A DNA stretch of 64,000 nucleotides from Pseudomonadota bacterium (lineage in GTDB: Bacteria; Pseudomonadota; Gammaproteobacteria; Burkholderiales; Burkholderiaceae_C), in contig JAZKIF010000081.1 of the NCBI GenBank assembly GCA_040385005.1, forward strand, positions 18,518 to 82,517. The letters run 5' to 3'. Numbering within the stretch: the first letter of the stretch is position 1; each line of letters starts with the position of its first letter. Of this stretch, positions 1 through 64,000 are shown one piece after another. The position numbers and the translations under genes are program-made. The notes under the pieces were generated by a model. It searched no databases and was not told where the DNA came from. It saw nothing but the letters and a program-made list of their open reading frames with translations.

Positions 1-319
1 CCAGGTGGTCGCGCTCCACGACCGGGTAGCTGCGCACGCCCAGCTTCTCGGGGATGTTGTCCTGACCCGGAATCTGGACGCATTTCCCCGAAGGGTCGAA
101 CTTGAGCCCGTGGTACATGCAGCGGATGCAGTCGCCCTCGCGGCGCCCCAGCGACAACGGCGCGCCGCGATGGCAGCAGCGATCCTTCAGGGCGACGATC
201 TTTCCGCTCTCGCCGCGGTAGAGCAGGACGCGTTCGTTCAACAGCGTGCGGGGAAGCAGCTTGCCGTCGATCAATTCGTGGTCCCAGGCGGCCACATACC
301 AGCAGTTTTTCAGGAACAT
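1..319 (-). CDS. Rieske aromatic ring-hydroxylating oxygenase/O-demethylase alpha subunit (VanA-like), N-terminal part, runs off the window
   Basis: Not in the ORF track. Hand translation from ATG at 319: MFLKNCWYVAAWDHEL...KDRCCHRGAPLSLGRREGDCIRCMYHGLKFD, with the Rieske CxH...CxxH motif; GGAG just upstream; divergent from LysR. Confidence 0.9.
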   Translation of the reverse strand, partial: MFLKNCWYVAAWDHELIDGKLLPRTLLNERVLLYRGESGKIVALKDRCCHRGAPLSLGRREGDCIRCMYHGLKFDPSGKCVQIPGQDNIPEKLGVRSYPVVERDHL

Positions 320-391
320 GCTCCAATCGTAGGAACACGGCGCCACAGGGTCAATCGCGCCCGCTGGCCGCAGTGTTCCGAATCCTGAACA

Positions 392-1282
392 ATGAACTGG
401 GACGACTTCGACGCTTTCTGCCATGTCGTGGAACACGGCGGCTTCACGGCCGCCGCGCGGGCGCTCGACCGGCCGAAGTCCAGCCTGAGCGCGTCGGTGA
501 CGCGCCTGGAAGAACAGCTCGGCAATCGGTTGCTGGAGCGCACCACGCGCAGCCTGCGCCTGACCGAGGCGGGCGAGTCGCTGTACCGCGAGATCTCGCG
601 GCCCCTGTCGCAGATGCGCGAAGTCGCCGCCGATGCCGCGGCGCAAGGCGCGCAGGTGCAAGGCACGTTGCGAATCGCCACGCCCTACGAATTCGGCGCG
701 CATCACCTGGCCGCCGTGGCGTGCGACATCATGACGCGCCATCCCCAGCTCAAAGTGAACATCGACGTGGAGCATGCGCGCGTGGCGATGTTCGAGCGCA
801 ACTACGACATCGTGTTCACGTCGATCGAGCACAGCGTGGCGCCGGCGAGCGTCCTCACGCGGCGCGTGTTCACTCTGGAGCGCTCGCTGTTCGCGTCGCC
901 CACGCTGGTTGCGCGTTATCCGGAATTCGCCACGCCCGAGGACCTCACGGCCGTCCCGCTGCTCGCGGGCGCGGACGACGCCGATTGGGAGTTCACCGGC
1001 GTGAGCGGCGAGGCCGCGAAGGTGGAGGTGCGCAGCCCGCGCATGCGCAGCGGCAACGCGGGCGTGCGGCTGGAAGCGGCGATGGCGGGCCTCGGCGTCG
1101 CGCGCATCACGGGCACGTTCTGCGAACGCGCCGTGGAACAGGGACGCCTCGTCAAGGTGCTGGCGCAGTGGCGATGCGAGCCGCTGCGCATCTACGCGAT
1201 GCTGCCGGGGCGCCGCCTCTTGCCCGCGAAAGTGCGCGCCTTCATGGACGCGCTGGACGGCCTTTCAAGCCACGAAGGTTGA
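392..1282 (+). CDS. LysR family transcriptional regulator
   Basis: N-terminal HTH 'FTAAARALDRPKSSLSASVTRLEEQLGNRLLERTTRSLRLTEAG'; 296 aa; divergent from the Rieske gene. Confidence 0.95.
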   Translation: MNWDDFDAFCHVVEHGGFTAAARALDRPKSSLSASVTRLEEQLGNRLLERTTRSLRLTEAGESLYREISRPLSQMREVAADAAAQGAQVQGTLRIATPYEFGAHHLAAVACDIMTRHPQLKVNIDVEHARVAMFERNYDIVFTSIEHSVAPASVLTRRVFTLERSLFASPTLVARYPEFATPEDLTAVPLLAGADDADWEFTGVSGEAAKVEVRSPRMRSGNAGVRLEAAMAGLGVARITGTFCERAVEQGRLVKVLAQWRCEPLRIYAMLPGRRLLPAKVRAFMDALDGLSSHEG

Positions 1283-3271
1283 CAGCCGCGACTTCGCGAG
1301 CGCGATGTACCACTCGAGGCACGCGGGGTTCGCCATCGCGTCGCGGTTCACCACTTTCTCCACCGGCTGGCCGAGCAGCAGCTTCTTCACGGGCAACTCC
1401 TGCTTTTTTCCGGTGAGCGTGCGCGGAATCTCCGCGACCTGAAAGATCTCGTTCGGAACGAAGCGTGGCGAGAGCGCGTTGCGGATCGCGCCGTTGATCT
1501 TCGATCTCATTTCATCGTCGAGCGGCACGCCCGGCCGCAGCACGACGAAGAGCGGCATGTAGCTTTCGCGCCCGAGGTACTCCAGGTCCACCACCATCGA
1601 ATCCATCACCTCGGGCAATGCCTCCACCGCGCTGTACAACTCGCTCGTGCCCATGCGCAGGCCATGCCGGTTGATCGTCGCGTCGCTACGGCCGTAGATG
1701 ATGCAGCCGCCGGATGCGGTGATCTTCAGCCAGTCGCCATGACGCCAGACTCCGGGATAGGTGTCGAAGTACGACGACAGGTAGCGCTTGTTGCCCTCGT
1801 CGCCCCAGAAGTAGAGCGGCATCGACGGAATGGGTTCTGTGCACACCAGTTCGCCTACCTCGCCCACGACCGGCTCGCCGGACTCGTTCCATGCTTCGAC
1901 CGCGCAGCCGAGCAACCGACATTGCATCTCACCGGGGATGAGCGGCAGTTCGCGGTTGCCGCCGATGAACGCGCCCGCGAAGTCGGTGCCGCCGGAGATG
2001 TTGCACCACCAGATGCCGGGCGTGCCGATCTTCTCGAACTGCGCCGTGCCCCAGCGCTGCACGTCTTGTGACAATGGCGAGCCGGTCGTGCCCAATGCCC
2101 GCACCGCGCGCAGGTCGCCGCTGGCCGGAAGGTCGAGCCCGGCCTTCATGCAATTGGCAAAGTACGCCGCGCCCGCGCCGAAGAAAGTGACGTCCGTCTC
2201 GGCCGCGAAGCGCCAGAGCACGGTCCAGTCCGGTTTCTCTTTCGTGCCGCCGGGGTTGCCGTCGTAGATGCAGCAGGTCGTGCCATCCAGCAGGCCCGCG
2301 ACGTTCGCGTTCCACATCACCCAGCCCGTGGAGCTGTACCAGTGGAAGCGCTCGCCCCAGTTGTTGCGGTCGTAGCTGCAGCCGATGTCGTTGTGCAGCG
2401 ACTTGAGCACGAGCGCGACGATCACGCTGCCGCCGTGGCCGTGCACGATCGGCTTGGGCAGGCCCGTCGTGCCGCTCGAATAGACGATCCACAGGGGATG
2501 GTCGAACGCAAGCCACAGCGGCTCGAAGGCGGCGGTCTGCGCATCGTCACGCGCGATCACGTCGTCCATCGAAGTCCACGCACCCCGCGCATCGGCGCTC
2601 CCCAGATTGCGATGCACGATGAGGTGTTCGACCGTGGGCAACGCGGCGCGCATCTCCGCCACCACGCCCGTGCGGTCGAAGTCCCGTCCGCCGTATGTGA
2701 CGCCGTCGCAGGCGATCAGCACTTTCGGCTCGATCTGCCGGAAGCGGTCCAGCACCGCGGCCGTTCCCATGTCCGGCGCGCAGATGCTCCACACGCCGCC
2801 GACGCTGACCACGGCGAGGAACGCGACGATGGCCTCCGGGATGTTGGGCAGGTACGCCGCCACGCGGTCTCCCGGCTTCAGGCCTTGTGCCTGCAGGTGA
2901 AGCGCCATCGACGCCACCTGGCGGCGCAGCTCAGGCCAGCTCATCTCGCGGTGGGCGCCCTTCTCGTTGCGGCTGACGACGGCCGGAAATCCCGCGCCGT
3001 GCGCGGCGTCCACGTGCCGGAACACTTGCTGAACGTAGTTGACCTGCGCGCCCTCGAACCATCGCGCTCCCGGCATGCGCGACCCCGACAGGACGGACGT
3101 GTGAGGCGTGGGCGACTGCAGATCGTAGTAGTCCCAGATGCTCTGCCAGAACGCCGGAAGGTCATGGACCGACCAGCGCCAGAGCGCGTCGTAGTTTTCG
3201 AACGCCAGGCCACGGTGGTCGCGCAACCAGTCCTGGTAGCGCCGGATCTGCGGGACGTACTGCGGAGTCAT
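1265..3271 (-). CDS. Acetoacetate--CoA ligase (acetoacetyl-CoA synthetase)
   Basis: AMP-binding motif YSSGTTGLPKPIVHGHGG, ISGGTD, WRHGDW, GRSDATINRHG, C-terminal IPRTLTGKKQELPVKK. Confidence 0.92.
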   Translation of the reverse strand: MTPQYVPQIRRYQDWLRDHRGLAFENYDALWRWSVHDLPAFWQSIWDYYDLQSPTPHTSVLSGSRMPGARWFEGAQVNYVQQVFRHVDAAHGAGFPAVVSRNEKGAHREMSWPELRRQVASMALHLQAQGLKPGDRVAAYLPNIPEAIVAFLAVVSVGGVWSICAPDMGTAAVLDRFRQIEPKVLIACDGVTYGGRDFDRTGVVAEMRAALPTVEHLIVHRNLGSADARGAWTSMDDVIARDDAQTAAFEPLWLAFDHPLWIVYSSGTTGLPKPIVHGHGGSVIVALVLKSLHNDIGCSYDRNNWGERFHWYSSTGWVMWNANVAGLLDGTTCCIYDGNPGGTKEKPDWTVLWRFAAETDVTFFGAGAAYFANCMKAGLDLPASGDLRAVRALGTTGSPLSQDVQRWGTAQFEKIGTPGIWWCNISGGTDFAGAFIGGNRELPLIPGEMQCRLLGCAVEAWNESGEPVVGEVGELVCTEPIPSMPLYFWGDEGNKRYLSSYFDTYPGVWRHGDWLKITASGGCIIYGRSDATINRHGLRMGTSELYSAVEALPEVMDSMVVDLEYLGRESYMPLFVVLRPGVPLDDEMRSKINGAIRNALSPRFVPNEIFQVAEIPRTLTGKKQELPVKKLLLGQPVEKVVNRDAMANPACLEWYIALAKSRLSTFVA

Positions 3272-3315
3272 CCGGCGAGACTAGCAGTTGGCCGCGGCTT
3301 TTAGAATCCCCTTCC

Positions 3316-3741
3316 ATGAACGATCCCGTGCTCATCCCGGTTTCCCCTGCGGAACTGCTGGACAAGAAGACCATCCTCGAGGTCAAGCGTGAGCGCATCG
3401 TCGCGCCGGACAAGCTCGCGAACGTGAAACATGAGCTCGACCTCCTGACGGGAATCGCGCAGCGGATGCTGGCGCAGGTCGATCCGTCGACCGGCGTGGC
3501 CGAGCTCGAGGCCCAGCTGCTACAGGTCAACAGCGAAATCTGGGACCTGGAGAACACCGTGCGTGCCTGCGAATCGGCCAGGGATTTCGGCGACGAGTTC
3601 GTGCGCACGGCGCGCAACATCTACGCGAGCAACGATCGCCGCGCCGCTATCAAACGGCAGATCAACCTCGCGCTCGGCGCGGTGCTGGTGGAAGAGAAGG
3701 AGCATCTCCGGGCGCCGCCGCATGGACGCCCGGCTGCTTGA
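3316..3741 (+). CDS. DUF6165-like protein
   Basis: PVSPAELLDKKTILEVK...VNSEIWDLENTVR...FVRTARNIYASNDRRAAIKRQIN...VEEK pattern. Confidence 0.8.
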   Translation: MNDPVLIPVSPAELLDKKTILEVKRERIVAPDKLANVKHELDLLTGIAQRMLAQVDPSTGVAELEAQLLQVNSEIWDLENTVRACESARDFGDEFVRTARNIYASNDRRAAIKRQINLALGAVLVEEKEHLRAPPHGRPAA

Positions 3742-5566
3742 AGCGCAGGCGCTGCTGCGGCAAGGCAATGTCCAGCTCGCTGAAATCCTGCTGCGCCAGC
3801 TGACGGCGCAGCAGCCGCGCCTTGCGCCGGCCTGGTCGATGCTCGGCGCGCTCGCGGCGCACAAAGGCAACCTGGATGAGGCCGCGAGCCTGCTCGAGCG
3901 TTCGCTGGCGATGGACCCTTCTTCGGCCGACACGCATTTTCGTTTGGGCGTACTGCGCCATGAGCTGGGCCGATGGGAAGGCGCACTGGTGGCGTTCGAG
4001 GAGTCGCTGAGGTTGCGCCCGGGCACGGCGGCGGTTTTGAACCTGCGCGGCGTCGCTCTGAAGAACCTCGGCCGCGTCGAAGAGGCGCTCGCGTCGTATG
4101 ACGCCGCCCTGGCCGCGCAGCCGGATTCTGTCGAGGCACTGCACAACCGCGCGGTCGCATGCCGGCACCTCGCGCGCTGGGACGATTCCATCGCAAGTGC
4201 TGAACGGGCCTTGGCACTGCGGCCACGATCGGCGGAGCTGCACAACCACCTCGGCATGGTGCTGCATGAATCGGGCCGCCTGGATGGCGCCGTCGCATGC
4301 TTCGAGACCGCGCTGCAACTCGCACCGGACTCCGCCGAGACGCTGATGAACCTGGGCGTGAGCCTGTACGAGCAGTACCGGTTCGGCCCCGCGCTCGCGG
4401 CGCTGGATCGCGCGCTCGCACTGGCGCCTGGGCATGTCGATGTGCTCTTCAATCGCGCGAACGTGCTGGTGGAGCTGGATCGCTTCGACGAGGCAATCGC
4501 GGCATTTGGGAAGGTGCGCGAGCAGCGTCCGCGTGACGTCGGGCTGCTGATGAACATCGCCAATGCATTGCGTGACCAGCACCGTTTCGACGCGGCCCTC
4601 GGCATCTATGAAGAAGCGTTGGCCGTGTCCGCGGATGACGCCGGCGTGAACTGGAACCGCGCCTTGTGCTTGCTCACGAGAGGCGATTTCGAGCGTGGCT
4701 GGGCCGCCTACGAATGGCGTTTTCGCGCGGGCAAACTCGGACATGCCCAGCGTTCTTTCGACATGCCCCGTTGGACAGGCAGTGAGGACTTGCAGGGCCG
4801 GAGCATCCTCGTACATGCGGAACAGGGGCTGGGCGACACGATCGAGATGGCCCGGTACGCGCGCGTGCTGGCCGCGAAAGGCGCCCGCGTGATTCTCGAA
4901 GCGCAAAAGCCACTGCTCGCGCTGCTGCACGGCGTCGAAGGTGCGGCCGGGGTCGTCGCGCCCGGGGCGAATGCGCGGGCTGATTTTCACTGCCCGATGC
5001 TCAGCCTTCCCTGCGTTCTCGGCACGCGCCGCGACACAATTCCTTCGCCGCAAGGCGTGCTGCGCCGGAACGAAGAGCACGTTGCCCGTTGGGGCAGTGC
5101 GATCGCCCAGCGCGCCGGAACGGGCCCCGGTATCGGACTCGTGTGGTCCGGCAATCCCGGCTATGCGGGCGACCGCCGCCGCTCGCTCGCGCTGCGCGAA
5201 TTCCGCTACGCCTTGCCGCCAGGCCCGCGCTACTGGCGCCTGCAAAAGGATGTGTCGGCGGCCGATGCGCCGTGGCTCGCGGGCGATCCCCCTATCGAGC
5301 GTTTCGAGGAGGACGACTTCATCCACACGGCCGCGCAAATCGCGGCGCTGGACCTCGTCGTCACCGTGGACACGTCGATCCTCCATCTGGCAGGCACGGT
5401 GGGTACGCCGACCTGGCTCCTGCTGCCCTTCACCGCCGATTTCCGCTGGGCCACCGACACGGAGTCGACGCCGTGGTATCCGGGCGTGAAGCTGTTCCGT
5501 CAGGAACGCGCGGGCGACTGGGCGCCGGTGCTGGCGCGGGTGCGCGACGCGTTGTCTTCCCTCTGA
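3722..5566 (+). CDS. TPR-repeat protein with C-terminal GT9-like glycosyltransferase domain
   Basis: Start moved to ATG 3722 (MDARLLEAQ). About 9 TPR units, then GWAAYEWRF, HAEQGLGDTIEMARY, GLVWSGNP, DLVVTVDTSILHLAG, TPWYP. Confidence 0.85.
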   Translation: MDARLLEAQALLRQGNVQLAEILLRQLTAQQPRLAPAWSMLGALAAHKGNLDEAASLLERSLAMDPSSADTHFRLGVLRHELGRWEGALVAFEESLRLRPGTAAVLNLRGVALKNLGRVEEALASYDAALAAQPDSVEALHNRAVACRHLARWDDSIASAERALALRPRSAELHNHLGMVLHESGRLDGAVACFETALQLAPDSAETLMNLGVSLYEQYRFGPALAALDRALALAPGHVDVLFNRANVLVELDRFDEAIAAFGKVREQRPRDVGLLMNIANALRDQHRFDAALGIYEEALAVSADDAGVNWNRALCLLTRGDFERGWAAYEWRFRAGKLGHAQRSFDMPRWTGSEDLQGRSILVHAEQGLGDTIEMARYARVLAAKGARVILEAQKPLLALLHGVEGAAGVVAPGANARADFHCPMLSLPCVLGTRRDTIPSPQGVLRRNEEHVARWGSAIAQRAGTGPGIGLVWSGNPGYAGDRRRSLALREFRYALPPGPRYWRLQKDVSAADAPWLAGDPPIERFEEDDFIHTAAQIAALDLVVTVDTSILHLAGTVGTPTWLLLPFTADFRWATDTESTPWYPGVKLFRQERAGDWAPVLARVRDALSSL

Positions 5567-5584
5567 CTTCGCAGGATTTGATTT

Positions 5585-5602
5585 TTCGCACGGGCGTGCT
5601 AA
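5585..5602. promoter_or_regulatory. Putative TetR operator 1 (TTCGCACG-GG-CGTGCTAA)
   Basis: Imperfect palindrome 9 bp upstream of the TetR start; a near copy lies at 6257-6274. Confidence 0.65.
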
Positions 5603-5611
5603 TATGCCGCC

Positions 5612-6214
5612 ATGGACGCGAAAACGCAGAAGAGCGAGATGACCCGGGCCGCCATCGTCGGCGCCGGGATAGACCTCGCCTCGGCGGAAGGCCTGGAGGC
5701 GATCACGCTGCAGGCGGTCGCGGATCGCATCGGGCTGTCCAAGAGCGGCGTCTTCTCGCGCGTCGGCTCACGTGAAGCTCTGCAAAAAGCAGTGATCGAG
5801 GAGTTCGGCCGGCGCTTTCTGGCCGACGTCTTCGTCCCCGCGATGCAGCTGCCCAAGGGCCTGCCGCGGCTGGAGGAAATCATGCGGCGCTGGATCATCC
5901 GCACGCGCGACGTCGAAGCGCAAAACGGCTGCATTTTCTCGGCGGGCGCGTTCGAGCTGGACGACCGCGACGGCCCCTTGCGCGACCTGCTGCACTCCGA
6001 AGTGACGCGCTGGCGCGCCGCCCTGCGCCGCACGGTGCTGCAGGCCGTCGAGCAGGGTCACGTGAAGCCCGACACGGATGCCGAGCAGTTCGCCGGCGAG
6101 ATCAGCACGCTGATGCTCGGCATGATCCACGACGCCCGCTTCCTGCGCGACCCGCGCGCGCCGGAGCGCACGCAAGCCAGCTGGCAGCGCCTGCTGCGAA
6201 GCTACACGAACTAG
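5612..6214 (+). CDS. TetR/AcrR family regulator
   Basis: HTH 'GLEAITLQAVADRIGLSKSGVFSRVGSREALQ'; GCIF...ELDDRDGPLRD C-terminal domain. Confidence 0.93.
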   Translation: MDAKTQKSEMTRAAIVGAGIDLASAEGLEAITLQAVADRIGLSKSGVFSRVGSREALQKAVIEEFGRRFLADVFVPAMQLPKGLPRLEEIMRRWIIRTRDVEAQNGCIFSAGAFELDDRDGPLRDLLHSEVTRWRAALRRTVLQAVEQGHVKPDTDAEQFAGEISTLMLGMIHDARFLRDPRAPERTQASWQRLLRSYTN

Positions 6215-6256
6215 CTCCCCGGAGACCGATTGACCCGCCTCGCTGAACGCCCACAT

Positions 6257-6274
6257 TTCGCACGATTGTGCGAA
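6257..6274. promoter_or_regulatory. Putative TetR operator 2 (TTCGCAC-GATT-GTGCGAA)
   Basis: Perfect 7-bp inverted arms directly upstream of the RBS (AAGGA) of the small ORF at 6289. Confidence 0.65.
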
Positions 6275-6288
6275 GAAAGGAAATCACC

Positions 6289-6402
6289 ATGCTCACCGTC
6301 CTGATCATCGCCGCCGTCTACGGCGCGTACCGCGTCGCACGCGCCGCCATCGCGTCCTTGCGGGATCTTCCCCGCAGCAACGAAGACATGATCTTTTATT
6401 GA
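6289..6402 (+). CDS. Small 37-aa membrane peptide MLTVLIIAAVYGAYRVARAAIASLRDLPRSNEDMIFY
   Basis: Below the ORF-track cutoff. GAAAGGAAA RBS, GC-rich codon usage, hydrophobic N-terminus; fills the gap between TetR and the hydrolase. Confidence 0.75.
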   Translation: MLTVLIIAAVYGAYRVARAAIASLRDLPRSNEDMIFY

Positions 6403-6413
6403 GAGGTACAGAG

Positions 6414-7298
6414 ATGACCCGCACCACGCTCGAGGCCACCTCGGCCTTCTACCAGGCCAGTCCCGGACTGCGCCTCTTCCGCTTCGCGCTCGGCGCCTCG
6501 CAGCGGCTCTGGCCGGCGCTCGCCGTGCGCGCGGCCCTGCGGCTCTTCGGCACGCCGCTGCCGCCGAAGTGGCTGGCGCGCCGCACGCACTGGGACGCCA
6601 GCTGGAAGATCGAGAGCTGGCCGTTCGAAGCCGCGTCGCTCACCGTGTATTCGCAACCCGTCGCGCCGCACGGCCCCGTCGTGCTGCTGGTGCACGGCTG
6701 GGGCGGGCAGGCGAGGCAGATGCTCGCGCTTGCCGATACATTGGCGCAGCACGGCATGAAGCCGATGCTGCTCGAATTGCCCGCGCATGGACGCAGCGCC
6801 GGCTCCGTCAGCAACCTGCCGCAATTCGCGCGCGCGATCGAATACGCGACCGCGCGCCTGCTGCAATCGGGCCACACCTTGCGAGCGGTCGTCGCCCACT
6901 CGCTCGCCGCGAATGCAGCGGCTTATGCGGTCAGCCGCGGCTTGCCGGTGCAGCGCCTCGTGCTGCTCGCGCCGCCCGCCTCGCCGCGCGAGTACACGCG
7001 CCTCTTCGCGCATGTGTTCGGCTTGTCCGAGGACACGCGCGCCTCGATGCAAAAGCGCATCGAGGCGCGCGAAGGCATCCTCATGCCGCAATTCGAGCCC
7101 GATGCCGTCGGCCCGCGCATCCGCGTGCCGACTCTTGTCGTTCACGACCGCGAGGACAGCATCAACCGCTTCGCCGACGGCGTCGCGTTCGCGCATGCGA
7201 TCCGCGGCGCGGAGCTTGTCGCCACGCAGGGGCTGGGTCATCGCAAGCTGCTGAAGGACGCCGAGGTCATCGGCAAGGTCGCGATCTTCACGGCTTGA
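6414..7298 (+). CDS. Alpha/beta fold hydrolase
   Basis: LVHGWGG, LPAHGRS, nucleophile elbow VAHSLAA, VVHDRED, GLGHRKLL; ATG 6414 after GAGG. Confidence 0.88.
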   Translation: MTRTTLEATSAFYQASPGLRLFRFALGASQRLWPALAVRAALRLFGTPLPPKWLARRTHWDASWKIESWPFEAASLTVYSQPVAPHGPVVLLVHGWGGQARQMLALADTLAQHGMKPMLLELPAHGRSAGSVSNLPQFARAIEYATARLLQSGHTLRAVVAHSLAANAAAYAVSRGLPVQRLVLLAPPASPREYTRLFAHVFGLSEDTRASMQKRIEAREGILMPQFEPDAVGPRIRVPTLVVHDREDSINRFADGVAFAHAIRGAELVATQGLGHRKLLKDAEVIGKVAIFTA

Positions 7299-7906
7299 AG
7301 CCGAGCCTGGAACGTAGCCGCCGGCCATAGTGCGCGCCAAGGGCTGCTGCCATTTGCCATGGCGCCGTGGTCAGCAATGTCTTGAGGAGAGGAGCCGACC
7401 GTTTCCAGTCACCCGATCGAAGCCCCTCCCGCAGGGACGGCATGAGCAACCGGTTCACGAAGGCAGTCAGTCCGCCCGTTCGGGCGATGCCTTTCGAGTG
7501 AAACTCCAACAGCCGCCGATGCATTTCAAGCACACGATCCCCCGTGTGTGAAGACATGATCGAGGCGGAGTGCTGACGGTAGTGGTAGATCGGCACGCCG
7601 AACAGCTTGAGGGTTCCATGCGCCAGCACCAGGCTTTCGTCGTCATGCAAGACGTCGACGAGCTTGCGGACGTAGTCGGGATCCAGCGCGTCGTCGCAAT
7701 CCACCGACAGGATGAATTTCGCATCCGGCAGGCACTGCAAGGCCACGCTCCTTGCCTTGCTGAGCCCCTGGTTGGTTTCGAGATGGACGACGCGGATACG
7801 GTCGTCCGAAACCTGGTCAAGCAGCTGGCGGGTCGAGTCGGTCGAGCCGTCATCCCTGGTTGAAGCAGGGAACGATGATGCCCACCAGGGGCTGCTTGTC
7901 GGGCAT
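7288..7906 (-). pseudogene. Degraded GT2 glycosyltransferase (two internal deletions, frameshift)
   Basis: ATG 7906 gives MPDKQPLVGIIVPCFNQG-stop. The DDGSTD...NQGLSKARS...VDCDD part is in another frame, and LKLFG is joined directly to VPIYHYRQH, so the GT-A core is missing. Confidence 0.8.
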
Positions 7907-8025
7907 TTCGATCGAGATCCGTGGGCTTTATTCGCTGTCGAGCGGCGCGAGGCCGGCACTTTCTCCTTGCCTGCCCGCCAGCCTGCACCTTAGCATCGCT
8001 TCACTTTCACAAGCAGGAGCGAGAG

Positions 8026-9351
8026 ATGGGAATGTTCGACTGGACCGAGAAGTCCGCTGACGTGCTGCGCCAGGGCGGGGTCATCGCCCCCGACGAGCGG
8101 CTGCCCTGGCCGCAGACCGCGGCGATGGGCGTGCAGCACGTGATCGCGATGTTCGGCGCGACGGTGCTCGCGCCCATCCTCATGGGGTTCGATCCCAACG
8201 TGGCCATCCTCATGAGCGGCGTCGGCACGCTCATCTTCTTCTTCATCACCGGCGGCAAGGTGCCTAGCTACCTCGGATCGAGCTTCGCCTTCATCGGCGT
8301 CGTGCTTGCCGCGACGGCTTATGCGGGCAAAGGGCCGAACGCGAACATCGGCGTGGCGCTGGGCGGCATCATCGCGTGCGGCCTCGTCTACGCGATCATC
8401 GGCGCGATCGTGCAGGCCGTCGGCACCCATTGGATCGAGCGCGTGATGCCGCCCGTCGTGACCGGCGCGGTGGTTGCGGTGATCGGCCTCAACCTCGCGA
8501 GCATCCCGGTGAAGAACATGGCCGCGAGCAACTTCGACTCGTGGATGCAGGCCGTCACCTTCGTGTGCGTCGCGGTCGTCGCGGTGTTCACGCGCGGCAT
8601 GGTGCAGCGTCTGCTGATCCTGGTCGGGCTGCTGGTTGCGACCATCATCTATGCGGTGTTGGCCAACGGCATGGGGCTCGGCAAGCCACTCGACCTCTCG
8701 GGCGTCGCCAACGCCGCGTGGTTCGGCGCACCGGCATTCGCCGCGCCGGTGTTCGACAAGAACGCGATGATGCTGATCGTGCCGGTCGCGATCATCCTCG
8801 TCGCGGAGAACCTGGGCCACATCAAGGCCGTCACCGCGATGACCGGCCGCAACCTCGACCAGTACATCGGGCGCGCGTTCATCGGCGACGGCATCGCGAC
8901 GATGGTGAGCGGCGCTGCGGGCGGCACCGGCGTGACCACGTACGCGGAGAACATCGGCGTGATGGCCGCGACCAAGATCTATTCCACGGCGGCTTTCGTG
9001 GTCGCCGCGGTGTTCGCGATCATCCTGGGCTTCTCGCCGAAGTTCGGCGCGGTCATCCAGGCGATTCCGCTGCCGGTGATGGGCGGCGTGTCCATCGTCG
9101 TGTTCGGCCTCATCGCCGCGGCGGGCGCGAAGATCTGGGTCGACAACCGGGTGGACTTCTCGCAGAACCGCAACCTCATCGTTGTAGCGATCACGCTGGT
9201 GCTAGGCACGGGCGATTTCACGTTGAAGTTTGGGGGTTTCGCACTCGGCGGCATCGGCACCGCGACCTTCGGCGCGATCCTGCTGTATGCCTTGCTGAAC
9301 CGCGGCCCCGCACCGGTGGAGACGACAGCGCCAAGCCGCAAGCCCACCTAG
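8026..9351 (+). CDS. NCS2 family nucleobase (uracil/xanthine) permease, RutG-like
   Basis: GVQHVIAMFGATVLAP, YLGSSFAF, TTYAENIGV NAT signature; AGGAG RBS before ATG 8026. Confidence 0.92.
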   Translation: MGMFDWTEKSADVLRQGGVIAPDERLPWPQTAAMGVQHVIAMFGATVLAPILMGFDPNVAILMSGVGTLIFFFITGGKVPSYLGSSFAFIGVVLAATAYAGKGPNANIGVALGGIIACGLVYAIIGAIVQAVGTHWIERVMPPVVTGAVVAVIGLNLASIPVKNMAASNFDSWMQAVTFVCVAVVAVFTRGMVQRLLILVGLLVATIIYAVLANGMGLGKPLDLSGVANAAWFGAPAFAAPVFDKNAMMLIVPVAIILVAENLGHIKAVTAMTGRNLDQYIGRAFIGDGIATMVSGAAGGTGVTTYAENIGVMAATKIYSTAAFVVAAVFAIILGFSPKFGAVIQAIPLPVMGGVSIVVFGLIAAAGAKIWVDNRVDFSQNRNLIVVAITLVLGTGDFTLKFGGFALGGIGTATFGAILLYALLNRGPAPVETTAPSRKPT

Positions 9352-9360
9352 AATCTTCCG

Positions 9361-9780
9361 ATGCGAATCTGGAAAAAACCCATCTCCATCGAGCTGCTGC
9401 ACGCCGCCCACAAGGACACCGCGCCCGAGCATCTCGGCATGGAATTCCTCGAAGTGGGCGACGATTTCATCCGCGCGCGCGTGCCGGTCGATGGGCGCAC
9501 GCGCCAGCCGTACGGCTTGCTTCACGGCGGCGTGTCGGTGGTGCTGGCCGAAACGCTGGGCTCGTGCGGCGGAATGTACTCGTGCCCCGAAGGACACCGC
9601 GTCGTCGGGCTGGACATCAATGCGAATCACCTGCGCGGCGCGAAGGAGGGGTGGGTGACCGGGATCACGCGGCCCATCCACATCGGCCGCTCGACGCATG
9701 TGTGGCAGATCGACCTGCACAACGACAAGGGCGAGGCCACCTGCGTCTCACGCCTGACGCTGGCGGTGCTGCAGGGCTGA
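9361..9780 (+). CDS. Hotdog-fold thioesterase (PaaI/MenI-like)
   Basis: RTRQPYGLLHGGVSVVLAETLGS, VGLDINANHLR, HIGRSTHVW. Confidence 0.92.
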   Translation: MRIWKKPISIELLHAAHKDTAPEHLGMEFLEVGDDFIRARVPVDGRTRQPYGLLHGGVSVVLAETLGSCGGMYSCPEGHRVVGLDINANHLRGAKEGWVTGITRPIHIGRSTHVWQIDLHNDKGEATCVSRLTLAVLQG

Positions 9781-9782
9781 TG

Positions 9783-9812
9783 AGGCCTGGCCCGGCGATG
9801 CCGGCCGGGCCT
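9783..9812. terminator. GC-rich hairpin between convergent genes
   Basis: AGGCCTGGCCCGGC-GAT-GCCGGCCGGGCCT imperfect stem between the thioesterase and pduO stop codons. Confidence 0.5.
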
Positions 9813-10372
9813 TATTCCTTGCGCGCGAGCCGCTCGCTTTTCCAATAGACGTCGTCGCCGCCGTTCATGCGGTTGAGCCCGCGGGCCAGCACGAACAGCA
9901 GGTCGCTCAAGCGGTTGAGGTACTGGCGCGGCGTTTCACGCAAGTTCTCTGTTGCGCCCAGCGCGACCACGGCGCGTTCAGCCCGGCGCGCCACGGTGCG
10001 GCACACATGGGCTTGCGACGCCGCGCGATTTCCGGCGGGCAGGATGAATTCCTCCAGCTTCGGCAAACGGCCGTTGTAATTGGCCAGCGCATCGTCGAGC
10101 GCGAGCACCGCCTCGGGCTTGAGCAGCTCGAACCCGGGAATCGACAACTCGCCGCCGAGGTTGAAGAGCTGGTGCTGGATCTCCACCAGCAGGTCGCGCA
10201 CGCCCTCTTCCATCTCCTCGCACAGCAGCACGCCGATGTGCGAGTTCAACTCGTCGACATCGCCCATCGCGTGCACCCGCAAGTTGTCCTTGGACACGCG
10301 TGTGTTGTCGCCCAGGCCCGTGGTGCCGTTGTCGCCGGTGCGCGTCGCGATCTGTGTGAGGCGTTTGCCCAT
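9812..10372 (-). CDS. Cob(I)yrinic acid a,c-diamide adenosyltransferase (PduO type)
   Basis: IATRTGDNGTTGL, GDVDELNS, FILPAG, HVCRTVARRAER, YLNRLSDLLF; start set at MGKRLTQ. Confidence 0.93.
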   Translation of the reverse strand: MGKRLTQIATRTGDNGTTGLGDNTRVSKDNLRVHAMGDVDELNSHIGVLLCEEMEEGVRDLLVEIQHQLFNLGGELSIPGFELLKPEAVLALDDALANYNGRLPKLEEFILPAGNRAASQAHVCRTVARRAERAVVALGATENLRETPRQYLNRLSDLLFVLARGLNRMNGGDDVYWKSERLARKE

Positions 10373-10534
10373 GATGGTTGTTCCCGCTGAGTCTGCTTTG
10401 TAGCTCCGTTGATTGTGCGTCACCTCGGCCGCGCCCTGGTCCTACAGTGGATTCCGCCAATGGCGTCGACCGGCGGAGGCTTCGATAGGCACCATGGCAC
10501 AAGCGGGGCTTGCCGCCCCATGCAGGGACACGCC

Positions 10535-11116
10535 ATGACAACTTCATCCATCCTTCGACATTCGTTGCGCTTGGGCTTCGTCGCCGCATTGCTGGCGGGC
10601 ACGTGGGCGAACGCGCAGACCAACCGCTCGGTGCGGGTCGCGCCTGCGCCTGCGCCAGCCGCGAATTCCGGCGCCGGCGCTGCTGCCGCAAAGTCGTTCG
10701 GCATGCCCAATCCATCCGGCCTTCAGTCGCAATTCCCTGGCGGACTGCCTTCGCCCTCCGCGAATCCCGGAGGCCTGCCCGATCCTACGATCCCGAATGT
10801 CTCGGTGCCAGGCGTCGCAGCAGGCAGCCCGGTTGTCGATCCTGGCGTCGCACAGGGCTATCCTGCAGCCGGCGGTGGTGGTGGCGGCTATGTAGTCGGC
10901 GGCGTCGCCGGGCGCACGACGGCAGCCCCCGTGCAAGGCGGCTACACCGCCATGCAGATCGCGGGCTCGTTCATCGGCGCCGACGCAAATCGCGACGGTG
11001 ATCTGACGCGCGCGGAAGCGCAGCGCCTGACCGTCGCGCCTTACAGCTTCGAGGAGATGGACGCCAACCATGACGATGTGCTGTCACGTTCGGAGTACGA
11101 AAATGCGTTGCGCTGA
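10535..11116 (+). CDS. Secreted Pro/Gly-rich protein with C-terminal EF-hand pair
   Basis: Signal-like N-terminus ending ANA-Q; PGGLP repeats; DANRDGDLTRAE and DANHDDVLSRSE loops. Confidence 0.75.
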   Translation: MTTSSILRHSLRLGFVAALLAGTWANAQTNRSVRVAPAPAPAANSGAGAAAAKSFGMPNPSGLQSQFPGGLPSPSANPGGLPDPTIPNVSVPGVAAGSPVVDPGVAQGYPAAGGGGGGYVVGGVAGRTTAAPVQGGYTAMQIAGSFIGADANRDGDLTRAEAQRLTVAPYSFEEMDANHDDVLSRSEYENALR

Positions 11117-11435
11117 GATGCTGCTGGCGGCGCTCACCGCCCTCCTGCTCCCTCACGCCGCGGTCTTCGCGCAAGCGGTCGCGGCGCCTGCGGCATCGAC
11201 CGCATCGCTGCCCGTGGTGCCCGTCGCGCCCGCCACGCAGCCGCTGCCGCCGAATCAATGGAATGCCGCGCAGGCCCGCCAGGCGTTCGATTTGGCCGAC
11301 GGCAATTCGGATGGCCAGTTGTCGCGGCAGGAAGCGCAGAGCCTGGTTATCCTGCCACGCAGCTTCGAGGACATGGACCAGAACAAGGACGGCGTGATCA
11401 GCCGCGCGGAGTTCGAGGCATCGTTCGCGCGCTAG
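11103..11435 (+). CDS. Secreted EF-hand protein
   Basis: Signal peptide (AVFA-Q); DGNSDGQLSRQE and DQNKDGVISRAE loops; start could be 11118. Confidence 0.75.
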   Translation: MRCAEMLLAALTALLLPHAAVFAQAVAAPAASTASLPVVPVAPATQPLPPNQWNAAQARQAFDLADGNSDGQLSRQEAQSLVILPRSFEDMDQNKDGVISRAEFEASFAR

Positions 11436-11541
11436 ACCGCGTGGACGAGTGCGGCGAGGCCCCGTCAGGAGCCAGACAGGGCATGCGTGGCGCTGCTGCG
11501 CCCATAAGGCTTACACTGGCGCGGACTCACGGAGACAGACC

Positions 11542-12966
11542 ATGAATGCGCCCACCGCCGCCTCTCACCTCATCCCCGAAATCCACCAGCGCGCCGTACC
11601 CGCCGCACTGATCGATGCGCTCAAGACGCGCTTCGCCGCGCAATGTTCCACGGCGCTCGCGGTTCGCGAACAACACGGTCGAGACGAGTCGTCGTTCGAG
11701 GCGCCGCCCCCCGCCGCCGTGGTCTTCGCCGAGTCCACGCAGGACGTCGCCGATGCGGTGCGCCTCGCGAGCGAGCATTCCGTCCCCGTGATTCCCTTCG
11801 GCGTCGGTTCGTCGCTCGAAGGTCACCTGCTCGCGGTGCAAGGCGGCATCAGCATCGATGTGAGCCGCATGAACAAGGTGCTGTCCATCGACTCCGACGA
11901 CCTGACCGTCACCGTGCAGCCCGGCGTCACGCGCAAGCAGCTCAACGAAGCGGTGAAGAGCACCGGCCTCTTCTTTCCGATCGATCCCGGCGCCGACGCG
12001 ACCATCGGTGGCATGAGCGCGACGCGCGCCAGCGGGACGAACGCGGTTCGCTACGGCACGATGCGGGAGAACGTGTTGAGCCTCGAAGTGGTCACCGCCT
12101 CGGGCGAAGTGATCCGCACCGGCACACGCGCAAAGAAGTCCAGCGCCGGCTATGACTTGACGCGCCTGATGGTCGGCAGCGAAGGCACGCTGGGCGTCAT
12201 TACCGAAGTCACGGTGCGGCTCTACCCGCTGCCCGAAGCGATCTCCGCCGCGATCTGCTCGTTCCCGAGCATCGAGGCCGCGGTGCGCACCACGATCCAG
12301 ATCATCCAGCTCGGCGTTCCGATCGCGCGCGTCGAGCTCATCGACCACAACACGGTGCGCATGGTGAATGCGCACAGCAAGCTCGGCCTGCGCGAGGAGC
12401 CGATGCTGCTGATGGAGTTCCACGGCTCGCCCGCGGGCGTGAAGGAGCAGGCCGAGACCGTGCAGGAGATCGCGAGTGAGTTCGGCGGCAATTCTTTCGA
12501 ATGGGCCACGACGCCCGAGGAGCGTACGCGTTTGTGGACCGCGCGGCACAACGCGTACTTCGCGGCGATCCAGTCCAGGCCCGGCTGCCGTGCAATTTCC
12601 ACCGACACCTGTGTACCGATCTCGCGCCTGGCCGATTGCCTGCTCGACTCGGTGAAGGAAGCCGATGCGAGTGGCATCCCCTACTTCCTGGTGGGCCACG
12701 TCGGCGACGGCAATTTCCACTTCGGCTATCTCATCGACCCGGCGAAGCCCGAAGAGCGCGAGGCCGCCGAGAAGCTCAATCACGCGCTGGTATCGCGCGC
12801 ACTGGACCTTGAAGGCACTTGCACCGGCGAGCACGGCGTCGGCCTGCACAAGATGGAGTTCCTGGTGACCGAAACAGGCGCGGGCGCGGTCGACATGATG
12901 CGCACGATCAAGCGCGCGTTGGACCCGAAGAACATCATGAACCCCGGAAAGATTTTCTCGATCTAG
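11542..12966 (+). CDS. FAD-linked oxidase, D-lactate dehydrogenase (GlcD/DLD family)
   Basis: PFGVGSSLEGH, DPGADATIGGM, GYDLTRLMVGSEGTLG, GHVGDGNFH, GEHGVG, MNPGK; GGAG RBS. Confidence 0.9.
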   Translation: MNAPTAASHLIPEIHQRAVPAALIDALKTRFAAQCSTALAVREQHGRDESSFEAPPPAAVVFAESTQDVADAVRLASEHSVPVIPFGVGSSLEGHLLAVQGGISIDVSRMNKVLSIDSDDLTVTVQPGVTRKQLNEAVKSTGLFFPIDPGADATIGGMSATRASGTNAVRYGTMRENVLSLEVVTASGEVIRTGTRAKKSSAGYDLTRLMVGSEGTLGVITEVTVRLYPLPEAISAAICSFPSIEAAVRTTIQIIQLGVPIARVELIDHNTVRMVNAHSKLGLREEPMLLMEFHGSPAGVKEQAETVQEIASEFGGNSFEWATTPEERTRLWTARHNAYFAAIQSRPGCRAISTDTCVPISRLADCLLDSVKEADASGIPYFLVGHVGDGNFHFGYLIDPAKPEEREAAEKLNHALVSRALDLEGTCTGEHGVGLHKMEFLVTETGAGAVDMMRTIKRALDPKNIMNPGKIFSI

Positions 12967-13886
12967 CCGCGCAGCTTGTCGATCAACCCGTTGAGTTCTT
13001 CCAGCGACCCGAACTGGATCGCGACCTCACCCATTTCCTCGACGCGGCCGTTTCGCTTCACGCGTTTTTTCAAGCGCACTTCGACTTCGGCGGTGAGCAG
13101 GTCCGAGAGCTCTTCCTCCACACGCCGCAGGTCGCGTGATTTTTCCTTCTTCGGTTTCGGCGATGTGAGGTTGAACTCCGCGCTGAGCTTCTTCACCAGC
13201 GATTCGGTTTCGCGCACCGACAACTTCTTCGCCGCGATGCGGTTCGCCGCGGTGATCTGGCTCGCGCGCTCGAGCGCGAGCAAAGCCCGCGCATGGCCCA
13301 TGTCGATGTCGCCGGCCATCAGCATCGTCTGCACCGGGTCGGCGAGATTCAGCAGGCGCAGCAGATTGCTGGCGGCGCTGCGTGACCGGCCCACGGCTTG
13401 CGCGGCCTGTTCGTGCGTGAGGCCGAACTCCTTCACGAGCCGCTGCAGGCCGTGCGCCTCTTCGAGCGGGTTCAGGTCCTCGCGCTGGATGTTCTCGATG
13501 AGCGACATCGCCGCCGCGGATTCGTCCGGCACGTCCCGAACGAGCACGGGAACACTGTCCAGTCCGGCTAGCTTCGCGGCGCGGAAGCGCCGCTCGCCGG
13601 CGATGATTTCGTATTTCCCGGAGTTGTCGCCTTGCGCGAGCTTGCGCACGAGGATCGGCTGCATGATGCCCTGCGCCTTGATGCTCTCCGCGAGTTCGTA
13701 GAGCGCGCCCTCGTCCATGCGCGTGCGCGGCTGGTACATGCCGGGCACCATGTCGGTAAGCATCAGCGATGCAGGCAATCCGGGGGTCGCTGAATTTGCT
13801 TCGGCGGCCGCGCCGCTTTCCTGCGCCGTGGGGCCGAGGAGTGCTTCGAGACCGCGTCCGAGGCCTTTTGGTTTTTTCGTGACCAT
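12963..13886 (-). CDS. parB: Chromosome partitioning protein ParB
   Basis: KGLGRGLEALL, YQPR, IIAGERRFRAA, ENIQREDLNPLEEA. Confidence 0.97.
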   Translation of the reverse strand: MVTKKPKGLGRGLEALLGPTAQESGAAAEANSATPGLPASLMLTDMVPGMYQPRTRMDEGALYELAESIKAQGIMQPILVRKLAQGDNSGKYEIIAGERRFRAAKLAGLDSVPVLVRDVPDESAAAMSLIENIQREDLNPLEEAHGLQRLVKEFGLTHEQAAQAVGRSRSAASNLLRLLNLADPVQTMLMAGDIDMGHARALLALERASQITAANRIAAKKLSVRETESLVKKLSAEFNLTSPKPKKEKSRDLRRVEEELSDLLTAEVEVRLKKRVKRNGRVEEMGEVAIQFGSLEELNGLIDKLRG

Positions 13887-13893
13887 ATCGAGA

Positions 13894-14433
13894 TTAGTCT
13901 TTCATCAGATCTTGCAGTAGCACATGTCCTTCGGGCCAGCTCGCGAGCCCCGATTCGGCGTTGATGTGCCCGCAGTCGCCGTAGTCCATGAACTGCGAAT
14001 TCCAGGCGTGGGCAAAGAGGCGCGTACGTTCGAACTCGCAATACGGGTCGTTGCGGCTCCCGAGAAGCACGCTCGGGAACGGCAGCGTGGACAACTCGAT
14101 CGGCGACCAGGTCGGGATCTGCTCGCGGATGTCGGCACGCTCCACGTCGCCGGGCGCGACGAGCAAGGCGGCCTTCACGCGATGCGCGTTCTTCGACACG
14201 CCCGCCCACGCGGCGGTGAGGATGCAACCCAGGCTGTGCGCCACGAGGACGGCGGGCTCGTCGCGGGAGAGCACCATTTCCTCCAGGCGCGTGATCCAGT
14301 CGCCGCGCAAGGGCTTCATCCAGTCGTGCTGCTCCACGCGGACATAGCCGTGCCGCTTTTCCCAAAGGCTTTGCCAGTGCTGCGCACCGCTCCCCTCCCA
14401 GCCGGGCAGGATCAAGACGTTCGATGGCTTCAT
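13894..14433 (-). CDS. RBBP9/YdeN family alpha/beta hydrolase
   Basis: LPGWEGSGAQHWQ, VAHSLGC, SRNDPY, GHINAESG. Confidence 0.92.
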   Translation of the reverse strand: MKPSNVLILPGWEGSGAQHWQSLWEKRHGYVRVEQHDWMKPLRGDWITRLEEMVLSRDEPAVLVAHSLGCILTAAWAGVSKNAHRVKAALLVAPGDVERADIREQIPTWSPIELSTLPFPSVLLGSRNDPYCEFERTRLFAHAWNSQFMDYGDCGHINAESGLASWPEGHVLLQDLMKD

Positions 14434-14435
14434 TT

Positions 14436-14452
14436 GCTATGAAATAAATAGC
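14436..14452. repeat. AT-rich short palindrome GCTAT-N7-ATAGC
   Basis: GCTATGAAATAAATAGC in the parA-ydeN gap; resembles a dispersed intergenic palindrome I recall from Comamonadaceae genomes. Confidence 0.4.
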
Positions 14453-14477
14453 TTCAAAGTGAATGCTGGAGCGGCTC

Positions 14478-15248
14478 TCACATCTTCCGGATGCGTTCGA
14501 CCATCTCGTTCGCGAATTCCACGAAGGCGACGCTACCGCGCGCGGACGGATCGAAGATCACGCCCGGCAATCCGTAACTCGGGGCTTCAGCCAAGCGGAC
14601 GTTGCGGGGAATGACGGTGTTGAACACCTTGTCGCCGAAGTGCGACTTGAGCTGGTCGCTCACCTGCTGCTGCAAGGTAATGCGCGGATCGAACATCACG
14701 CGCAGCAGGCCGATGATCTGCAAGTCCTTGTTCATGTTGGCGTGGACTTGCTTGATCGTGTTGACCAGGTCGGTGAGTCCTTCCAGGGCGAAGTACTCGC
14801 ACTGCATCGGGACGATCACGCCGTGCGCAGAACACAGGCCATTGAGAGTGAGCATGGAAAGCGACGGCGGGCAGTCGATCAGGACGAAGTCGTAGTCGTT
14901 CGCCACTTCGGCCAGTGCGAGCTTCAGGCGCTGGTCGCGGTGCTCGAGTTGCACGAGCTCGACCTCGGCGCCGGCCAAATCCCGGTTGGACCCGAGGACG
15001 TCATAACCGCACTTCTCGCTGCGGACCTTCGCCTCGGCGATGGAGGCGGACTCCAGCAACACGTCGTAGACAGAGAGTTCGAGCTTGCGCTTGTCGATGC
15101 CCGATCCCATGGTGGCATTGCCCTGAGGATCCAGGTCGACCATCAGCACGCGCTGGCCGACCTTGGCCAGGCCTGCGGCGAGATTCACCGTTGTCGTGGT
15201 TTTGCCAACCCCACCCTTCTGGTTGGCCACGCAGAATATTTTCGCCAA
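14478..15248 (-). CDS. parA: Chromosome partitioning ATPase ParA (Soj)
   Basis: ANQKGGVGKTTT, DLDPQGNAT, IDCPPSL, PMQCEYFALEG, IPRNVRLAEAPSYG; TTG start. Confidence 0.97.
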   Translation of the reverse strand: MAKIFCVANQKGGVGKTTTTVNLAAGLAKVGQRVLMVDLDPQGNATMGSGIDKRKLELSVYDVLLESASIAEAKVRSEKCGYDVLGSNRDLAGAEVELVQLEHRDQRLKLALAEVANDYDFVLIDCPPSLSMLTLNGLCSAHGVIVPMQCEYFALEGLTDLVNTIKQVHANMNKDLQIIGLLRVMFDPRITLQQQVSDQLKSHFGDKVFNTVIPRNVRLAEAPSYGLPGVIFDPSARGSVAFVEFANEMVERIRKM

Positions 15249-15263
15249 AGTTCTACGCCTTCA

Positions 15264-15878
15264 TCATTTGGAAAGGGCCAGCTTGATGCCGAAGCCCAGC
15301 AGAAAAACACCGGCAATCTTTTCCAGGATGCGGGCGATCAAGGGGTTCGCACGCATGCGCTCGGCGAGGTGATGCGTCAGCAGCACGACGGTCAGACCGT
15401 ACAGGAAAGTGAGCGAGGCGATGGTCGCGGCCATCACGCCAAAAGTCAGCATGCCCTGATGCCGCGCCGGATCGACGAACAGCGGAAAGAAGGCCATGTA
15501 GAAGACGATGGCCTTCGGGTTCAGCAAGGTGATCAGGCCCGCCTGCTTGAAGTAGTGATGCGGCTGGATATTCAGGATCGGCTTTTGGCCCGGCTTGGCG
15601 AGGATCATCTTGACGCCCAGCCACGCCAGGTAGGCGGCGCCCATCCACTGGACGGCATGAAAGGCTGTCGGGTAGGCGGACAGTAGCGCGGCCACGCCTG
15701 CGACGGCGGCCCACATCAAGACCTGATCGCCGGCAATCACGCCGAAGGTTGCGGCCAACCCACCTTTGATGCCGCCCTTGCTGGTGGACGTGATCAGCGC
15801 CAGGTTGCCCGGGCCGGGAATTGCCAGAAAAATGATGATCGCGGCAACAAAAGCGCCGTAGTCCGCTACGCCAAACAT
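15264..15878 (-). CDS. LysE/RhtB family amino-acid exporter (LeuE-like)
   Basis: IPGPGN, GAAYLAWLG, LLNPKAIVFY. Confidence 0.9.
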   Translation of the reverse strand: MFGVADYGAFVAAIIIFLAIPGPGNLALITSTSKGGIKGGLAATFGVIAGDQVLMWAAVAGVAALLSAYPTAFHAVQWMGAAYLAWLGVKMILAKPGQKPILNIQPHHYFKQAGLITLLNPKAIVFYMAFFPLFVDPARHQGMLTFGVMAATIASLTFLYGLTVVLLTHHLAERMRANPLIARILEKIAGVFLLGFGIKLALSK

Positions 15879-15906
15879 GGTGTCCCCGGGGATTGGAAGG
15901 CCGAGT

Positions 15907-16557
15907 TTACGTTACCGCCGAGGCACGTTTCATCCAGACGAGGCAACGCTCGGCATTCAGCGATGGAACGTCGAGTTGTTCCACGTGAAACACCTGCACG
16001 GCCGGCGGTAATTGTGCGATTTCGTCAGATGGATGCTTCCCCTTCATGGCCAACCAGACGCCCTGCGGGCGCAACGCCTTCTCGGACCAGCTGACGAAAT
16101 CGACCAGCGAAGCGAAGGCGCGCGAAGTCACGACGTCATACGCGCAGTCCAGGCTTTCCACCCGTGCGTGCAGTCCGCGCAGGTTCAGCAAGCCCAGCGT
16201 GACGGTCGCTTGCTGGATGAACGCCGCCTTCTTGGCCACCGTGTCCACGCAGTCGACGCTGAGTTCGGGGCAGCAGATGGCCAGGACAATGCCCGGCAGT
16301 CCCGCACCCGAACCGACATCCAGCACGGCCGAAGCGCGGCCTTCGGTTTGCTTCCGAAGCGAGTCGATCACGGCAAGACAATCCAGCAGGTGCTGGCTCA
16401 CCATCTCTTGCGGGTCCCGCACGGCGGTCAGGTTGTAGACCTTGTTCCATTTCTGGATGAGGTCCAGATAGGTCAGCAGTTGAGTGACCTGCTGATCGGA
16501 CAAGGCCAGCTGAAGCTTGGCCAGCCCTTCCCTCAACACCGCCTCATGGGCACTCAT
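15907..16557 (-). CDS. rsmG: 16S rRNA m7G527 methyltransferase
   Basis: [32 protein letters not shown]; directly downstream of mnmG. Confidence 0.96.
15977..15992. promoter_or_regulatory. parS: parS centromere site (TGTTCCACGTGAAACA) inside rsmG
   Basis: One mismatch to the palindromic consensus TGTTTCACGTGAAACA; encodes VFHVEQ of RsmG. Confidence 0.85.
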
Positions 16558-18503
16558 TGCCCAGCCGCAGCGCCGGCGGTCTCGGCAAGCAAGCCTTTGA
16601 ACTTGGTCTTCTTGAGATGGACGAGCAGCAGCGAGATCGCGGCCGGCGTCACCCCGGAGATCCGAGACGCCATGCCCAGCGTTTCCGGCCGGTGCTTGTT
16701 GAGCTTCTGGCGCACTTCGATCGAGAGCGCGGTGACCTGCATATAGTCCAGGTCCGCCGGCAACTTCAGGCCCTCGTAATGGGATGATCTTTCCACCTCA
16801 TCCTTTTGCCGCTCGATATAGCCCGAATACTTGGCGGCAATCTCGATCTGCTCGACCACCGGCTCGAACAGCTCGCCCAGCTCGGCCGCCGAAACCTCAG
16901 GGTTTGCGTAGACACCGCCGTCCAGCGACATCAGAGCGGCGTATCCCACATCCGGTCGGCGCAACAGATCGCCCAGGTTGTATTCGTGTTCGATGGCCTT
17001 GCCCAGCACTCGCTCGGATTCGGCAGCCGGCAAATTCTTTGGGTTGACCCAGAGACTGCCGAGCCGCTGTGTTTCACGTGAAACAGCATCGCGCTTGCGG
17101 CTGAACGAATCCCACCGGGCGTCATCCACCAAGCCCAGCCGGCGGCCGGTTTCGGTCAATCGGAGATCGGCGTTGTCCTCCCGCAGCTGCAGCCGGAACT
17201 CAGCCCGGCTGGTGAACATGCGGTACGGCTCAGTCACGCCTTTGGTGATGAGGTCGTCCACCAGCACACCCAGATACGCCTCGTCACGGCGCGGAACCCA
17301 CGCCTCCTCGTCCCGGCATTTCAGTGCTGCGTTGATCCCGGCAAACAAGCCTTGCGCCGCCGCCTCTTCATAACCGGTCGTCCCGTTGATCTGCCCTGCA
17401 AAGAAGAGGCCTTCGATCGACCGCGTCTCGAAGCTGCTCTTGAGCGAGCGAGGGTCAAAATAGTCGTACTCGATGGCGTAGCCCGGGCGCAGGATGTGCG
17501 CGTTCTCCAGCCCCGCCATGCTGCGCACCAGCTGGTACTGGATGTCGAACGGCAGGCTGGTCGAGATGCCGTTGGGGTAGACCTCGTGCGTGGTCAGGCC
17601 CTCGGGCTCCAGGAAGATCTGGTGGCTGTCCTTGTCGGCGAAGCGGTTGATCTTGTCCTCGACGCTCGGGCAGTACCGCGGCCCGACCCCTTCGATCTTT
17701 CCGGTGAACATCGGGCTGCGGTCGAAGCCGGATCGGATGATGTCGTGCGTACGCTCGTTGGTGTGCGTGATCCAGCAAGGCATTTGCCGCGGGTGCATGG
17801 CCGCGTTGCCCATGAAGCTGAACACCGGGATCGGATCGAGATCGCCCGGCTGTTCCTCGCACTTCGAAAAATCGATGGTGCGTCCGTCGAGCCGCGGCGG
17901 CGTGCCGGTCTTCAGGCGTGCCTGCGGGAGTTTCAATTCCTTGAGACGCGCCGACAACGAGATGGCCGGCGGGTCGCCCGCACGTCCCGCCTGGTAGTTG
18001 TTCAGGCCGACATGAATGCGGCCGTCCAGGAACGTCCCAGCCGTGAGAACCACGGCCCGTCCACTGAAGCGAATGCCCACTTGCGTTACAGCCCCCGTTA
18101 CACGGTTGCCCTCCACAACCAGGTCATCGACGGCCTGCTGGAACAACGTGAGGTTCGGCTGGTTTTCCAGGCGCCGCCGAATCGCGGCCTTGTACAGAAT
18201 CCGATCCGCCTGGGCGCGGGTGGCCCGCACGGCCGGCCCCTTGGATCCGTTCAGGATGCGGAACTGGATGCCTCCCTCATCGGTCGCAATCGCCATCGCA
18301 CCGCCGAGCGCATCCACTTCCCTGACCAAGTGTCCCTTGCCGATCCCGCCGATCGACGGGTTGCAGCTCATCTGCCCGAGCGTCTCGATGTTGTGCGTGA
18401 GCAGCAAGGTCTTGCATCCCATGCGCGCGGCCGCGAGGGCGGCCTCGGTCCCGGCATGGCCGCCGCCGACGACGATCACGTCGAATTGTTCGGGATAGAG
18501 CAT
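16554..18503 (-). CDS. mnmG: tRNA uridine-5-carboxymethylaminomethyl modification enzyme MnmG (GidA)
   Basis: [64 protein letters not shown]. Confidence 0.98.
17070..17085. promoter_or_regulatory. parS: parS centromere site (perfect TGTTTCACGTGAAACA) inside mnmG
   Basis: Perfect 16-bp palindrome equal to the chromosomal parS consensus; encodes AVSRET of MnmG. Confidence 0.92.
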
Positions 18504-18621
18504 AGGAAGGAGCGCCGGAGATGGCCCCAGGCAGTTGGAGGGCCCTGATTTTACCGGGGCCCTTCTTTCCTGGCTGGAGTCGGTTTATAGAAGCGGGCGC
18601 CGGCGGATCGCCCTCGCCCGC

Positions 18622-19788
18622 GTGAGTGAGAATGGCCGCGTGCAATCCGCCACCGCCCTCGCCGAATCGCTGGTCATCGCCGCATTGCGCGGACCCGCGC
18701 CGGCTTGGCCAAAGGAAGCGGAAGAAGCGACAGCGCGTCAAGCCCTCCGCATCGCATCGGACAACGGCGTGGCCTCCTTGTTGCACGACAAGCTCGCGGG
18801 CGGCGACTGGCCGGCCAATACACTCGACGCCCTGCGCAACCAGGCAGTGCACGCGGCGATGTGGGAGCTGAGTCACCAGCATGCGCTCGGCTTGCTCCTG
18901 AAAGCGCTCCACGAAGCCGACGTGACGCCGGTCCTCATCAAGGGCACCTCCCTGGCGTACTCACTCTATGGCAATCCTGCGCTGCGAACGCGCGGCGACA
19001 CCGACTTGCTGATCCCACTCGCCAGCCACGCGCAGGTTCACGACCTGCTGCTTGCGCAAGGCTATGAAACCCAACACGCCGTCGAGGGCGAGTTCATCAG
19101 CTACCAGGCGGCCTATGTCCTGCGCAGCCGGGATGGCGGCGAGCACACGCTGGACGTGCACTGGAAGATCAACAACTCGGAGCTGCTCTCGCACCTCTTC
19201 ACGCACGCCGAGCTTCTGCAAGATGCACAGCCACTGCCGGCCCTGTGCGCGCACGCCGTGGGCGCATCGCCCGTTCATGCGCTTCTCATTGCGTGCATGC
19301 ACCGCTCCACCCACAAGCAGAATCCCTACTACGTCAATGGTGAGCCGCACCATGACGCGGACCGCTTGATCTGGCTCTATGACATCCATCTGCTCGCCGC
19401 GTATCTGACGCGCGACGAGTGGGCGAAATTCGTGCAGCTCGCATTGCAAAAGGGACTGGCCGCCGTTTGCCTCGAAGGCATGCAGCACGCCGCCGCGCGC
19501 TTTCACACCCCCTATCCGCCCGATGTGGAACAAGCCCTGTCGCAAGCCACCAGCGAAGCGCCCTTCCGCTACCTGGCCGCGGGGCACTTCCGGCAACGCT
19601 GGATGGATTTCCTCGCGCTGGGCAGCGCGGGTCGCAGGCTGCGCTTCGCGCGGGAAGTGTTCTTCCCCGCGCCGGGTTACATGCGGGCCAAGTACCAACT
19701 CGCGCGCTGGCGTTGGCTGCCGTGGCTGTACCTGCGCCGCGCGGGCGGGGGCCTGGTCAAGTCGCTCTTGCGCCGCCACGTCGCGTGA
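18622..19788 (+). CDS. Nucleotidyltransferase family protein (NTP_transf_5-like), lasso-cluster associated
   Basis: PVLIKGTSLAYSLYGNPALRTRGDTDLLIP, LDVHW, RLIWLYDIHLL. Start uncertain (GTG 18622 or 18640). Confidence 0.85.
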   Translation: MSENGRVQSATALAESLVIAALRGPAPAWPKEAEEATARQALRIASDNGVASLLHDKLAGGDWPANTLDALRNQAVHAAMWELSHQHALGLLLKALHEADVTPVLIKGTSLAYSLYGNPALRTRGDTDLLIPLASHAQVHDLLLAQGYETQHAVEGEFISYQAAYVLRSRDGGEHTLDVHWKINNSELLSHLFTHAELLQDAQPLPALCAHAVGASPVHALLIACMHRSTHKQNPYYVNGEPHHDADRLIWLYDIHLLAAYLTRDEWAKFVQLALQKGLAAVCLEGMQHAAARFHTPYPPDVEQALSQATSEAPFRYLAAGHFRQRWMDFLALGSAGRRLRFAREVFFPAPGYMRAKYQLARWRWLPWLYLRRAGGGLVKSLLRRHVA

Positions 19789-19806
19789 GCGCGAATCGCA
19801 GGCAAG

Positions 19807-20700
19807 CTACAAGGCGTCCTTCCATTGCGGATGCCGCTGGAACCCTTCTACCAGGCGCGGCAGGTTGCGCATCAATCCGCCCAGGTGCTCGTTGAAGTTC
19901 GCCTGGTTGAAGAAGTTGTGGCTCACCGTGATCGAGTTTTCCAGCCCCAGAACCCAATGCCACCAACCCGAAGGCATGAAGAGCATGTCGCCGGGGCCGA
20001 TCGTGCCGGTATAGGCCGTCGCATTCGCGAACAGCGGGAATTCGCCGGGGTCCGCAAGCGCCGGATCGACGCGCCCGCCATAGAGAAAATCGCAATCGCC
20101 GGGTGGGAACAGCATGACGCGCTTGCGGCCACGAACCTGCGCGAGGTAGGCATGCGTGTTCCAGAAATCGCAATGCAGCGGCGAGAGCGTGCCTTCGGCG
20201 CCAACGTAGAGCGATGTGGTCTCGCGGCCGCTCACCCACTGGAAGATCTCGCGCATTTGCGGGCTGAGGGCCAATTCCCAGTCCGCGACGAAATACGGGG
20301 GCGGCTGTATTTCCTCCAGGAGTTCAGGATGCTTCTGGAACGCGAACCACCCCATGAGGTAGTAGGCCGCGCGATCCTCCTTTGCCGGGCCGTTCGCAAG
20401 CGGCCGGCCATCACCGGCATTGACCCAAAAGCCCGGCAATTCACCATCAGGTTGCTCGAGATGCCCCAGGAACGCCGACAGCTTCGTCATCTTCGCGACC
20501 GGGCTCATCAGGCCCAGCGACACCGGCACCAGGTCACCCCCGAAACGTTCGCCCAGGCTGCTGAACGACCACTCCTGCATCGCCCGCCACTGGTCCATCG
20601 CGTCGGTGACGATCACCGGCTTGCCGATCCCGTCGAGATGATCGCGCGCGAAGTCGGCCGGCGTGATTGCGCACTTGCGTTCGATCTCGATCGTGTTCAT
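19807..20700 (-). CDS. JmjC/cupin-like Fe(II)/2-oxoglutarate oxygenase
   Basis: KPVIVTDAMDQWRA, SPLHCD (HxD), QVRGRKRVMLFPP, PGDMLFMPSGWWHWV (distal His), SITVSHNF. Confidence 0.9.
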   Translation of the reverse strand: MNTIEIERKCAITPADFARDHLDGIGKPVIVTDAMDQWRAMQEWSFSSLGERFGGDLVPVSLGLMSPVAKMTKLSAFLGHLEQPDGELPGFWVNAGDGRPLANGPAKEDRAAYYLMGWFAFQKHPELLEEIQPPPYFVADWELALSPQMREIFQWVSGRETTSLYVGAEGTLSPLHCDFWNTHAYLAQVRGRKRVMLFPPGDCDFLYGGRVDPALADPGEFPLFANATAYTGTIGPGDMLFMPSGWWHWVLGLENSITVSHNFFNQANFNEHLGGLMRNLPRLVEGFQRHPQWKDAL

Positions 20701-21845
20701 GAATCGCGTCCGTACCTGACCGAGAGCGCGGCCACGTGCACCAGCGCGGCGCGGCCGTCGGCGAATCGCGAGGGGAACTGCGATGCGAGAAGGTCCGCGA
20801 TCTCACCGAGCGCGACGCGTTGCGACATCATCTCGAGCACACGCATGTCGATCTTTCCGTCCTCGCCAAGCTGCGGCACGTGCGAGGCAGATTGCCGACC
20901 CAGGCGACCGGGTACGAGCGGCATTCCAAGAAAAGTCGATTGCCGGAAATTGCCCTTCACCGCTCCCGCGCTGTCATGGAACGTGCTGTTCCATGTCCAC
21001 AGGTAGTCGCCCCCCGTGAAGCGCGCCTGCAAGCGCAAACGCACCTGGTCACCCGCCTCGAGCCGCATGGGACGAAGCCACGGGAAGAACGCCCGCCCGT
21101 ACACGAGCTCTCCCGCGCCCGCCGCATTCGAGTAGCGGACGGTATCACTGAGCTGCGCATCGAACCACATGCAAATGCCATGTGTCGTGCCGGCTTGCGC
21201 CGCCACTAGCGTGATCTCCCCTTCGGCATCCGCGTTGTCCACCGAGGCGTAATCGATCTGCGCCCAACAGGCCGGCGTCGACAGCAAATCCTTCGGCACG
21301 ACATCCGCCCGCCACCATTGGTTTGCAACCAGGCTGGACACCGGCCGCATCTCGATGCCATGCACGCCCTCGGCCCAGGGCACATTCACACGCCGATATT
21401 CCCGCTCCGATTGAACCAGCGCCGCCCACAAGGAATCCGAACGCGGCAGCAGCACGCCGCCCGGTGCGAGATGGCGCCTGCGCGCATCGGCGATGGCGTC
21501 GAGGTGCTCGCCGTGAAGCGGCAGTACGCCACGCAGATCGGACACGATGACATCCGCGCGCTCGGGCAGCGTCACGCGCGTCGAGAGCGCCTGGAAAAAT
21601 TCGATCCGCTCCGCGCAGCCATTCGCGACAGCAAGGTCCCGCGCGACCTGGATCGCATCCGACGGTTCCACGGCGAAAACGCGACGCGCGCCCAGCTTGC
21701 ATGCGAGCAGCGCAAAGATGCCGGTGCCGGTGCCGATGTCCAGCACCACCGAATCGGGCTTCACGCAATCGCGCAGCGCCTGTGCATACGCATCCATCCG
21801 GACCTTGTCGGCCATCATCTCGCCGAACTGCGCGATGCTGTACAT
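20697..21845 (-). CDS. PRMT-fold SAM-dependent methyltransferase with C-terminal wHTH/PqqD-like helices
   Basis: EMMADKVRMDAY, VLDIGTGTGIFALLACKLGARRVFAVE, LPERADVIVSDLRG, HLAPGG, HGICMWFDA (PRMT beta-barrel-like); tail LEMMSQRVALGEIADLLASQF. Confidence 0.82.
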   Translation of the reverse strand: MYSIAQFGEMMADKVRMDAYAQALRDCVKPDSVVLDIGTGTGIFALLACKLGARRVFAVEPSDAIQVARDLAVANGCAERIEFFQALSTRVTLPERADVIVSDLRGVLPLHGEHLDAIADARRRHLAPGGVLLPRSDSLWAALVQSEREYRRVNVPWAEGVHGIEMRPVSSLVANQWWRADVVPKDLLSTPACWAQIDYASVDNADAEGEITLVAAQAGTTHGICMWFDAQLSDTVRYSNAAGAGELVYGRAFFPWLRPMRLEAGDQVRLRLQARFTGGDYLWTWNSTFHDSAGAVKGNFRQSTFLGMPLVPGRLGRQSASHVPQLGEDGKIDMRVLEMMSQRVALGEIADLLASQFPSRFADGRAALVHVAALSVRYGRDS

Positions 21846-21854
21846 CCTGGTCGC

Positions 21855-22844
21855 CTATGTGCGCGAAGCCCGCACCATGCGGGCATGGTCCGCGAGGATC
21901 GCTTCGCACAGCTCGGGCAGGCGCCGCAGGTCGGCGGGCGCGCCGACGCGCCGCAGCGGCAGCTTGCGGACCATGTTCGCGGCAAGGTCGAACTCGCTCG
22001 CGCGCGCGTCCCGGTCCTGGTATTTGCTCGCGAAAGAATCCGTGATCAAGGCCATCATCGCCTCGCGCGCCGGCATGTCTTCGATCGCGACTTTGTCTGA
22101 TGCTTCGCGTCGCGGACCGAGGAAATAGATCGCGGAGAGCGGCGCGCGCGGCGGCGCCGCCTTGCCCCCGAGCAACGCCAGATCCGCCATGCGCTTGTCC
22201 CATTCCGGCGCCGCGCGCGGCAGCGCTTCCGCCGCACCGAACAGCGCGCTTGCCGAATCCGGCCACAACCGAAGCCGGGGACGCGATGCGACCATCTCGA
22301 ATGCGCCCTGCCTCGGCACGACCGGCACGAGGTCATCGGACATCACCGCATGACCGAGCCGGGAGAAGGCGGCGGCGGTCGTCGATTTGCCGGCCCCCGA
22401 AGCACCGACGAGCGCGATCGCGCCATCGCCGAGGGCAATCGCGCTCGCATGCAGGCACACGATGCCGCGCAGCCGAAGGACGACGCCCATCACCGGGCCG
22501 AGCAGGTAGCCCGCGACGTGTTCGGCCGTCAGGTCGGCGGGCCAATCCGCCCAGATGCGTCGCCCGCGCGCTTCGATCACGACCACGGCGCCGTCGTCGT
22601 AGTCGAGGCGCAGGTCATCGCTCTGCGGCAAGCGGGTCACGAATAACTCGAGGTGGCCGTCGGTAACCAGGGAGCTCACGTAGGGTTGGCGCGCCTGGGC
22701 TTCCGAGCGTGTGCCGCAGCCCGGCGGGAGTTCGCCCAGGAGGATGTCGACGTCGATGTAATTAGCGCTGGGCAGGCCGGCGAGACCAGCGAGCGGTCGA
22801 TTGGCGCGCACGCCCAATCCGTACAGGCAGGCAGTGGCTGGCAT
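21855..22844 (-). CDS. HPr kinase-like (lasso peptide kinase, PadeK-type)
   Basis: LHASAI, Walker A GASGAGKSTT, MSDDL, PRLRLWPDS; immediately downstream of the precursor. Confidence 0.87.
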   Translation of the reverse strand: MPATACLYGLGVRANRPLAGLAGLPSANYIDVDILLGELPPGCGTRSEAQARQPYVSSLVTDGHLELFVTRLPQSDDLRLDYDDGAVVVIEARGRRIWADWPADLTAEHVAGYLLGPVMGVVLRLRGIVCLHASAIALGDGAIALVGASGAGKSTTAAAFSRLGHAVMSDDLVPVVPRQGAFEMVASRPRLRLWPDSASALFGAAEALPRAAPEWDKRMADLALLGGKAAPPRAPLSAIYFLGPRREASDKVAIEDMPAREAMMALITDSFASKYQDRDARASEFDLAANMVRKLPLRRVGAPADLRRLPELCEAILADHARMVRASRT

Positions 22845-22877
22845 GAAATGATCGGGCGCTTCACCCGCAATTCAGAA

Positions 22878-23042
22878 TCAGGCCGTGGTGCCCGACATGT
22901 TGAAGCCGCCCATGCCATCGGCGTTGCCGGCGCCGGAAGACTGCGTCAACGTCCGAATGTTGCCGTACACCTGGAGTTGGGGAGCGTGGTAAGGCTTCTT
23001 CGCCGCGGGAGCGGCCGACTGTCTTTCGACTCGGGGTTCCAT
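22878..23042 (-). CDS. Lasso peptide precursor (A), 54 aa
   Basis: MEPRVERQSAAPAAKKPYHAPQLQVYGNIRTLTQ|SSGAGNADGMGGFNMSGTTA: exact YxxPxLxxxGxxxxxT leader motif, Thr at -2, Asp at core position 8; AAAGGA RBS. Alternative ATG at 23066 overlaps the cyclase stop. Confidence 0.92.
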   Translation of the reverse strand: MEPRVERQSAAPAAKKPYHAPQLQVYGNIRTLTQSSGAGNADGMGGFNMSGTTA

Positions 23043-23062
23043 GGTGCGTCCTTTCACGTTCG

Positions 23063-24898
23063 TCATTGGCCGATTCCCGCGCTTTGCAGCCAGTAGTGCA
23101 GGCTCATCACGCGCAGATCCCGCCAGGCAACATGGGGGTCGGCATCGGCGGAGTTTAGCTGAAGCCTCCCGGCATCGACGAATCTTCGCAGTGCGGGGGA
23201 CGCAGCGATAGACCCCGGCAATCGCGCCCGGTCGCGCTGCAGCATCACGGCCCACCACGGACCCAGCGGCGTCTTGGGCCGCTTCAGGACGGCTTCGGGC
23301 AACCTCCCCGCCATGGCCGTGCGCAGGATGTGCTTCTTCACGCACCACGGATAGGGCGGCAGCGCGAGGCAATACTCGACCAGGCGCACGTCCATGAGCG
23401 GGTGCCGGTACTCCATGGGCTGCAGCGTGATGCCTGCGTCATACCAATCGAAATGGTTGGACGCGCGGACGAGGTAGTCGTAGATGGCGAACGCGTTGGG
23501 CCGCAAGGGATGGTCCATCCTCGCGCGGGCCCGGTGGTTGTCCCAGCGCTCGCGCAACTTCCAGCGGCTCTCCAGCGCGGGCGAGATCCACGAGGGATAG
23601 GGCAACTCCTGCGGGCCGCCGGGCGCGCCGGGGCGGCGTCTCACCCAGTCGCGCCACGCGAGCGGCACGATCCGCCTCTGCATCGCCGCGTAGCCCAGCA
23701 TGTCCCTGGCCGCCCGGCCCCACGCGCCGCGGCGCATCAAATCGCGGAAATAAGGCTTGGGCGTTTCATTGAGCATCGCATCGCCTTCCCATCCCGTGAG
23801 GAAGACGCGGCTCTCGGCCGCGGCGTCGCGGCAGATATCGCGGCGTTGCACGTGCACCGGGTCGTGGAAGGGTTCGGACTGGCGGACATACGGTGTGTCG
23901 AAGCGGTCGAACAGCTGGAAGTCGTCCGAGGGCAGGAGGCGCAGCGCAAAGCCCGCGCTTTGCGCGACCATGGACGCGTAGCGCCCTTCCTCGTCGGGAA
24001 TCAGGTGCTCGAAGATGCCGGTGTACGCACTCAACTGGAACGGCCCGCCCTGCCTTCGCAGCAGCGCCTGCGCCGTGACGGCGACCGATGTGGAGTCCAT
24101 GCCGCCCGTCATCTCGATGCCGACGCGGTTCGTGCGCAGGCGGTCGGACACGGCGGTGTCCAACAGCTCGCGGAATCGCTCCACGTAGTCCCCTGCGGCG
24201 CGATAGGTGACCTGGATATCGCGCGGGAGCGTCCAGTACGCGCGCACGTTGAGTCCCTCTGCCGACCACGTCATGCAGTGGCCCGGCGCCAGCCGCATGA
24301 TGTCCGCGAAGACTGTCGTGTCCGGCTCGAGGTTTTCGCCGAACAGGAGGAAGTCGGCGATCGCGAGCTCGTTCAGGTCCGCAGCCACGCTCGGATGCAG
24401 GCGCACGCAGTCCAGCGTGTTGCTGAACACCAGGCAGCCGCCAGCGCGCGCATGGAAGAACGGCTTGATGCCGAAGTGGTCACGCGCGCAGAAGAGGCGG
24501 CGGCTGCGCGCATCCCAGATCCCGAAAGCGAAGTCCCCGAGAAGGTGGTGCACGCACGCTTCGCCCCACGCGTGGTAGGCATGCAAGATGAGCTCGACGT
24601 CCGGCGCGTCGCTGTTCGCATCGCGCCCCTCGCCGCGCAGCGCGGCGATCAGTTCGCCGCGCGCATCGATGCGCGCATCGGCGGTGATCCACACCTGCCC
24701 GTCGAAACTCAGGGGCTGCCGCTCGCCCCCGGATTCGAAGGTCGTGCGCAGCAGGGTGTGGCCCAACCCCACGCCGCCTCCAACCCACGTCTCCTGCGCA
24801 TCGGGTCCGCGGAACGTCATGGACTGCGTCATACGCTCCAGCGCGCCCGCATCGACACTCGCGCCGTCGACGTGCGCGATGCCGCAGATGCCACTCAC
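23063..24898 (-). CDS. Lasso peptide cyclase (C; asparagine synthetase-like)
   Basis: GTG start overlapping the B2 stop gives MSGICG, lacking the Cys-2 nucleophile of true AsnB; ARDHFGIKPF, TGGMDS PP-loop, TGWEGD, HPLMDVRLVE, RPKT. Confidence 0.9.
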   Translation of the reverse strand: MSGICGIAHVDGASVDAGALERMTQSMTFRGPDAQETWVGGGVGLGHTLLRTTFESGGERQPLSFDGQVWITADARIDARGELIAALRGEGRDANSDAPDVELILHAYHAWGEACVHHLLGDFAFGIWDARSRRLFCARDHFGIKPFFHARAGGCLVFSNTLDCVRLHPSVAADLNELAIADFLLFGENLEPDTTVFADIMRLAPGHCMTWSAEGLNVRAYWTLPRDIQVTYRAAGDYVERFRELLDTAVSDRLRTNRVGIEMTGGMDSTSVAVTAQALLRRQGGPFQLSAYTGIFEHLIPDEEGRYASMVAQSAGFALRLLPSDDFQLFDRFDTPYVRQSEPFHDPVHVQRRDICRDAAAESRVFLTGWEGDAMLNETPKPYFRDLMRRGAWGRAARDMLGYAAMQRRIVPLAWRDWVRRRPGAPGGPQELPYPSWISPALESRWKLRERWDNHRARARMDHPLRPNAFAIYDYLVRASNHFDWYDAGITLQPMEYRHPLMDVRLVEYCLALPPYPWCVKKHILRTAMAGRLPEAVLKRPKTPLGPWWAVMLQRDRARLPGSIAASPALRRFVDAGRLQLNSADADPHVAWRDLRVMSLHYWLQSAGIGQ

Positions 24899-25356
24899 CG
24901 CGCCACCGGCGATTCCGAAGTCAGTGCCTCGTCGAAGGAGTGGAAGCGTCCGCGCACGTCCGGTCCATCGATCAAGGGCTGGCCCCGGTATTCGAGCCAT
25001 GCATGCGCGTCAAGTTCGCCGCGGGCAGGAGCAACGCCGATCCGCAGATCGGTTGCGACGCCGCGCTGACCCAGCAGGCGCTTGAGCGCGAGCGCCATCG
25101 GCAGGCAGGAGGCGCAATACGGGCCGTGCCTCGCGGCCGCGGCCACGAGGCGGGCGGTGACGCTCACGACTGCGCGCGCATCGGCCGGGGGCCGCCCACG
25201 GGAGGCCTTGCTTTCAGCGAACGCGAGCATGCGCCGAACGCCCAGCACCCTCAGGCCGAGCGCCATCAAGGGAAGCATCACGAGGGCTTGGAGCAGCAGC
25301 AGGCGATGCGCGGCAGGCAGCGCACGCCACGCGGCCCATTTACTCGTCGGAGACAC
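24895..25356 (-). CDS. Lasso peptide leader peptidase (B2; transglutaminase-like)
   Basis: SCLPMALAL...LRIGVA...AHAWLE Cys-His motif; GTG start at 25356 overlapping the B1 end. Confidence 0.9.
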   Translation of the reverse strand: MSPTSKWAAWRALPAAHRLLLLQALVMLPLMALGLRVLGVRRMLAFAESKASRGRPPADARAVVSVTARLVAAAARHGPYCASCLPMALALKRLLGQRGVATDLRIGVAPARGELDAHAWLEYRGQPLIDGPDVRGRFHSFDEALTSESPVAR

Positions 25357-25621
25357 GGAGCAATCCAGCCTCGACCAGCTTCTGCGTGAAAGCGCGAAGA
25401 TCGGCTTCCAGGCGTTCGCGGTCCACCTCATATTCGGCGGCGAGCAACTCGCACGCGGACTCGACGCTGGGCGTGGTGGTGAGCGCCACCCACATGCGGC
25501 TGCCGACGTCGTCGAGGCCGAAGTAGGTTTCGGTCGCGAGGTCGAGCAATACCGACTCGCCCTGCATCTCACGCACCAGGACGCCGTCGGGAATGGAAAT
25601 GCGCGATTGCGCTGATGGCAT
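25340..25621 (-). CDS. PqqD-family RiPP recognition element (lasso B1/E)
   Basis: VLVREMQGESVLLDLATETYFGLDDVGSRMW...LAAEYEVDRERLEADLRAFTQKLVEAGLL; 93 aa. Confidence 0.93.
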   Translation of the reverse strand: MPSAQSRISIPDGVLVREMQGESVLLDLATETYFGLDDVGSRMWVALTTTPSVESACELLAAEYEVDRERLEADLRAFTQKLVEAGLLRVSDE

Positions 25622-25634
25622 GATTCAGAACTCG

Positions 25635-27212
25635 ATGGACCTCGACAAATCTATCACGAGATTGCCCGCCGACACCCTCGGGGCGGACCTCATCTGGTGG
25701 CGCTCATCGCACGGCTGGTCGACGAACGTGACATTGTTCTGGAGCCGTTTCCAGCAATTCGCGGACACGATCCACCTGCAGGCGCTGCTGTTCGACCGTG
25801 CGGGCCAATGCGTCGCGACATGGCGGATCGGGTTGCCCGCCGCGCATCCCATCCTCATCGACAGCACGGCGCCCGGACCTTGGCAAGGGCACGGCGACGG
25901 TATGCTGGCCCTCTATGCGTGTACCGACGGGCCGCCCAGTGAAGCGGCCCGCAAGAAATTCCATCGCCTGTATCCCCTGGTCGGCTGGCATGGCCCGCTT
26001 GGGGAGATCGCATCGCTCCATTCAGACCAGGTGATCAGGCGGGGCCGCGACAAGGTGCAAGCCATTACCGAAATCGTTGCCATCGAGAACGACACCGAAC
26101 GCAACGCGCTCGTGATCCTCAACGGCGAGGAGCACCAGGAGCCCGGCGCGCTGGCGCTGACTTTCACCAACGCCGACGGCGAACGCATGGACGGTAGCTA
26201 CATGGAGGCCATGTCGCCGTTCGAGGTTCACCGCATCGCCCTGCGGGAGATCGCGCCCGGGCTGGGCGAGTTCGCGCGCGGCCAGCCCTTCACTGTCAGC
26301 GGGCGCTTCGAGTCGCACGGCCTTTTCACGCGCCCGTATGTCGAAACGACCGGCGCGCGATACGGCATCTACCACGCCGGGGATGTGTACGCCTGGGCGC
26401 CGCTGCCGCACTTCGTCCATGCGCTGGTCGATGGCGAAGTCAACCCGATGGCCGTGGTGCATGACGGCAGCACGCGCACCATCGTCAACCTGCTGCACTC
26501 GCATGGCGACCTCGAGGACGATGTCGCCGTCGATGCCCGCCTGTACGACCTGCAAGGCCGATGCATCGCCCAGCGGCCTTCCTGGCAACTGGCTCGACGG
26601 CACGGCTTGTCCCGCGCGGACGTCGCGGACTTGCTGCCCGACCCGAGTCAGCCGTTTCGCGGGCATATCGCACTGTCGTTCCGCCCGCTGCCCGGGCAGC
26701 CTGTGCCGCGCAGGCTGCAGGCGCTGCTCGAATACCGGGCCGATGCGAGCATCGCCCACGTCATGGCCTGGAGCGACGAATGGAATTCGGCCGTTCGCCT
26801 GGCGCGCCGCGACCGCCGCGACCACCCGGCGCTGCTCCAGTCGTATTTCCGCGTCGTGGAGCGCACCGATTGCGCGACCGGGATTTCCATCACGAACGCC
26901 GGTCACCCCGGCTATGCGCGCTCCGCGCAGATCGCGCTGGAACTGCACGGCCCCCAGGGCCTCATCGCGAAGACAAGTTTCGAGCTTGCGCCCTATGCGA
27001 CGCGCATGGCCCCCGTGCTGGAGATCTTTCCGAATGCGCGCGAGCAACTCTCCCCCGGGGGCATCGGATTGCTGATCGCGTCCAGCGAGAGCGATCTCGC
27101 GAACGTGGCGTTCACACGCTCCAGCGCATCGGGCGCGCTGGCCGCCGAGCACTTTCTGCCTCTGCAGGCATTGGGCGAGGACGGGCGTTGGCTCGTTGCG
27201 GCAGGCCGCTGA
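25635..27212 (+). CDS. Hypothetical protein with about four internal beta-rich repeats
   Basis: Long ORF with normal codon bias and no recognised family; repeated 'h-x-h-(F/Y)-(D/N)-x-x-G' and 'h-x-(E/D)-h-x-P' units; start uncertain. Confidence 0.75.
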   Translation: MDLDKSITRLPADTLGADLIWWRSSHGWSTNVTLFWSRFQQFADTIHLQALLFDRAGQCVATWRIGLPAAHPILIDSTAPGPWQGHGDGMLALYACTDGPPSEAARKKFHRLYPLVGWHGPLGEIASLHSDQVIRRGRDKVQAITEIVAIENDTERNALVILNGEEHQEPGALALTFTNADGERMDGSYMEAMSPFEVHRIALREIAPGLGEFARGQPFTVSGRFESHGLFTRPYVETTGARYGIYHAGDVYAWAPLPHFVHALVDGEVNPMAVVHDGSTRTIVNLLHSHGDLEDDVAVDARLYDLQGRCIAQRPSWQLARRHGLSRADVADLLPDPSQPFRGHIALSFRPLPGQPVPRRLQALLEYRADASIAHVMAWSDEWNSAVRLARRDRRDHPALLQSYFRVVERTDCATGISITNAGHPGYARSAQIALELHGPQGLIAKTSFELAPYATRMAPVLEIFPNAREQLSPGGIGLLIASSESDLANVAFTRSSASGALAAEHFLPLQALGEDGRWLVAAGR

Positions 27213-27334
27213 TGTAACAAAGGGCCGTGCGCCTGAAGGTTGTGCGGAGGAGTTCACGGTGCCCGCCACCCAGGGAAGTTGCGCTCGCGCTATTTGTAAT
27301 AGAGTGCATACATCCTGTTACAACTCGATTCGCC

Positions 27335-28387
27335 GTGAACCTCGCCGCCTTCGCCATCGTCACCAGCGCCCTTGCCTCGTTCCTGCTGGCGGAGCTGTTG
27401 GTGTTGACGGCCGCACGGCATGGCCGCTTCTCCATGGACGTCCCCGGCGCGATCCAGAAATTCCATTCGCAACCGACGCCGCGCATCGGCGGCATCGGCA
27501 TTTATCTGGCGCTGCTGGCCGCATCGCGGGTGCTGCCCGATGCGCAGGCCGGCGCCATTCTTGGCACCGTGCTGGTCGCGGGCATCCCGGCGCTGGGCGT
27601 GGGCTTGCTGGAAGACCTCACGAAACGGGTGAGCGTGACCGCGCGCCTCGCGGCGACCGTCGCCAGCGGCGCGCTCGCGTGCTGGATCAGCGGCGCAGGC
27701 GTCACTCGCATCGATGTGCCAGTGATCGATACGCTGCTGGCCATATCCCCGATCGCCATCCTCTTCACCGCCTTCGCCGTGGGCGGCGTGTCCAACGCGT
27801 TCAACATCATCGATGGGTTCAACGGTCTCGCAAGCGGCACCGCGACCTTGTGCCTGCTCGCCGTCGCCTGCATCGCCGCCCTTGCGGGCGACGCCCCCCT
27901 GGCGATGGCAGCGGCACTGGTCGCTGCCGCGGTGACCGGGTTCTGGCTCGTGAATTTTCCATGGGGACGGCTTTTTCTCGGCGACGGCGGCGCGTACTTC
28001 GCCGGCTTCGCGCTGGCCTGGCTCGCCGTCCTGCTGCCCGCACGCAACGCATCGGTGTCGCCCTGGGCGAGCCTGCTGGTGTGCGCCTACCCGATCATCG
28101 AAGTGATCTACAGCATCTTGCGCCGCGGGGCGAACCACAGCTCTCCTGGCGACGCGGACCGCGGCCACCTGCATAGCCTGGTCGCCACGCGCGTGGTGCA
28201 GCGCCGCTTCGCGAGCATCGATCCAACCTTGCAGAACGCATGCGTGTCCGTCATCATGTGGGCCTGCACGGCGGTCCCCGCCGTGGCCGCCATCCTGTTA
28301 CACCAACGGTCGGGCCTGCTGGCGACGTGCATCCTCGGATGCGTCATGGCCTACCACTTCATCTACCGGCGCGTCGCCCGAACATGA
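27335..28387 (+). CDS. Polyprenyl-phosphate HexNAc-1-P transferase (WecA/MraY-like, Glycos_transf_4)
   Basis: [51 protein letters not shown]; GTG 27335. Confidence 0.9.
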
Positions 28388-29349
28388 CTGCTTCACCCAA
28401 GATCTTCGTCGCCGGCCACAAGGGCATGGTCGGCAGCGCAATCGTGCGCACCCTGCGAAGCCGCGGACAAAACAACCTCGTGCTGCGCGCCCGCAGCGAG
28501 CTGGACTTGACGGACCAGCGCGCCGTGCAGGAGTTCTTCGCGGCCGAACGCCCGGAGCAGGTCTACCTCGCCGCCGCGCGCGTGGGCGGCATCCACGCCA
28601 ACAACAGCTACCCGGCCGAATTCATCTACAGCAACCTGATGGTGCAGGCCAACGTGATCCACTCGGCGTATACGTACGGCGTCACGAAGTTGCTGTTCCT
28701 CGGATCCAGCTGCATCTATCCGCGCCTGGCGCCCCAGCCCATGAGCGAAGATGCGCTGCTCACCGGCCCGCTCGAGCCCACCAACGAGCCTTACGCGGTC
28801 GCGAAAATCGCCGGCATCAAGATGTGCGAGAGCTACAACCGGCAGTACGGCACCGACTACCGCAGCGTCATGCCCACCAACCTCTATGGCCCCGGCGACA
28901 ACTACCACCCGGAGAACAGCCACGTGGTGCCGGCGATGCTCAGGCGCTTCCACGAGGCCAAGGTCTCCGGCGCGCCGAGCGTGGCCGTGTGGGGCACCGG
29001 CAGCCCGCGCCGCGAGTTCCTCTATGTCGACGACATGGCCGCGGCCAGCGTGCACGTGATGAACCTGAGCGTGGCCGACTGGCAGGCCAGCACGCATCCG
29101 ATGCAGCGATTGCTGAACGTGGGCTTCGGCAGCGACATCAGCATCGCCGAACTGGCGCGCGCCGTGGCCAGCGCGGTCGGCTACACCGGCGAGATCACCT
29201 TCGACACGAGCCGCCCCGACGGATCGCCGCGCAAGCTGATCGATACCACGCGTCTGCTCGGCCTCGGCTGGAAACCCCACACCTCCCTTGAGCAGGGCCT
29301 GCCGCTCGCGTACGCCGATTTCCGCGCGAACGCCCACGCTGTCCACTGA
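28384..29349 (+). CDS. fcl: GDP-L-fucose synthase
   Basis: [53 protein letters not shown]. Confidence 0.95.
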
Positions 29350-29353
29350 CCCC

Positions 29354-30313
29354 ATGCGCATCTACAACCCCCAGAAAAGAATCCTCGTCACCGGCGGCGC
29401 CGGCTTCCTCGGCTCGCACCTGATCGACCGGCTGCTCGCGGACGGCAACGAGGTGGTATGCGCGGACAACCTCTTCACAGGCAACAAGCGCAACATCGCG
29501 CACCTGCACGGCAACCCCGCGTTCGAGTTCATGCGGCACGACGTGACGTTCCCGCTGTACCTCGAGGTCGACCAGATCTACAACCTGGCCTGCCCCGCGA
29601 GCCCGATCCACTACCAGCACGACCCGGTGCAGACCACCAAGACCAGCGTGCACGGCGCGATCAACATGCTGGGCCTGGCCAAGCGCCTGAAGTGCCGCAT
29701 CTTCCAGGCCTCCACGAGCGAGGTGTATGGCGACCCGAGCGTGCATCCGCAAAAGGAAGACTACTGGGGCAACGTCAACCCGATCGGCATTCGCTCGTGC
29801 TACGACGAAGGCAAGCGCTGCGCCGAGACCCTGTTCTTCGACTACCACCGCCAGCACCAGCTCGATATCAAGGTCGCGCGCATCTTCAACACGTACGGGC
29901 CGCGCATGCACCCGAACGACGGGCGCGTGGTCTCGAACTTCATCGTGCAGGCGCTGAAGAACGAGCCGATCACGATCTTCGGCGACGGCAGCCAGACGCG
30001 CTCGTTCTGCTACGTCGACGACCTCGTCGACGCCTTCGTGCGCTTCATGGCGACGCCCGCCGGATTCCCCGGCCCGGTGAACCTGGGCAATCCGAACGAG
30101 TTCACGATCCTGCAACTCGCCACCAAGGTGATCGAGCTCACCGGCTCGCGCTCGACGATTGTTCGCATGCCCTTGCCGAGCGACGACCCGATGCAGCGCC
30201 AGCCCGATATTTCGCTGGCGAAAGAGCGCCTGGGCTGGACGCCGCAAGTGCAGCTGGACGAGGGGCTGGTCAAGACGATCGACTACTTCGATCAGTTGTT
30301 GAAGACGGGTTGA
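29354..30313 (+). CDS. UDP-glucuronic acid decarboxylase (UDP-xylose synthase)
   Basis: [56 protein letters not shown]. Confidence 0.95.
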
Positions 30314-30317
30314 CCGC

Positions 30318-32120
30318 ATGTGCGGTGTCGTGGCGGCATTCGCCTATTCCGGGGGCGCGGGCGGCATCGATCGCGCCGAGCTTCGAGCGGTGCGCGACCA
30401 CATGTCCGCGCGCGGGCCCGACGGTAGCGGCGAATGGTTTTCGCATGACAACCGCGTGGGGCTGGGGCATCGTCGCCTTGCCATCATTGACCTCTCGGAC
30501 GCAGGAGCGCAGCCGATGGCGAGCGCAGACGGCAAGCTGGTGATCAGCTTCAACGGAGAGATTTACAACTACCGCGAATTGAGGCAGCAGTTGCAGGCGA
30601 TGGGCCGCGTGTTTCGCAGCGAGTCCGACACCGAGGTGCTCCTGCAGCTCTACGAGGAATACGGCTGCGCGATGCTCTCTCGCTTGCGCGGCATGTTCGC
30701 GCTCGCGCTGTGGGACGGCCGCAAGCAGCGCATGCTTCTCGCGCGGGATGCATTCGGCATCAAGCCGCTGTACTACGCTAACGATGGAAAAACACTGCGT
30801 GCCGCGTCCCAGGTCAAAGCGCTGCTGCACGCCGACGTCGACAGGCGTCCCGAGCCGGCGGGGCATGCAGGCTTCTTCCTTTGGGGCAGCGTTCCTTCGC
30901 CATGGACGCTCTACCGCGGCATACGCGGCCTGGAGCCCGGGCACTTCATGTGGGCGAGCGAGGAAGGTGTCGGCACACCGCAGCCGTTCTGCCTCATCAC
31001 CGACTTGCTGGCGCGGGCCGCGGCGCAGCCCGCGCGCGGCACCCGCGGCGAGGCCTGCGAACATATCGCCGCAGCGCTGGGTGCGTGCGTGAAAGCGCAC
31101 ATGGTCTCCGACGTGCCGGTAGGCGTATTCCTGTCGGCGGGTCTCGATTCGACCATGCTCGCCTCGCTCGCGAGCGGACAGCTGCGGACGCTGACCCTCG
31201 CCTTTTCCGAATTCGCCGGCACGGCCGACGACGAGGTCCCGTTGGCCGAGAAAGTGGCCGCCCAGTTGAAGTCGCGCCACTCCACCGTGCTCACCGACCG
31301 CAAGGACTTCGAGGCAGAAAGGGCCAGTCTGATGAACTCGATGGACCAACCCACCATCGACGGCGTCAACAGCTGGTTCGTGACGCGCGCTGCCGCGGCG
31401 CAAGGCATCAAGGTCGCTCTGTCGGGGCTGGGAGGCGACGAGCTTTTCGGCTCCTACCCCAGTTTTCGCGAAGTGCCGCAACTGGCCAGGCTCGCCGGTC
31501 CGTTGGCATCGATTCCGGGCCTGGGACTCGCGGCGCGCTGGATCAGCGAGCCCGTCCTCAAGCGATTCACGTCGCCCAAATATGCGGGCCTGCTGGAATA
31601 CGGTGCGAACCTGGGCCAGGCCTACCTGCTGCGGCGCAGCCTGAACATGCCCTGGGAGCTGCCGCGGCTGATGGATGCGGACATGGCGCGCCAGGGGCTG
31701 CATGACCTGCAGACGCTTTCGCGCCTCTCGGGCACTTTCTCACCGATCCGGGGAAGCGCGCGTGACCGGCTGTCGGTCAGCGCGCTCGAGATGAACTGGT
31801 ACATGCGAAACCAGCTGCTGGTGGACGCCGACTGGGCCAGCATGGCGCATTCGCTGGAGGTGCGCGTGCCGTTCGCCGACGTTCCGTTGCTCGAAGCCGT
31901 GGCCCCGTGGATCGCCGCTTTTCCGGATCTGTCCAAGTCGGAGGTCGCCCGCGCCACCGCGCCGCGTCTGCCCGCGCAACTGCTGGAAAAGCCGAAGACC
32001 GGCTTCCTGGTGCCGACGAGTTCCTGGCTGATGGCGTCGGACGGCCGCAAGGTGCCGCGGCGGGGCTTGCGCGCTTGGGCGCGGCACGTCCACGCAAGCT
32101 ATACAGTTGCGGTGTCATGA
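30318..32120 (+). CDS. asnB: Asparagine synthase-like glutamine amidotransferase (polysaccharide amidation)
   Basis: MCG start (Cys-2), RGPD, HRRLAIID, NGEIYN, LSAGLDS, GLGGDELF. Confidence 0.9.
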   Translation: MCGVVAAFAYSGGAGGIDRAELRAVRDHMSARGPDGSGEWFSHDNRVGLGHRRLAIIDLSDAGAQPMASADGKLVISFNGEIYNYRELRQQLQAMGRVFRSESDTEVLLQLYEEYGCAMLSRLRGMFALALWDGRKQRMLLARDAFGIKPLYYANDGKTLRAASQVKALLHADVDRRPEPAGHAGFFLWGSVPSPWTLYRGIRGLEPGHFMWASEEGVGTPQPFCLITDLLARAAAQPARGTRGEACEHIAAALGACVKAHMVSDVPVGVFLSAGLDSTMLASLASGQLRTLTLAFSEFAGTADDEVPLAEKVAAQLKSRHSTVLTDRKDFEAERASLMNSMDQPTIDGVNSWFVTRAAAAQGIKVALSGLGGDELFGSYPSFREVPQLARLAGPLASIPGLGLAARWISEPVLKRFTSPKYAGLLEYGANLGQAYLLRRSLNMPWELPRLMDADMARQGLHDLQTLSRLSGTFSPIRGSARDRLSVSALEMNWYMRNQLLVDADWASMAHSLEVRVPFADVPLLEAVAPWIAAFPDLSKSEVARATAPRLPAQLLEKPKTGFLVPTSSWLMASDGRKVPRRGLRAWARHVHASYTVAVS

Positions 32121-33229
32121 AAATCCTCGCGCTCGTCACGGACGCCTATGGCGGACATGGAGGCATCGCCTACTACAACCGGTGCCTGTGCGAGGCGTTG
32201 GCCGCCATGCCGGAAGTCGAGGAAATCGTCGTGGTGCCGCGCGTCATGCGCTTCGCCGCCGGCGCGCTGCCACGCGGCGTGACGTTCATGGCGGAGGCGG
32301 CGGACGGCAAGGTGGCGTACCTGAAGGCGCTGGCGGGCCTGGCGCTCGACTCGTTCGACCTCGTGATCTGCGGCCACGTGCATCTGCTGCCGCTCGCCGC
32401 GCCCTACGCGTGGCTAAAGCGCATCCCACTCGTGCTGCAGGTGCACGGCATCGACGTGTGGACCGCCCCCGGTGCGACGGTGCGGCGCACGCTTTCCACC
32501 GTGGATGCGGTGTGGTCCGTCAGCGCCATCACGCGCGAACGGATGAACGAGTGGGCCCGCCTGCCCGGGGATCGCTACACGATCATTCCGAACACCATCC
32601 ACCTCGATCATTACGAAATGGGTCCCCGCCGCGCCGACCTGGTGGAGCGCTACGGCCTCGCGGGCCGGCAGGTGATCATGACGCTCGCGCGCCTGGCCGG
32701 CCATGAGCGCTACAAGGGGATCGACGAAGTGCTGGAAATCATGCCGGAACTCACTCGCTCGTCGCCGTCGTTGACCTACCTCGTGGTGGGGGACGGAGAC
32801 GACCGCGCGCGGCTCGAAGCCAAGGCCTCGTCGCTCGGTGTCGCGGACCGCGTGATCTTCACGGGGCTCGTTGACGAGGCGGACAAGGCCTCGTACCTGC
32901 GCCTGGCGGACGCATTCGTGCTGCCGGGACGGGGCGAGGGCTTCGGCATCGTGTACCTCGAGGCGCTGGCCTGCGGCGTGCCGGTGGTCGGCAGCCAGCT
33001 CGATGGCAGCCGCGAGGCACTGCGCGATGGCGAGCTGGGCGAGCTGGCGGACCCGACGGACCTGGGGAACGTGCGCAGCTGCGTCGAGCGGGCGCTGAAG
33101 AAGCCGCGCGGCATCCTGCCGGGTCTCAAGTATTACGAATGGCCGCGTTTCAAACAATGCGTCGCAGGTGCCGTGAAGGCGGTGCGCTCCCATCGTGCCC
33201 CACGGGCGCAGGGGCAGGTCCATCGATGA
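32117..33229 (+). CDS. GT4 family glycosyltransferase
   Basis: GGIAYYN, YKGID, EGFGIVYLEALACG. Confidence 0.9.
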   Translation: MKILALVTDAYGGHGGIAYYNRCLCEALAAMPEVEEIVVVPRVMRFAAGALPRGVTFMAEAADGKVAYLKALAGLALDSFDLVICGHVHLLPLAAPYAWLKRIPLVLQVHGIDVWTAPGATVRRTLSTVDAVWSVSAITRERMNEWARLPGDRYTIIPNTIHLDHYEMGPRRADLVERYGLAGRQVIMTLARLAGHERYKGIDEVLEIMPELTRSSPSLTYLVVGDGDDRARLEAKASSLGVADRVIFTGLVDEADKASYLRLADAFVLPGRGEGFGIVYLEALACGVPVVGSQLDGSREALRDGELGELADPTDLGNVRSCVERALKKPRGILPGLKYYEWPRFKQCVAGAVKAVRSHRAPRAQGQVHR

Positions 33230-34071
33230 GCGCGCCGGAATCCGTCTTCGATCACCACCACATCACCGTGATCGAGCCGCCGAAAGGCTGGCACATGCTC
33301 GATTGGCGCGAGCTCTGGGCCTACCGGGAACTGCTGTGGGTGCTCGCGGCGCGCGACGTCAAGGTGCGCTACAAGCAGACCGTGCTCGGCGCCGCGTGGG
33401 CGGTGCTGCGGCCGCTCCTGACCATGCTGATCTTCAGCGTGGTTTTCGGGCAGTTCGCCAAAATGCCTTCCGACGGGCTGCCGTATCCGGTGTTCGTCTA
33501 TGCGGGCCTGTTGCCATGGACGTTCTTCGCGGCGGCCATCACCGCTTCCGGCCACTCGCTGCTGGGCTCCTCGCACCTGATCAGCAAGGTGTACTTTCCG
33601 CGCCTCATCATTCCATTGGCGTCCGTCGGTACCAGTGCTGTCGACCTGCTGATCGCCACCGCCATCCTGATGCTCATGATGCTCTGGTACGGGCTGGGGT
33701 GGACACCCAACCTGCTGCTCGCACCGCTAGTCCTTGGCATCGTCGTATTCACCGCCCTGGGGATGGGAACGCTGCTTTCCGCCTTGACCGTGGAATACCG
33801 CGACGTGGCCCACGTCACCCCATTCCTGGTGCAGATCTGGATGTACGTCACGCCGGTGATATTCCCGATCTCGGTTGTGCCGAAGCAGTGGCAATGGCTG
33901 CTGTACCTGAACCCGATGACAGGAATCGTCGAAGGCTTTCGCTCCGCGTTCCTGGGAAGGCCGGTCGACGTCACCGGCCTGGCCGCCTCGCTGGGCGTCG
34001 CGCTGGTCATCTTCGCGGTCGGCATCTCGTATTTCGAGAAAGTGGAGCGTCGGTTCGCCGACATCATCTGA
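33226..34071 (+). CDS. wzm: Polysaccharide ABC transporter permease (Wzm)
   Basis: RDVKVRYKQTVLGAAW, KVYFPR, YRDV, LNPM, FEKVERRFADII. Confidence 0.92.
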   Translation: MSAPESVFDHHHITVIEPPKGWHMLDWRELWAYRELLWVLAARDVKVRYKQTVLGAAWAVLRPLLTMLIFSVVFGQFAKMPSDGLPYPVFVYAGLLPWTFFAAAITASGHSLLGSSHLISKVYFPRLIIPLASVGTSAVDLLIATAILMLMMLWYGLGWTPNLLLAPLVLGIVVFTALGMGTLLSALTVEYRDVAHVTPFLVQIWMYVTPVIFPISVVPKQWQWLLYLNPMTGIVEGFRSAFLGRPVDVTGLAASLGVALVIFAVGISYFEKVERRFADII

Positions 34072-35315
34072 TGGGCGCGGCGGCGATCAGGATCCAGGGG
34101 CTCTGGAAGTCTTATGAAATCGGCGCGGTCCAGCGGCCCCGCTCGCAGACCCTGTACGACGTGCTGGCGGCCGCGCTGAGAGCGCCATGCTCGAAGTCAC
34201 GCGGCGACGACGCGCCCGCGCAGACCGATACCTTCTGGGCGCTGCGGGACGTCGAGTTCGAGATTCCGCACGGACAGGTGGTGGGCGTCATCGGGCGCAA
34301 TGGCGCGGGCAAGAGCACCTTGCTGAAAATCCTGAGCCGCATCACGGCACCGACTCGCGGCCGGGTCGAAGTGCAAGGCCGGATCGCCAGCCTGCTGGAA
34401 GTCGGAACCGGTTTTCATCCGGAGTTGAGCGGGCGCGAGAACATCTTCGTCAATGGCGCCATCCTGGGCATGACGCGCGGCGAAGTCAGCCGCAAGTTCG
34501 ATGAGATCGTGGACTTCGCGGAGATCGAGAAATTCCTCGACACGCCGGTGAAGCGCTACTCCAGCGGCATGTACGTGCGCCTGGCCTTCGCGGTGGCCGC
34601 GCACCTGGAGCCGGACATCATGGTCGTCGACGAGGTCCTGGCCGTCGGCGATGCGCAATTCCAGAAGAAGTGCCTGGCCAAGATCGAGAACGTCGCGGGC
34701 CACGGCCGCACGGTTCTGTTCGTGAGCCACAACATGGCGGCGATCCAGGCCCTGTGCCCCACCGCGATCCTGCTCGAGAAGGGAAGCGTCGACCACTACG
34801 GACCCACCGCGCAAACCGTCGCGCGCTACGCCGCCTACGGACAAGGCCCCGCAACCCAGGTGTGGGAGGCTGCGTCGACTAAGACCAGGACAGCGCTCGC
34901 GATCACGCGCGTGCAATGCCGGCTGTCCGGCCACCAACCCGACCTGAGGCTGCAGTTGCGGATCGGCATGGAGTCCACGGCCGGGCACAAGCCCGCGTTT
35001 GTCGCCATCGACATCCTCGACTCGCTCGGCGTGTCTTTCATGCAGGCGCTGCCCCGGCTCGAAGGCTTCGTGCGAGCCGAGCAGAAGACGCACGACGTGG
35101 AAGTGGAAGTGCAACTTCCCGGTCTCATTCCGGGCACCTATTACCTCACGGTCTGGACCGGCTCGCACAACACGGAAACGCTGGACATCGTCCCCGGCGC
35201 GGTGTGTTTCGACGTGACCGAATCGCCTTCGGCCGGCCGTGTCTATCCGCACTCCCCGGACCATGGCTACATCGTCCCCGCGTCGGTGGTGCTCGAAGAC
35301 TCATCGCAGCCGTGA
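34071..35315 (+). CDS. wzt: Polysaccharide ABC transporter ATPase with C-terminal carbohydrate-binding domain (Wzt)
   Basis: GRNGAGKST, GFHPELSGREN, YSSGM, VDEVLAVGD, plus Wzt_C-like extension; ATG overlaps the wzm stop. Confidence 0.93.
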   Translation: MGAAAIRIQGLWKSYEIGAVQRPRSQTLYDVLAAALRAPCSKSRGDDAPAQTDTFWALRDVEFEIPHGQVVGVIGRNGAGKSTLLKILSRITAPTRGRVEVQGRIASLLEVGTGFHPELSGRENIFVNGAILGMTRGEVSRKFDEIVDFAEIEKFLDTPVKRYSSGMYVRLAFAVAAHLEPDIMVVDEVLAVGDAQFQKKCLAKIENVAGHGRTVLFVSHNMAAIQALCPTAILLEKGSVDHYGPTAQTVARYAAYGQGPATQVWEAASTKTRTALAITRVQCRLSGHQPDLRLQLRIGMESTAGHKPAFVAIDILDSLGVSFMQALPRLEGFVRAEQKTHDVEVEVQLPGLIPGTYYLTVWTGSHNTETLDIVPGAVCFDVTESPSAGRVYPHSPDHGYIVPASVVLEDSSQP

Positions 35316-35326
35316 CAATCCCCGAC

Positions 35327-36004
35327 ATGCCCGCTTCCCTGAAAACGAAGATCCTGCGCCGGCTGGAGCGGTATGCGGGGCAGTGTTCGGCCGCAGCCTC
35401 CAGCCGCCTTGTCGACGGGGCCGTCGACAAGGCGGGCTTCGTACGGGCGCGCGACATTCCCACGCACATGACGCGCGGCGAACTCGACGCGCTGTACACG
35501 CTCGCGACACAACTCGGCCCCACCCCCCGCATCCTGGAAATCGGTTCGTACCTGGGGGCATCGAGCCGCTTCCTGGCCGCGGCCCTTCCGGCCGGGGGGA
35601 AACTCTTCTGCGTCGATACGTGGAACAACGAAACCATGCCCGAAGGCACGCGCGAAACCTTGCCGGAGTTCGAGCGCAACGTGGCTGCTTTCGCCGGCCG
35701 CATCGTCAAGGTGCGCAAGGACAGCAAGGACCTGGCCGCGAGTGATATTGAATTGCCGCTGGATCTCGTTTTCATCGACGGCGACCACTCCTTCGCGGCG
35801 GTCAGGCGGGACTTCGACGCGGTCGCGCCGTGGGTGGCGGACGCGAAGTTCGTCGCGTTCCACGACACCACCTACTTTCGTGGCGTGTCACGCGTGTTGG
35901 GTCAGGCATTGGACAGCGGGCAGTGGCAGATGGGCGGTCACATCGACAGCCTGGTCTGGCTGCGCAAGGCCGCGGGCCAGGCCCACGACTTTCCGAACGA
36001 ATAG
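35327..36004 (+). CDS. Class I SAM methyltransferase (Methyltransf_24-like)
   Basis: LEIGSYLGAS, CVDTW, FIDGDHSF, FHD. Confidence 0.85.
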   Translation: MPASLKTKILRRLERYAGQCSAAASSRLVDGAVDKAGFVRARDIPTHMTRGELDALYTLATQLGPTPRILEIGSYLGASSRFLAAALPAGGKLFCVDTWNNETMPEGTRETLPEFERNVAAFAGRIVKVRKDSKDLAASDIELPLDLVFIDGDHSFAAVRRDFDAVAPWVADAKFVAFHDTTYFRGVSRVLGQALDSGQWQMGGHIDSLVWLRKAAGQAHDFPNE

Positions 36005-36006
36005 GC

Positions 36007-37017
36007 ATGCCCGAACTGGCGATCATCATCTGCGCCTACGCTCCGATGGAGGAGGTGTTCTCCAGGACCCTGGCCGCGGTGCGCGCGCTGACAATACCCG
36101 AGGGTGTGGAGATCGAATGCGTGATCGTGGACAACAACAACGATCCGCCGCTGGAGTCCCGCGCTTATGTGCGGGAGTTCCTGGGCGCGGTGAATTGGGC
36201 GCGGGTCATTTGCGAATCGAGGCAGGGCTTGAGCCACGCGCGCATGTCCGGCATCGGCGCCACGCGCGCGCCCGCCGTCATCTTCTTCGATGACGACAAT
36301 GAACCTGCTGTCGACTACCTCGTTCAGGCGGCACGGTGCCTTGCCGACTATCGGGATGTCTACGCATGGGGGCCGGGACGGATCGACGTGGCGTTCGATC
36401 CGCAGGTGCCGCACCGCCTGCGCGATGGTTTCCTTGCGCTGTTCCAGCATCGCGACTGCGAAGAGGTGCGTTACGGATGCGTGCCGGGCCGCTGGGAAGA
36501 CTACTACCCCTACGGCACCGGGCTGGTGGTGCGGCGCGAGGTGCTGGACCGTTATGCGCAGCGGGTCCTGCGCAAGGAACTGGGCGCGATCGGACGCACG
36601 GGGAAAAAACTCGGCAGCGCCGAAGACCTGCAAATCGTCTGGGAGGCGGTGCTCCTGCACAAGGCGGCAGGGATCAGCCCCACCCTGAAAATGACACACA
36701 TCGTCCCCGCGCATCGCGCCACCCCAGCGTATGCCGCCCGCCTGCTCTACGGCACAGGAGCGAGTTACCTTCCGGCCCTGGTCGAATCCTTTCCCGACGC
36801 ACGATCGCGCCTCTCCCGCATGCGGCTCAGCGGCGCCCATGTCGCGATCAGGCTGCTGAAGATCGCGTTGAGATCGGTGGCGACGGGCCGTCTCCCCATG
36901 TTGCGCGTCGAATTGGCCCGCTTCATGGGGCCGTCGGTCGGCCTGATCGATGCGACGTCGGCACCCGGCGAGCTGGCATGGGTCCGCCGATTGGCCTTGC
37001 GCCTGGGTCTGGAATGA
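36007..37017 (+). CDS. GT2 family glycosyltransferase
   Basis: VIVDNN, QGLSHAR, FFDDDN, SAEDL. Confidence 0.87.
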   Translation: MPELAIIICAYAPMEEVFSRTLAAVRALTIPEGVEIECVIVDNNNDPPLESRAYVREFLGAVNWARVICESRQGLSHARMSGIGATRAPAVIFFDDDNEPAVDYLVQAARCLADYRDVYAWGPGRIDVAFDPQVPHRLRDGFLALFQHRDCEEVRYGCVPGRWEDYYPYGTGLVVRREVLDRYAQRVLRKELGAIGRTGKKLGSAEDLQIVWEAVLLHKAAGISPTLKMTHIVPAHRATPAYAARLLYGTGASYLPALVESFPDARSRLSRMRLSGAHVAIRLLKIALRSVATGRLPMLRVELARFMGPSVGLIDATSAPGELAWVRRLALRLGLE

Positions 37018-37709
37018 CTTCACCCATCGTGCGAGGCATCAAAGTGGCGCTCGGGTGGATGCCCGCGGGGGCGACGCGTCCGCTGTTCGCGGCATGGCGC
37101 AGGCATTTCTGGTCTCGCAGGGCGGTGGCGATACGGCGAAAGAACCAGGAAGTCGCGCATACGCTGGTAGCGTCCGGCCGTCCCATCCAGCTCGAACTCG
37201 CGTCCTCGACAAGGCCGGGTCGAACCGACTGGACGTTCAGCGACATCCACGGAAACGGTGACCTGCAACTGGACCTCACGGAAGCGTTGCCGTTTCCGGA
37301 CGACTCGGTCGAGCGCATCTACTCCTCGCACCTGCTCGAGCATTTCTCCTATCCGCATCCCATGCTCGATCTGCTCGGCGAATGCCACCGCGTTCTGCGC
37401 AAAGGCGGGGAATTCAGTATCGCTGTTCCGAACGCGCGCATCTTCCTGGAGGCCTACGCATTGCGCAAGGAGCTTCCCGCGAACACCTACTTCGGCTGCG
37501 AAGTAGGGCTGACATTCGAGACGAAGATCGACTACGTGAATTTCATCGCCTACCTCGGGGATGAGCACAAGCACATGTTCGACGAAGAGAACATGGTGGC
37601 GATCCTCGCGCGCGCGGGCTTTCGCGAAGCGCGCATCCGCCCGTTCGACGCGCAGCTCGATCTCGAGTCCCGGCGCCACGAGTCGCTGTACGCGAGTTGC
37701 ATCAAGTAG
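37014..37709 (+). CDS. SAM-dependent methyltransferase (Methyltransf_11-like)
   Basis: DLTEALPFPDDSVERIYSSHLLEH, ECHRVLRKGG, VPN; the Gly-rich motif I is atypical (LELASS). Confidence 0.8.
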   Translation: MTSPIVRGIKVALGWMPAGATRPLFAAWRRHFWSRRAVAIRRKNQEVAHTLVASGRPIQLELASSTRPGRTDWTFSDIHGNGDLQLDLTEALPFPDDSVERIYSSHLLEHFSYPHPMLDLLGECHRVLRKGGEFSIAVPNARIFLEAYALRKELPANTYFGCEVGLTFETKIDYVNFIAYLGDEHKHMFDEENMVAILARAGFREARIRPFDAQLDLESRRHESLYASCIK

Positions 37710-37735
37710 TTGCCGGCACCGCCAATTCGCGCGAC

Positions 37736-38689
37736 ATGGAAACCCCTGTCCTCCTCATCATCTTCAAGCGCCCGGAACTCACGCGCCGGGCGCTGCACGC
37801 CATTGCGCAGGCGCGACCGAAAGTCCTGCTGGTCGCGGCGGATGGCCCGCGAACCCCGGAGGAAAAAATCCTCTGCGAACAAACTCGCCAGGTCATCGGC
37901 ACCGTGGATTGGCCGTGCGAGGTCCGCACCGATTATTCCGACACCAACCTCGGCTGCGGCATCCGCGTCCACACCGCAGTCGACTGGGCGCTGGCACAGT
38001 TCGAGGAAGTGATGATCCTCGAGGACGACTGCGTGCCGCATCGCTCGTTTTTCCGCTTCTGCGAGACGCTGCTTCGCCATTACCGGTCGGACACGCGTGT
38101 GATGCATATCAGCGGCAACAACTTCCAGCCCACCGCAGCAGCCACGCAACATTCAGACAGCTATTACTTCTCCAAGTACGCGCATGCATGGGGATGGGCC
38201 ACCTGGCGGCGCGCGTGGCGGCACTTCGACTGGCGCTTGCGGCAATGGCCGCAAGCGAAGGCGCAAGGCCTGCTGGAGCAGTGGTGCGAAACACCCTGGG
38301 AAAAGGATTATTGGCGAGCGACCTTCGATGCCATGTCCATGGGGGCGCCGGATGTCTGGGACTATCAATGGAACTTCGCGGTGTGGTCGCAAAACGGTCT
38401 TGTCATTCTTCCGCGCGTCAACCTGGTCTCGAACCATGGATGGGGTCCGGACGCAACCCATACGCGGGGCCACAACCCGTTCATGGATCTGGAAACCTTC
38501 GACATCGGGAACATCGTGCATCCGCCACTCTTCATACGCAACGTCGCGGCGGATCGGTTGACGTTCGAGCGCAACTACGGCGGCGCGGAGATGCGGGCCG
38601 AGCGCGGCTGGGGCCAGCGCATGAAGCGATTCGCGAAGCCGCTCTTGCGTCCGGCGCGCGCCTTGAAGCGATGGCTGTCAACCCGATGA
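37736..38689 (+). CDS. Nucleotide-diphospho-sugar transferase (HlpA-like GT-A)
   Basis: PVLLIIFKRP, AADGPR, NLGCG, ILEDDC, HISGNNF, WGWATWRRAW, WDYQW. Confidence 0.85.
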   Translation: METPVLLIIFKRPELTRRALHAIAQARPKVLLVAADGPRTPEEKILCEQTRQVIGTVDWPCEVRTDYSDTNLGCGIRVHTAVDWALAQFEEVMILEDDCVPHRSFFRFCETLLRHYRSDTRVMHISGNNFQPTAAATQHSDSYYFSKYAHAWGWATWRRAWRHFDWRLRQWPQAKAQGLLEQWCETPWEKDYWRATFDAMSMGAPDVWDYQWNFAVWSQNGLVILPRVNLVSNHGWGPDATHTRGHNPFMDLETFDIGNIVHPPLFIRNVAADRLTFERNYGGAEMRAERGWGQRMKRFAKPLLRPARALKRWLSTR

Positions 38690-40071
38690 GCCGTCCGCTC
38701 TCCATCCTGCAGGTCTCGCCATCCGACACAGGCGGCGGCGCGGAACGATCCGCGCTCACCTTGTGCGAGATGTACCGGCAGATGGGCCATGAGAGCTGGC
38801 TGGCGGTCGGCGCGAAATCGGACGACTCCGCGCACGTGTTCGAAGTCCCCAACGACGGCTCGCGCAATGCGTGGGTGCGCTGGTGGAGCGAGTCGCTGGC
38901 TCGCCACGATGCGGGCGCAAAGAAGGTCAGAGGCGCCGGGCGCGCGATGCGTGCATTGCGTGACCTGGGTCAGCTGCACCGCGTCGTGCGCGGGGAACTC
39001 GGTATCGACGACTTCGACTACCCCGCCACCCGCGACCTCTTGCAACTGCCGCCTTCGCCGCCCGACGTCGTGCATGTCCACAACCTCCACGGCGGGTACT
39101 TCGATCTGCGGGAACTCGCCACGCTCAGCCACCAAGTGCCCACGATCCTGAGCTTGCACGACGCATGGCTTGCCAGCGGCCACTGCGCCTTCTCGCTGGA
39201 CTGCGAACGCTGGACCATTGGTTGCGGACAGTGCCCGGACTTGAGTCTGTACCCGGCCGTCAAGCGCGACGCGACCGCGCACAACCACAGGGTCAAGCGC
39301 GACATCATGCGCAAGAGCCGCCTGTGCGTAACGACGCCGTCGCAATGGCTGATGGACCGGATCGAGCGGTCGCTTGTCGCACCGGCGATCCACGAGAGCC
39401 GCGTCATTCCCAACGGCATCGACACCACTGTCTTTTCACCGGGAGACCGCGACGCGGCGCGCGCGACGCTTGGCATCCCGGGCAACGCACGGGTCCTGCT
39501 GACCGTCGCGCGCGACATCGCGACCAATCCCTGGAAGGATTTCGCCACCTTGCGCGCGACCGTCGCGAAGGTCACGCAAGAAGCATTGCTGCTGGTGATC
39601 GGCGACGATCGCCCGCCGGAGCAGATCGGCCGCGTGCAAGTGAAATACATAGCCTTCGAACACGACCCGCAAGCGCTTGTGCGGTACTACCGCGCGGCAG
39701 ACATCTACGTGCACGCGGCAAAGGTGGAGTCCTTCGGGAACGTGATGCTGGAAGCGCGCGCATGCGCGACGCCGGTTGTCGCAACCTCCACCGGCGGTAT
39801 TCCCGAACACGTGCGAGGCTTGGCATGGCCCGGCGCGCCTCAGGACCAGCACTCGTTCGAGCCCGCTGAAGCCACGGGCGTGCTGACCCCAGTCGCGGAC
39901 AGCGACGCCATGGCGGCCGCCATCGACCTGTTGCTGCGCACGCCGGACCTGCGCGCCCAGCTTGGCGACACCGGAATGCACGACGTCCGTTCGCGGTTCA
40001 GCCTGCAACTCCAGGCCACACGCTTCCTCGATTGGTACCGTGAGCTGTGCCCGGAATCCAGGAAGCCCTGA
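38686..40071 (+). CDS. GT4 glycosyltransferase (WcaC-like)
   Basis: GGGAER, HVHNLHG, LHDAW..SGHC, CGQCP, IPNGID, ESFGNVMLEA. Confidence 0.88.
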   Translation: MSRPLSILQVSPSDTGGGAERSALTLCEMYRQMGHESWLAVGAKSDDSAHVFEVPNDGSRNAWVRWWSESLARHDAGAKKVRGAGRAMRALRDLGQLHRVVRGELGIDDFDYPATRDLLQLPPSPPDVVHVHNLHGGYFDLRELATLSHQVPTILSLHDAWLASGHCAFSLDCERWTIGCGQCPDLSLYPAVKRDATAHNHRVKRDIMRKSRLCVTTPSQWLMDRIERSLVAPAIHESRVIPNGIDTTVFSPGDRDAARATLGIPGNARVLLTVARDIATNPWKDFATLRATVAKVTQEALLLVIGDDRPPEQIGRVQVKYIAFEHDPQALVRYYRAADIYVHAAKVESFGNVMLEARACATPVVATSTGGIPEHVRGLAWPGAPQDQHSFEPAEATGVLTPVADSDAMAAAIDLLLRTPDLRAQLGDTGMHDVRSRFSLQLQATRFLDWYRELCPESRKP

Positions 40072-40072
40072 C

Positions 40073-40876
40073 GTGACCTCGACCGATCCGACCTGCGTCC
40101 CGCACTGGCCGAAAATCACCGTGGTGACGCCTTCCTACAACCAGGGCCGCTTCCTCGAGGCGACCTTGCGCAGCGTCCTGGAGCAGGACTATCCCAACCT
40201 CGAGTACATCGTCGTCGATGGCGGGAGCACCGACGAGTCGGTGGACATCATCCGCCGCTACGAGGACCGGTTGAACTATTGGCACTCGCGAAAGGACAAC
40301 GGGCAGGCGGACGCCATCGCGTCCGGCTTCGAAATGGCGACGGGGGAGATTCTCTGCTGGCTGAACTCCGACGACGTATTCCTGCCCGGGACTTTGCGCC
40401 ATGTAGCCGGCTTGTTCCTGCGGCATCCCGACAGCCGATTCGTCTACGGCAACCGGCGGGTGATCGACGAAAGCGGGGTGGTGACGGACAGCCATCACTG
40501 GCCGTATTTCATACATCGATACCACTGGGCGCTGGGCCAATACCTGGCGCAGGAATGCACGTTCTGGAAGGCCGACCTCTACCGTCAGGTCGGCGGCATC
40601 GACCGGTCCCGGTTCTTCATCATGGACTACGACCTCTTTTTCAGGATGTGGCGGGTCACGCGTTTTCGCAAGACGTCACGATTCCTGGGATCCATCCGCG
40701 TTCATGGCGAGACGAAGAACAGCCTGCATCAGCCGGTGCGCGAACGCGAGTTGGAAGAAGCGCTCGCCCGATACGGCATCAGGAAACCCGGCCCGCTGCT
40801 GCTGCGCGCGATCAACCGATTCGACCACTGGCAGACGAAATTCGAACGCTGGCTGATCCGGACGGGCCATGTTTAA
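40073..40876 (+). CDS. GT2 glycosyltransferase
   Basis: VVTPSYNQG, VDGGSTD, WLNSDD, MDYDLF. Confidence 0.9.
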   Translation: MTSTDPTCVPHWPKITVVTPSYNQGRFLEATLRSVLEQDYPNLEYIVVDGGSTDESVDIIRRYEDRLNYWHSRKDNGQADAIASGFEMATGEILCWLNSDDVFLPGTLRHVAGLFLRHPDSRFVYGNRRVIDESGVVTDSHHWPYFIHRYHWALGQYLAQECTFWKADLYRQVGGIDRSRFFIMDYDLFFRMWRVTRFRKTSRFLGSIRVHGETKNSLHQPVRERELEEALARYGIRKPGPLLLRAINRFDHWQTKFERWLIRTGHV

Positions 40877-41852
40877 CCGGGCGGTCCGCGCCGTTGGGCG
40901 ACGCCTCGCCGCCGCTATCGGACCGAGCCCCTCGGATGCGCACCTGTTCGCTCCGCGCGTCGCACTGGAAACTTCCCGGCCCGCGATTCGCGGACAGCAG
41001 GCCTCCGACTGGATCGAGTCGCAGATACGAGAGGGTGGTCCTTGCATGATCGCGCGCCTGGGTTCGGTCGAACTCGACGTCGTCGCGGATTACCTGTACG
41101 TGCGTGACGCCGCTCCGCGAAGCAAGCTTCATGGCTTGCTGTGCGGAAGGGGCTGGGCGGGGTGGGATGCGCAGCATGCGCGGCTGCTGCACAACAACGC
41201 TGGCTTTTTCCCTCCCACGCCGCCGGCGATGGAATCTTTCGCGCAACTCATGCTGCGCAGCATGGAGGACGTGGACCTGCTCGGCTCATGGGTGCCGGGT
41301 GAAAACCTGCTGGAGCCATCCCTTCGCAACGCGCGCATCTGCGGCCTGGCCGACCTGGAGCCGTACTACCATGCGAGCCCCTGGTCACGGGCGCTGTCGC
41401 ACAGGAGGGTGCTGGTCGTCCATCCATTCGCATCGTCTATCCAGAGCCAGTACCGCAACAACAGGAACCTTCTCTTCGCCAATCCGGATGTCTTGCCCGA
41501 GTTCGACCTGCTCACCTTCGAATCGGTGCAATCGAGCGCGGGAAATCCCACGCGCTTTCGCACCTGGTTCGACGCGCTGGACTGGATGACCGATCGGATC
41601 GCGCGCCTGGAATTCGACGTCGCGTTGATCGGCTGCGGCGCGTACGGTTTTCCCCTGGCTTCCCGGATCAGGAACATGGGCAGGCAAGCCATCCACCTGG
41701 GAGGCGCGGTCCAGATCCTCTTCGGGATCAAGGGTGGGCGATGGGATCGCCACCCGGCCATTTCCGCCTTGTTCAACGAACACTGGATTCGCCCCGGCGC
41801 CGCCGAGAGGCCCATCAACTTCATGGCGGTCGAGGACGGCTGCTACTGGTAG
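40869..41852 (+). CDS. Conserved polysaccharide-locus protein, possible GT-D-fold transferase
   Basis: MIARLGSVE, NNAGFFP, LEPY, VLVVHPF, FDVALIGCGAYGFPLA, AIHLGG, FGIKG.RW, VEDGCYW; fold call is inference. Confidence 0.7.
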   Translation: MFNRAVRAVGRRLAAAIGPSPSDAHLFAPRVALETSRPAIRGQQASDWIESQIREGGPCMIARLGSVELDVVADYLYVRDAAPRSKLHGLLCGRGWAGWDAQHARLLHNNAGFFPPTPPAMESFAQLMLRSMEDVDLLGSWVPGENLLEPSLRNARICGLADLEPYYHASPWSRALSHRRVLVVHPFASSIQSQYRNNRNLLFANPDVLPEFDLLTFESVQSSAGNPTRFRTWFDALDWMTDRIARLEFDVALIGCGAYGFPLASRIRNMGRQAIHLGGAVQILFGIKGGRWDRHPAISALFNEHWIRPGAAERPINFMAVEDGCYW

Positions 41853-43006
41853 CGCGCTCGCCCCAACCATGCCGCCCACCGGTCGGCCACCCAGGCCCGG
41901 ACCCACCTTCGGCCCGGAAACTCGACCCAGCGAAACGTCAAGGCGCTCATCGCGAAGGTCAACGCCATGAACGCGACCAGATGAAGATTGCCTTCCAGTG
42001 CGCCGCGCCCGAGCAGGCCCGTGACAGGATCGGGCTGGAAGGCATCTCCCGGGACGAAGCCGAAACGTTTGTGAAGCCAGTAGCCCAGCGAAGGCACGAG
42101 CGTCACCATGAGGACGTAGTGATTCAGGTAGATGGAATAGGAAACCTGCCCGAGCCACTGCGCGGGACGCTGGCGCAGCACGCGACTGACGACGCCAGCA
42201 TCGTGCGCATACACCGCCACGACGACGCCGAAGACGAGCGGAGCGGCGAGCGACCAGGCCGATTTGCCGACGGCCGCGACAAACCACAGGGCAGCGGCCG
42301 CGGTCACGATTTCGAGCAACGACGCCAGGTACCCCACAGGCGGCCGGTCTACCTGCACGCGCGGCCACCGCGCGCAAATCACCCCGGCACTGAAGCCGAA
42401 CATCGACCGGACGAGGCCGTAGTCATAGGAAACGTCCATGCCGCTGGACGACACCAGATAAATCCACGCCGGCGCAATCGAGACAACCGCCCAGAGCATC
42501 CACGTGCGAAGACCGAAGCGCGCAACCACCAGGGCGGCGAGCACGCATGTCCAGAATTCGGTGCTGATCGACCAGCTGGGAATGTTCCAGGTCAGCCGGT
42601 CATGGATGCCGAGGCTTTGCACCAGGAGCAGGTTGCTCAGGATCGCGGCCGGCTGGAACTGGCCTTCGAAAGTGGGCATCGGCGTCGGGTGACCGCGACC
42701 GTTGAGGAACTGGGCCAATTGATACGACACCAGGCACGCCAAGGTGAACAGGTGCAACGGATAAAGCCGGCCGATGCGCAACGCGACAAAAGGAAGAAAC
42801 CCCGGCCAGTCGCGCCTGTCGTTCAGGTACTTCGATGCGAGCACAAAACCGCTCAAAACGAAGAAGAAATCCACGAACAGGTAAGCGTTCTGGATCAGGG
42901 TCCAGGAGGACACCGGCGTATTTGCACGAAAATGGAACAGGGCAACCAGGCATGCGCAGATGCCTCGCCAGCCGTCCAGTGCCTCGAAGCGAGCGCCCTT
43001 CTCCAT
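41843..43006 (-). CDS. Acyltransferase_3 family O-acyltransferase
   Basis: LDGWRG, VDFFFVLSGF, RLYPLH, WSISTE, LGQVSYSIYL, VEFP; only minus-strand gene in the polysaccharide locus. Confidence 0.9.
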   Translation of the reverse strand: MEKGARFEALDGWRGICACLVALFHFRANTPVSSWTLIQNAYLFVDFFFVLSGFVLASKYLNDRRDWPGFLPFVALRIGRLYPLHLFTLACLVSYQLAQFLNGRGHPTPMPTFEGQFQPAAILSNLLLVQSLGIHDRLTWNIPSWSISTEFWTCVLAALVVARFGLRTWMLWAVVSIAPAWIYLVSSSGMDVSYDYGLVRSMFGFSAGVICARWPRVQVDRPPVGYLASLLEIVTAAAALWFVAAVGKSAWSLAAPLVFGVVVAVYAHDAGVVSRVLRQRPAQWLGQVSYSIYLNHYVLMVTLVPSLGYWLHKRFGFVPGDAFQPDPVTGLLGRGALEGNLHLVAFMALTFAMSALTFRWVEFPGRRWVRAWVADRWAAWLGRARYQ

Positions 43007-43101
43007 GCAGGTAATGTAGTTGACAATCGTGACCTTCCGACCCGCATGAACACCAGCACCCGCAGCCGGCGCCACTCGAATCCATTTGGAGAAAGTCAGG
43101 C

Positions 43102-44886
43102 ATGTGCGCCATAGCCGGATGGCAATTGCATCCCGGCAAATCCATGCCGCAGGATGTTGCCGAACGCATGGCGTTGTCCATGCGGCATCGCGGACCGGAC
43201 GACAGCGGCCGGTACAGCGACGCGGCCGGCGGCATCGTGTTCGCGCACCGCCGCCTGAGCATCATCGACCTCAGCCCCGCGAGCCATCAGCCGATGGTGG
43301 ATGAGCCCACCGGCATCGCGCTCACGTACAACGGCGAGCTCTACAACTTCCGCGAATTGCGCAGCGAGTTGCAGGCGCTCGGGCATGTGTTTCTTTCGTC
43401 CGGCGACACCGAGATCGTCCTGAGGTCCTACATCGCCTGGGGAACGGCCTGCTTCGACAGGTTTTCCGGCATGTTCGCCCTGGCGATCTGGGACGCCCGG
43501 ACCAGGACGCTGCACCTGGCACGCGACGCCACGGGCATGAAACCGCTTTACTTCATGCAAGGCGATGAAGGTTTCGTCTTCGCATCCGAGCTGAAGGCCT
43601 TTTCGCAGTGGCCGTCCTTCCAGCCCGCGTTGAACCCGCACGCGGTGCAGCAGTACCTCGAGTTCGGCTATGTCTTCGACACGGCGCAAACGATGCTGCA
43701 AGGCATCCAAAAGCTGGAGCCGGGGCAGCGCCTGGAAGTGCGCGAGGGCGAAATCCGCGCGACCGCGTCCTGGTACGTCCCGCCCGTCGCCCCGCGCGAA
43801 GGTCAGGACGAGCAATGCCGGGTCGGCGAACTGGGCGAGCTGCTGAACGAGGTCGTCACGCAGCACCTGATCGCGGACGTGCCGGTCGGCCTGCTTCTCT
43901 CAGGCGGGCTCGACTCCAGCGTCATCGCCGCGCTCGCCGCGAAGCGGGGGCCGCTGCAGACGGTGAGCATGGGTTTCACCGGCGGCGGCGTGGACGAGCG
44001 CGTTCATGCCCGCCAGGTCAGCCGGCATATCGGCTCCGAACACGTCGACGTGCTCATCTCCCCGGAAGAAGTCATGGCCGAAATATCGGGCGGCGCCTGG
44101 GTGTTCGACGACCTGTTCGCGGATTGGGGAACCGTCACCACGCGCCTGCTGTACCGGCGTTGCCGGGAAAAGGGACTGAAGGTCGTGCTGGTGGGTGAAG
44201 GCGCCGACGAACTGTTCGGCGGCTACGAGGTGTTCGACGCGCCCGCTCGCATGGGCTTCTGGAACACGTTCAAGCTGTACCAGCGCTACTCGGGCCGCAG
44301 GCACGGGCGCTTGTTCGGGGAGTTCCGCGCCATCATGCACGAGTATCTGGACCGCAGCGGCGGCGATGCCTTCTCGGCCATCCGGCTGTTCGAGGCGCGA
44401 CGGCAATTGCCCAACCAGTACGTCATGAAAGTCGACAAGGCCAGCATGGCCGAGAGTGTGGAGGCCCGCACCCCCTACCTGGACCGCCGGGTCGCCGACT
44501 TCGCGTTCGGCACCCCGCGCGAATGGTTGTCGAGGAACGGCGAGAACAAGTACCTGTTGCGCGCGCTGGCGCGCCGCGAGAACCTGTTGCCGCCGCATGT
44601 CTGCTCCAGACCGAAGTTCGGCGCTCCGCTCGATGCCGGATGGATGGACAACAATGCAGCGCTTCGAACATTCGCCCGCGCTCGAATTCTCGATTCAGGA
44701 AGCCAGACAAGCCGCCTCGGCCTGCGGTCCGCGATGCAGGCTTACTTCGATGAAGGGCGCGGCGGATATGCGTTCCCTGCGGCACTCTCGATCTTTCGAA
44801 ATATCGCCTGGAGGCTATTGCTCCTGGAGATGTGGTCGACCTCATATCTCACGCCGACCGCCAATCGGGCAGGCACCGGCCCATGA
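43102..44886 (+). CDS. asnB: Second asparagine synthase-like glutamine amidotransferase
   Basis: MCAIAG, HRGPD, HRRLSIID, NGELYN, LSGGLDS, GEGADELFGGY, KVDKASMA. Confidence 0.9.
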   Translation: MCAIAGWQLHPGKSMPQDVAERMALSMRHRGPDDSGRYSDAAGGIVFAHRRLSIIDLSPASHQPMVDEPTGIALTYNGELYNFRELRSELQALGHVFLSSGDTEIVLRSYIAWGTACFDRFSGMFALAIWDARTRTLHLARDATGMKPLYFMQGDEGFVFASELKAFSQWPSFQPALNPHAVQQYLEFGYVFDTAQTMLQGIQKLEPGQRLEVREGEIRATASWYVPPVAPREGQDEQCRVGELGELLNEVVTQHLIADVPVGLLLSGGLDSSVIAALAAKRGPLQTVSMGFTGGGVDERVHARQVSRHIGSEHVDVLISPEEVMAEISGGAWVFDDLFADWGTVTTRLLYRRCREKGLKVVLVGEGADELFGGYEVFDAPARMGFWNTFKLYQRYSGRRHGRLFGEFRAIMHEYLDRSGGDAFSAIRLFEARRQLPNQYVMKVDKASMAESVEARTPYLDRRVADFAFGTPREWLSRNGENKYLLRALARRENLLPPHVCSRPKFGAPLDAGWMDNNAALRTFARARILDSGSQTSRLGLRSAMQAYFDEGRGGYAFPAALSIFRNIAWRLLLLEMWSTSYLTPTANRAGTGP

Positions 44887-45971
44887 AAGCCACGAGCGGA
44901 GAGCACTTTGTCGCACTCGACCACGTGCGGGCCTTTGCGGCCTACCTGGTGATCGTCTGGCACTTCAACCACGGGCCGATCCCGTTCGACTACACCCCCT
45001 CGTTGATCCCTTTTGCGCTACTGGATGAAGGTCACACGGGGGTGGCGCTCTTCATGACGCTCAGCGGATACCTTTTCTCAAAATTGCTATTCAGGAAATC
45101 CTTCGATTACGCACAGTTCCTGAAAAATCGCGCGTTGCGACTCTTGCCGTTACTCGTTCTCGCTATCGTTGCAGGTGCCATGAACCTTGGTTCAGCTCGG
45201 CGTCTGCTGACTTATGGATATTCGGTGGTGAAAGGCGCGCTTCTGCCTACGCTGCCGAATGGAGGTTGGTCCGTAACGGTCGAAGCGCATTTTTATCTGC
45301 TCTTGCCGATTCTGCTGGCATTGATGAAGCGTTCTCGCCTGTTGCTTGTCGCGGTATTGCTGATCGCCATCGCAACCAGGTGCGCAATCTATTGGTACCG
45401 GGGCGAGGTACAACTGATGGCCTATTGGACAATTGTCGGCAGGATAGACCAGTTCATTTTGGGCATGCTGGCCTTCAGTTTTCGTACACGACTCGCCGCG
45501 CGTCACGCCGCGGTATTCGCCACGGGATGTGCATTCCTGACTCTGTATTGGGTGTTCGATCTCCACGGCGGCTTCTTCGCCAACGGCGGGGACCCCTCGC
45601 CGGGCGCGGCCTGGATCGTCCTGCCGACCCTGGAGGGCCTCGCCTATGCTATTTTTATCGCCTGGTACGACACTTCGTTCTCTCCGCGCTCGACAGGCAC
45701 CTCCGGGATCCTGGCAAAAGCAGGTCAGTACTCCTACTCGATCTATCTTCTGCACTTCTTTTTCGTATTCGACGCCGCGAAGTTCATCAACGAGCATGTT
45801 TCCGACCTGTCGAATTTCTATTGGGCCAGTGTCTGGGCTCTGTTGTTCATGTTTGCCATGATGCCGGTCGGTTACCTGAGCTATCGCTTTGTCGAGGCTC
45901 CATTCCTGAGACTTCGACGGCCTTATGTAACCGCAGATCGGCATCAATTCGTGTCGCCAATCAGTTCATGA
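44883..45971 (+). CDS. Acyltransferase_3 family O-acyltransferase (lower GC)
   Basis: LDHVRA, GVALFMTLSGY, RALRLLP, WSVTVEAHFY, SYSIYLLH, VEAPF. Confidence 0.9.
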   Translation: MKATSGEHFVALDHVRAFAAYLVIVWHFNHGPIPFDYTPSLIPFALLDEGHTGVALFMTLSGYLFSKLLFRKSFDYAQFLKNRALRLLPLLVLAIVAGAMNLGSARRLLTYGYSVVKGALLPTLPNGGWSVTVEAHFYLLLPILLALMKRSRLLLVAVLLIAIATRCAIYWYRGEVQLMAYWTIVGRIDQFILGMLAFSFRTRLAARHAAVFATGCAFLTLYWVFDLHGGFFANGGDPSPGAAWIVLPTLEGLAYAIFIAWYDTSFSPRSTGTSGILAKAGQYSYSIYLLHFFFVFDAAKFINEHVSDLSNFYWASVWALLFMFAMMPVGYLSYRFVEAPFLRLRRPYVTADRHQFVSPISS

Positions 45972-45977
45972 TGAGCC

Positions 45978-46925
45978 ATGCCTGACATCAGCATCGTCAT
46001 CCCTGCGCACAATCGTGCCGATCTGCTGACGCAGGCAATCCTCTCGATTGGGGAAGCCGCGCCCGGACTGGACATCCAGGTGATCGTTATCGACGACGCT
46101 TCGACGCAAGACATCCGCGGTGCACTTGCAGGGTCTGACGTTCTGCTTCAACGCCTGGAGAAAAATAGTGGCTCGAGCGTCGCGCGCAACATCGGTCTGG
46201 GTTTGGTCGCCGGCCGCTTCGTGAAATTTCTGGATTCGGACGACGTGTTGGTCCCCGGCGCGTTATGCGCGGAGTTCGAATTGGCGGTCGCAACCCGTGC
46301 AGATATCGTCGTTGCGGGCTGGCTGGAGACTGCGATGGCCGAGGACCAGGAAGAATCGGAAATCGCTCGGCACGCGCCCCCCGTGTTCGGCAGCATCATC
46401 GATGACCTGCTCGCGGGCCGGGCGGTCCCGACAAGTTCCGCACTCTACGAATCCACGCTGGCCAAATCCGTGGCTTGGGATGCGGGCCTCGCCAAGCTGA
46501 ACGATTGGGACTACTTCATCGGCGCCGCGCTGCGGGCGCGCAAGATCGAGTCGTTGCCCACCCCCGCTTATCGCTGGCGGCAACATGCCGGCGCCAGGAT
46601 CACTTCTTCGACGAGTTTCAGCGGCAACGCGCGCGAGTTCTACCTGATCCTGGGCAAACTGGAAGCGGCGCTGAAAGCCGCCGGGGCCTATACGCAGCCC
46701 CGGCGTTTGCGCATGGCGCAATATCTCTACAAAGAGCTGCGCGGAATGTACAGGTTCGAGAAAGACGAGGGCAGGAAAATCCTGAAATGGATCGAGGCAC
46801 TGGACCCGCAGTTTGTTCCTCGCGACGAAGAACATTCCGACTTGCTGCGATTGCTGTACCGTTTTTTCCCGCATGAATGGGTCTTGTCGGCGTACGGTTT
46901 TCTTCGCCGATGGAGGTCTGTGTGA
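45978..46925 (+). CDS. GT2 glycosyltransferase
   Basis: SIVIPAHNR, IDDAS, ARNIG, FLDSDD. Confidence 0.88.
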   Translation: MPDISIVIPAHNRADLLTQAILSIGEAAPGLDIQVIVIDDASTQDIRGALAGSDVLLQRLEKNSGSSVARNIGLGLVAGRFVKFLDSDDVLVPGALCAEFELAVATRADIVVAGWLETAMAEDQEESEIARHAPPVFGSIIDDLLAGRAVPTSSALYESTLAKSVAWDAGLAKLNDWDYFIGAALRARKIESLPTPAYRWRQHAGARITSSTSFSGNAREFYLILGKLEAALKAAGAYTQPRRLRMAQYLYKELRGMYRFEKDEGRKILKWIEALDPQFVPRDEEHSDLLRLLYRFFPHEWVLSAYGFLRRWRSV

Positions 46926-46950
46926 CGCCATCGATGTGCGGCAATCCGGC

Positions 46951-47826
46951 ATGAGCGCACTCAACGAGGCGCTTCTTCGTCTGGTGAAGCTCTACCCGCT
47001 CTACCGGGGCCGGGGCAGGCTGGCTCTGTCGTCGCTGTTCCGCGCCGACATCACAGGCCCGGACGGCACCATAGAAGTCAGGTTATCGAGCGGCGAGAAA
47101 ATCCGTGTGGTGGAGCAGGACTACATCGGCCGCATGGTCCGCCTGTTTGGCGATCTCGACCCCGCGCTGAGCAGCGTGATGCGCGGCATCGTCGGGCCGG
47201 GCGATTGGGTCATCGATGTCGGCGCGAATGTCGGTGTCATGACATTGCGGGCAGCATCGCTCGTGGGACCCGCCGGACAGGTCTTTGCCTTCGAGCCGGT
47301 GCAGCAGCTGTGCGATCTGATGCGCAGGTCCATCCTCGACAACGGATTCGGGAACGTCACGGTGCTGCAGGTCGCCCTGTCGGACCACGCGGGCACGGGC
47401 ACCATGGAAGTCCCCGACACTTACTTGGGGTGCTCGAGGCTGCAGGAAGCCGGCCAAGGCAACGGCCAGCGCTGCGAAGTCAAGCGTCTGGACGACATCG
47501 ATTTCGGCGATGCATTCGCCCGCCCCAGGCTGCTCAAGATCGACGTCGAGGGTCACGAAGGGCAAGTCCTCGCCGGAGGACACCACTTCTTCCGGGCGCA
47601 CCGTCCGGACTACGTGCTCTTCGAGTCGCACGACGATCGCGGCGAATTCTGGAAGCGACCGGAAATCCGGCTCCTTCGGGACGCGGACTATGAGTTCTCG
47701 GTCGTGCGACGCACCGCGTTCGGAAACCCGGTCCTGACGAAAATACGGCCACAAGACACGAGGTTTCCGGCCGCGTACGACTTCCTGGCGTCGAGCCTGC
47801 CCAGAAAGAAGAGGACTACCCCATGA
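46951..47826 (+). CDS. FkbM family methyltransferase
   Basis: IDVGANVG, AFEP, VALSD, LKIDVEGHE. Confidence 0.9.
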   Translation: MSALNEALLRLVKLYPLYRGRGRLALSSLFRADITGPDGTIEVRLSSGEKIRVVEQDYIGRMVRLFGDLDPALSSVMRGIVGPGDWVIDVGANVGVMTLRAASLVGPAGQVFAFEPVQQLCDLMRRSILDNGFGNVTVLQVALSDHAGTGTMEVPDTYLGCSRLQEAGQGNGQRCEVKRLDDIDFGDAFARPRLLKIDVEGHEGQVLAGGHHFFRAHRPDYVLFESHDDRGEFWKRPEIRLLRDADYEFSVVRRTAFGNPVLTKIRPQDTRFPAAYDFLASSLPRKKRTTP

Positions 47827-48683
47827 GCACGGCCCATGCCGACCGTGTTCCGACATTGCGCGAAATCTGCTTGCATGCGGTGATCGTCGCGCATCGGGAA
47901 GACACGCGGCAACTGCAAGCGAGCCTGCGGGCGGAAGGCTTTGCAGTCACAGAGGTGCGAGGGCCTTACTCGGAAGCCGAATTGCTGTACTCGGCCGACG
48001 CCCGCTGTCTTGTGAACCACGCCAATGCATGGCGTATCGCCGCCGCGCTCGAGCAACCGACTCTGATCGTGGAGGCCGATTTCGTTCCCGTAAGAAGCAT
48101 GGGCGCGTTGCCCGCGCCCGTTCCGGCCGGGAACCCCGCAATGAGCATCGGATATCTCTATGGCGTCGGCCCCCAAGTCTGGGATCTCGCCAGAAGCGAT
48201 CTCGCTCGCGGTCACGCGGGGGGCATGGTCGCGCTCCTCGTGCCGCCGCGGGTCGCCTCCATGCTCCTCGATTTCTTCCAGGAGGAACGAATCCGAAATC
48301 CCACGGGCGTGTACTCGGCGTTCGACACGCGCGTCGGCTACTGGCTCAACGCGCGGGGCGTGGAGTGCTTCCTGCCCTACCGGCACTATGGCGAGCACGG
48401 CGGCATCGGCAACCCGGAACACGCATTGGCAGGCCTGGGCCGGCCACACCAGGCGGATTGCCTTCATGGGTCCCTGGCGTTTCTTCCTCCATATGCCCAA
48501 GGCAGCCAGCTTCGCTTCTTGTGCGTACGCCTTCGTGCCCGTCTGTGGGGAGTGCTTCGACTCGTCAGCGGCAGGCTGCTGGCCTGGCGGGACCTCTCGC
48601 GCGTCCACTCGCTGGCTATCCTGCGGTTTGCCGCGGGCCGCCTTGTCTTTCGCAAACCCGCTCCCGCATGCCAAGAGCACTAG
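47823..48683 (+). CDS. Putative GT-A (GT25-like) glycosyltransferase
   Basis: CLVNH..AW, LIVEADFVP, YGEHGG..NPEH; resembles cyanobacterial 'LPS biosynthesis glycosyltransferase' proteins from memory. Confidence 0.65.
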   Translation: MSTAHADRVPTLREICLHAVIVAHREDTRQLQASLRAEGFAVTEVRGPYSEAELLYSADARCLVNHANAWRIAAALEQPTLIVEADFVPVRSMGALPAPVPAGNPAMSIGYLYGVGPQVWDLARSDLARGHAGGMVALLVPPRVASMLLDFFQEERIRNPTGVYSAFDTRVGYWLNARGVECFLPYRHYGEHGGIGNPEHALAGLGRPHQADCLHGSLAFLPPYAQGSQLRFLCVRLRARLWGVLRLVSGRLLAWRDLSRVHSLAILRFAAGRLVFRKPAPACQEH

Positions 48684-49666
48684 TCAGCACGGTCATCCCC
48701 GTCTTCAACCGGCCAGCATTCCTGCGCGAGGCGGTGGCGAGCGTACTCGCCCAGCAAGGCTGCGAGCTCGAAGTGCTCATCGTCGATGACGGCTCGACCG
48801 ACGACACGCGCGCCGCCGCATTGGAACTGGCCGAACAGCATCCGGACATCGTCAAGGTGCTCTCGCAGGCCAATGCGGGCCCGGGCGCGGCCCGGCAAGC
48901 GGGAGTCGAGAAATGCAGGGGCGAGTACATCCAGTTCCTGGACAGCGACGATCTCCTGGAACGCACGAAATTCGCGGAACAGCTCGCCGCGCTCGCCGAC
49001 GATCCGCAGGCCGGCATCGCCTATGGCAAGACATACACCCGCATCGACGGCATCCGTCAAGCCACGCCAGCGCAAAAAAGCGGAGAGCGATTTCGCGATA
49101 TCTTCCCGACGCTGCTGACCGGGCGGATATGGGAAACCTCGACACCTCTTTACCGCCGCGACGCGCTGCGGCGAATCGGGGCGTGGCCTGACAAGCGGCA
49201 ACTGGAAGACCTCGAATTCGACGCCCAGGCCGGAGCAGCCGGAATCAAATTAGCGTATTGCGACAGCTTCGTTTCCGAATATCGGGTTCACGCCGGGCCC
49301 CGGCTGGCGCACGCCTGGCAAACGGATCCGGGCGCCATGCGCGACCGCCTGCACGCGCACGTCGCGGTTCTCACACACGCGCGCCTTGCGGGCATGAGGA
49401 ACGACCAGCCGGAGATGCAGACGTATGCCCGAACGCTGTTCTGGCTCGCACGCAACGCCGGCGAGGCGGGTTACCCGGAAGAAGCCCGCCATCTTCTCGC
49501 GCTGGCAAGCGAGCTGTGTTCGACTCGTGCCATGAGAAGTCTGGGGATATCGGCATACCGGCGCCTCGCATCCGTCCTCGGCTGGAAAGCACTGGGTCGG
49601 ATGAGCCACGCGGTGGAGAGCATTCGCGATGCCCGCGCGGGACTGCGTCGTATATTTTTGCGATGA
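48668..49666 (+). CDS. GT2 glycosyltransferase
   Basis: VIPVFNR, VDDGSTD, NAGPGAAR, FLDSDD. Confidence 0.9.
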   Translation: MPRALVSTVIPVFNRPAFLREAVASVLAQQGCELEVLIVDDGSTDDTRAAALELAEQHPDIVKVLSQANAGPGAARQAGVEKCRGEYIQFLDSDDLLERTKFAEQLAALADDPQAGIAYGKTYTRIDGIRQATPAQKSGERFRDIFPTLLTGRIWETSTPLYRRDALRRIGAWPDKRQLEDLEFDAQAGAAGIKLAYCDSFVSEYRVHAGPRLAHAWQTDPGAMRDRLHAHVAVLTHARLAGMRNDQPEMQTYARTLFWLARNAGEAGYPEEARHLLALASELCSTRAMRSLGISAYRRLASVLGWKALGRMSHAVESIRDARAGLRRIFLR

Positions 49667-50625
49667 ACATCTCTCGCGCCCGGACCGACAACCAGAGCAG
49701 GCGGCAATCCCCGGACGTCTCCGTGGTGATGGGTGTTTTCAACGGCGGCCAGCGGCTGAGGGCCACGCTCGAAAGCGTGCTCGGCCAGCAGGGCTGCGAC
49801 TTCGAGTTCATCGTCGTGGACGACGGGTCGACAGACGCCAGCCGGGACCTGCTTGATCGGTGTCGCGCGAAGGATTCAAGACTGCGCGTCATCCATCAGG
49901 AAAACGCGGGCCTCACACAGGCCTTGGTCCGCGGGTGCGCGGACGCACGTGGCGAATTCATTGCCCGCCAGGACTGCGGCGACGTCTCGCTACCGGGGCG
50001 GCTGCGGCGGCAGGTCGAAATCCTGCGCGGCCATCCGGGCGCGGTGATGACGGCCGGCGCCGTTCGCACTGTCGGCCCCGCAAGAGAATTTCTCTTCGAT
50101 GTCGCCTGCGATGGCAAATCCCTACACGACGGCCTCGATCCCGCGGCGTCCGCACCGGTCGCCGGGCCGCCTCATCACGGCGCGACCATGTTCCTGCGCA
50201 GCGCTTATGAAGCCGCAGGTGGCTACCGCCCATTCTTCACCGTGGCCCAGGACATCGATCTCTGGCTGCGCCTGCGCGAGTTGGGCTTGTGCCTGGGCGA
50301 TGTGCAGGTCGGGTATGAAGCGCAGCTGGATATCGCAAGCATCAGCGCGGTTCGGCGCGAGGAGCAGTTGCGCTACGCAGCCATTGCCCAGGCATGCGCG
50401 CGGCATCGCGCGTCGGGCCTGCAAGAGGACGACCTGTTGATCGAACCACGTGGACGGCGTCCGCAGCCGCGGACGTCCCCCGGGCTGACCCGTGCGCGGT
50501 TCCTGTACTTCGTGGGGCGCTGCCTCGCACAGAGAGATCCGGGCACCGCAAGACGGTACTATCTGCGGGCACTTCGCGAATACCCCTTCCATTTCAAGAG
50601 CCTCGCCCGTTTGCTGTGTCCCTGA
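49663..50625 (+). CDS. GT2 glycosyltransferase
   Basis: SVVMGVFN, VDDGSTD, NAGLT, ARQDCGD, AQDIDLW. Confidence 0.88.
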   Translation: MNISRARTDNQSRRQSPDVSVVMGVFNGGQRLRATLESVLGQQGCDFEFIVVDDGSTDASRDLLDRCRAKDSRLRVIHQENAGLTQALVRGCADARGEFIARQDCGDVSLPGRLRRQVEILRGHPGAVMTAGAVRTVGPAREFLFDVACDGKSLHDGLDPAASAPVAGPPHHGATMFLRSAYEAAGGYRPFFTVAQDIDLWLRLRELGLCLGDVQVGYEAQLDIASISAVRREEQLRYAAIAQACARHRASGLQEDDLLIEPRGRRPQPRTSPGLTRARFLYFVGRCLAQRDPGTARRYYLRALREYPFHFKSLARLLCP

Positions 50626-51524
50626 TGGAAGCAATCGCCCCCCTCTCCATCGTCATCCCCACGTACCGTCGTGGTCCGGTACTCGTGCAGACTGTCGAAT
50701 ACCTGCTCGAGCAGCAGCCGCGAGCGGCGCAGATCCTCCTGCTGGATCAAACCGAACTTCACGCACACGCCGACGAGTCGCGCCTGCAGGCCATGGCGGC
50801 TCGCGGCCTCATCGACTGGATTCGCCTGGAACAGCCATCGATCCCGCGGGCGATGAATGCGGGCCTCATGCGGGCCACCAGCGACCTCGTCCTGTTCCTC
50901 GACGACGATATCCGGCCCGACCCCGAGCTGGTCCTGGCCCACTGGCGCGCGCACCAGCGCCTGACGGGGCTCACCCTGGTGGCCGGCCGTGTCCTTCAGC
51001 CCTGGCACGAAGGTGTCGACCAATCTGGGGGCACCGACTTTCATTTCGCGAGCGAGCAGCCCCGCTGGATCGGTGAATTCATGGGCGGAAACTTTTCCAT
51101 GCGGCGCGAACACGCCGTCGCGCTCGGCGGCTTCGACGAGAACTTCGTGCGCGTGGCCTACCGGTTCGAGGCGGAGTTCGCGCACCGGTTTCTCGCGAGC
51201 GGGGGGCGAATCCACTTCGAACCCGGCGCCTGCCTGCATCACCTCAAAGCGGGCGACGGCGGAACCAGGACTTACGGTGAGCACCTGACGACCTGGCGGC
51301 CAGATCACGCCGTCGGCGCGTACTACTACGGCCTGCGGACTGGTCATTTCGCGGAGTTCTTCTCGCGGCCCTGGAAATCTGTCGCCACCCGGCATCACTT
51401 GCGGCATCCGTGGCAGATCCCGCGCACCTTGCTCGCGGAAATCCGCGGCATGGTCTGGGCCTGGTCGCTGTTCCTGCGCGGGCCAGCGCTTGTGCCCTTA
51501 CCACCCCGGAACGAGCGCCGATGA
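50625..51524 (+). CDS. GT2 glycosyltransferase (HpsN-like)
   Basis: SIVIPTY, LLLDQT, FLDDD, GGNFS, GGFDENF. Confidence 0.88.
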   Translation: MEAIAPLSIVIPTYRRGPVLVQTVEYLLEQQPRAAQILLLDQTELHAHADESRLQAMAARGLIDWIRLEQPSIPRAMNAGLMRATSDLVLFLDDDIRPDPELVLAHWRAHQRLTGLTLVAGRVLQPWHEGVDQSGGTDFHFASEQPRWIGEFMGGNFSMRREHAVALGGFDENFVRVAYRFEAEFAHRFLASGGRIHFEPGACLHHLKAGDGGTRTYGEHLTTWRPDHAVGAYYYGLRTGHFAEFFSRPWKSVATRHHLRHPWQIPRTLLAEIRGMVWAWSLFLRGPALVPLPPRNERR

Positions 51525-53035
51525 CCCAGATCACCATGGCGCTGCTGACAGTCGCCGGCATGCTGACCCTGCTCGACTGGCGCAAGGGGCTGGCGATGTG
51601 CGTGCTCGTCGGCATCGCCCAGGACCCGTTGCGCAAGCTCGCTCCCGGCCAGCCCGTGTTCTATATCGCGCTGGTGGGCGTGATCTTCGGATTGACCTGG
51701 GTTCGCGCCGCCTTGATGCGCGTGCCGCTCGGCCCTTCGGTGATTCATGGATGGAAGAAGAATCTCAAGGTCCCGTTCTCGCTGTTCATCGTGCTCGTAA
51801 TCGCGCAGGCCCTTCATACGTTCCTGCGCTACGGCAGCGCCTTCATGGCCGGCGTGGGCCTGCTCGTCTGGCTGGCGCCGATCCCCGCAGTGGTACTCGC
51901 CTATCAATTCGCCGCACGCCGCGGCGTGCGCGGCGTGCGGCAATGGCTGCTGCTCTACGTGGTACTGGCGCTGTTGTCGCTGTCGGGCGTGTACTTCGAA
52001 TACTCCGGGTTCACCTGGCCCACGCTCGGCGAGATAGGTGAGGGCCAGATCATCTACGACGTCGGCACGGTGCTCAAGGCGCATTCGGGTTTCTTCCGCG
52101 CTTCGGAAATCGCCGCATGGCATGCGGCTGCCATCGCGTGCTTCATCTTCATCCTGTCTCTCGGCAAGCGGCCCACGCTGCTCAGGATCGCTTTCGCGCT
52201 CGGAATGCTCGCGCTGCTCGTCAGTCTGGGCATCCTGACCGGGCGCAGGAAGATGCTGGTGGAGATCACCATCTTCCTCAGCAGCTACGCCTTCCTGGTG
52301 GCCTGGCTGCAGCGCGGCATGGCGCGGCTCGCGATGGTTCTGCTGGTGATGGGCTTCGTCGGCTATGTGGGCATTGTGGGATTCGTTTCGCCGGACCTGG
52401 TGCAGAGTTCGTACTCCAAGTCGATCTCCATGGAGAATGCGCAGCGGATCGAAGGTTATGCGGCGCGCGGACAGTCGGTTTTCGCGGACCTCCCCAAGCG
52501 CGTCAACGACGTGGGCATCCGGCCGCTGCTCTGGGCCATCGACACGTTCGGCTGGCTCGGCGCGGGGCTGGGCACCGGCAGCCAAGGGACCAACGATATC
52601 GCCCAGTCCCACAACATCGACCGGTGGGCGGCCGAAGGCGGCTTGGGCAAAGTCGCCATGGAACTGGGCGCACCAGGCCTGCTGCTCGCCATGTGGCTGC
52701 TGATCGCCCTTGCCCGGCACCTACGGCAGGAGCTGGCCGATGTCGCGCGAATCTCGCCGCAGCACATGCGCATCGCCTATGGCCTTGTCGCCTTCCTCGT
52801 CGCCAACGCGGCGACCTTTACCGTGGCGACGCAGGCTTACAGCGACCTCTTCATCCTGCTGATCCTCGGTTGGTGCTTGGGGTTCCTGCTGGCGATGCCG
52901 GCACTGGCGGCCCGAGGTGACGGCGCCAAGCGCAAATCGACGCCTTCGCCCTGGCTGCACGCGGCGCCGGCGCCGCACCATTTCCCGACGCAGCCGGGTT
53001 CCCTGCCACAACCGGCGGGGTCGCAACGGCAGTGA
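51521..53035 (+). CDS. Polytopic membrane protein, putative Wzy-like polymerase/O-antigen ligase
   Basis: About 11-12 TM segments, LTGRRK, GAGLGTG periplasmic-loop motif, ELG.PG. Confidence 0.72.
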   Translation: MTQITMALLTVAGMLTLLDWRKGLAMCVLVGIAQDPLRKLAPGQPVFYIALVGVIFGLTWVRAALMRVPLGPSVIHGWKKNLKVPFSLFIVLVIAQALHTFLRYGSAFMAGVGLLVWLAPIPAVVLAYQFAARRGVRGVRQWLLLYVVLALLSLSGVYFEYSGFTWPTLGEIGEGQIIYDVGTVLKAHSGFFRASEIAAWHAAAIACFIFILSLGKRPTLLRIAFALGMLALLVSLGILTGRRKMLVEITIFLSSYAFLVAWLQRGMARLAMVLLVMGFVGYVGIVGFVSPDLVQSSYSKSISMENAQRIEGYAARGQSVFADLPKRVNDVGIRPLLWAIDTFGWLGAGLGTGSQGTNDIAQSHNIDRWAAEGGLGKVAMELGAPGLLLAMWLLIALARHLRQELADVARISPQHMRIAYGLVAFLVANAATFTVATQAYSDLFILLILGWCLGFLLAMPALAARGDGAKRKSTPSPWLHAAPAPHHFPTQPGSLPQPAGSQRQ

Positions 53036-54240
53036 GCGCGCAACCTGCCAGCGCGACGGCCACCCGGCAGAGGCCCCGTGTGCTCGCCGTCGCGTCCCAC
53101 CCCATCCAGTACCAGGCCCCGTGGTTCCGCGCACTCGCCGCGGAACCGTCGATCGACTTCTCCGTGCTCTTCGTGCAGCTGCCCGATCCGGCGCAGCAGG
53201 GCCGCGGCTTCGGCGTCGCGTTCACGTGGGACGTCCCCCTGCTCGAAGGCTACCGTTGGCGCAAAGCGCCCCACCTGCGAGGACGCGGCGGGTTGCACGG
53301 CTTCCTCGCCGCACGCATCGCCCATCCGCTTGCGTTGCTGCGCGAGCTCGATCCGGACGTGCTGATGCTCACGGGGTGGCACATCTGGCCTCTGGTGCAA
53401 ATGCTGATCTCGGCGCGGCGGCTGGGCATCCCCGTCGTCATGCGCGGTGAATCGAACGCGTTGCGAAAGCGGCCCTGGCATGCTCGCGCGCTGCACCGGA
53501 TGATCCTGGGCGCATGCGCCGCCTTCCTGCCGATCGGCCGCGCAAGCCGCGCGTTCTACCGCGGCTACGGTATCGCCGGGGAGCAGCTCTTCGACACGCC
53601 GTACTTCGTCGACAACGCACGATTCGCGGTGGCGGCCGCCGCGGCGCGTCCCCAGCGCACGGCGCTGCGAGAACGCTGGGCGATACCGCCGCAAGCGACC
53701 TGCTTTTGCTATGCCGGAAAACTCGAGCCCAAGAAACGCATCCTCGACCTGCTGGAGGCGCTGCGCATCGCGGCCGGTGAGAACGCCGCGCTGCACCTGC
53801 TGGTGGTCGGCACCGGCGAACTGATGGCGCAAGCGCAGGACATGGTGTCGCGCCACGGCCTGCCCGTCACGTTCGCGGGCTTCCTCAACCAGACCGAAAT
53901 TCCTGCGGCGTACGTCGCCGCGGATTGCCTGGTGCTGCCTTCCGACTTCGGCGAAACCTGGGGCTTGGTCGTGAACGAAGCGATGGCGTGCGGGCGGCCG
54001 GCGATCGTCAGCGATCGCGTGGGCTGCGCATCCGACCTCGTCACCGATGGCGTGACGGGCTTCGTGTTCCCATTCGGCGACACCACCGCACTCGCGCAGC
54101 GCCTCCTGTCAATCGCGGCGGACACGCCAACCGCGACCGCGATGGGCGAAGAGGCGCGCCGACGCGTGGAGGCGGGCTACACCATCGGCCACTCGGTACG
54201 CGGTACGTTGCAAGCCGTGGAATGGACCTTGGCCCGGTGA
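53032..54240 (+). CDS. GT4 glycosyltransferase
   Basis: HPIQYQAP, GKLEPKK, ETWGLVVNEAMACG. Confidence 0.9.
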   Translation: MSAQPASATATRQRPRVLAVASHPIQYQAPWFRALAAEPSIDFSVLFVQLPDPAQQGRGFGVAFTWDVPLLEGYRWRKAPHLRGRGGLHGFLAARIAHPLALLRELDPDVLMLTGWHIWPLVQMLISARRLGIPVVMRGESNALRKRPWHARALHRMILGACAAFLPIGRASRAFYRGYGIAGEQLFDTPYFVDNARFAVAAAAARPQRTALRERWAIPPQATCFCYAGKLEPKKRILDLLEALRIAAGENAALHLLVVGTGELMAQAQDMVSRHGLPVTFAGFLNQTEIPAAYVAADCLVLPSDFGETWGLVVNEAMACGRPAIVSDRVGCASDLVTDGVTGFVFPFGDTTALAQRLLSIAADTPTATAMGEEARRRVEAGYTIGHSVRGTLQAVEWTLAR

Positions 54241-55394
54241 TGAAGGTGTTGCACGTCATTCCGTCGCTCTCCCGCGCCGACGGCGGCCCCACCGAAGCGC
54301 TGCTCCTGATGGAGCGCGCCTTGTCCGCGCGGGGCATCGCCGTGGAAACAGCAACGACCGACGACGACGGGCCGGGCCTGCGCAACGGCAAGGCTCTCGC
54401 GCAACCGCTCGCCGAGAACGGCGCCACGCATTGGTACTTCGCCAAGCGCATGGACTTCTACAAGCCCGCGCCGGACTTCGCACGATGGATCGCCCGCGAG
54501 GCAGGGCGCTTCGACCTCCTGCACATCCATGCGCTCTTCTCGTTCACGACCGGCGCCGCGGCGCGGGCGGCGCGGCGCGCGAACGTGCCGTACGTGGTGC
54601 GGCCCATGGGATCGCTGAACGAGTACGGCATGACCCAGCGCCGGCCGTGGCTGAAGCAGATGTCGATGCGCCTCATCGACGGACCCGTACTGCGGCATGC
54701 GGCGGCCGTGCATTTCACGAGCGAGGCGGAAGCACGGGAAGCGAGCCGCTGGGGCGTCCGGATGCGGCCCATCGTGATCCCGCTGGGCGTGGAAACGCCA
54801 CCCGCGCCGTCGCTGCGCCGGACCATCGCGTCCGCGCAAGACAAGGTGCACGCGCTGTTCCTCTCGCGCCTCGATCCCAAGAAGAACGTCGAGTCCCTGT
54901 TGCAGGCCGCAGCGCTATTGCGCGGTGAATTTCCCGGCCTGCACTGGACCATCGCGGGCAGCGGCGCGCCGGACTATGTCGCCAGTCTCCATGCGCTCGC
55001 GCGGGAACTCGCTTTGGAGAAGCACGTCACCTGGCTCGGGCACATCGGCGGCGAAACCAAGGCGCGCGCGTTCGCCGCTGCGGACTTATTCGTGCTGCCT
55101 TCCTACTCCGAGAACTTCGGCATCGCCGCCGCGGAAGCGCTCGCCCACGGCCTGCCTTGCCTGTTGGGCGAGGGAGTCGCCATCGCACAGGATGTCGCGC
55201 AAGCCGGTGCGGGCGTCACCGTCACACCGGATGCGGCCAGCGTCGCGGATGGCGTGCGCCGTATCATCGGCGACGCCCTCGGCGACCAGGCGATGGCGCG
55301 ATGCGCGCAGCGGCTGGCGGTCGAGCGCTTTTCCGCACACGCCATGGGCGCCGCGCTGCAGCGGCTGTACAGCGGCTGTACAGCGGCATCCTGA
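54240..55394 (+). CDS. GT4 glycosyltransferase (HpsP-like)
   Basis: MKVLHVIPS..GGP, HIHALFS, PYVVRPMG, LSRLDPKK, ENFGIAAAEA. Confidence 0.9.
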   Translation: MKVLHVIPSLSRADGGPTEALLLMERALSARGIAVETATTDDDGPGLRNGKALAQPLAENGATHWYFAKRMDFYKPAPDFARWIAREAGRFDLLHIHALFSFTTGAAARAARRANVPYVVRPMGSLNEYGMTQRRPWLKQMSMRLIDGPVLRHAAAVHFTSEAEAREASRWGVRMRPIVIPLGVETPPAPSLRRTIASAQDKVHALFLSRLDPKKNVESLLQAAALLRGEFPGLHWTIAGSGAPDYVASLHALARELALEKHVTWLGHIGGETKARAFAAADLFVLPSYSENFGIAAAEALAHGLPCLLGEGVAIAQDVAQAGAGVTVTPDAASVADGVRRIIGDALGDQAMARCAQRLAVERFSAHAMGAALQRLYSGCTAAS

Positions 55395-55403
55395 ACGACA
55401 CGC

Positions 55404-56192
55404 ATGGACTTCCTCAATCGCGTTGAAGTGTTGATCCTCACGTGGAACGAGGAGGCGAATCTCGCCCGCACGCTCGACGCGTTGCGCCGTTTCCCGCGCG
55501 TGGTCGTCCTGGACAGCGGCAGCACCGACGCCACGCAGGCCATCGCGGCCGCTCATCCCAACGTGCGAATAGCGATGCGCGCTTTCGACAGCCACTCGGC
55601 CCAGTGGAACCATGGCCTGCAGGGTTGCGCGATCGCGGCCGAGTGGGTGCTGGCCCTGGATGCGGACTACGTGCTGTCCGGCGCGCTCGTCGATGAGATC
55701 GCCGCGCTTGCGCCCCCCGATGACGTATCGGCGTACCAGGCATCGTTTCGCTATTGCGTGAACGGCGAGCCGCTCGCGGGCTCGCTCTATCCGCCGGTGA
55801 GAGTCCTCTTTCGCCGCGAGGGCGCGAGCTACATCCAGGACGGCCACACGCAACGCCTCGTGTGCCAAGGGCGCACTGCGCCATTGCGCGAGCCGGTACT
55901 GCACGACGACCGCAAGCCCTTCTCGGCATGGCTCGCCTCGCAGGACCGCTATGCGCGCCTGGAATGCGAGCTGCTGCGCGCCACGCCCTGGTCCCGCCTC
56001 GGCTGGCGCGACCGGCTGCGCCGCATGGTCGTCGTGACGCCGTGGCTGGTGCCGCTGTACTGCCTCACCATCGGCAAGGGATTCATGGACGGGCGGCGCG
56101 GCCTCTTCTATGCATTGCAGCGCGGCATCGCGGAGGCGCTGCTGAGCGCACGCCTGGTGGAAGCGCGCTGGTTCCACGGCGGTCCTCCATGA
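55404..56192 (+). CDS. GT2 glycosyltransferase
   Basis: ILTWNEEANL, DSGSTD, LDAD, QDGHTQR. Confidence 0.88.
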   Translation: MDFLNRVEVLILTWNEEANLARTLDALRRFPRVVVLDSGSTDATQAIAAAHPNVRIAMRAFDSHSAQWNHGLQGCAIAAEWVLALDADYVLSGALVDEIAALAPPDDVSAYQASFRYCVNGEPLAGSLYPPVRVLFRREGASYIQDGHTQRLVCQGRTAPLREPVLHDDRKPFSAWLASQDRYARLECELLRATPWSRLGWRDRLRRMVVVTPWLVPLYCLTIGKGFMDGRRGLFYALQRGIAEALLSARLVEARWFHGGPP

Positions 56193-57946
56193 CGATCATC
56201 CTGGGTCTCAACGCTTTCCACGGCGACGCCGCCGCGTGCCTGGTGCGCGACGGCGAGATGGTCGCCGCCGCCGAAGAAGAACGGTTTCGGCGCGTCAAGC
56301 ACTGGGCGGGGTTTCCTTCGGAAGCCATCCGCTACTGCCTTGCCGAAGCCGGTGTCGGCCTCGCCGACGTGGACCACGTCGCGTTGAACCAGGACCGCCG
56401 CGCGCACCTGGGCCGCAAGATCGCATTCGCGCTGCGACAGCGCCCCGATCCCTCGCTGGTGATGGACCGCCTGCGCAACAAGGCGCGCCGGGCGGGCGCG
56501 TCGCAGCAGCTCGCGCAGGCGTTTCCGGGGGACAAGTTCAACGGGCAGTTGCACGCCATCGAACACCATCGCGCGCACCTCTCGTCCGCGTTCCACGTGT
56601 CGCCGTTCGATGAGGCCGTGGTAGTGTCGGTCGACGGGTTCGGCGATTTCGCGAGCGCGGCGTGGGGCGTCGGGCGCGGCGCCGGCATCCACGTCGATGC
56701 ACAGGTGTTCTTCCCGCATTCGCTCGGCATCTTCTACCAGTCGCTCACGCAGCTGATCGGCTTTCCGAACTACGGCGACGAATACAAGATGATGGGCCTC
56801 GCGCCCTACGGCGAGCCGCTGTACCTGGAGGCGATGCGCAAGATCGTCCTGCTGCAGCCGGACGGCGGCTTCCGGCTCAATCTCGACTGCTTTCGTCATC
56901 ACCGCGAGAAGGTCGACTACCAGTGGGAAGGTGGCAGCCCGAGTGTCGGCACGCTCTTCAGCGAGGGCCTCGTGCGGCTGCTCGGCCCCGCGCGCGCGAC
57001 CGATGAGCCACTCACGCAGCGCCACAAAGATCTCGCCCGCTCGGCGCAGGCGATGTACGAAGAGGCTTTTTTCCACCTGCTCAACGCGCTGCATGCGCGG
57101 CACGGGCTGGATACCCTCGCCCTCTCGGGCGGCTGTGCGATGAATTCGGTCGCCAATGGCAAGGTGACCTTGCGCACGCCCTTCAAGCAGGTCTACGTGC
57201 AGTCGGCGGCGGGAGACGCGGGCGGCGCGGTGGGCGCGGCGTTCTCCGTGTGGCATGCGCTCGGCGGCGAGCGCGGGCCGGTGCACGATCACGCTTATTG
57301 GGGACCGGGCTTCAGCGACGAAGCCGTGGACCGGGTCTTGTCGGACAACGCGGTCGAGATCGCGTCCCAGGACTGCACGGTCGCGCACGCCGAAAGCGAA
57401 TCGCAGCTCGCGCAGGACACCGCGGCAGCAATCGCGCGCGGCGAGGTCGTGGGCTGGTTCCAGGGGCGCATGGAGTGGGGGCCGCGCGCATTGGGCAACC
57501 GCTCGATCCTCGGCGACCCGCGGCGCGCCGACATGAAGGACATCCTCAACCTCAAGATCAAGCGGCGCGAATCGTTCCGGCCGTTCGCGCCTTCGGTGTT
57601 GCGCGAAGCCGTTGGCGAATGGTTCGAGCTCGACGGCGACGTGCCTTTCATGATGCAGGTCTACCCGATCCGCGAGGACAAGCGCGCGCGAATTCCGGCC
57701 GTGACCCACGTCGACGGCTCGGGCCGGCTCCAGACGGTGAGCATGGCAACGAACCCGCGCTACCACCGGCTGATTTCCGCCTTCCAGGAACTGACCGGCG
57801 TGCCGATGGTGCTCAACACCTCGTTCAACGAGAACGAACCGGTGGTCTGCACGCCGCGGGAAGCGCTCGACTGCTTCCTGCGCACGAGGATGGACGTGCT
57901 CGTGCTGGGCACGCGCGTCGTTCGCCGTGAGCGCCGGGCGGCGTGA
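56189..57946 (+). CDS. O-carbamoyltransferase (NodU/CmcH family)
   Basis: AEEERFRRVKH, EHHRAH, DGFGD, EYKMMGLAPYG, GGCAMN, GDAGG, GPRALGNRS, KRRESFRPFAP, HVDGSGR, LNTSFN. Confidence 0.95.
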   Translation: MTIILGLNAFHGDAAACLVRDGEMVAAAEEERFRRVKHWAGFPSEAIRYCLAEAGVGLADVDHVALNQDRRAHLGRKIAFALRQRPDPSLVMDRLRNKARRAGASQQLAQAFPGDKFNGQLHAIEHHRAHLSSAFHVSPFDEAVVVSVDGFGDFASAAWGVGRGAGIHVDAQVFFPHSLGIFYQSLTQLIGFPNYGDEYKMMGLAPYGEPLYLEAMRKIVLLQPDGGFRLNLDCFRHHREKVDYQWEGGSPSVGTLFSEGLVRLLGPARATDEPLTQRHKDLARSAQAMYEEAFFHLLNALHARHGLDTLALSGGCAMNSVANGKVTLRTPFKQVYVQSAAGDAGGAVGAAFSVWHALGGERGPVHDHAYWGPGFSDEAVDRVLSDNAVEIASQDCTVAHAESESQLAQDTAAAIARGEVVGWFQGRMEWGPRALGNRSILGDPRRADMKDILNLKIKRRESFRPFAPSVLREAVGEWFELDGDVPFMMQVYPIREDKRARIPAVTHVDGSGRLQTVSMATNPRYHRLISAFQELTGVPMVLNTSFNENEPVVCTPREALDCFLRTRMDVLVLGTRVVRRERRAA

Positions 57947-58725
57947 TGTTCGAGATCGCGAAGATCGGCGGTTACTTCCTCTCGCCGCTGACGCTCGTCC
58001 TCGCGCTCGGCCTGCTCGCGATACTGTTCCTCGCCCGCCGCAAGCCGCGCCACGCGGCGGTTGCCGGGGTCGCCGCGTTCGCGCTGCTATGGGTCGCGTC
58101 GCTGCCGGTGCTCGCGGAGTACCTGATCGCATCGATCGAGGAGCAGTACCCGGCGCGCACCTCGCAAGCCGCGCCGAAGGCCGATGCCATCCTGGTCCTG
58201 GGCGGAGCGCTCTCGGGCGCGTCGCCGCCCCGACGCCCGGTGTTCAGCATCGGCCCCTCCGCGGGACGCGTCTGGCAGGCCGCCGCGTTGTACCGCGCGG
58301 GCAAGGCGCCCTGGGTGGTGATCTCGGGCGGGAACCAGCCGGGCAACGAAGGGGAGCAGGCGGAGGGTGACGCCATCGCGGAGATGCTGGTCGTCCTGGG
58401 CGTGCCGGAACAAGCCATCCGCCGCGAAACCACCAGCCGCAACACCCGGGAGAACGCGGCCAACGTGCGCGGCGTGCTGCGCGACGTGGGGGCCAAACGC
58501 GTGCTTCTCGTGACTTCCGCGCTCCACATGCCCCGAGCCATGAAATCGTTGCAAGTGGTGTGGGCTGCGGAACCCCTGGAAATCGTCCCGCAACCCACCG
58601 ATGTCCAGATAGCGCACCCCACGAAGTCGACAAAAGTGTGGCTTCCGTCACTGGATGGCCTCCAAGGTGTAACCAAAGCGCTGAAAGAGTTTGCAGGAAT
58701 GATGGCGCTGGCTATCATTCAATGA
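57943..58725 (+). CDS. YdcF/ElyC (DUF218) family protein
   Basis: Two TM segments, ILVLGG, ISGG, SRNTRENA, LVTSALHMPRA, KE..G. Confidence 0.9.
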   Translation: MMFEIAKIGGYFLSPLTLVLALGLLAILFLARRKPRHAAVAGVAAFALLWVASLPVLAEYLIASIEEQYPARTSQAAPKADAILVLGGALSGASPPRRPVFSIGPSAGRVWQAAALYRAGKAPWVVISGGNQPGNEGEQAEGDAIAEMLVVLGVPEQAIRRETTSRNTRENAANVRGVLRDVGAKRVLLVTSALHMPRAMKSLQVVWAAEPLEIVPQPTDVQIAHPTKSTKVWLPSLDGLQGVTKALKEFAGMMALAIIQ

Positions 58726-58747
58726 CACACCCTGATGTGAATGTCAC

Positions 58748-59515
58748 ATGTCCTTACAAATATCCGTCGTCACAGCCGTCATGAACCGGGCCGAAACGCT
58801 TGGGGATGCGCTGCGGTCCGTGCAGGGACAGAAGTGGCGGAACATCGAGCACATCGTGATCGACGGCGGGTCCACCGACGGGAGCCGGGACATCCTGCAG
58901 GCAAACCGCGACCAGATCGCCAAGCTGGTTTCCGAGCCGGACCACGGCCTCTACGACGCATTGAACAAGGGCATCGCCGCCGCCACCGGCGACGTGATCG
59001 GCTTCATGCACGCCGACGACGAATACGCCTCCCCCTACACCCTGGACCGCGTCGCTTCGGCGTTCGAGGACCCTTCCGTGGAGGCCGTCTACGGGGACCT
59101 GGTTTATGTGAGCAAGAAAGACCCGTCCCGTGTCGTGCGTTACTGGCAGGCCGGTCGCTACCGCCGCGAACACCTGGAGCAAGGCTGGATGCCTCCGCAC
59201 CCTACTTTCTACGTGCGCCGCGAGGTGTATGCCCGCCTGGGCGCGTTCGACACGCGGTTTCGCATCGCGGCGGATTACGAGCACATGCTGCGCCTCCTGT
59301 GGCGCGGACGGGTCCACGCCGCCTACGTTCCCGAGGTCCTGGTTCGCATGCGTACCGGCGGCGCGAGCAATATGTCGCTGTTTAACATCCTCACCAAATC
59401 GCGTGAGGATTACGCTGCCATGCGTCAAAATGGCATCGGTGGCTTGCAGACCCTGCTGCTGAAAAATGTCACGAAGCTTCCTCAGTTCGTGGTCCGGGTC
59501 GCGGCGGCCCATTGA
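58748..59515 (+). CDS. GT2 glycosyltransferase (WcaE-like)
   Basis: IDGGSTDG, SEPDHGLYDALNKG, HADD, GWMPPHP, AADYE, MRTGGAS. Confidence 0.92.
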   Translation: MSLQISVVTAVMNRAETLGDALRSVQGQKWRNIEHIVIDGGSTDGSRDILQANRDQIAKLVSEPDHGLYDALNKGIAAATGDVIGFMHADDEYASPYTLDRVASAFEDPSVEAVYGDLVYVSKKDPSRVVRYWQAGRYRREHLEQGWMPPHPTFYVRREVYARLGAFDTRFRIAADYEHMLRLLWRGRVHAAYVPEVLVRMRTGGASNMSLFNILTKSREDYAAMRQNGIGGLQTLLLKNVTKLPQFVVRVAAAH

Positions 59516-59543
59516 GCCGCCGATGACCCGGCCTTAAGCTCAC

Positions 59544-60383
59544 ATGTCCAAGGGGGTTATGGTGTTGCCCGTCAGATTGAGTGCCTGTGTCGTGGGATTC
59601 GCGATGGCCTTCCATGGCCTGTGCGCAGCCCAGACGCCGCGCGCTAGCGCCGATGTCACACGCATGGGCGCGGGCCAGCCTCTGGACTTGCGCATCGGAG
59701 CGGTCCGCTCCACCGACTTCTCCGACGCGGTGACCGATGGCGGGCTGCGTACGGCACCGACCCCCATCCCCTCGGCGACGCCTGCACAAAGTTTGCCGAT
59801 CTTCAGCCTCGCGAAGGATTACCGCATCGGGACCGACAACCTGATCGACATCGAAATCGCCGAGCTCGACAACCTCAAACGCACCGTGCGCGTGAACGCC
59901 GCGGGCGCCATTTCTATGCCGCTGATCGGCCAGGTCACGGTTGCAGGGCTCACATCCCAGGAGGCGGAGGAGCGGATTGCGGACCGTTACCGCGAGAAGT
60001 ACCTGCAAAACCCCCAGGTATCGGTGTTCATCAAGGAATTCACGACCGAGCGAATCACGATCGAAGGCGCGGTCAACCGACCAGGCATGTTCCCGCTAAC
60101 CGGCCCGCTCACGTTGCTGCGGGCACTCGCGCTTGCGGGGGGCTTCGGCTCCATCGCCAATACAACGCAGGTCATGGTCTACCGGATCAACGAGCAACGG
60201 GTGCGCGAATCCGCGGTATACGATGTCGAAAAAATCCGCGCAGGAACCAGCGACGATCCGCCCATCAAGGGCGACGACCTGATCGTGGTGCAGCGGGACA
60301 GCACCCGCGTCCTGCTGAAGGATTCCCTGTTCCGGGACATCGTGGATTCGATCAACCCCTTCTCCGTCCTGGCGCCACGTTAG
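59544..60383 (+). CDS. wza: Polysaccharide export protein (Wza/OPX family)
   Basis: YRIGTDN..., G.ISMPLIG..VAGLT (PES motif), YLQNPQVSV, SLBB 'EGAVNRPG'. Confidence 0.88.
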   Translation: MSKGVMVLPVRLSACVVGFAMAFHGLCAAQTPRASADVTRMGAGQPLDLRIGAVRSTDFSDAVTDGGLRTAPTPIPSATPAQSLPIFSLAKDYRIGTDNLIDIEIAELDNLKRTVRVNAAGAISMPLIGQVTVAGLTSQEAEERIADRYREKYLQNPQVSVFIKEFTTERITIEGAVNRPGMFPLTGPLTLLRALALAGGFGSIANTTQVMVYRINEQRVRESAVYDVEKIRAGTSDDPPIKGDDLIVVQRDSTRVLLKDSLFRDIVDSINPFSVLAPR

Positions 60384-60438
60384 CGACAACGCCGGGGCAC
60401 GGAACGAAGCCGCGGCCGCCTCCTCCAACGATCCACTC

Positions 60439-62757
60439 ATGGCACCCGATACCCTCCCCGCCCAGCTGTCACATCGACAGAGCGAGCTCGCGCTGCGCCA
60501 GCCCTACATGCTCCAGACGACTCTGGAGCGGCAGTCGGAGGACGACAACGACGCCAGCGCATTGACACTGAGCGACCTTCTCGGCATGGTCCTCAAGCAC
60601 AAGTGGACCCTGTTGCTGGTGATACTGGTATCCACGGGAATCGCGGGAATCAACACTTTTCTGTTGCGCCCGACCTACCGCGCTACCACCGTCGTGCAGA
60701 TCGAGAGAGCACCCGCCCGGGTCGTCGATTTCAACCGGGGACAGGTCGATGTCGACCAGGCCTCAGTCGATGAATTCCTGGGGCTGAAGACCCAGTACGA
60801 ACTGCTCCGCAGCCGCTCGTTGGCCGAACGCGTCATCGACGAACTCCAGCTCGATCGCTCCAAAGGCGCGGCATCCGCGATTTCGGCGGACGCCAAGGCG
60901 CCCCCGTCCATCGCAGCCTCGGCCAACGCGAGCGAAGGCTACATGGGCCGGATCATCTCCGGCTATCGCAAGCTATCGACACCATCCACCAACGATCCGG
61001 AGGTGCTCGGCCGAGAAGCCGTGGTTGGCGCATTCCTGGGCGCTTTGGCAGTTGATCCGGTGCCGAACTCGCGGCTGGTGCGCCTTTCCGTCGACAACGT
61101 CGATCCAGCCCTCGCCGCGAAAATCGCGAACACGACAGCCCAGATCTACGTGTCCCTCGGCCAGGAGCGCCGAATCGAATCTTCCGGCTACGCGAAGACG
61201 TTCCTCGAGGACCAGATCAAGCAGATGAAAAGCCGGCTCGAGGAGTCGGAGCGCAAGCTGAATCAGTACGCACAGCGAAAGGAAATCCTGACACTGGACG
61301 ACAAGACCAGCGCGATCAACCAGACGTACGTGGATTACGCCGCGGCCCTCGCGAAGGCCGAACAGGACCGCATCCGCGCCGAGGCGCTTTACAACGAAGT
61401 CAAGGGCAATCCGGAACGCGCCTCCCAGTCCATGGACAGCAAATCGATTCAAGCCTACAAGGAGCAAAGGGCAAAACTCGAGCAGGAATACCAGCAGGGT
61501 CTACGCATCTACAAGCCCGAATATCCGAAGATGCTGCAAATCCGCGCCCAGATCACGGAGGTCGACACGCAGATCAAGACGGAGATGGTCGCCATCGGCG
61601 ACGTGATCAAGGCCCAGTACGATACAGCCAAGGCGCAGGAAGCGCTGCTGCGCGAACGTCTCGGTTCCACGCGCAAACAGGTTCTCGCCACGCAGGACAA
61701 CAGCATCGACCTCAACCTGCTCAAGCGCGAGGTCGACACCAACCGGCAGCTGTACGACAGCCTGCTCGAGCGCCTGAAGCAAGTGGGTATCTCGAGCAAC
61801 CTCACGACCAACAACCTGTCCATCGTCGACGCTGCCGCGACCCCGCTGTTTCCCTACAAGCCCAACCTGCAGTCCAACTTGCTCGCGGGTCTGGGTATCG
61901 GTTTGTTCCTGGGCCTGTGCCTGGTGTTCCTGCTCGAATACCTCGACGATTCAATCCGCTTCCCGGACATGGTGGAACGCGTGCTCGGCGTGCCGCTCAT
62001 GGGTGTCGTGCCGGTCGGCGACAAAAAAAGCAGCGACTCCGGGTCGATTGCCATCGACGTGCATGCCGATCCGCGCTCGAGTATGGCGGAAGCCTACCGG
62101 TCGGTGCGCACGGCGCTGCAGTTCTCCACTTCGCACGGCGCGCCCAAGCGCCTGCTGGTCACCAGCACGACGCGCGACGAGGGCAAGAGCACGACTGCGC
62201 TGGCACTGTCCATCAACTTCGCGCAGATGGGGCACCACGTCCTGCTGGTGGACGGCGACATGCGCAATCCGTCGATCCACAAGATGCTCGGCATCCCCAA
62301 CGAGCTCGGCTTGTCGAACCTGCTGTCCGACGACGCCCGCGGCGAAACCCTGATCCAACCCACCGTCGTGCCGAATCTGTCGGTACTGACCGCCGGCCCG
62401 TCGCCGCCGAACCCGGTCGACCTGCTGATGGGACCCAAATTGATTGCGCTGCTGGACAAGGCCTCCGCCGTCGGCATCAGCCACGTGATCGTGGACGGCC
62501 CGCCGATCCTGGGCATCGCCGATTCGATCGTGCTGGGCAACCAGATCCAGGACATGCTCTTCATCGTTCGCGCGGGCAGCACGCGCAAGGCCAACATCCG
62601 CGATGCGCTTCGCCGCCTGCGGCTCTCGGGCCTGTCGCCACGCGGCGCCGTGCTCACGTTCGCCCCGGCGCGCGCGCTGCAAGGCTACGGCGCCTACTAC
62701 GGCTACGGCCCGGAGCCGCACTCGGCCAACGCCGCGCTCTCGAGCCGCCGCTCCTGA
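60439..62757 (+). CDS. wzc: Polysaccharide co-polymerase/tyrosine autokinase (Wzc/GumC)
   Basis: Two TM segments, coiled periplasmic domain, EAYRSVRT, DEGKST, VDGDMRNP, DGPP, Tyr tail YGAYYGYG. Confidence 0.93.
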   Translation: MAPDTLPAQLSHRQSELALRQPYMLQTTLERQSEDDNDASALTLSDLLGMVLKHKWTLLLVILVSTGIAGINTFLLRPTYRATTVVQIERAPARVVDFNRGQVDVDQASVDEFLGLKTQYELLRSRSLAERVIDELQLDRSKGAASAISADAKAPPSIAASANASEGYMGRIISGYRKLSTPSTNDPEVLGREAVVGAFLGALAVDPVPNSRLVRLSVDNVDPALAAKIANTTAQIYVSLGQERRIESSGYAKTFLEDQIKQMKSRLEESERKLNQYAQRKEILTLDDKTSAINQTYVDYAAALAKAEQDRIRAEALYNEVKGNPERASQSMDSKSIQAYKEQRAKLEQEYQQGLRIYKPEYPKMLQIRAQITEVDTQIKTEMVAIGDVIKAQYDTAKAQEALLRERLGSTRKQVLATQDNSIDLNLLKREVDTNRQLYDSLLERLKQVGISSNLTTNNLSIVDAAATPLFPYKPNLQSNLLAGLGIGLFLGLCLVFLLEYLDDSIRFPDMVERVLGVPLMGVVPVGDKKSSDSGSIAIDVHADPRSSMAEAYRSVRTALQFSTSHGAPKRLLVTSTTRDEGKSTTALALSINFAQMGHHVLLVDGDMRNPSIHKMLGIPNELGLSNLLSDDARGETLIQPTVVPNLSVLTAGPSPPNPVDLLMGPKLIALLDKASAVGISHVIVDGPPILGIADSIVLGNQIQDMLFIVRAGSTRKANIRDALRRLRLSGLSPRGAVLTFAPARALQGYGAYYGYGPEPHSANAALSSRRS

Positions 62758-62774
62758 GGGCGGGCCCAGGCGCG

Positions 62775-64000
62775 ATGCAGTCCGACCCAGCGTCCCGGCG
62801 CGGCGCCGTCGAGAAAGCCCTCCTCGACTACCACCAGTCCCCGGGCCGGTTCACGCTCGCGCGCCGCCAGCCTTCGCTGCTCTACGCCGCCATCAAGGAC
62901 GTCCTGCAGCTCGCCTCGGGCCGCTCGCCCGATGGCAGCGGCGCACCACCTTCTCCAACGGTGCGGCAGGCGGCGTGCTTCTTCATCCGCTCCGCGCTGC
63001 TGTATCCGGACGCTGACCCCTACGCGGTGCTCGGCCTCGAGCGGGACGCCCCCGCGCCGTCGGTGAAGGACCACTACCGCCTGATGATGCGGCTGATGCA
63101 TCCGGACTTCGCCGCAGCAATGGCCTCGGCCCCGTGGCCGGCCGACGCCGCGACGCGCGTGAACCGCGCGTACGAAATCCTGTCGTCGCCGGAACGGCGC
63201 GCCGCGTACGACGAGGAGATGGCGCCATCCGCGCCCGCGCCCGCAGCGCAGGCGGAGAAACACACGTCTCCCGGGCGTCTCAGCGCCGCCCGGGGCAACG
63301 CGCCGGCCCGGCGCCGGCCCGAGGACAATCGCCGCGACCTGAAGCGCCTGTCCACCGTATTCGGTACCGTGGGCGGAATCGCCCTCATCGCGGCCGGCGT
63401 CGCCAGCCTGCAGTCCGGCGACGAGAGCCTGGTCCAGCGCCGGGACACCGCGGCCCGCCAGGACGAGACGGCGGCTCGCGCCAAGGCAAGCCCGATCGTG
63501 GCGGCACGCGTTGCCGATGCGCCTGCCAGTCCCGCATCGCAACCCGAGGCAGCGCAAGATCTCGTCGCCGCCGTGGAGAAGCTTCCCGGGCCACCCGCGG
63601 CCGCGCCCCGAACGGCCCTGGTTCATACGCCCACCACCCTCAATGCCGCGGCCCCTGCGCACGCGCCCGCGCCTGCCTACACACCGACGCCATCGGCACT
63701 CATGAACGCGATGCTGGCCGCCCCGCCCGCCACCCCGCAAGCCGCGCAGGCCGCGCCAGTGGCAGCAGCCCCAGTGCCCGCAGCGCAAGTGCCAGCCGCC
63801 CCGCCCAGTCCCACGCTCGCGGATGTGCACCCCATCCTCTCGCGGTTGCTGCAGGAGATCGAAAGCGGCTGGGGCGACCGCGTGATGGCCCTCGTGGACC
63901 GCGAGGCCCGCAGCGCACCGGCCGGGCAGGCGCTCCTGCTGCACTACAACAATCTCGTGGGCGGCACACGCCCGGTAAAGGTCTCGAACGTGCAGTTCAA
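62775..64000 (+). CDS. J-domain (DnaJ-like) membrane protein, runs off the window
   Basis: Not in the ORF track. Hand translation from ATG 62775: ...DPYAVLGLERDA...YRLMMRLMHPDF...VNRAYEILSSPERRAAYD (HPD motif), then TM VFGTVGGIALIAAGVASL and a Pro/Ala-rich linker. Confidence 0.85.
   Translation, partial: MQSDPASRRGAVEKALLDYHQSPGRFTLARRQPSLLYAAIKDVLQLASGRSPDGSGAPPSPTVRQAACFFIRSALLYPDADPYAVLGLERDAPAPSVKDHYRLMMRLMHPDFAAAMASAPWPADAATRVNRAYEILSSPERRAAYDEEMAPSAPAPAAQAEKHTSPGRLSAARGNAPARRRPEDNRRDLKRLSTVFGTVGGIALIAAGVASLQSGDESLVQRRDTAARQDETAARAKASPIVAARVADAPASPASQPEAAQDLVAAVEKLPGPPAAAPRTALVHTPTTLNAAAPAHAPAPAYTPTPSALMNAMLAAPPATPQAAQAAPVAAAPVPAAQVPAAPPSPTLADVHPILSRLLQEIESGWGDRVMALVDREARSAPAGQALLLHYNNLVGGTRPVKVSNVQF

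What the first reader, a model, noticed from the sequence alone, without database searches (positions are those of the whole stretch)
18622..25621. Lasso-peptide gene cluster with four candidate tailoring enzymes (kinase, PRMT-fold methyltransferase, JmjC oxygenase, nucleotidyltransferase)
Seen: a tightly coupled minus-strand operon RRE(B1)-peptidase(B2)-cyclase(C)-precursor(A)-HPr-type kinase-methyltransferase-JmjC, with overlapping or closely spaced genes, plus a convergent nucleotidyltransferase ending 18 bp from the JmjC stop. Established: B1/B2/C/A make lasso peptides; kinases (paeninodin PadeK) and kinase plus nucleotidyltransferase (pseudomycoidin) are known tailoring enzymes. Inference: I know of no characterised lasso pathway with a PRMT-fold methyltransferase plus a JmjC oxygenase, so this may yield a new multiply modified lasso class.
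Basis: partly seen in the sequence, partly recalled or inferred. Interest (0 to 1): 0.93.

Follow-up and report, generated by a model that had tools for sequence, protein, structure and literature searches.

The report
Knotted-peptide cluster with rewired methyltransferase
This is an intact bacterial gene cluster for a small knotted ("lasso") peptide with four extra enzyme genes; one is shaped like animal arginine methyltransferases but has lost their arginine-binding residues and likely methylates methionine sulfur instead, and a rarer oxygenase possibly hydroxylates the same peptide.

Summary
All eight genes are intact at the stated places, and the predicted cyclised 20-residue core is 1770.69 Da. 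The RRE-peptidase-cyclase-precursor-kinase-methyltransferase-nucleotidyltransferase set is not unique. It is a widespread family that I found in no paper, and this scan has reported it before on other DNA.

The methyltransferase has the PRMT fold (Z 33.5) but lacks the second Glu and the THW loop, and this core holds no Arg or Lys. Cores beside this enzyme clade carry Met in 25 of 31 cases, against 1 of 19 in kinase clusters without it. Met10 and Met15 are kept in close relatives. Best reading: Met S-methylation (about 50%), with Ser/Thr phosphorylation and PsmN-like capping.

The JmjC gene is the rare part. It has an intact iron triad, is translationally coupled, and is kept in place in a same-genus genome and in an 89%-identical contig, but it lies beside only 1 of 29 other methyltransferases. 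It sits where many relatives have an ABC exporter, which I did not find in this genome. Its role in the peptide is likely but untested (about 60%). Verdict: a new variant of kinase-type class II lasso clusters, not a new class.

The parts
25340..25621 (-). B1: discrete RiPP recognition element (RRE), 93 aa
   Evidence: PqqD E 1.9e-18; lasso_PqqD models
24895..25356 (-). B2: leader peptidase, GTG start overlapping the end of B1; Cys and AHAW motif present
   Evidence: Transglut_core3 E 4e-20; NF033537 77 bits, cut-off 33; motifs; same start in G305
23063..24898 (-). C: lasso cyclase, 611 aa; begins MSGICG, so no Cys at position 1 after Met removal
   Evidence: NF033535 best hit, 378 bits, below cut-off; the window's polysaccharide-locus amidotransferases begin MCG or MCA
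22878..23066 (-). A: precursor (62 aa; probable start 23042, 54 aa) with YxxPxL leader and Thr at -2
   Evidence: the only match to the lasso-precursor pattern in the genome
22881..22940 (-). Predicted core SSGAGNADGMGGFNMSGTTA; Ser1-Asp8 ring; no Cys, Arg or Lys; Met10 and Met15
   Evidence: mass; conservation
21855..22844 (-). K: HprK-type peptide kinase, 329 aa, with His132, Lys153, Asp170, Asp171
   Evidence: His-Lys-Asp-Asp motif per PMC9266682
20697..21845 (-). MT: PRMT-fold SAM methyltransferase, 382 aa; SDLRG in place of the double-Glu loop, Tyr-Gly in place of THW; C-terminal three-helix domain weakly like the helical half of an RRE
19807..20700 (-). JmjC 2OG/Fe(II) oxygenase, 297 aa; His176-Asp178-His248 and Lys193 invariant; start overlaps the MT stop (ATGA)
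18535..19788 (+). NT: PsmN-family nucleotidyltransferase (start TTG 18535 or GTG 18622/18640), DxD motif, convergent with JmjC
   Evidence: NTP_transf_5 E 7e-34; same place in G305
25593..27212 (+). Unknown protein of about 530 aa, divergent from B1; travels with the cassette in G305 (63%); membership uncertain
   Evidence: no Pfam or NCBIfam hit; DUF5719-like structural neighbours

Best explanation
The cluster encodes a full lasso-peptide machinery and four extra enzymes and is predicted to make a 20-residue Ser1-Asp8 lasso peptide that is likely phosphorylated on a Ser/Thr, likely S-methylated on a methionine by the PRMT-fold enzyme, possibly capped on the phosphate by the nucleotidyltransferase, and possibly hydroxylated by the JmjC enzyme. 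Shown: the genes, motifs, folds, gene order and conservation. From known pathways: B1 binds the YxxPxL leader, B2 cuts after Thr-Gln, and C closes Ser1 on Asp8 (about 95%). Inferred: K phosphorylates the linear precursor, most likely at Thr18, since there is no C-terminal Ser (about 85% for some Ser/Thr, 50% for Thr18). MT transfers a methyl from SAM to Met10 or Met15, giving a fixed sulfonium cation (85% that it acts on the peptide, 50% on Met); in Met-less relatives the same site would take Lys. NT adds an NMP or hexose to the phosphate as PsmN does (60%). JmjC hydroxylates the peptide (60%), with conserved Asn6 the best guess (30%).
For: MT fold: Z 33.5 to PRMT2 against 14.5 for the first non-PRMT. 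Active site changed: SEWMG..E and THW of PRMT2 align to SDLRG..G and VYG; D103, P109 and Y249 are invariant in 34 rows. All 14 stand-alone bacterial PRMT-like genes without lasso neighbours keep Glu at the first loop position and lack the C-terminal domain. Linkage: a lasso gene in 32 of 32 and a kinase in 30 of 32 loci with at least 3 kb upstream; NT in 20 of 24 with at least 3 kb downstream. Met in core: 25 of 31 against 1 of 19; Acidobacteriota only, 10 of 11 against 1 of 19; at GC of 60% or more, 14 of 16 against 1 of 14; Ile, Phe and Tyr are not enriched. Five MT-less clusters placed among or beside MT-bearing ones on the kinase tree (L205, L206, L208, L209, L213) are all Met-less. All 31 cores hold Met or Lys. 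A lasso-linked MT clade that keeps the double Glu has Arg-rich cores (L139, L140, L144). S1, G5, N6, A7, D8, G9, M10, G12, M15 and T18 are shared by this core, the G305 core and P0280. Precedent: Met sulfonium in longipeptin A (PMC10664482); ring-Ser phosphorylation by BsfK; hexose on phosphate needing PsmN. JmjC: metal triad invariant in 49 rows; same position in G305 and in a 6.7-kb, about 89%-identical contig of run X4; another 2OG oxygenase (PhyH) sits between K and MT in L132.
Against: No activity or product has been shown. 6 of 31 main-clade cores have no Met, and Lys is enriched too (8.4% against 3.0%). Other MT clades also have Met in 7 of 11 cores. The controls come from one phylum, a precursor was found in only 20 of the 60 kinase regions fetched, kin are not independent, and the tree is the quick one with 28 of 47 forks open. 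The proposed longipeptin enzyme LopH resembles a different protein (the MTHFR domain) and is itself unproven. The JmjC gene lies beside only 1 of 29 other MTs. The best JmjC match outside the genus (L171, E 6e-55) lies among polysaccharide genes with no lasso gene, and this cassette borders a large polysaccharide locus. No orthologue of the family's exporter was found in this 86.6%-complete genome. The RRE likeness of the C-terminal domain is weak (hhalign 5.5%; Foldseek E 0.73), and a lasso-linked subgroup lacks it.
Confidence: 0.5

Rival explanations
1. Same lasso peptide, but MT methylates an oxygen anion: the phosphate that K places on Ser/Thr, or the C-terminal carboxylate. The Met enrichment would then reflect the peptide's function, not the enzyme's substrate.
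For: A kinase is present in 30 of 32 loci, usually directly upstream. Arg105 lies in the rewired loop (at least 90% of 34 rows). Ser/Thr is present in 31 of 31 cores, and a [KRM]x?[TS] tail in 26 of 31 against 2 of 20. C-terminal esters are known (StspM).
Against: Arg105 is replaced by His, Gly, Asn or Val in 20 of 75 MT ORFs. This reading does not explain the loss of Met in MT-less clusters. Ser/Thr is also present in 20 of 20 controls.
Confidence: 0.2
2. The JmjC gene is a passenger, or belongs to the neighbouring surface-polysaccharide locus; the lasso peptide carries at most three modifications.
For: JmjC beside 1 of 29 other MTs; 2 of 118 genus genomes and only the own genome of 371 order genomes; a distant match in a polysaccharide locus without lasso genes. 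The contexts of nearly all 155 homologues could not be read.
Against: ATGA coupling to MT here and adjacency in G305. It diverges at the same rate as MT (61% and 61%). It is enclosed between MT and NT. Its best solved relatives are protein hydroxylases JMJD5 and FIH.
Confidence: 0.35
3. MT is an N-methyltransferase: an ordinary arginine or lysine methyltransferase acting on the leader or on another protein, or an Asn-amide or backbone methylase.
For: All top structural and sequence hits are PRMTs. Lys is present in 24 of 31 family cores. Asn6 is conserved. Asn N-methylation exists in RiPPs (AerE).
Against: The second Glu and THW are lost. There is no Arg or Lys in this core or in the G305 core. 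Arg is depleted in the family's cores (8 of 31 against 14 of 20). AerE is GenN/PrmC-like, not PRMT-like. Asn is absent from 9 of 31 cores.
Confidence: 0.17
4. The cassette is a decaying or non-exporting remnant, since it lacks the family's ABC exporter.
For: Many relatives have a full-length exporter right after MT (54-59% mutual identity); this genome gives only ATPase-level matches of 30-44%. The JmjC marker is patchy in the genus.
Against: All frames and motifs are intact here and in G305 at 52-69% identity. The X4 contig is collinear. The genome is incomplete, and other exporters may serve.
Confidence: 0.08

Closest known systems
bsf cluster, Bradymonas sediminis FA350 (bsfA, B1, B2, C, D, K, N; PMC10368454, passages and a supplement term search)
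   Same: Gram-negative host, split B1/B2, HprK-like kinase that acts on a non-terminal Ser, nucleotidyltransferase of unknown role.
   Different: It has no methyltransferase or oxygenase, has an ABC exporter, and has Ile at -2; here Thr at -2 and no exporter.
Pseudomycoidin (psm) and paeninodin (pade) clusters (PMC6993621, PMC9266682, PMC8498205, passages)
   Same: Kinase with His-Lys-Asp-Asp motif; in psm an uncharacterised-family nucleotidyltransferase with a DxD motif that is needed for hexose on the phosphate.
   Different: They modify a C-terminal Ser (here the C-terminus is Ala), come from Firmicutes, carry an exporter, and have no MT or JmjC.
Longipeptin A (lop cluster, LopH; PMC10664482, passages)
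   Same: A lasso peptide with a Met sulfonium plus a hydroxylation; Asp8 ring.
   Different: LopH is unproven and resembles the MTHFR methyltransferase domain, not a PRMT; its oxidations are by P450s; it has no kinase.
Eukaryotic protein arginine methyltransferases (PRMT1/2/3/6/8, CARM1)
   Same: Rossmann plus beta-barrel fold over residues 1-308, Z 33; SAM-binding motifs.
   Different: Double-Glu loop and THW loop replaced, N-terminal helix shortened, extra C-terminal three-helix domain.
CanE (canucin) and the JmjC hydroxylases JMJD5 and FIH
   Same: 2OG/Fe(II) chemistry; CanE beta-hydroxylates Asp of a lasso precursor with B1 help; HxD...H triad.
   Different: This enzyme is a separate bacterial Cupin_8/JmjC family of about 155 clusters; its substrate is unknown. 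I did not compare it with CanE by sequence.

Membership tests
Class II lasso peptide cluster | RRE (B1), cysteine peptidase (B2) and Asn-synthetase-like cyclase (C) together | tested here: met
   C scores 378 on NF033535, below its 525 cut-off but as best hit, and lacks the N-terminal Cys of amidotransferases
Class II lasso peptide cluster | Precursor with YxxPxL, Thr(-2), Asp/Glu at core position 7-9, no Cys | tested here: met
Class II lasso peptide cluster | Threaded macrolactam product | not testable with these tools
   needs LC-MS, protease and heat tests or NMR; the tail has few bulky residues (Phe13, Met15)
Kinase-type lasso clusters (PadeK/ThcoK/SyanK/PsmK/BsfK) | HprK-like kinase with His-Lys-Asp-Asp | tested here: met
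   H132, K153, D170, D171; motif
Kinase-type lasso clusters (PadeK/ThcoK/SyanK/PsmK) | C-terminal Ser acceptor | tested here: not met
   core ends Thr-Thr-Ala; BsfK shows that an internal site is possible
Protein arginine methyltransferases | Rossmann plus beta-barrel fold | tested here: met
Protein arginine methyltransferases | Double-Glu loop and THW loop | tested here: not met
   Asp-Leu-Arg-Gly, no second Glu, Tyr-Gly for His-Trp; the role of these loops is recalled knowledge
Protein arginine methyltransferases | Arg in the cognate substrate | tested here: not met
   no Arg in this core or in the G305 core
JmjC 2OG/Fe(II) oxygenases | Cupin fold with HxD/E...H triad and 2OG-binding Lys | tested here: met
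RiPP-tailoring oxygenase | Orthologues consistently inside the peptide cluster | tested here: inconclusive
   yes in G305 and the X4 contig; other close orthologues not locatable
RRE (PqqD-like) domain, for the MT C-terminus | Three strands plus three helices | tested here: not met
   the model shows three helices only; weak likeness to B1/PqqD, so at most a half RRE
PsmN-type nucleotidyltransferase | NTP_transf_5 domain with metal-binding DxD, in a kinase lasso cluster | tested here: met
   PsmN DxD; no direct sequence comparison with PsmN was run

The most novel reading that the evidence does not exclude
A bacterial branch of the arginine-methyltransferase fold has been rewired into a peptide methionine S-methyltransferase that also takes lysine. 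It serves a large unstudied family of phosphorylated lasso peptides, and this lineage adds a JmjC hydroxylase in place of the exporter, giving a lasso with sulfonium, capped phosphate and hydroxyl on one 20-mer.
Probability: 0.27. Interest if true: 0.82.

Novelty: new variant of a known kind. Interest (0 to 1): 0.6.

Why it matters
PRMT-fold enzymes are known as arginine methylases. An S-methylating version would be new chemistry for the fold, and it would give a defined enzyme for Met sulfonium in a ribosomal peptide, which so far rests on one product with a tentative enzyme. This cluster is a clean test case within the family because its core has no Arg or Lys, so one co-expression experiment separates the rival substrates. 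The closest named homologues come from a described species. It could also settle what PsmN-type enzymes do and whether a JmjC enzyme tailors a lasso peptide.

Tried and rejected
I recalled that AerE/PoyE are PRMT-fold Asn methylases; this was wrong, as AerE is GenN/PrmC-like. I recalled a Paenibacillus lasso pathway with a JmjC enzyme and a methyltransferase; it was not found in the library. It remains an unverified recollection and, if real, would lower the novelty of the pairing. Arg105 as an obligatory anion clamp is weakened by 20 of 75 substitutions. JmjC contexts: viral contigs gave 2 distant loci, plasmids 14 distant records at 23-39% identity, and genome samples almost nothing. Equal contig lengths between the MT and JmjC hit lists are about what chance gives, so I did not use them. 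No RNA holder was listed, so expression is untested. No promoter- or terminator-like sites were found. The NT has no solved relative by sequence. The complex-prediction tool and the profile search of protein representatives were not available, so binding of JmjC to the precursor and the wider range of the JmjC family are untested. Two reviews (PMC11537843, PMC5391289) were not held; most subscription papers and all supplementary figures could not be seen.
Full report
Observation. The junctions show translational coupling, the JmjC and NT stops are 18 bp apart, and the cyclised core is 1770.694 Da. The cassette lies between mnmG, rsmG and parAB (labels from the translations, recalled, except ParB) and a polysaccharide locus of more than 35 kb. 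It is the only lasso-type precursor match in the genome.

The lasso machinery. B1, B2 and C are standard. C scores best on the lasso-cyclase model but below its cut-off, and it lacks the N-terminal Cys that the two polysaccharide amidotransferases of the window keep. The leader has YxxPxL and Thr at -2, which gives the core SSGAGNADGMGGFNMSGTTA with Asp8 as its only acid. Threading is not shown.

The set is a family. The methyltransferase search gave 3640 hits among 7998 candidates scored; the 119 listed non-self hits are 49-86% identical. Loci came from genomes and metagenomes. I called an ORF main-clade if it had the [DE]-x-[RHGNV]-G-x-x-P loop (75 ORFs). Of 32 with at least 3 kb upstream, 32 have a lasso gene and 30 a kinase; 20 of 24 with at least 3 kb downstream have the NT (own genome and duplicate loci left out). 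Earlier notes of this scan describe the same family in other genomes.

The methyltransferase. The model (pLDDT 85.6) matches PRMTs over residues 1-308 at Z up to 33.5, and the first non-PRMT scores 14.5. Yet SEWMG..E of PRMT2 aligns to SDLRG..G and THW to VYG, with D103 and Y249 invariant in 34 rows. Of 29 other PRMT-like ORFs with at least 3 kb on both sides, the 14 without lasso neighbours keep Glu and lack the C-terminal domain, while 12 of the 15 with lasso neighbours have it. That domain folds as three helices. Its top Foldseek hits are a lasso B1 and PqqD, at non-significant E-values; 13 of 52 members hit PqqD weakly; and hhalign gives 5.5%. I read it as a half RRE and a weak lead, and one lasso-linked subgroup lacks it.

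The substrate. Kinase loci from 401 Acidobacteriota genomes (72 with a match) supplied controls: 60 regions were fetched and precursors found in 20 MT-less ones. After merging cores at 60% similarity (45 to 31; 25 to 20), assigning L158 and L204 to the MT group by hand (MT cut by, or beyond, a contig end), and dropping L070 and L069 (truncated MT), Met occurs in 25 of 31 cores against 1 of 19. The contrast holds within the phylum (10 of 11) and at high GC (14 of 16 against 1 of 14), and Ile, Phe and Tyr run the other way. On a quick kinase tree, five MT-less clusters among or beside MT-bearing ones are Met-less. The six Met-less main-clade cores all have Lys, and the seven Lys-less ones all have Met. 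A clade that keeps the double Glu has Arg-rich cores. This core has neither Arg nor Lys, and M10 and M15 are kept in the G305 core and in P0280. One acid plus aromatic residues suits a cationic product (inference). Against this reading: it is a correlation only, kin are not independent, the controls are from one phylum, Lys is also enriched, and Met is present in 7 of 11 cores of other clades. Longipeptin A shows that a Met sulfonium lasso exists (PMC10664482, passages).

Kinase and NT. The His-Lys-Asp-Asp motif is present. With no terminal Ser, Thr18 is the best site: it is conserved in the three cores, and 27 of 31 family cores have Ser/Thr in the last five residues (against 17 of 20 controls, so this count is weak). 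BsfK acts on a ring Ser (PMC10368454), so Ser1 before cyclisation or Ser16 is not excluded. PsmN is needed for hexose on the phosphate, by an unknown route (PMC6993621).

The JmjC gene. It belongs to a family of 155 proteins (E up to 1e-10 among 1673 candidates) with invariant H176, D178, H248 and K193, nearest to JMJD5 and FIH (FIH as an Asn hydroxylase is recalled). G305, of the same genus, has the whole cassette at the same site, at 52-69% identity against 87-95% for flanking housekeeping genes. A 6.7-kb contig of run X4 covers NT to C collinearly with 760 differing letters. Elsewhere it is rare: 2 of 118 genus genomes, 1 of 371 order genomes (the own one), 2 distant of 401 Acidobacteriota, and 1 of 29 MT loci. 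The best distant match lies among polysaccharide genes. Many relatives have an ABC exporter right after MT, and no orthologue was found in this 86.6%-complete genome. L132 has a PhyH oxygenase in its cassette. I put peptide hydroxylation at 60%.

Literature. Searches found no lasso pathway with a PRMT-fold or JmjC enzyme. I read passages of PMC12710340, PMC13352647, PMC10368454 (plus a supplement term search), PMC9266682, PMC9060474, PMC11285071, PMC10664482, PMC12637814, PMC11912497, PMC6993621 and PMC8498205. Subscription papers and supplementary figures were not seen.

Verdict. This is a real, intact cluster and a new variant of the kinase-type class II lasso clusters. The PRMT-fold family is widespread and, as far as I could find, uncharacterised. 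This member is a good test case because its core excludes Arg and Lys and because it adds a JmjC enzyme. Interest 0.6.

Noticed in passing
window 25593-27212 (+): A protein of about 530 aa with no Pfam hit, divergent from B1. It is 63% identical in G305, like the cassette genes and unlike the flanks. Structural neighbours are unnamed or DUF5719 proteins.
   Followed up: partly
window 27227-62754: A large surface-polysaccharide locus: MraY-like GT4, epimerases, two amidotransferases, an ABC-2 permease, many glycosyltransferases, acyltransferases, an FkbM methyltransferase, a carbamoyltransferase and Wza/Wzc-like genes. Several related lasso clusters also sit in such loci (L025, L131, L132, L133).
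   Followed up: partly
L139, L140, L144: A lasso-linked PRMT-fold clade that keeps the double-Glu loop and a TSW loop, with Arg-rich cores: candidate arginine-methylated lasso peptides.
   Followed up: partly
L138, L145, L147; L096, L097, L148, L150, L151: Two further lasso-linked PRMT-fold clades with other loop motifs; the cores found in L138, L145 and L147 end in Cys-Leu, and those in L097 hold two Cys: possibly Cys S-methylation.
   Followed up: no
L001, L014, L019, L045, L134: A subgroup in which MT stops near residue 320, without the C-terminal domain; the cores found are Met-less and Lys-bearing, and an ABC exporter follows.
   Followed up: partly
L137:8760-11196; L132:6253-8863: MT is split by an insertion element in L137; a PhyH oxygenase and an IS200 transposase lie between K and MT in L132.
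   Followed up: no
L173:1-996 (G000 contig C170): A distant stand-alone PRMT-like gene in the same genome (28% identity) that keeps Glu and has no lasso neighbours in 8 kb.
   Followed up: partly
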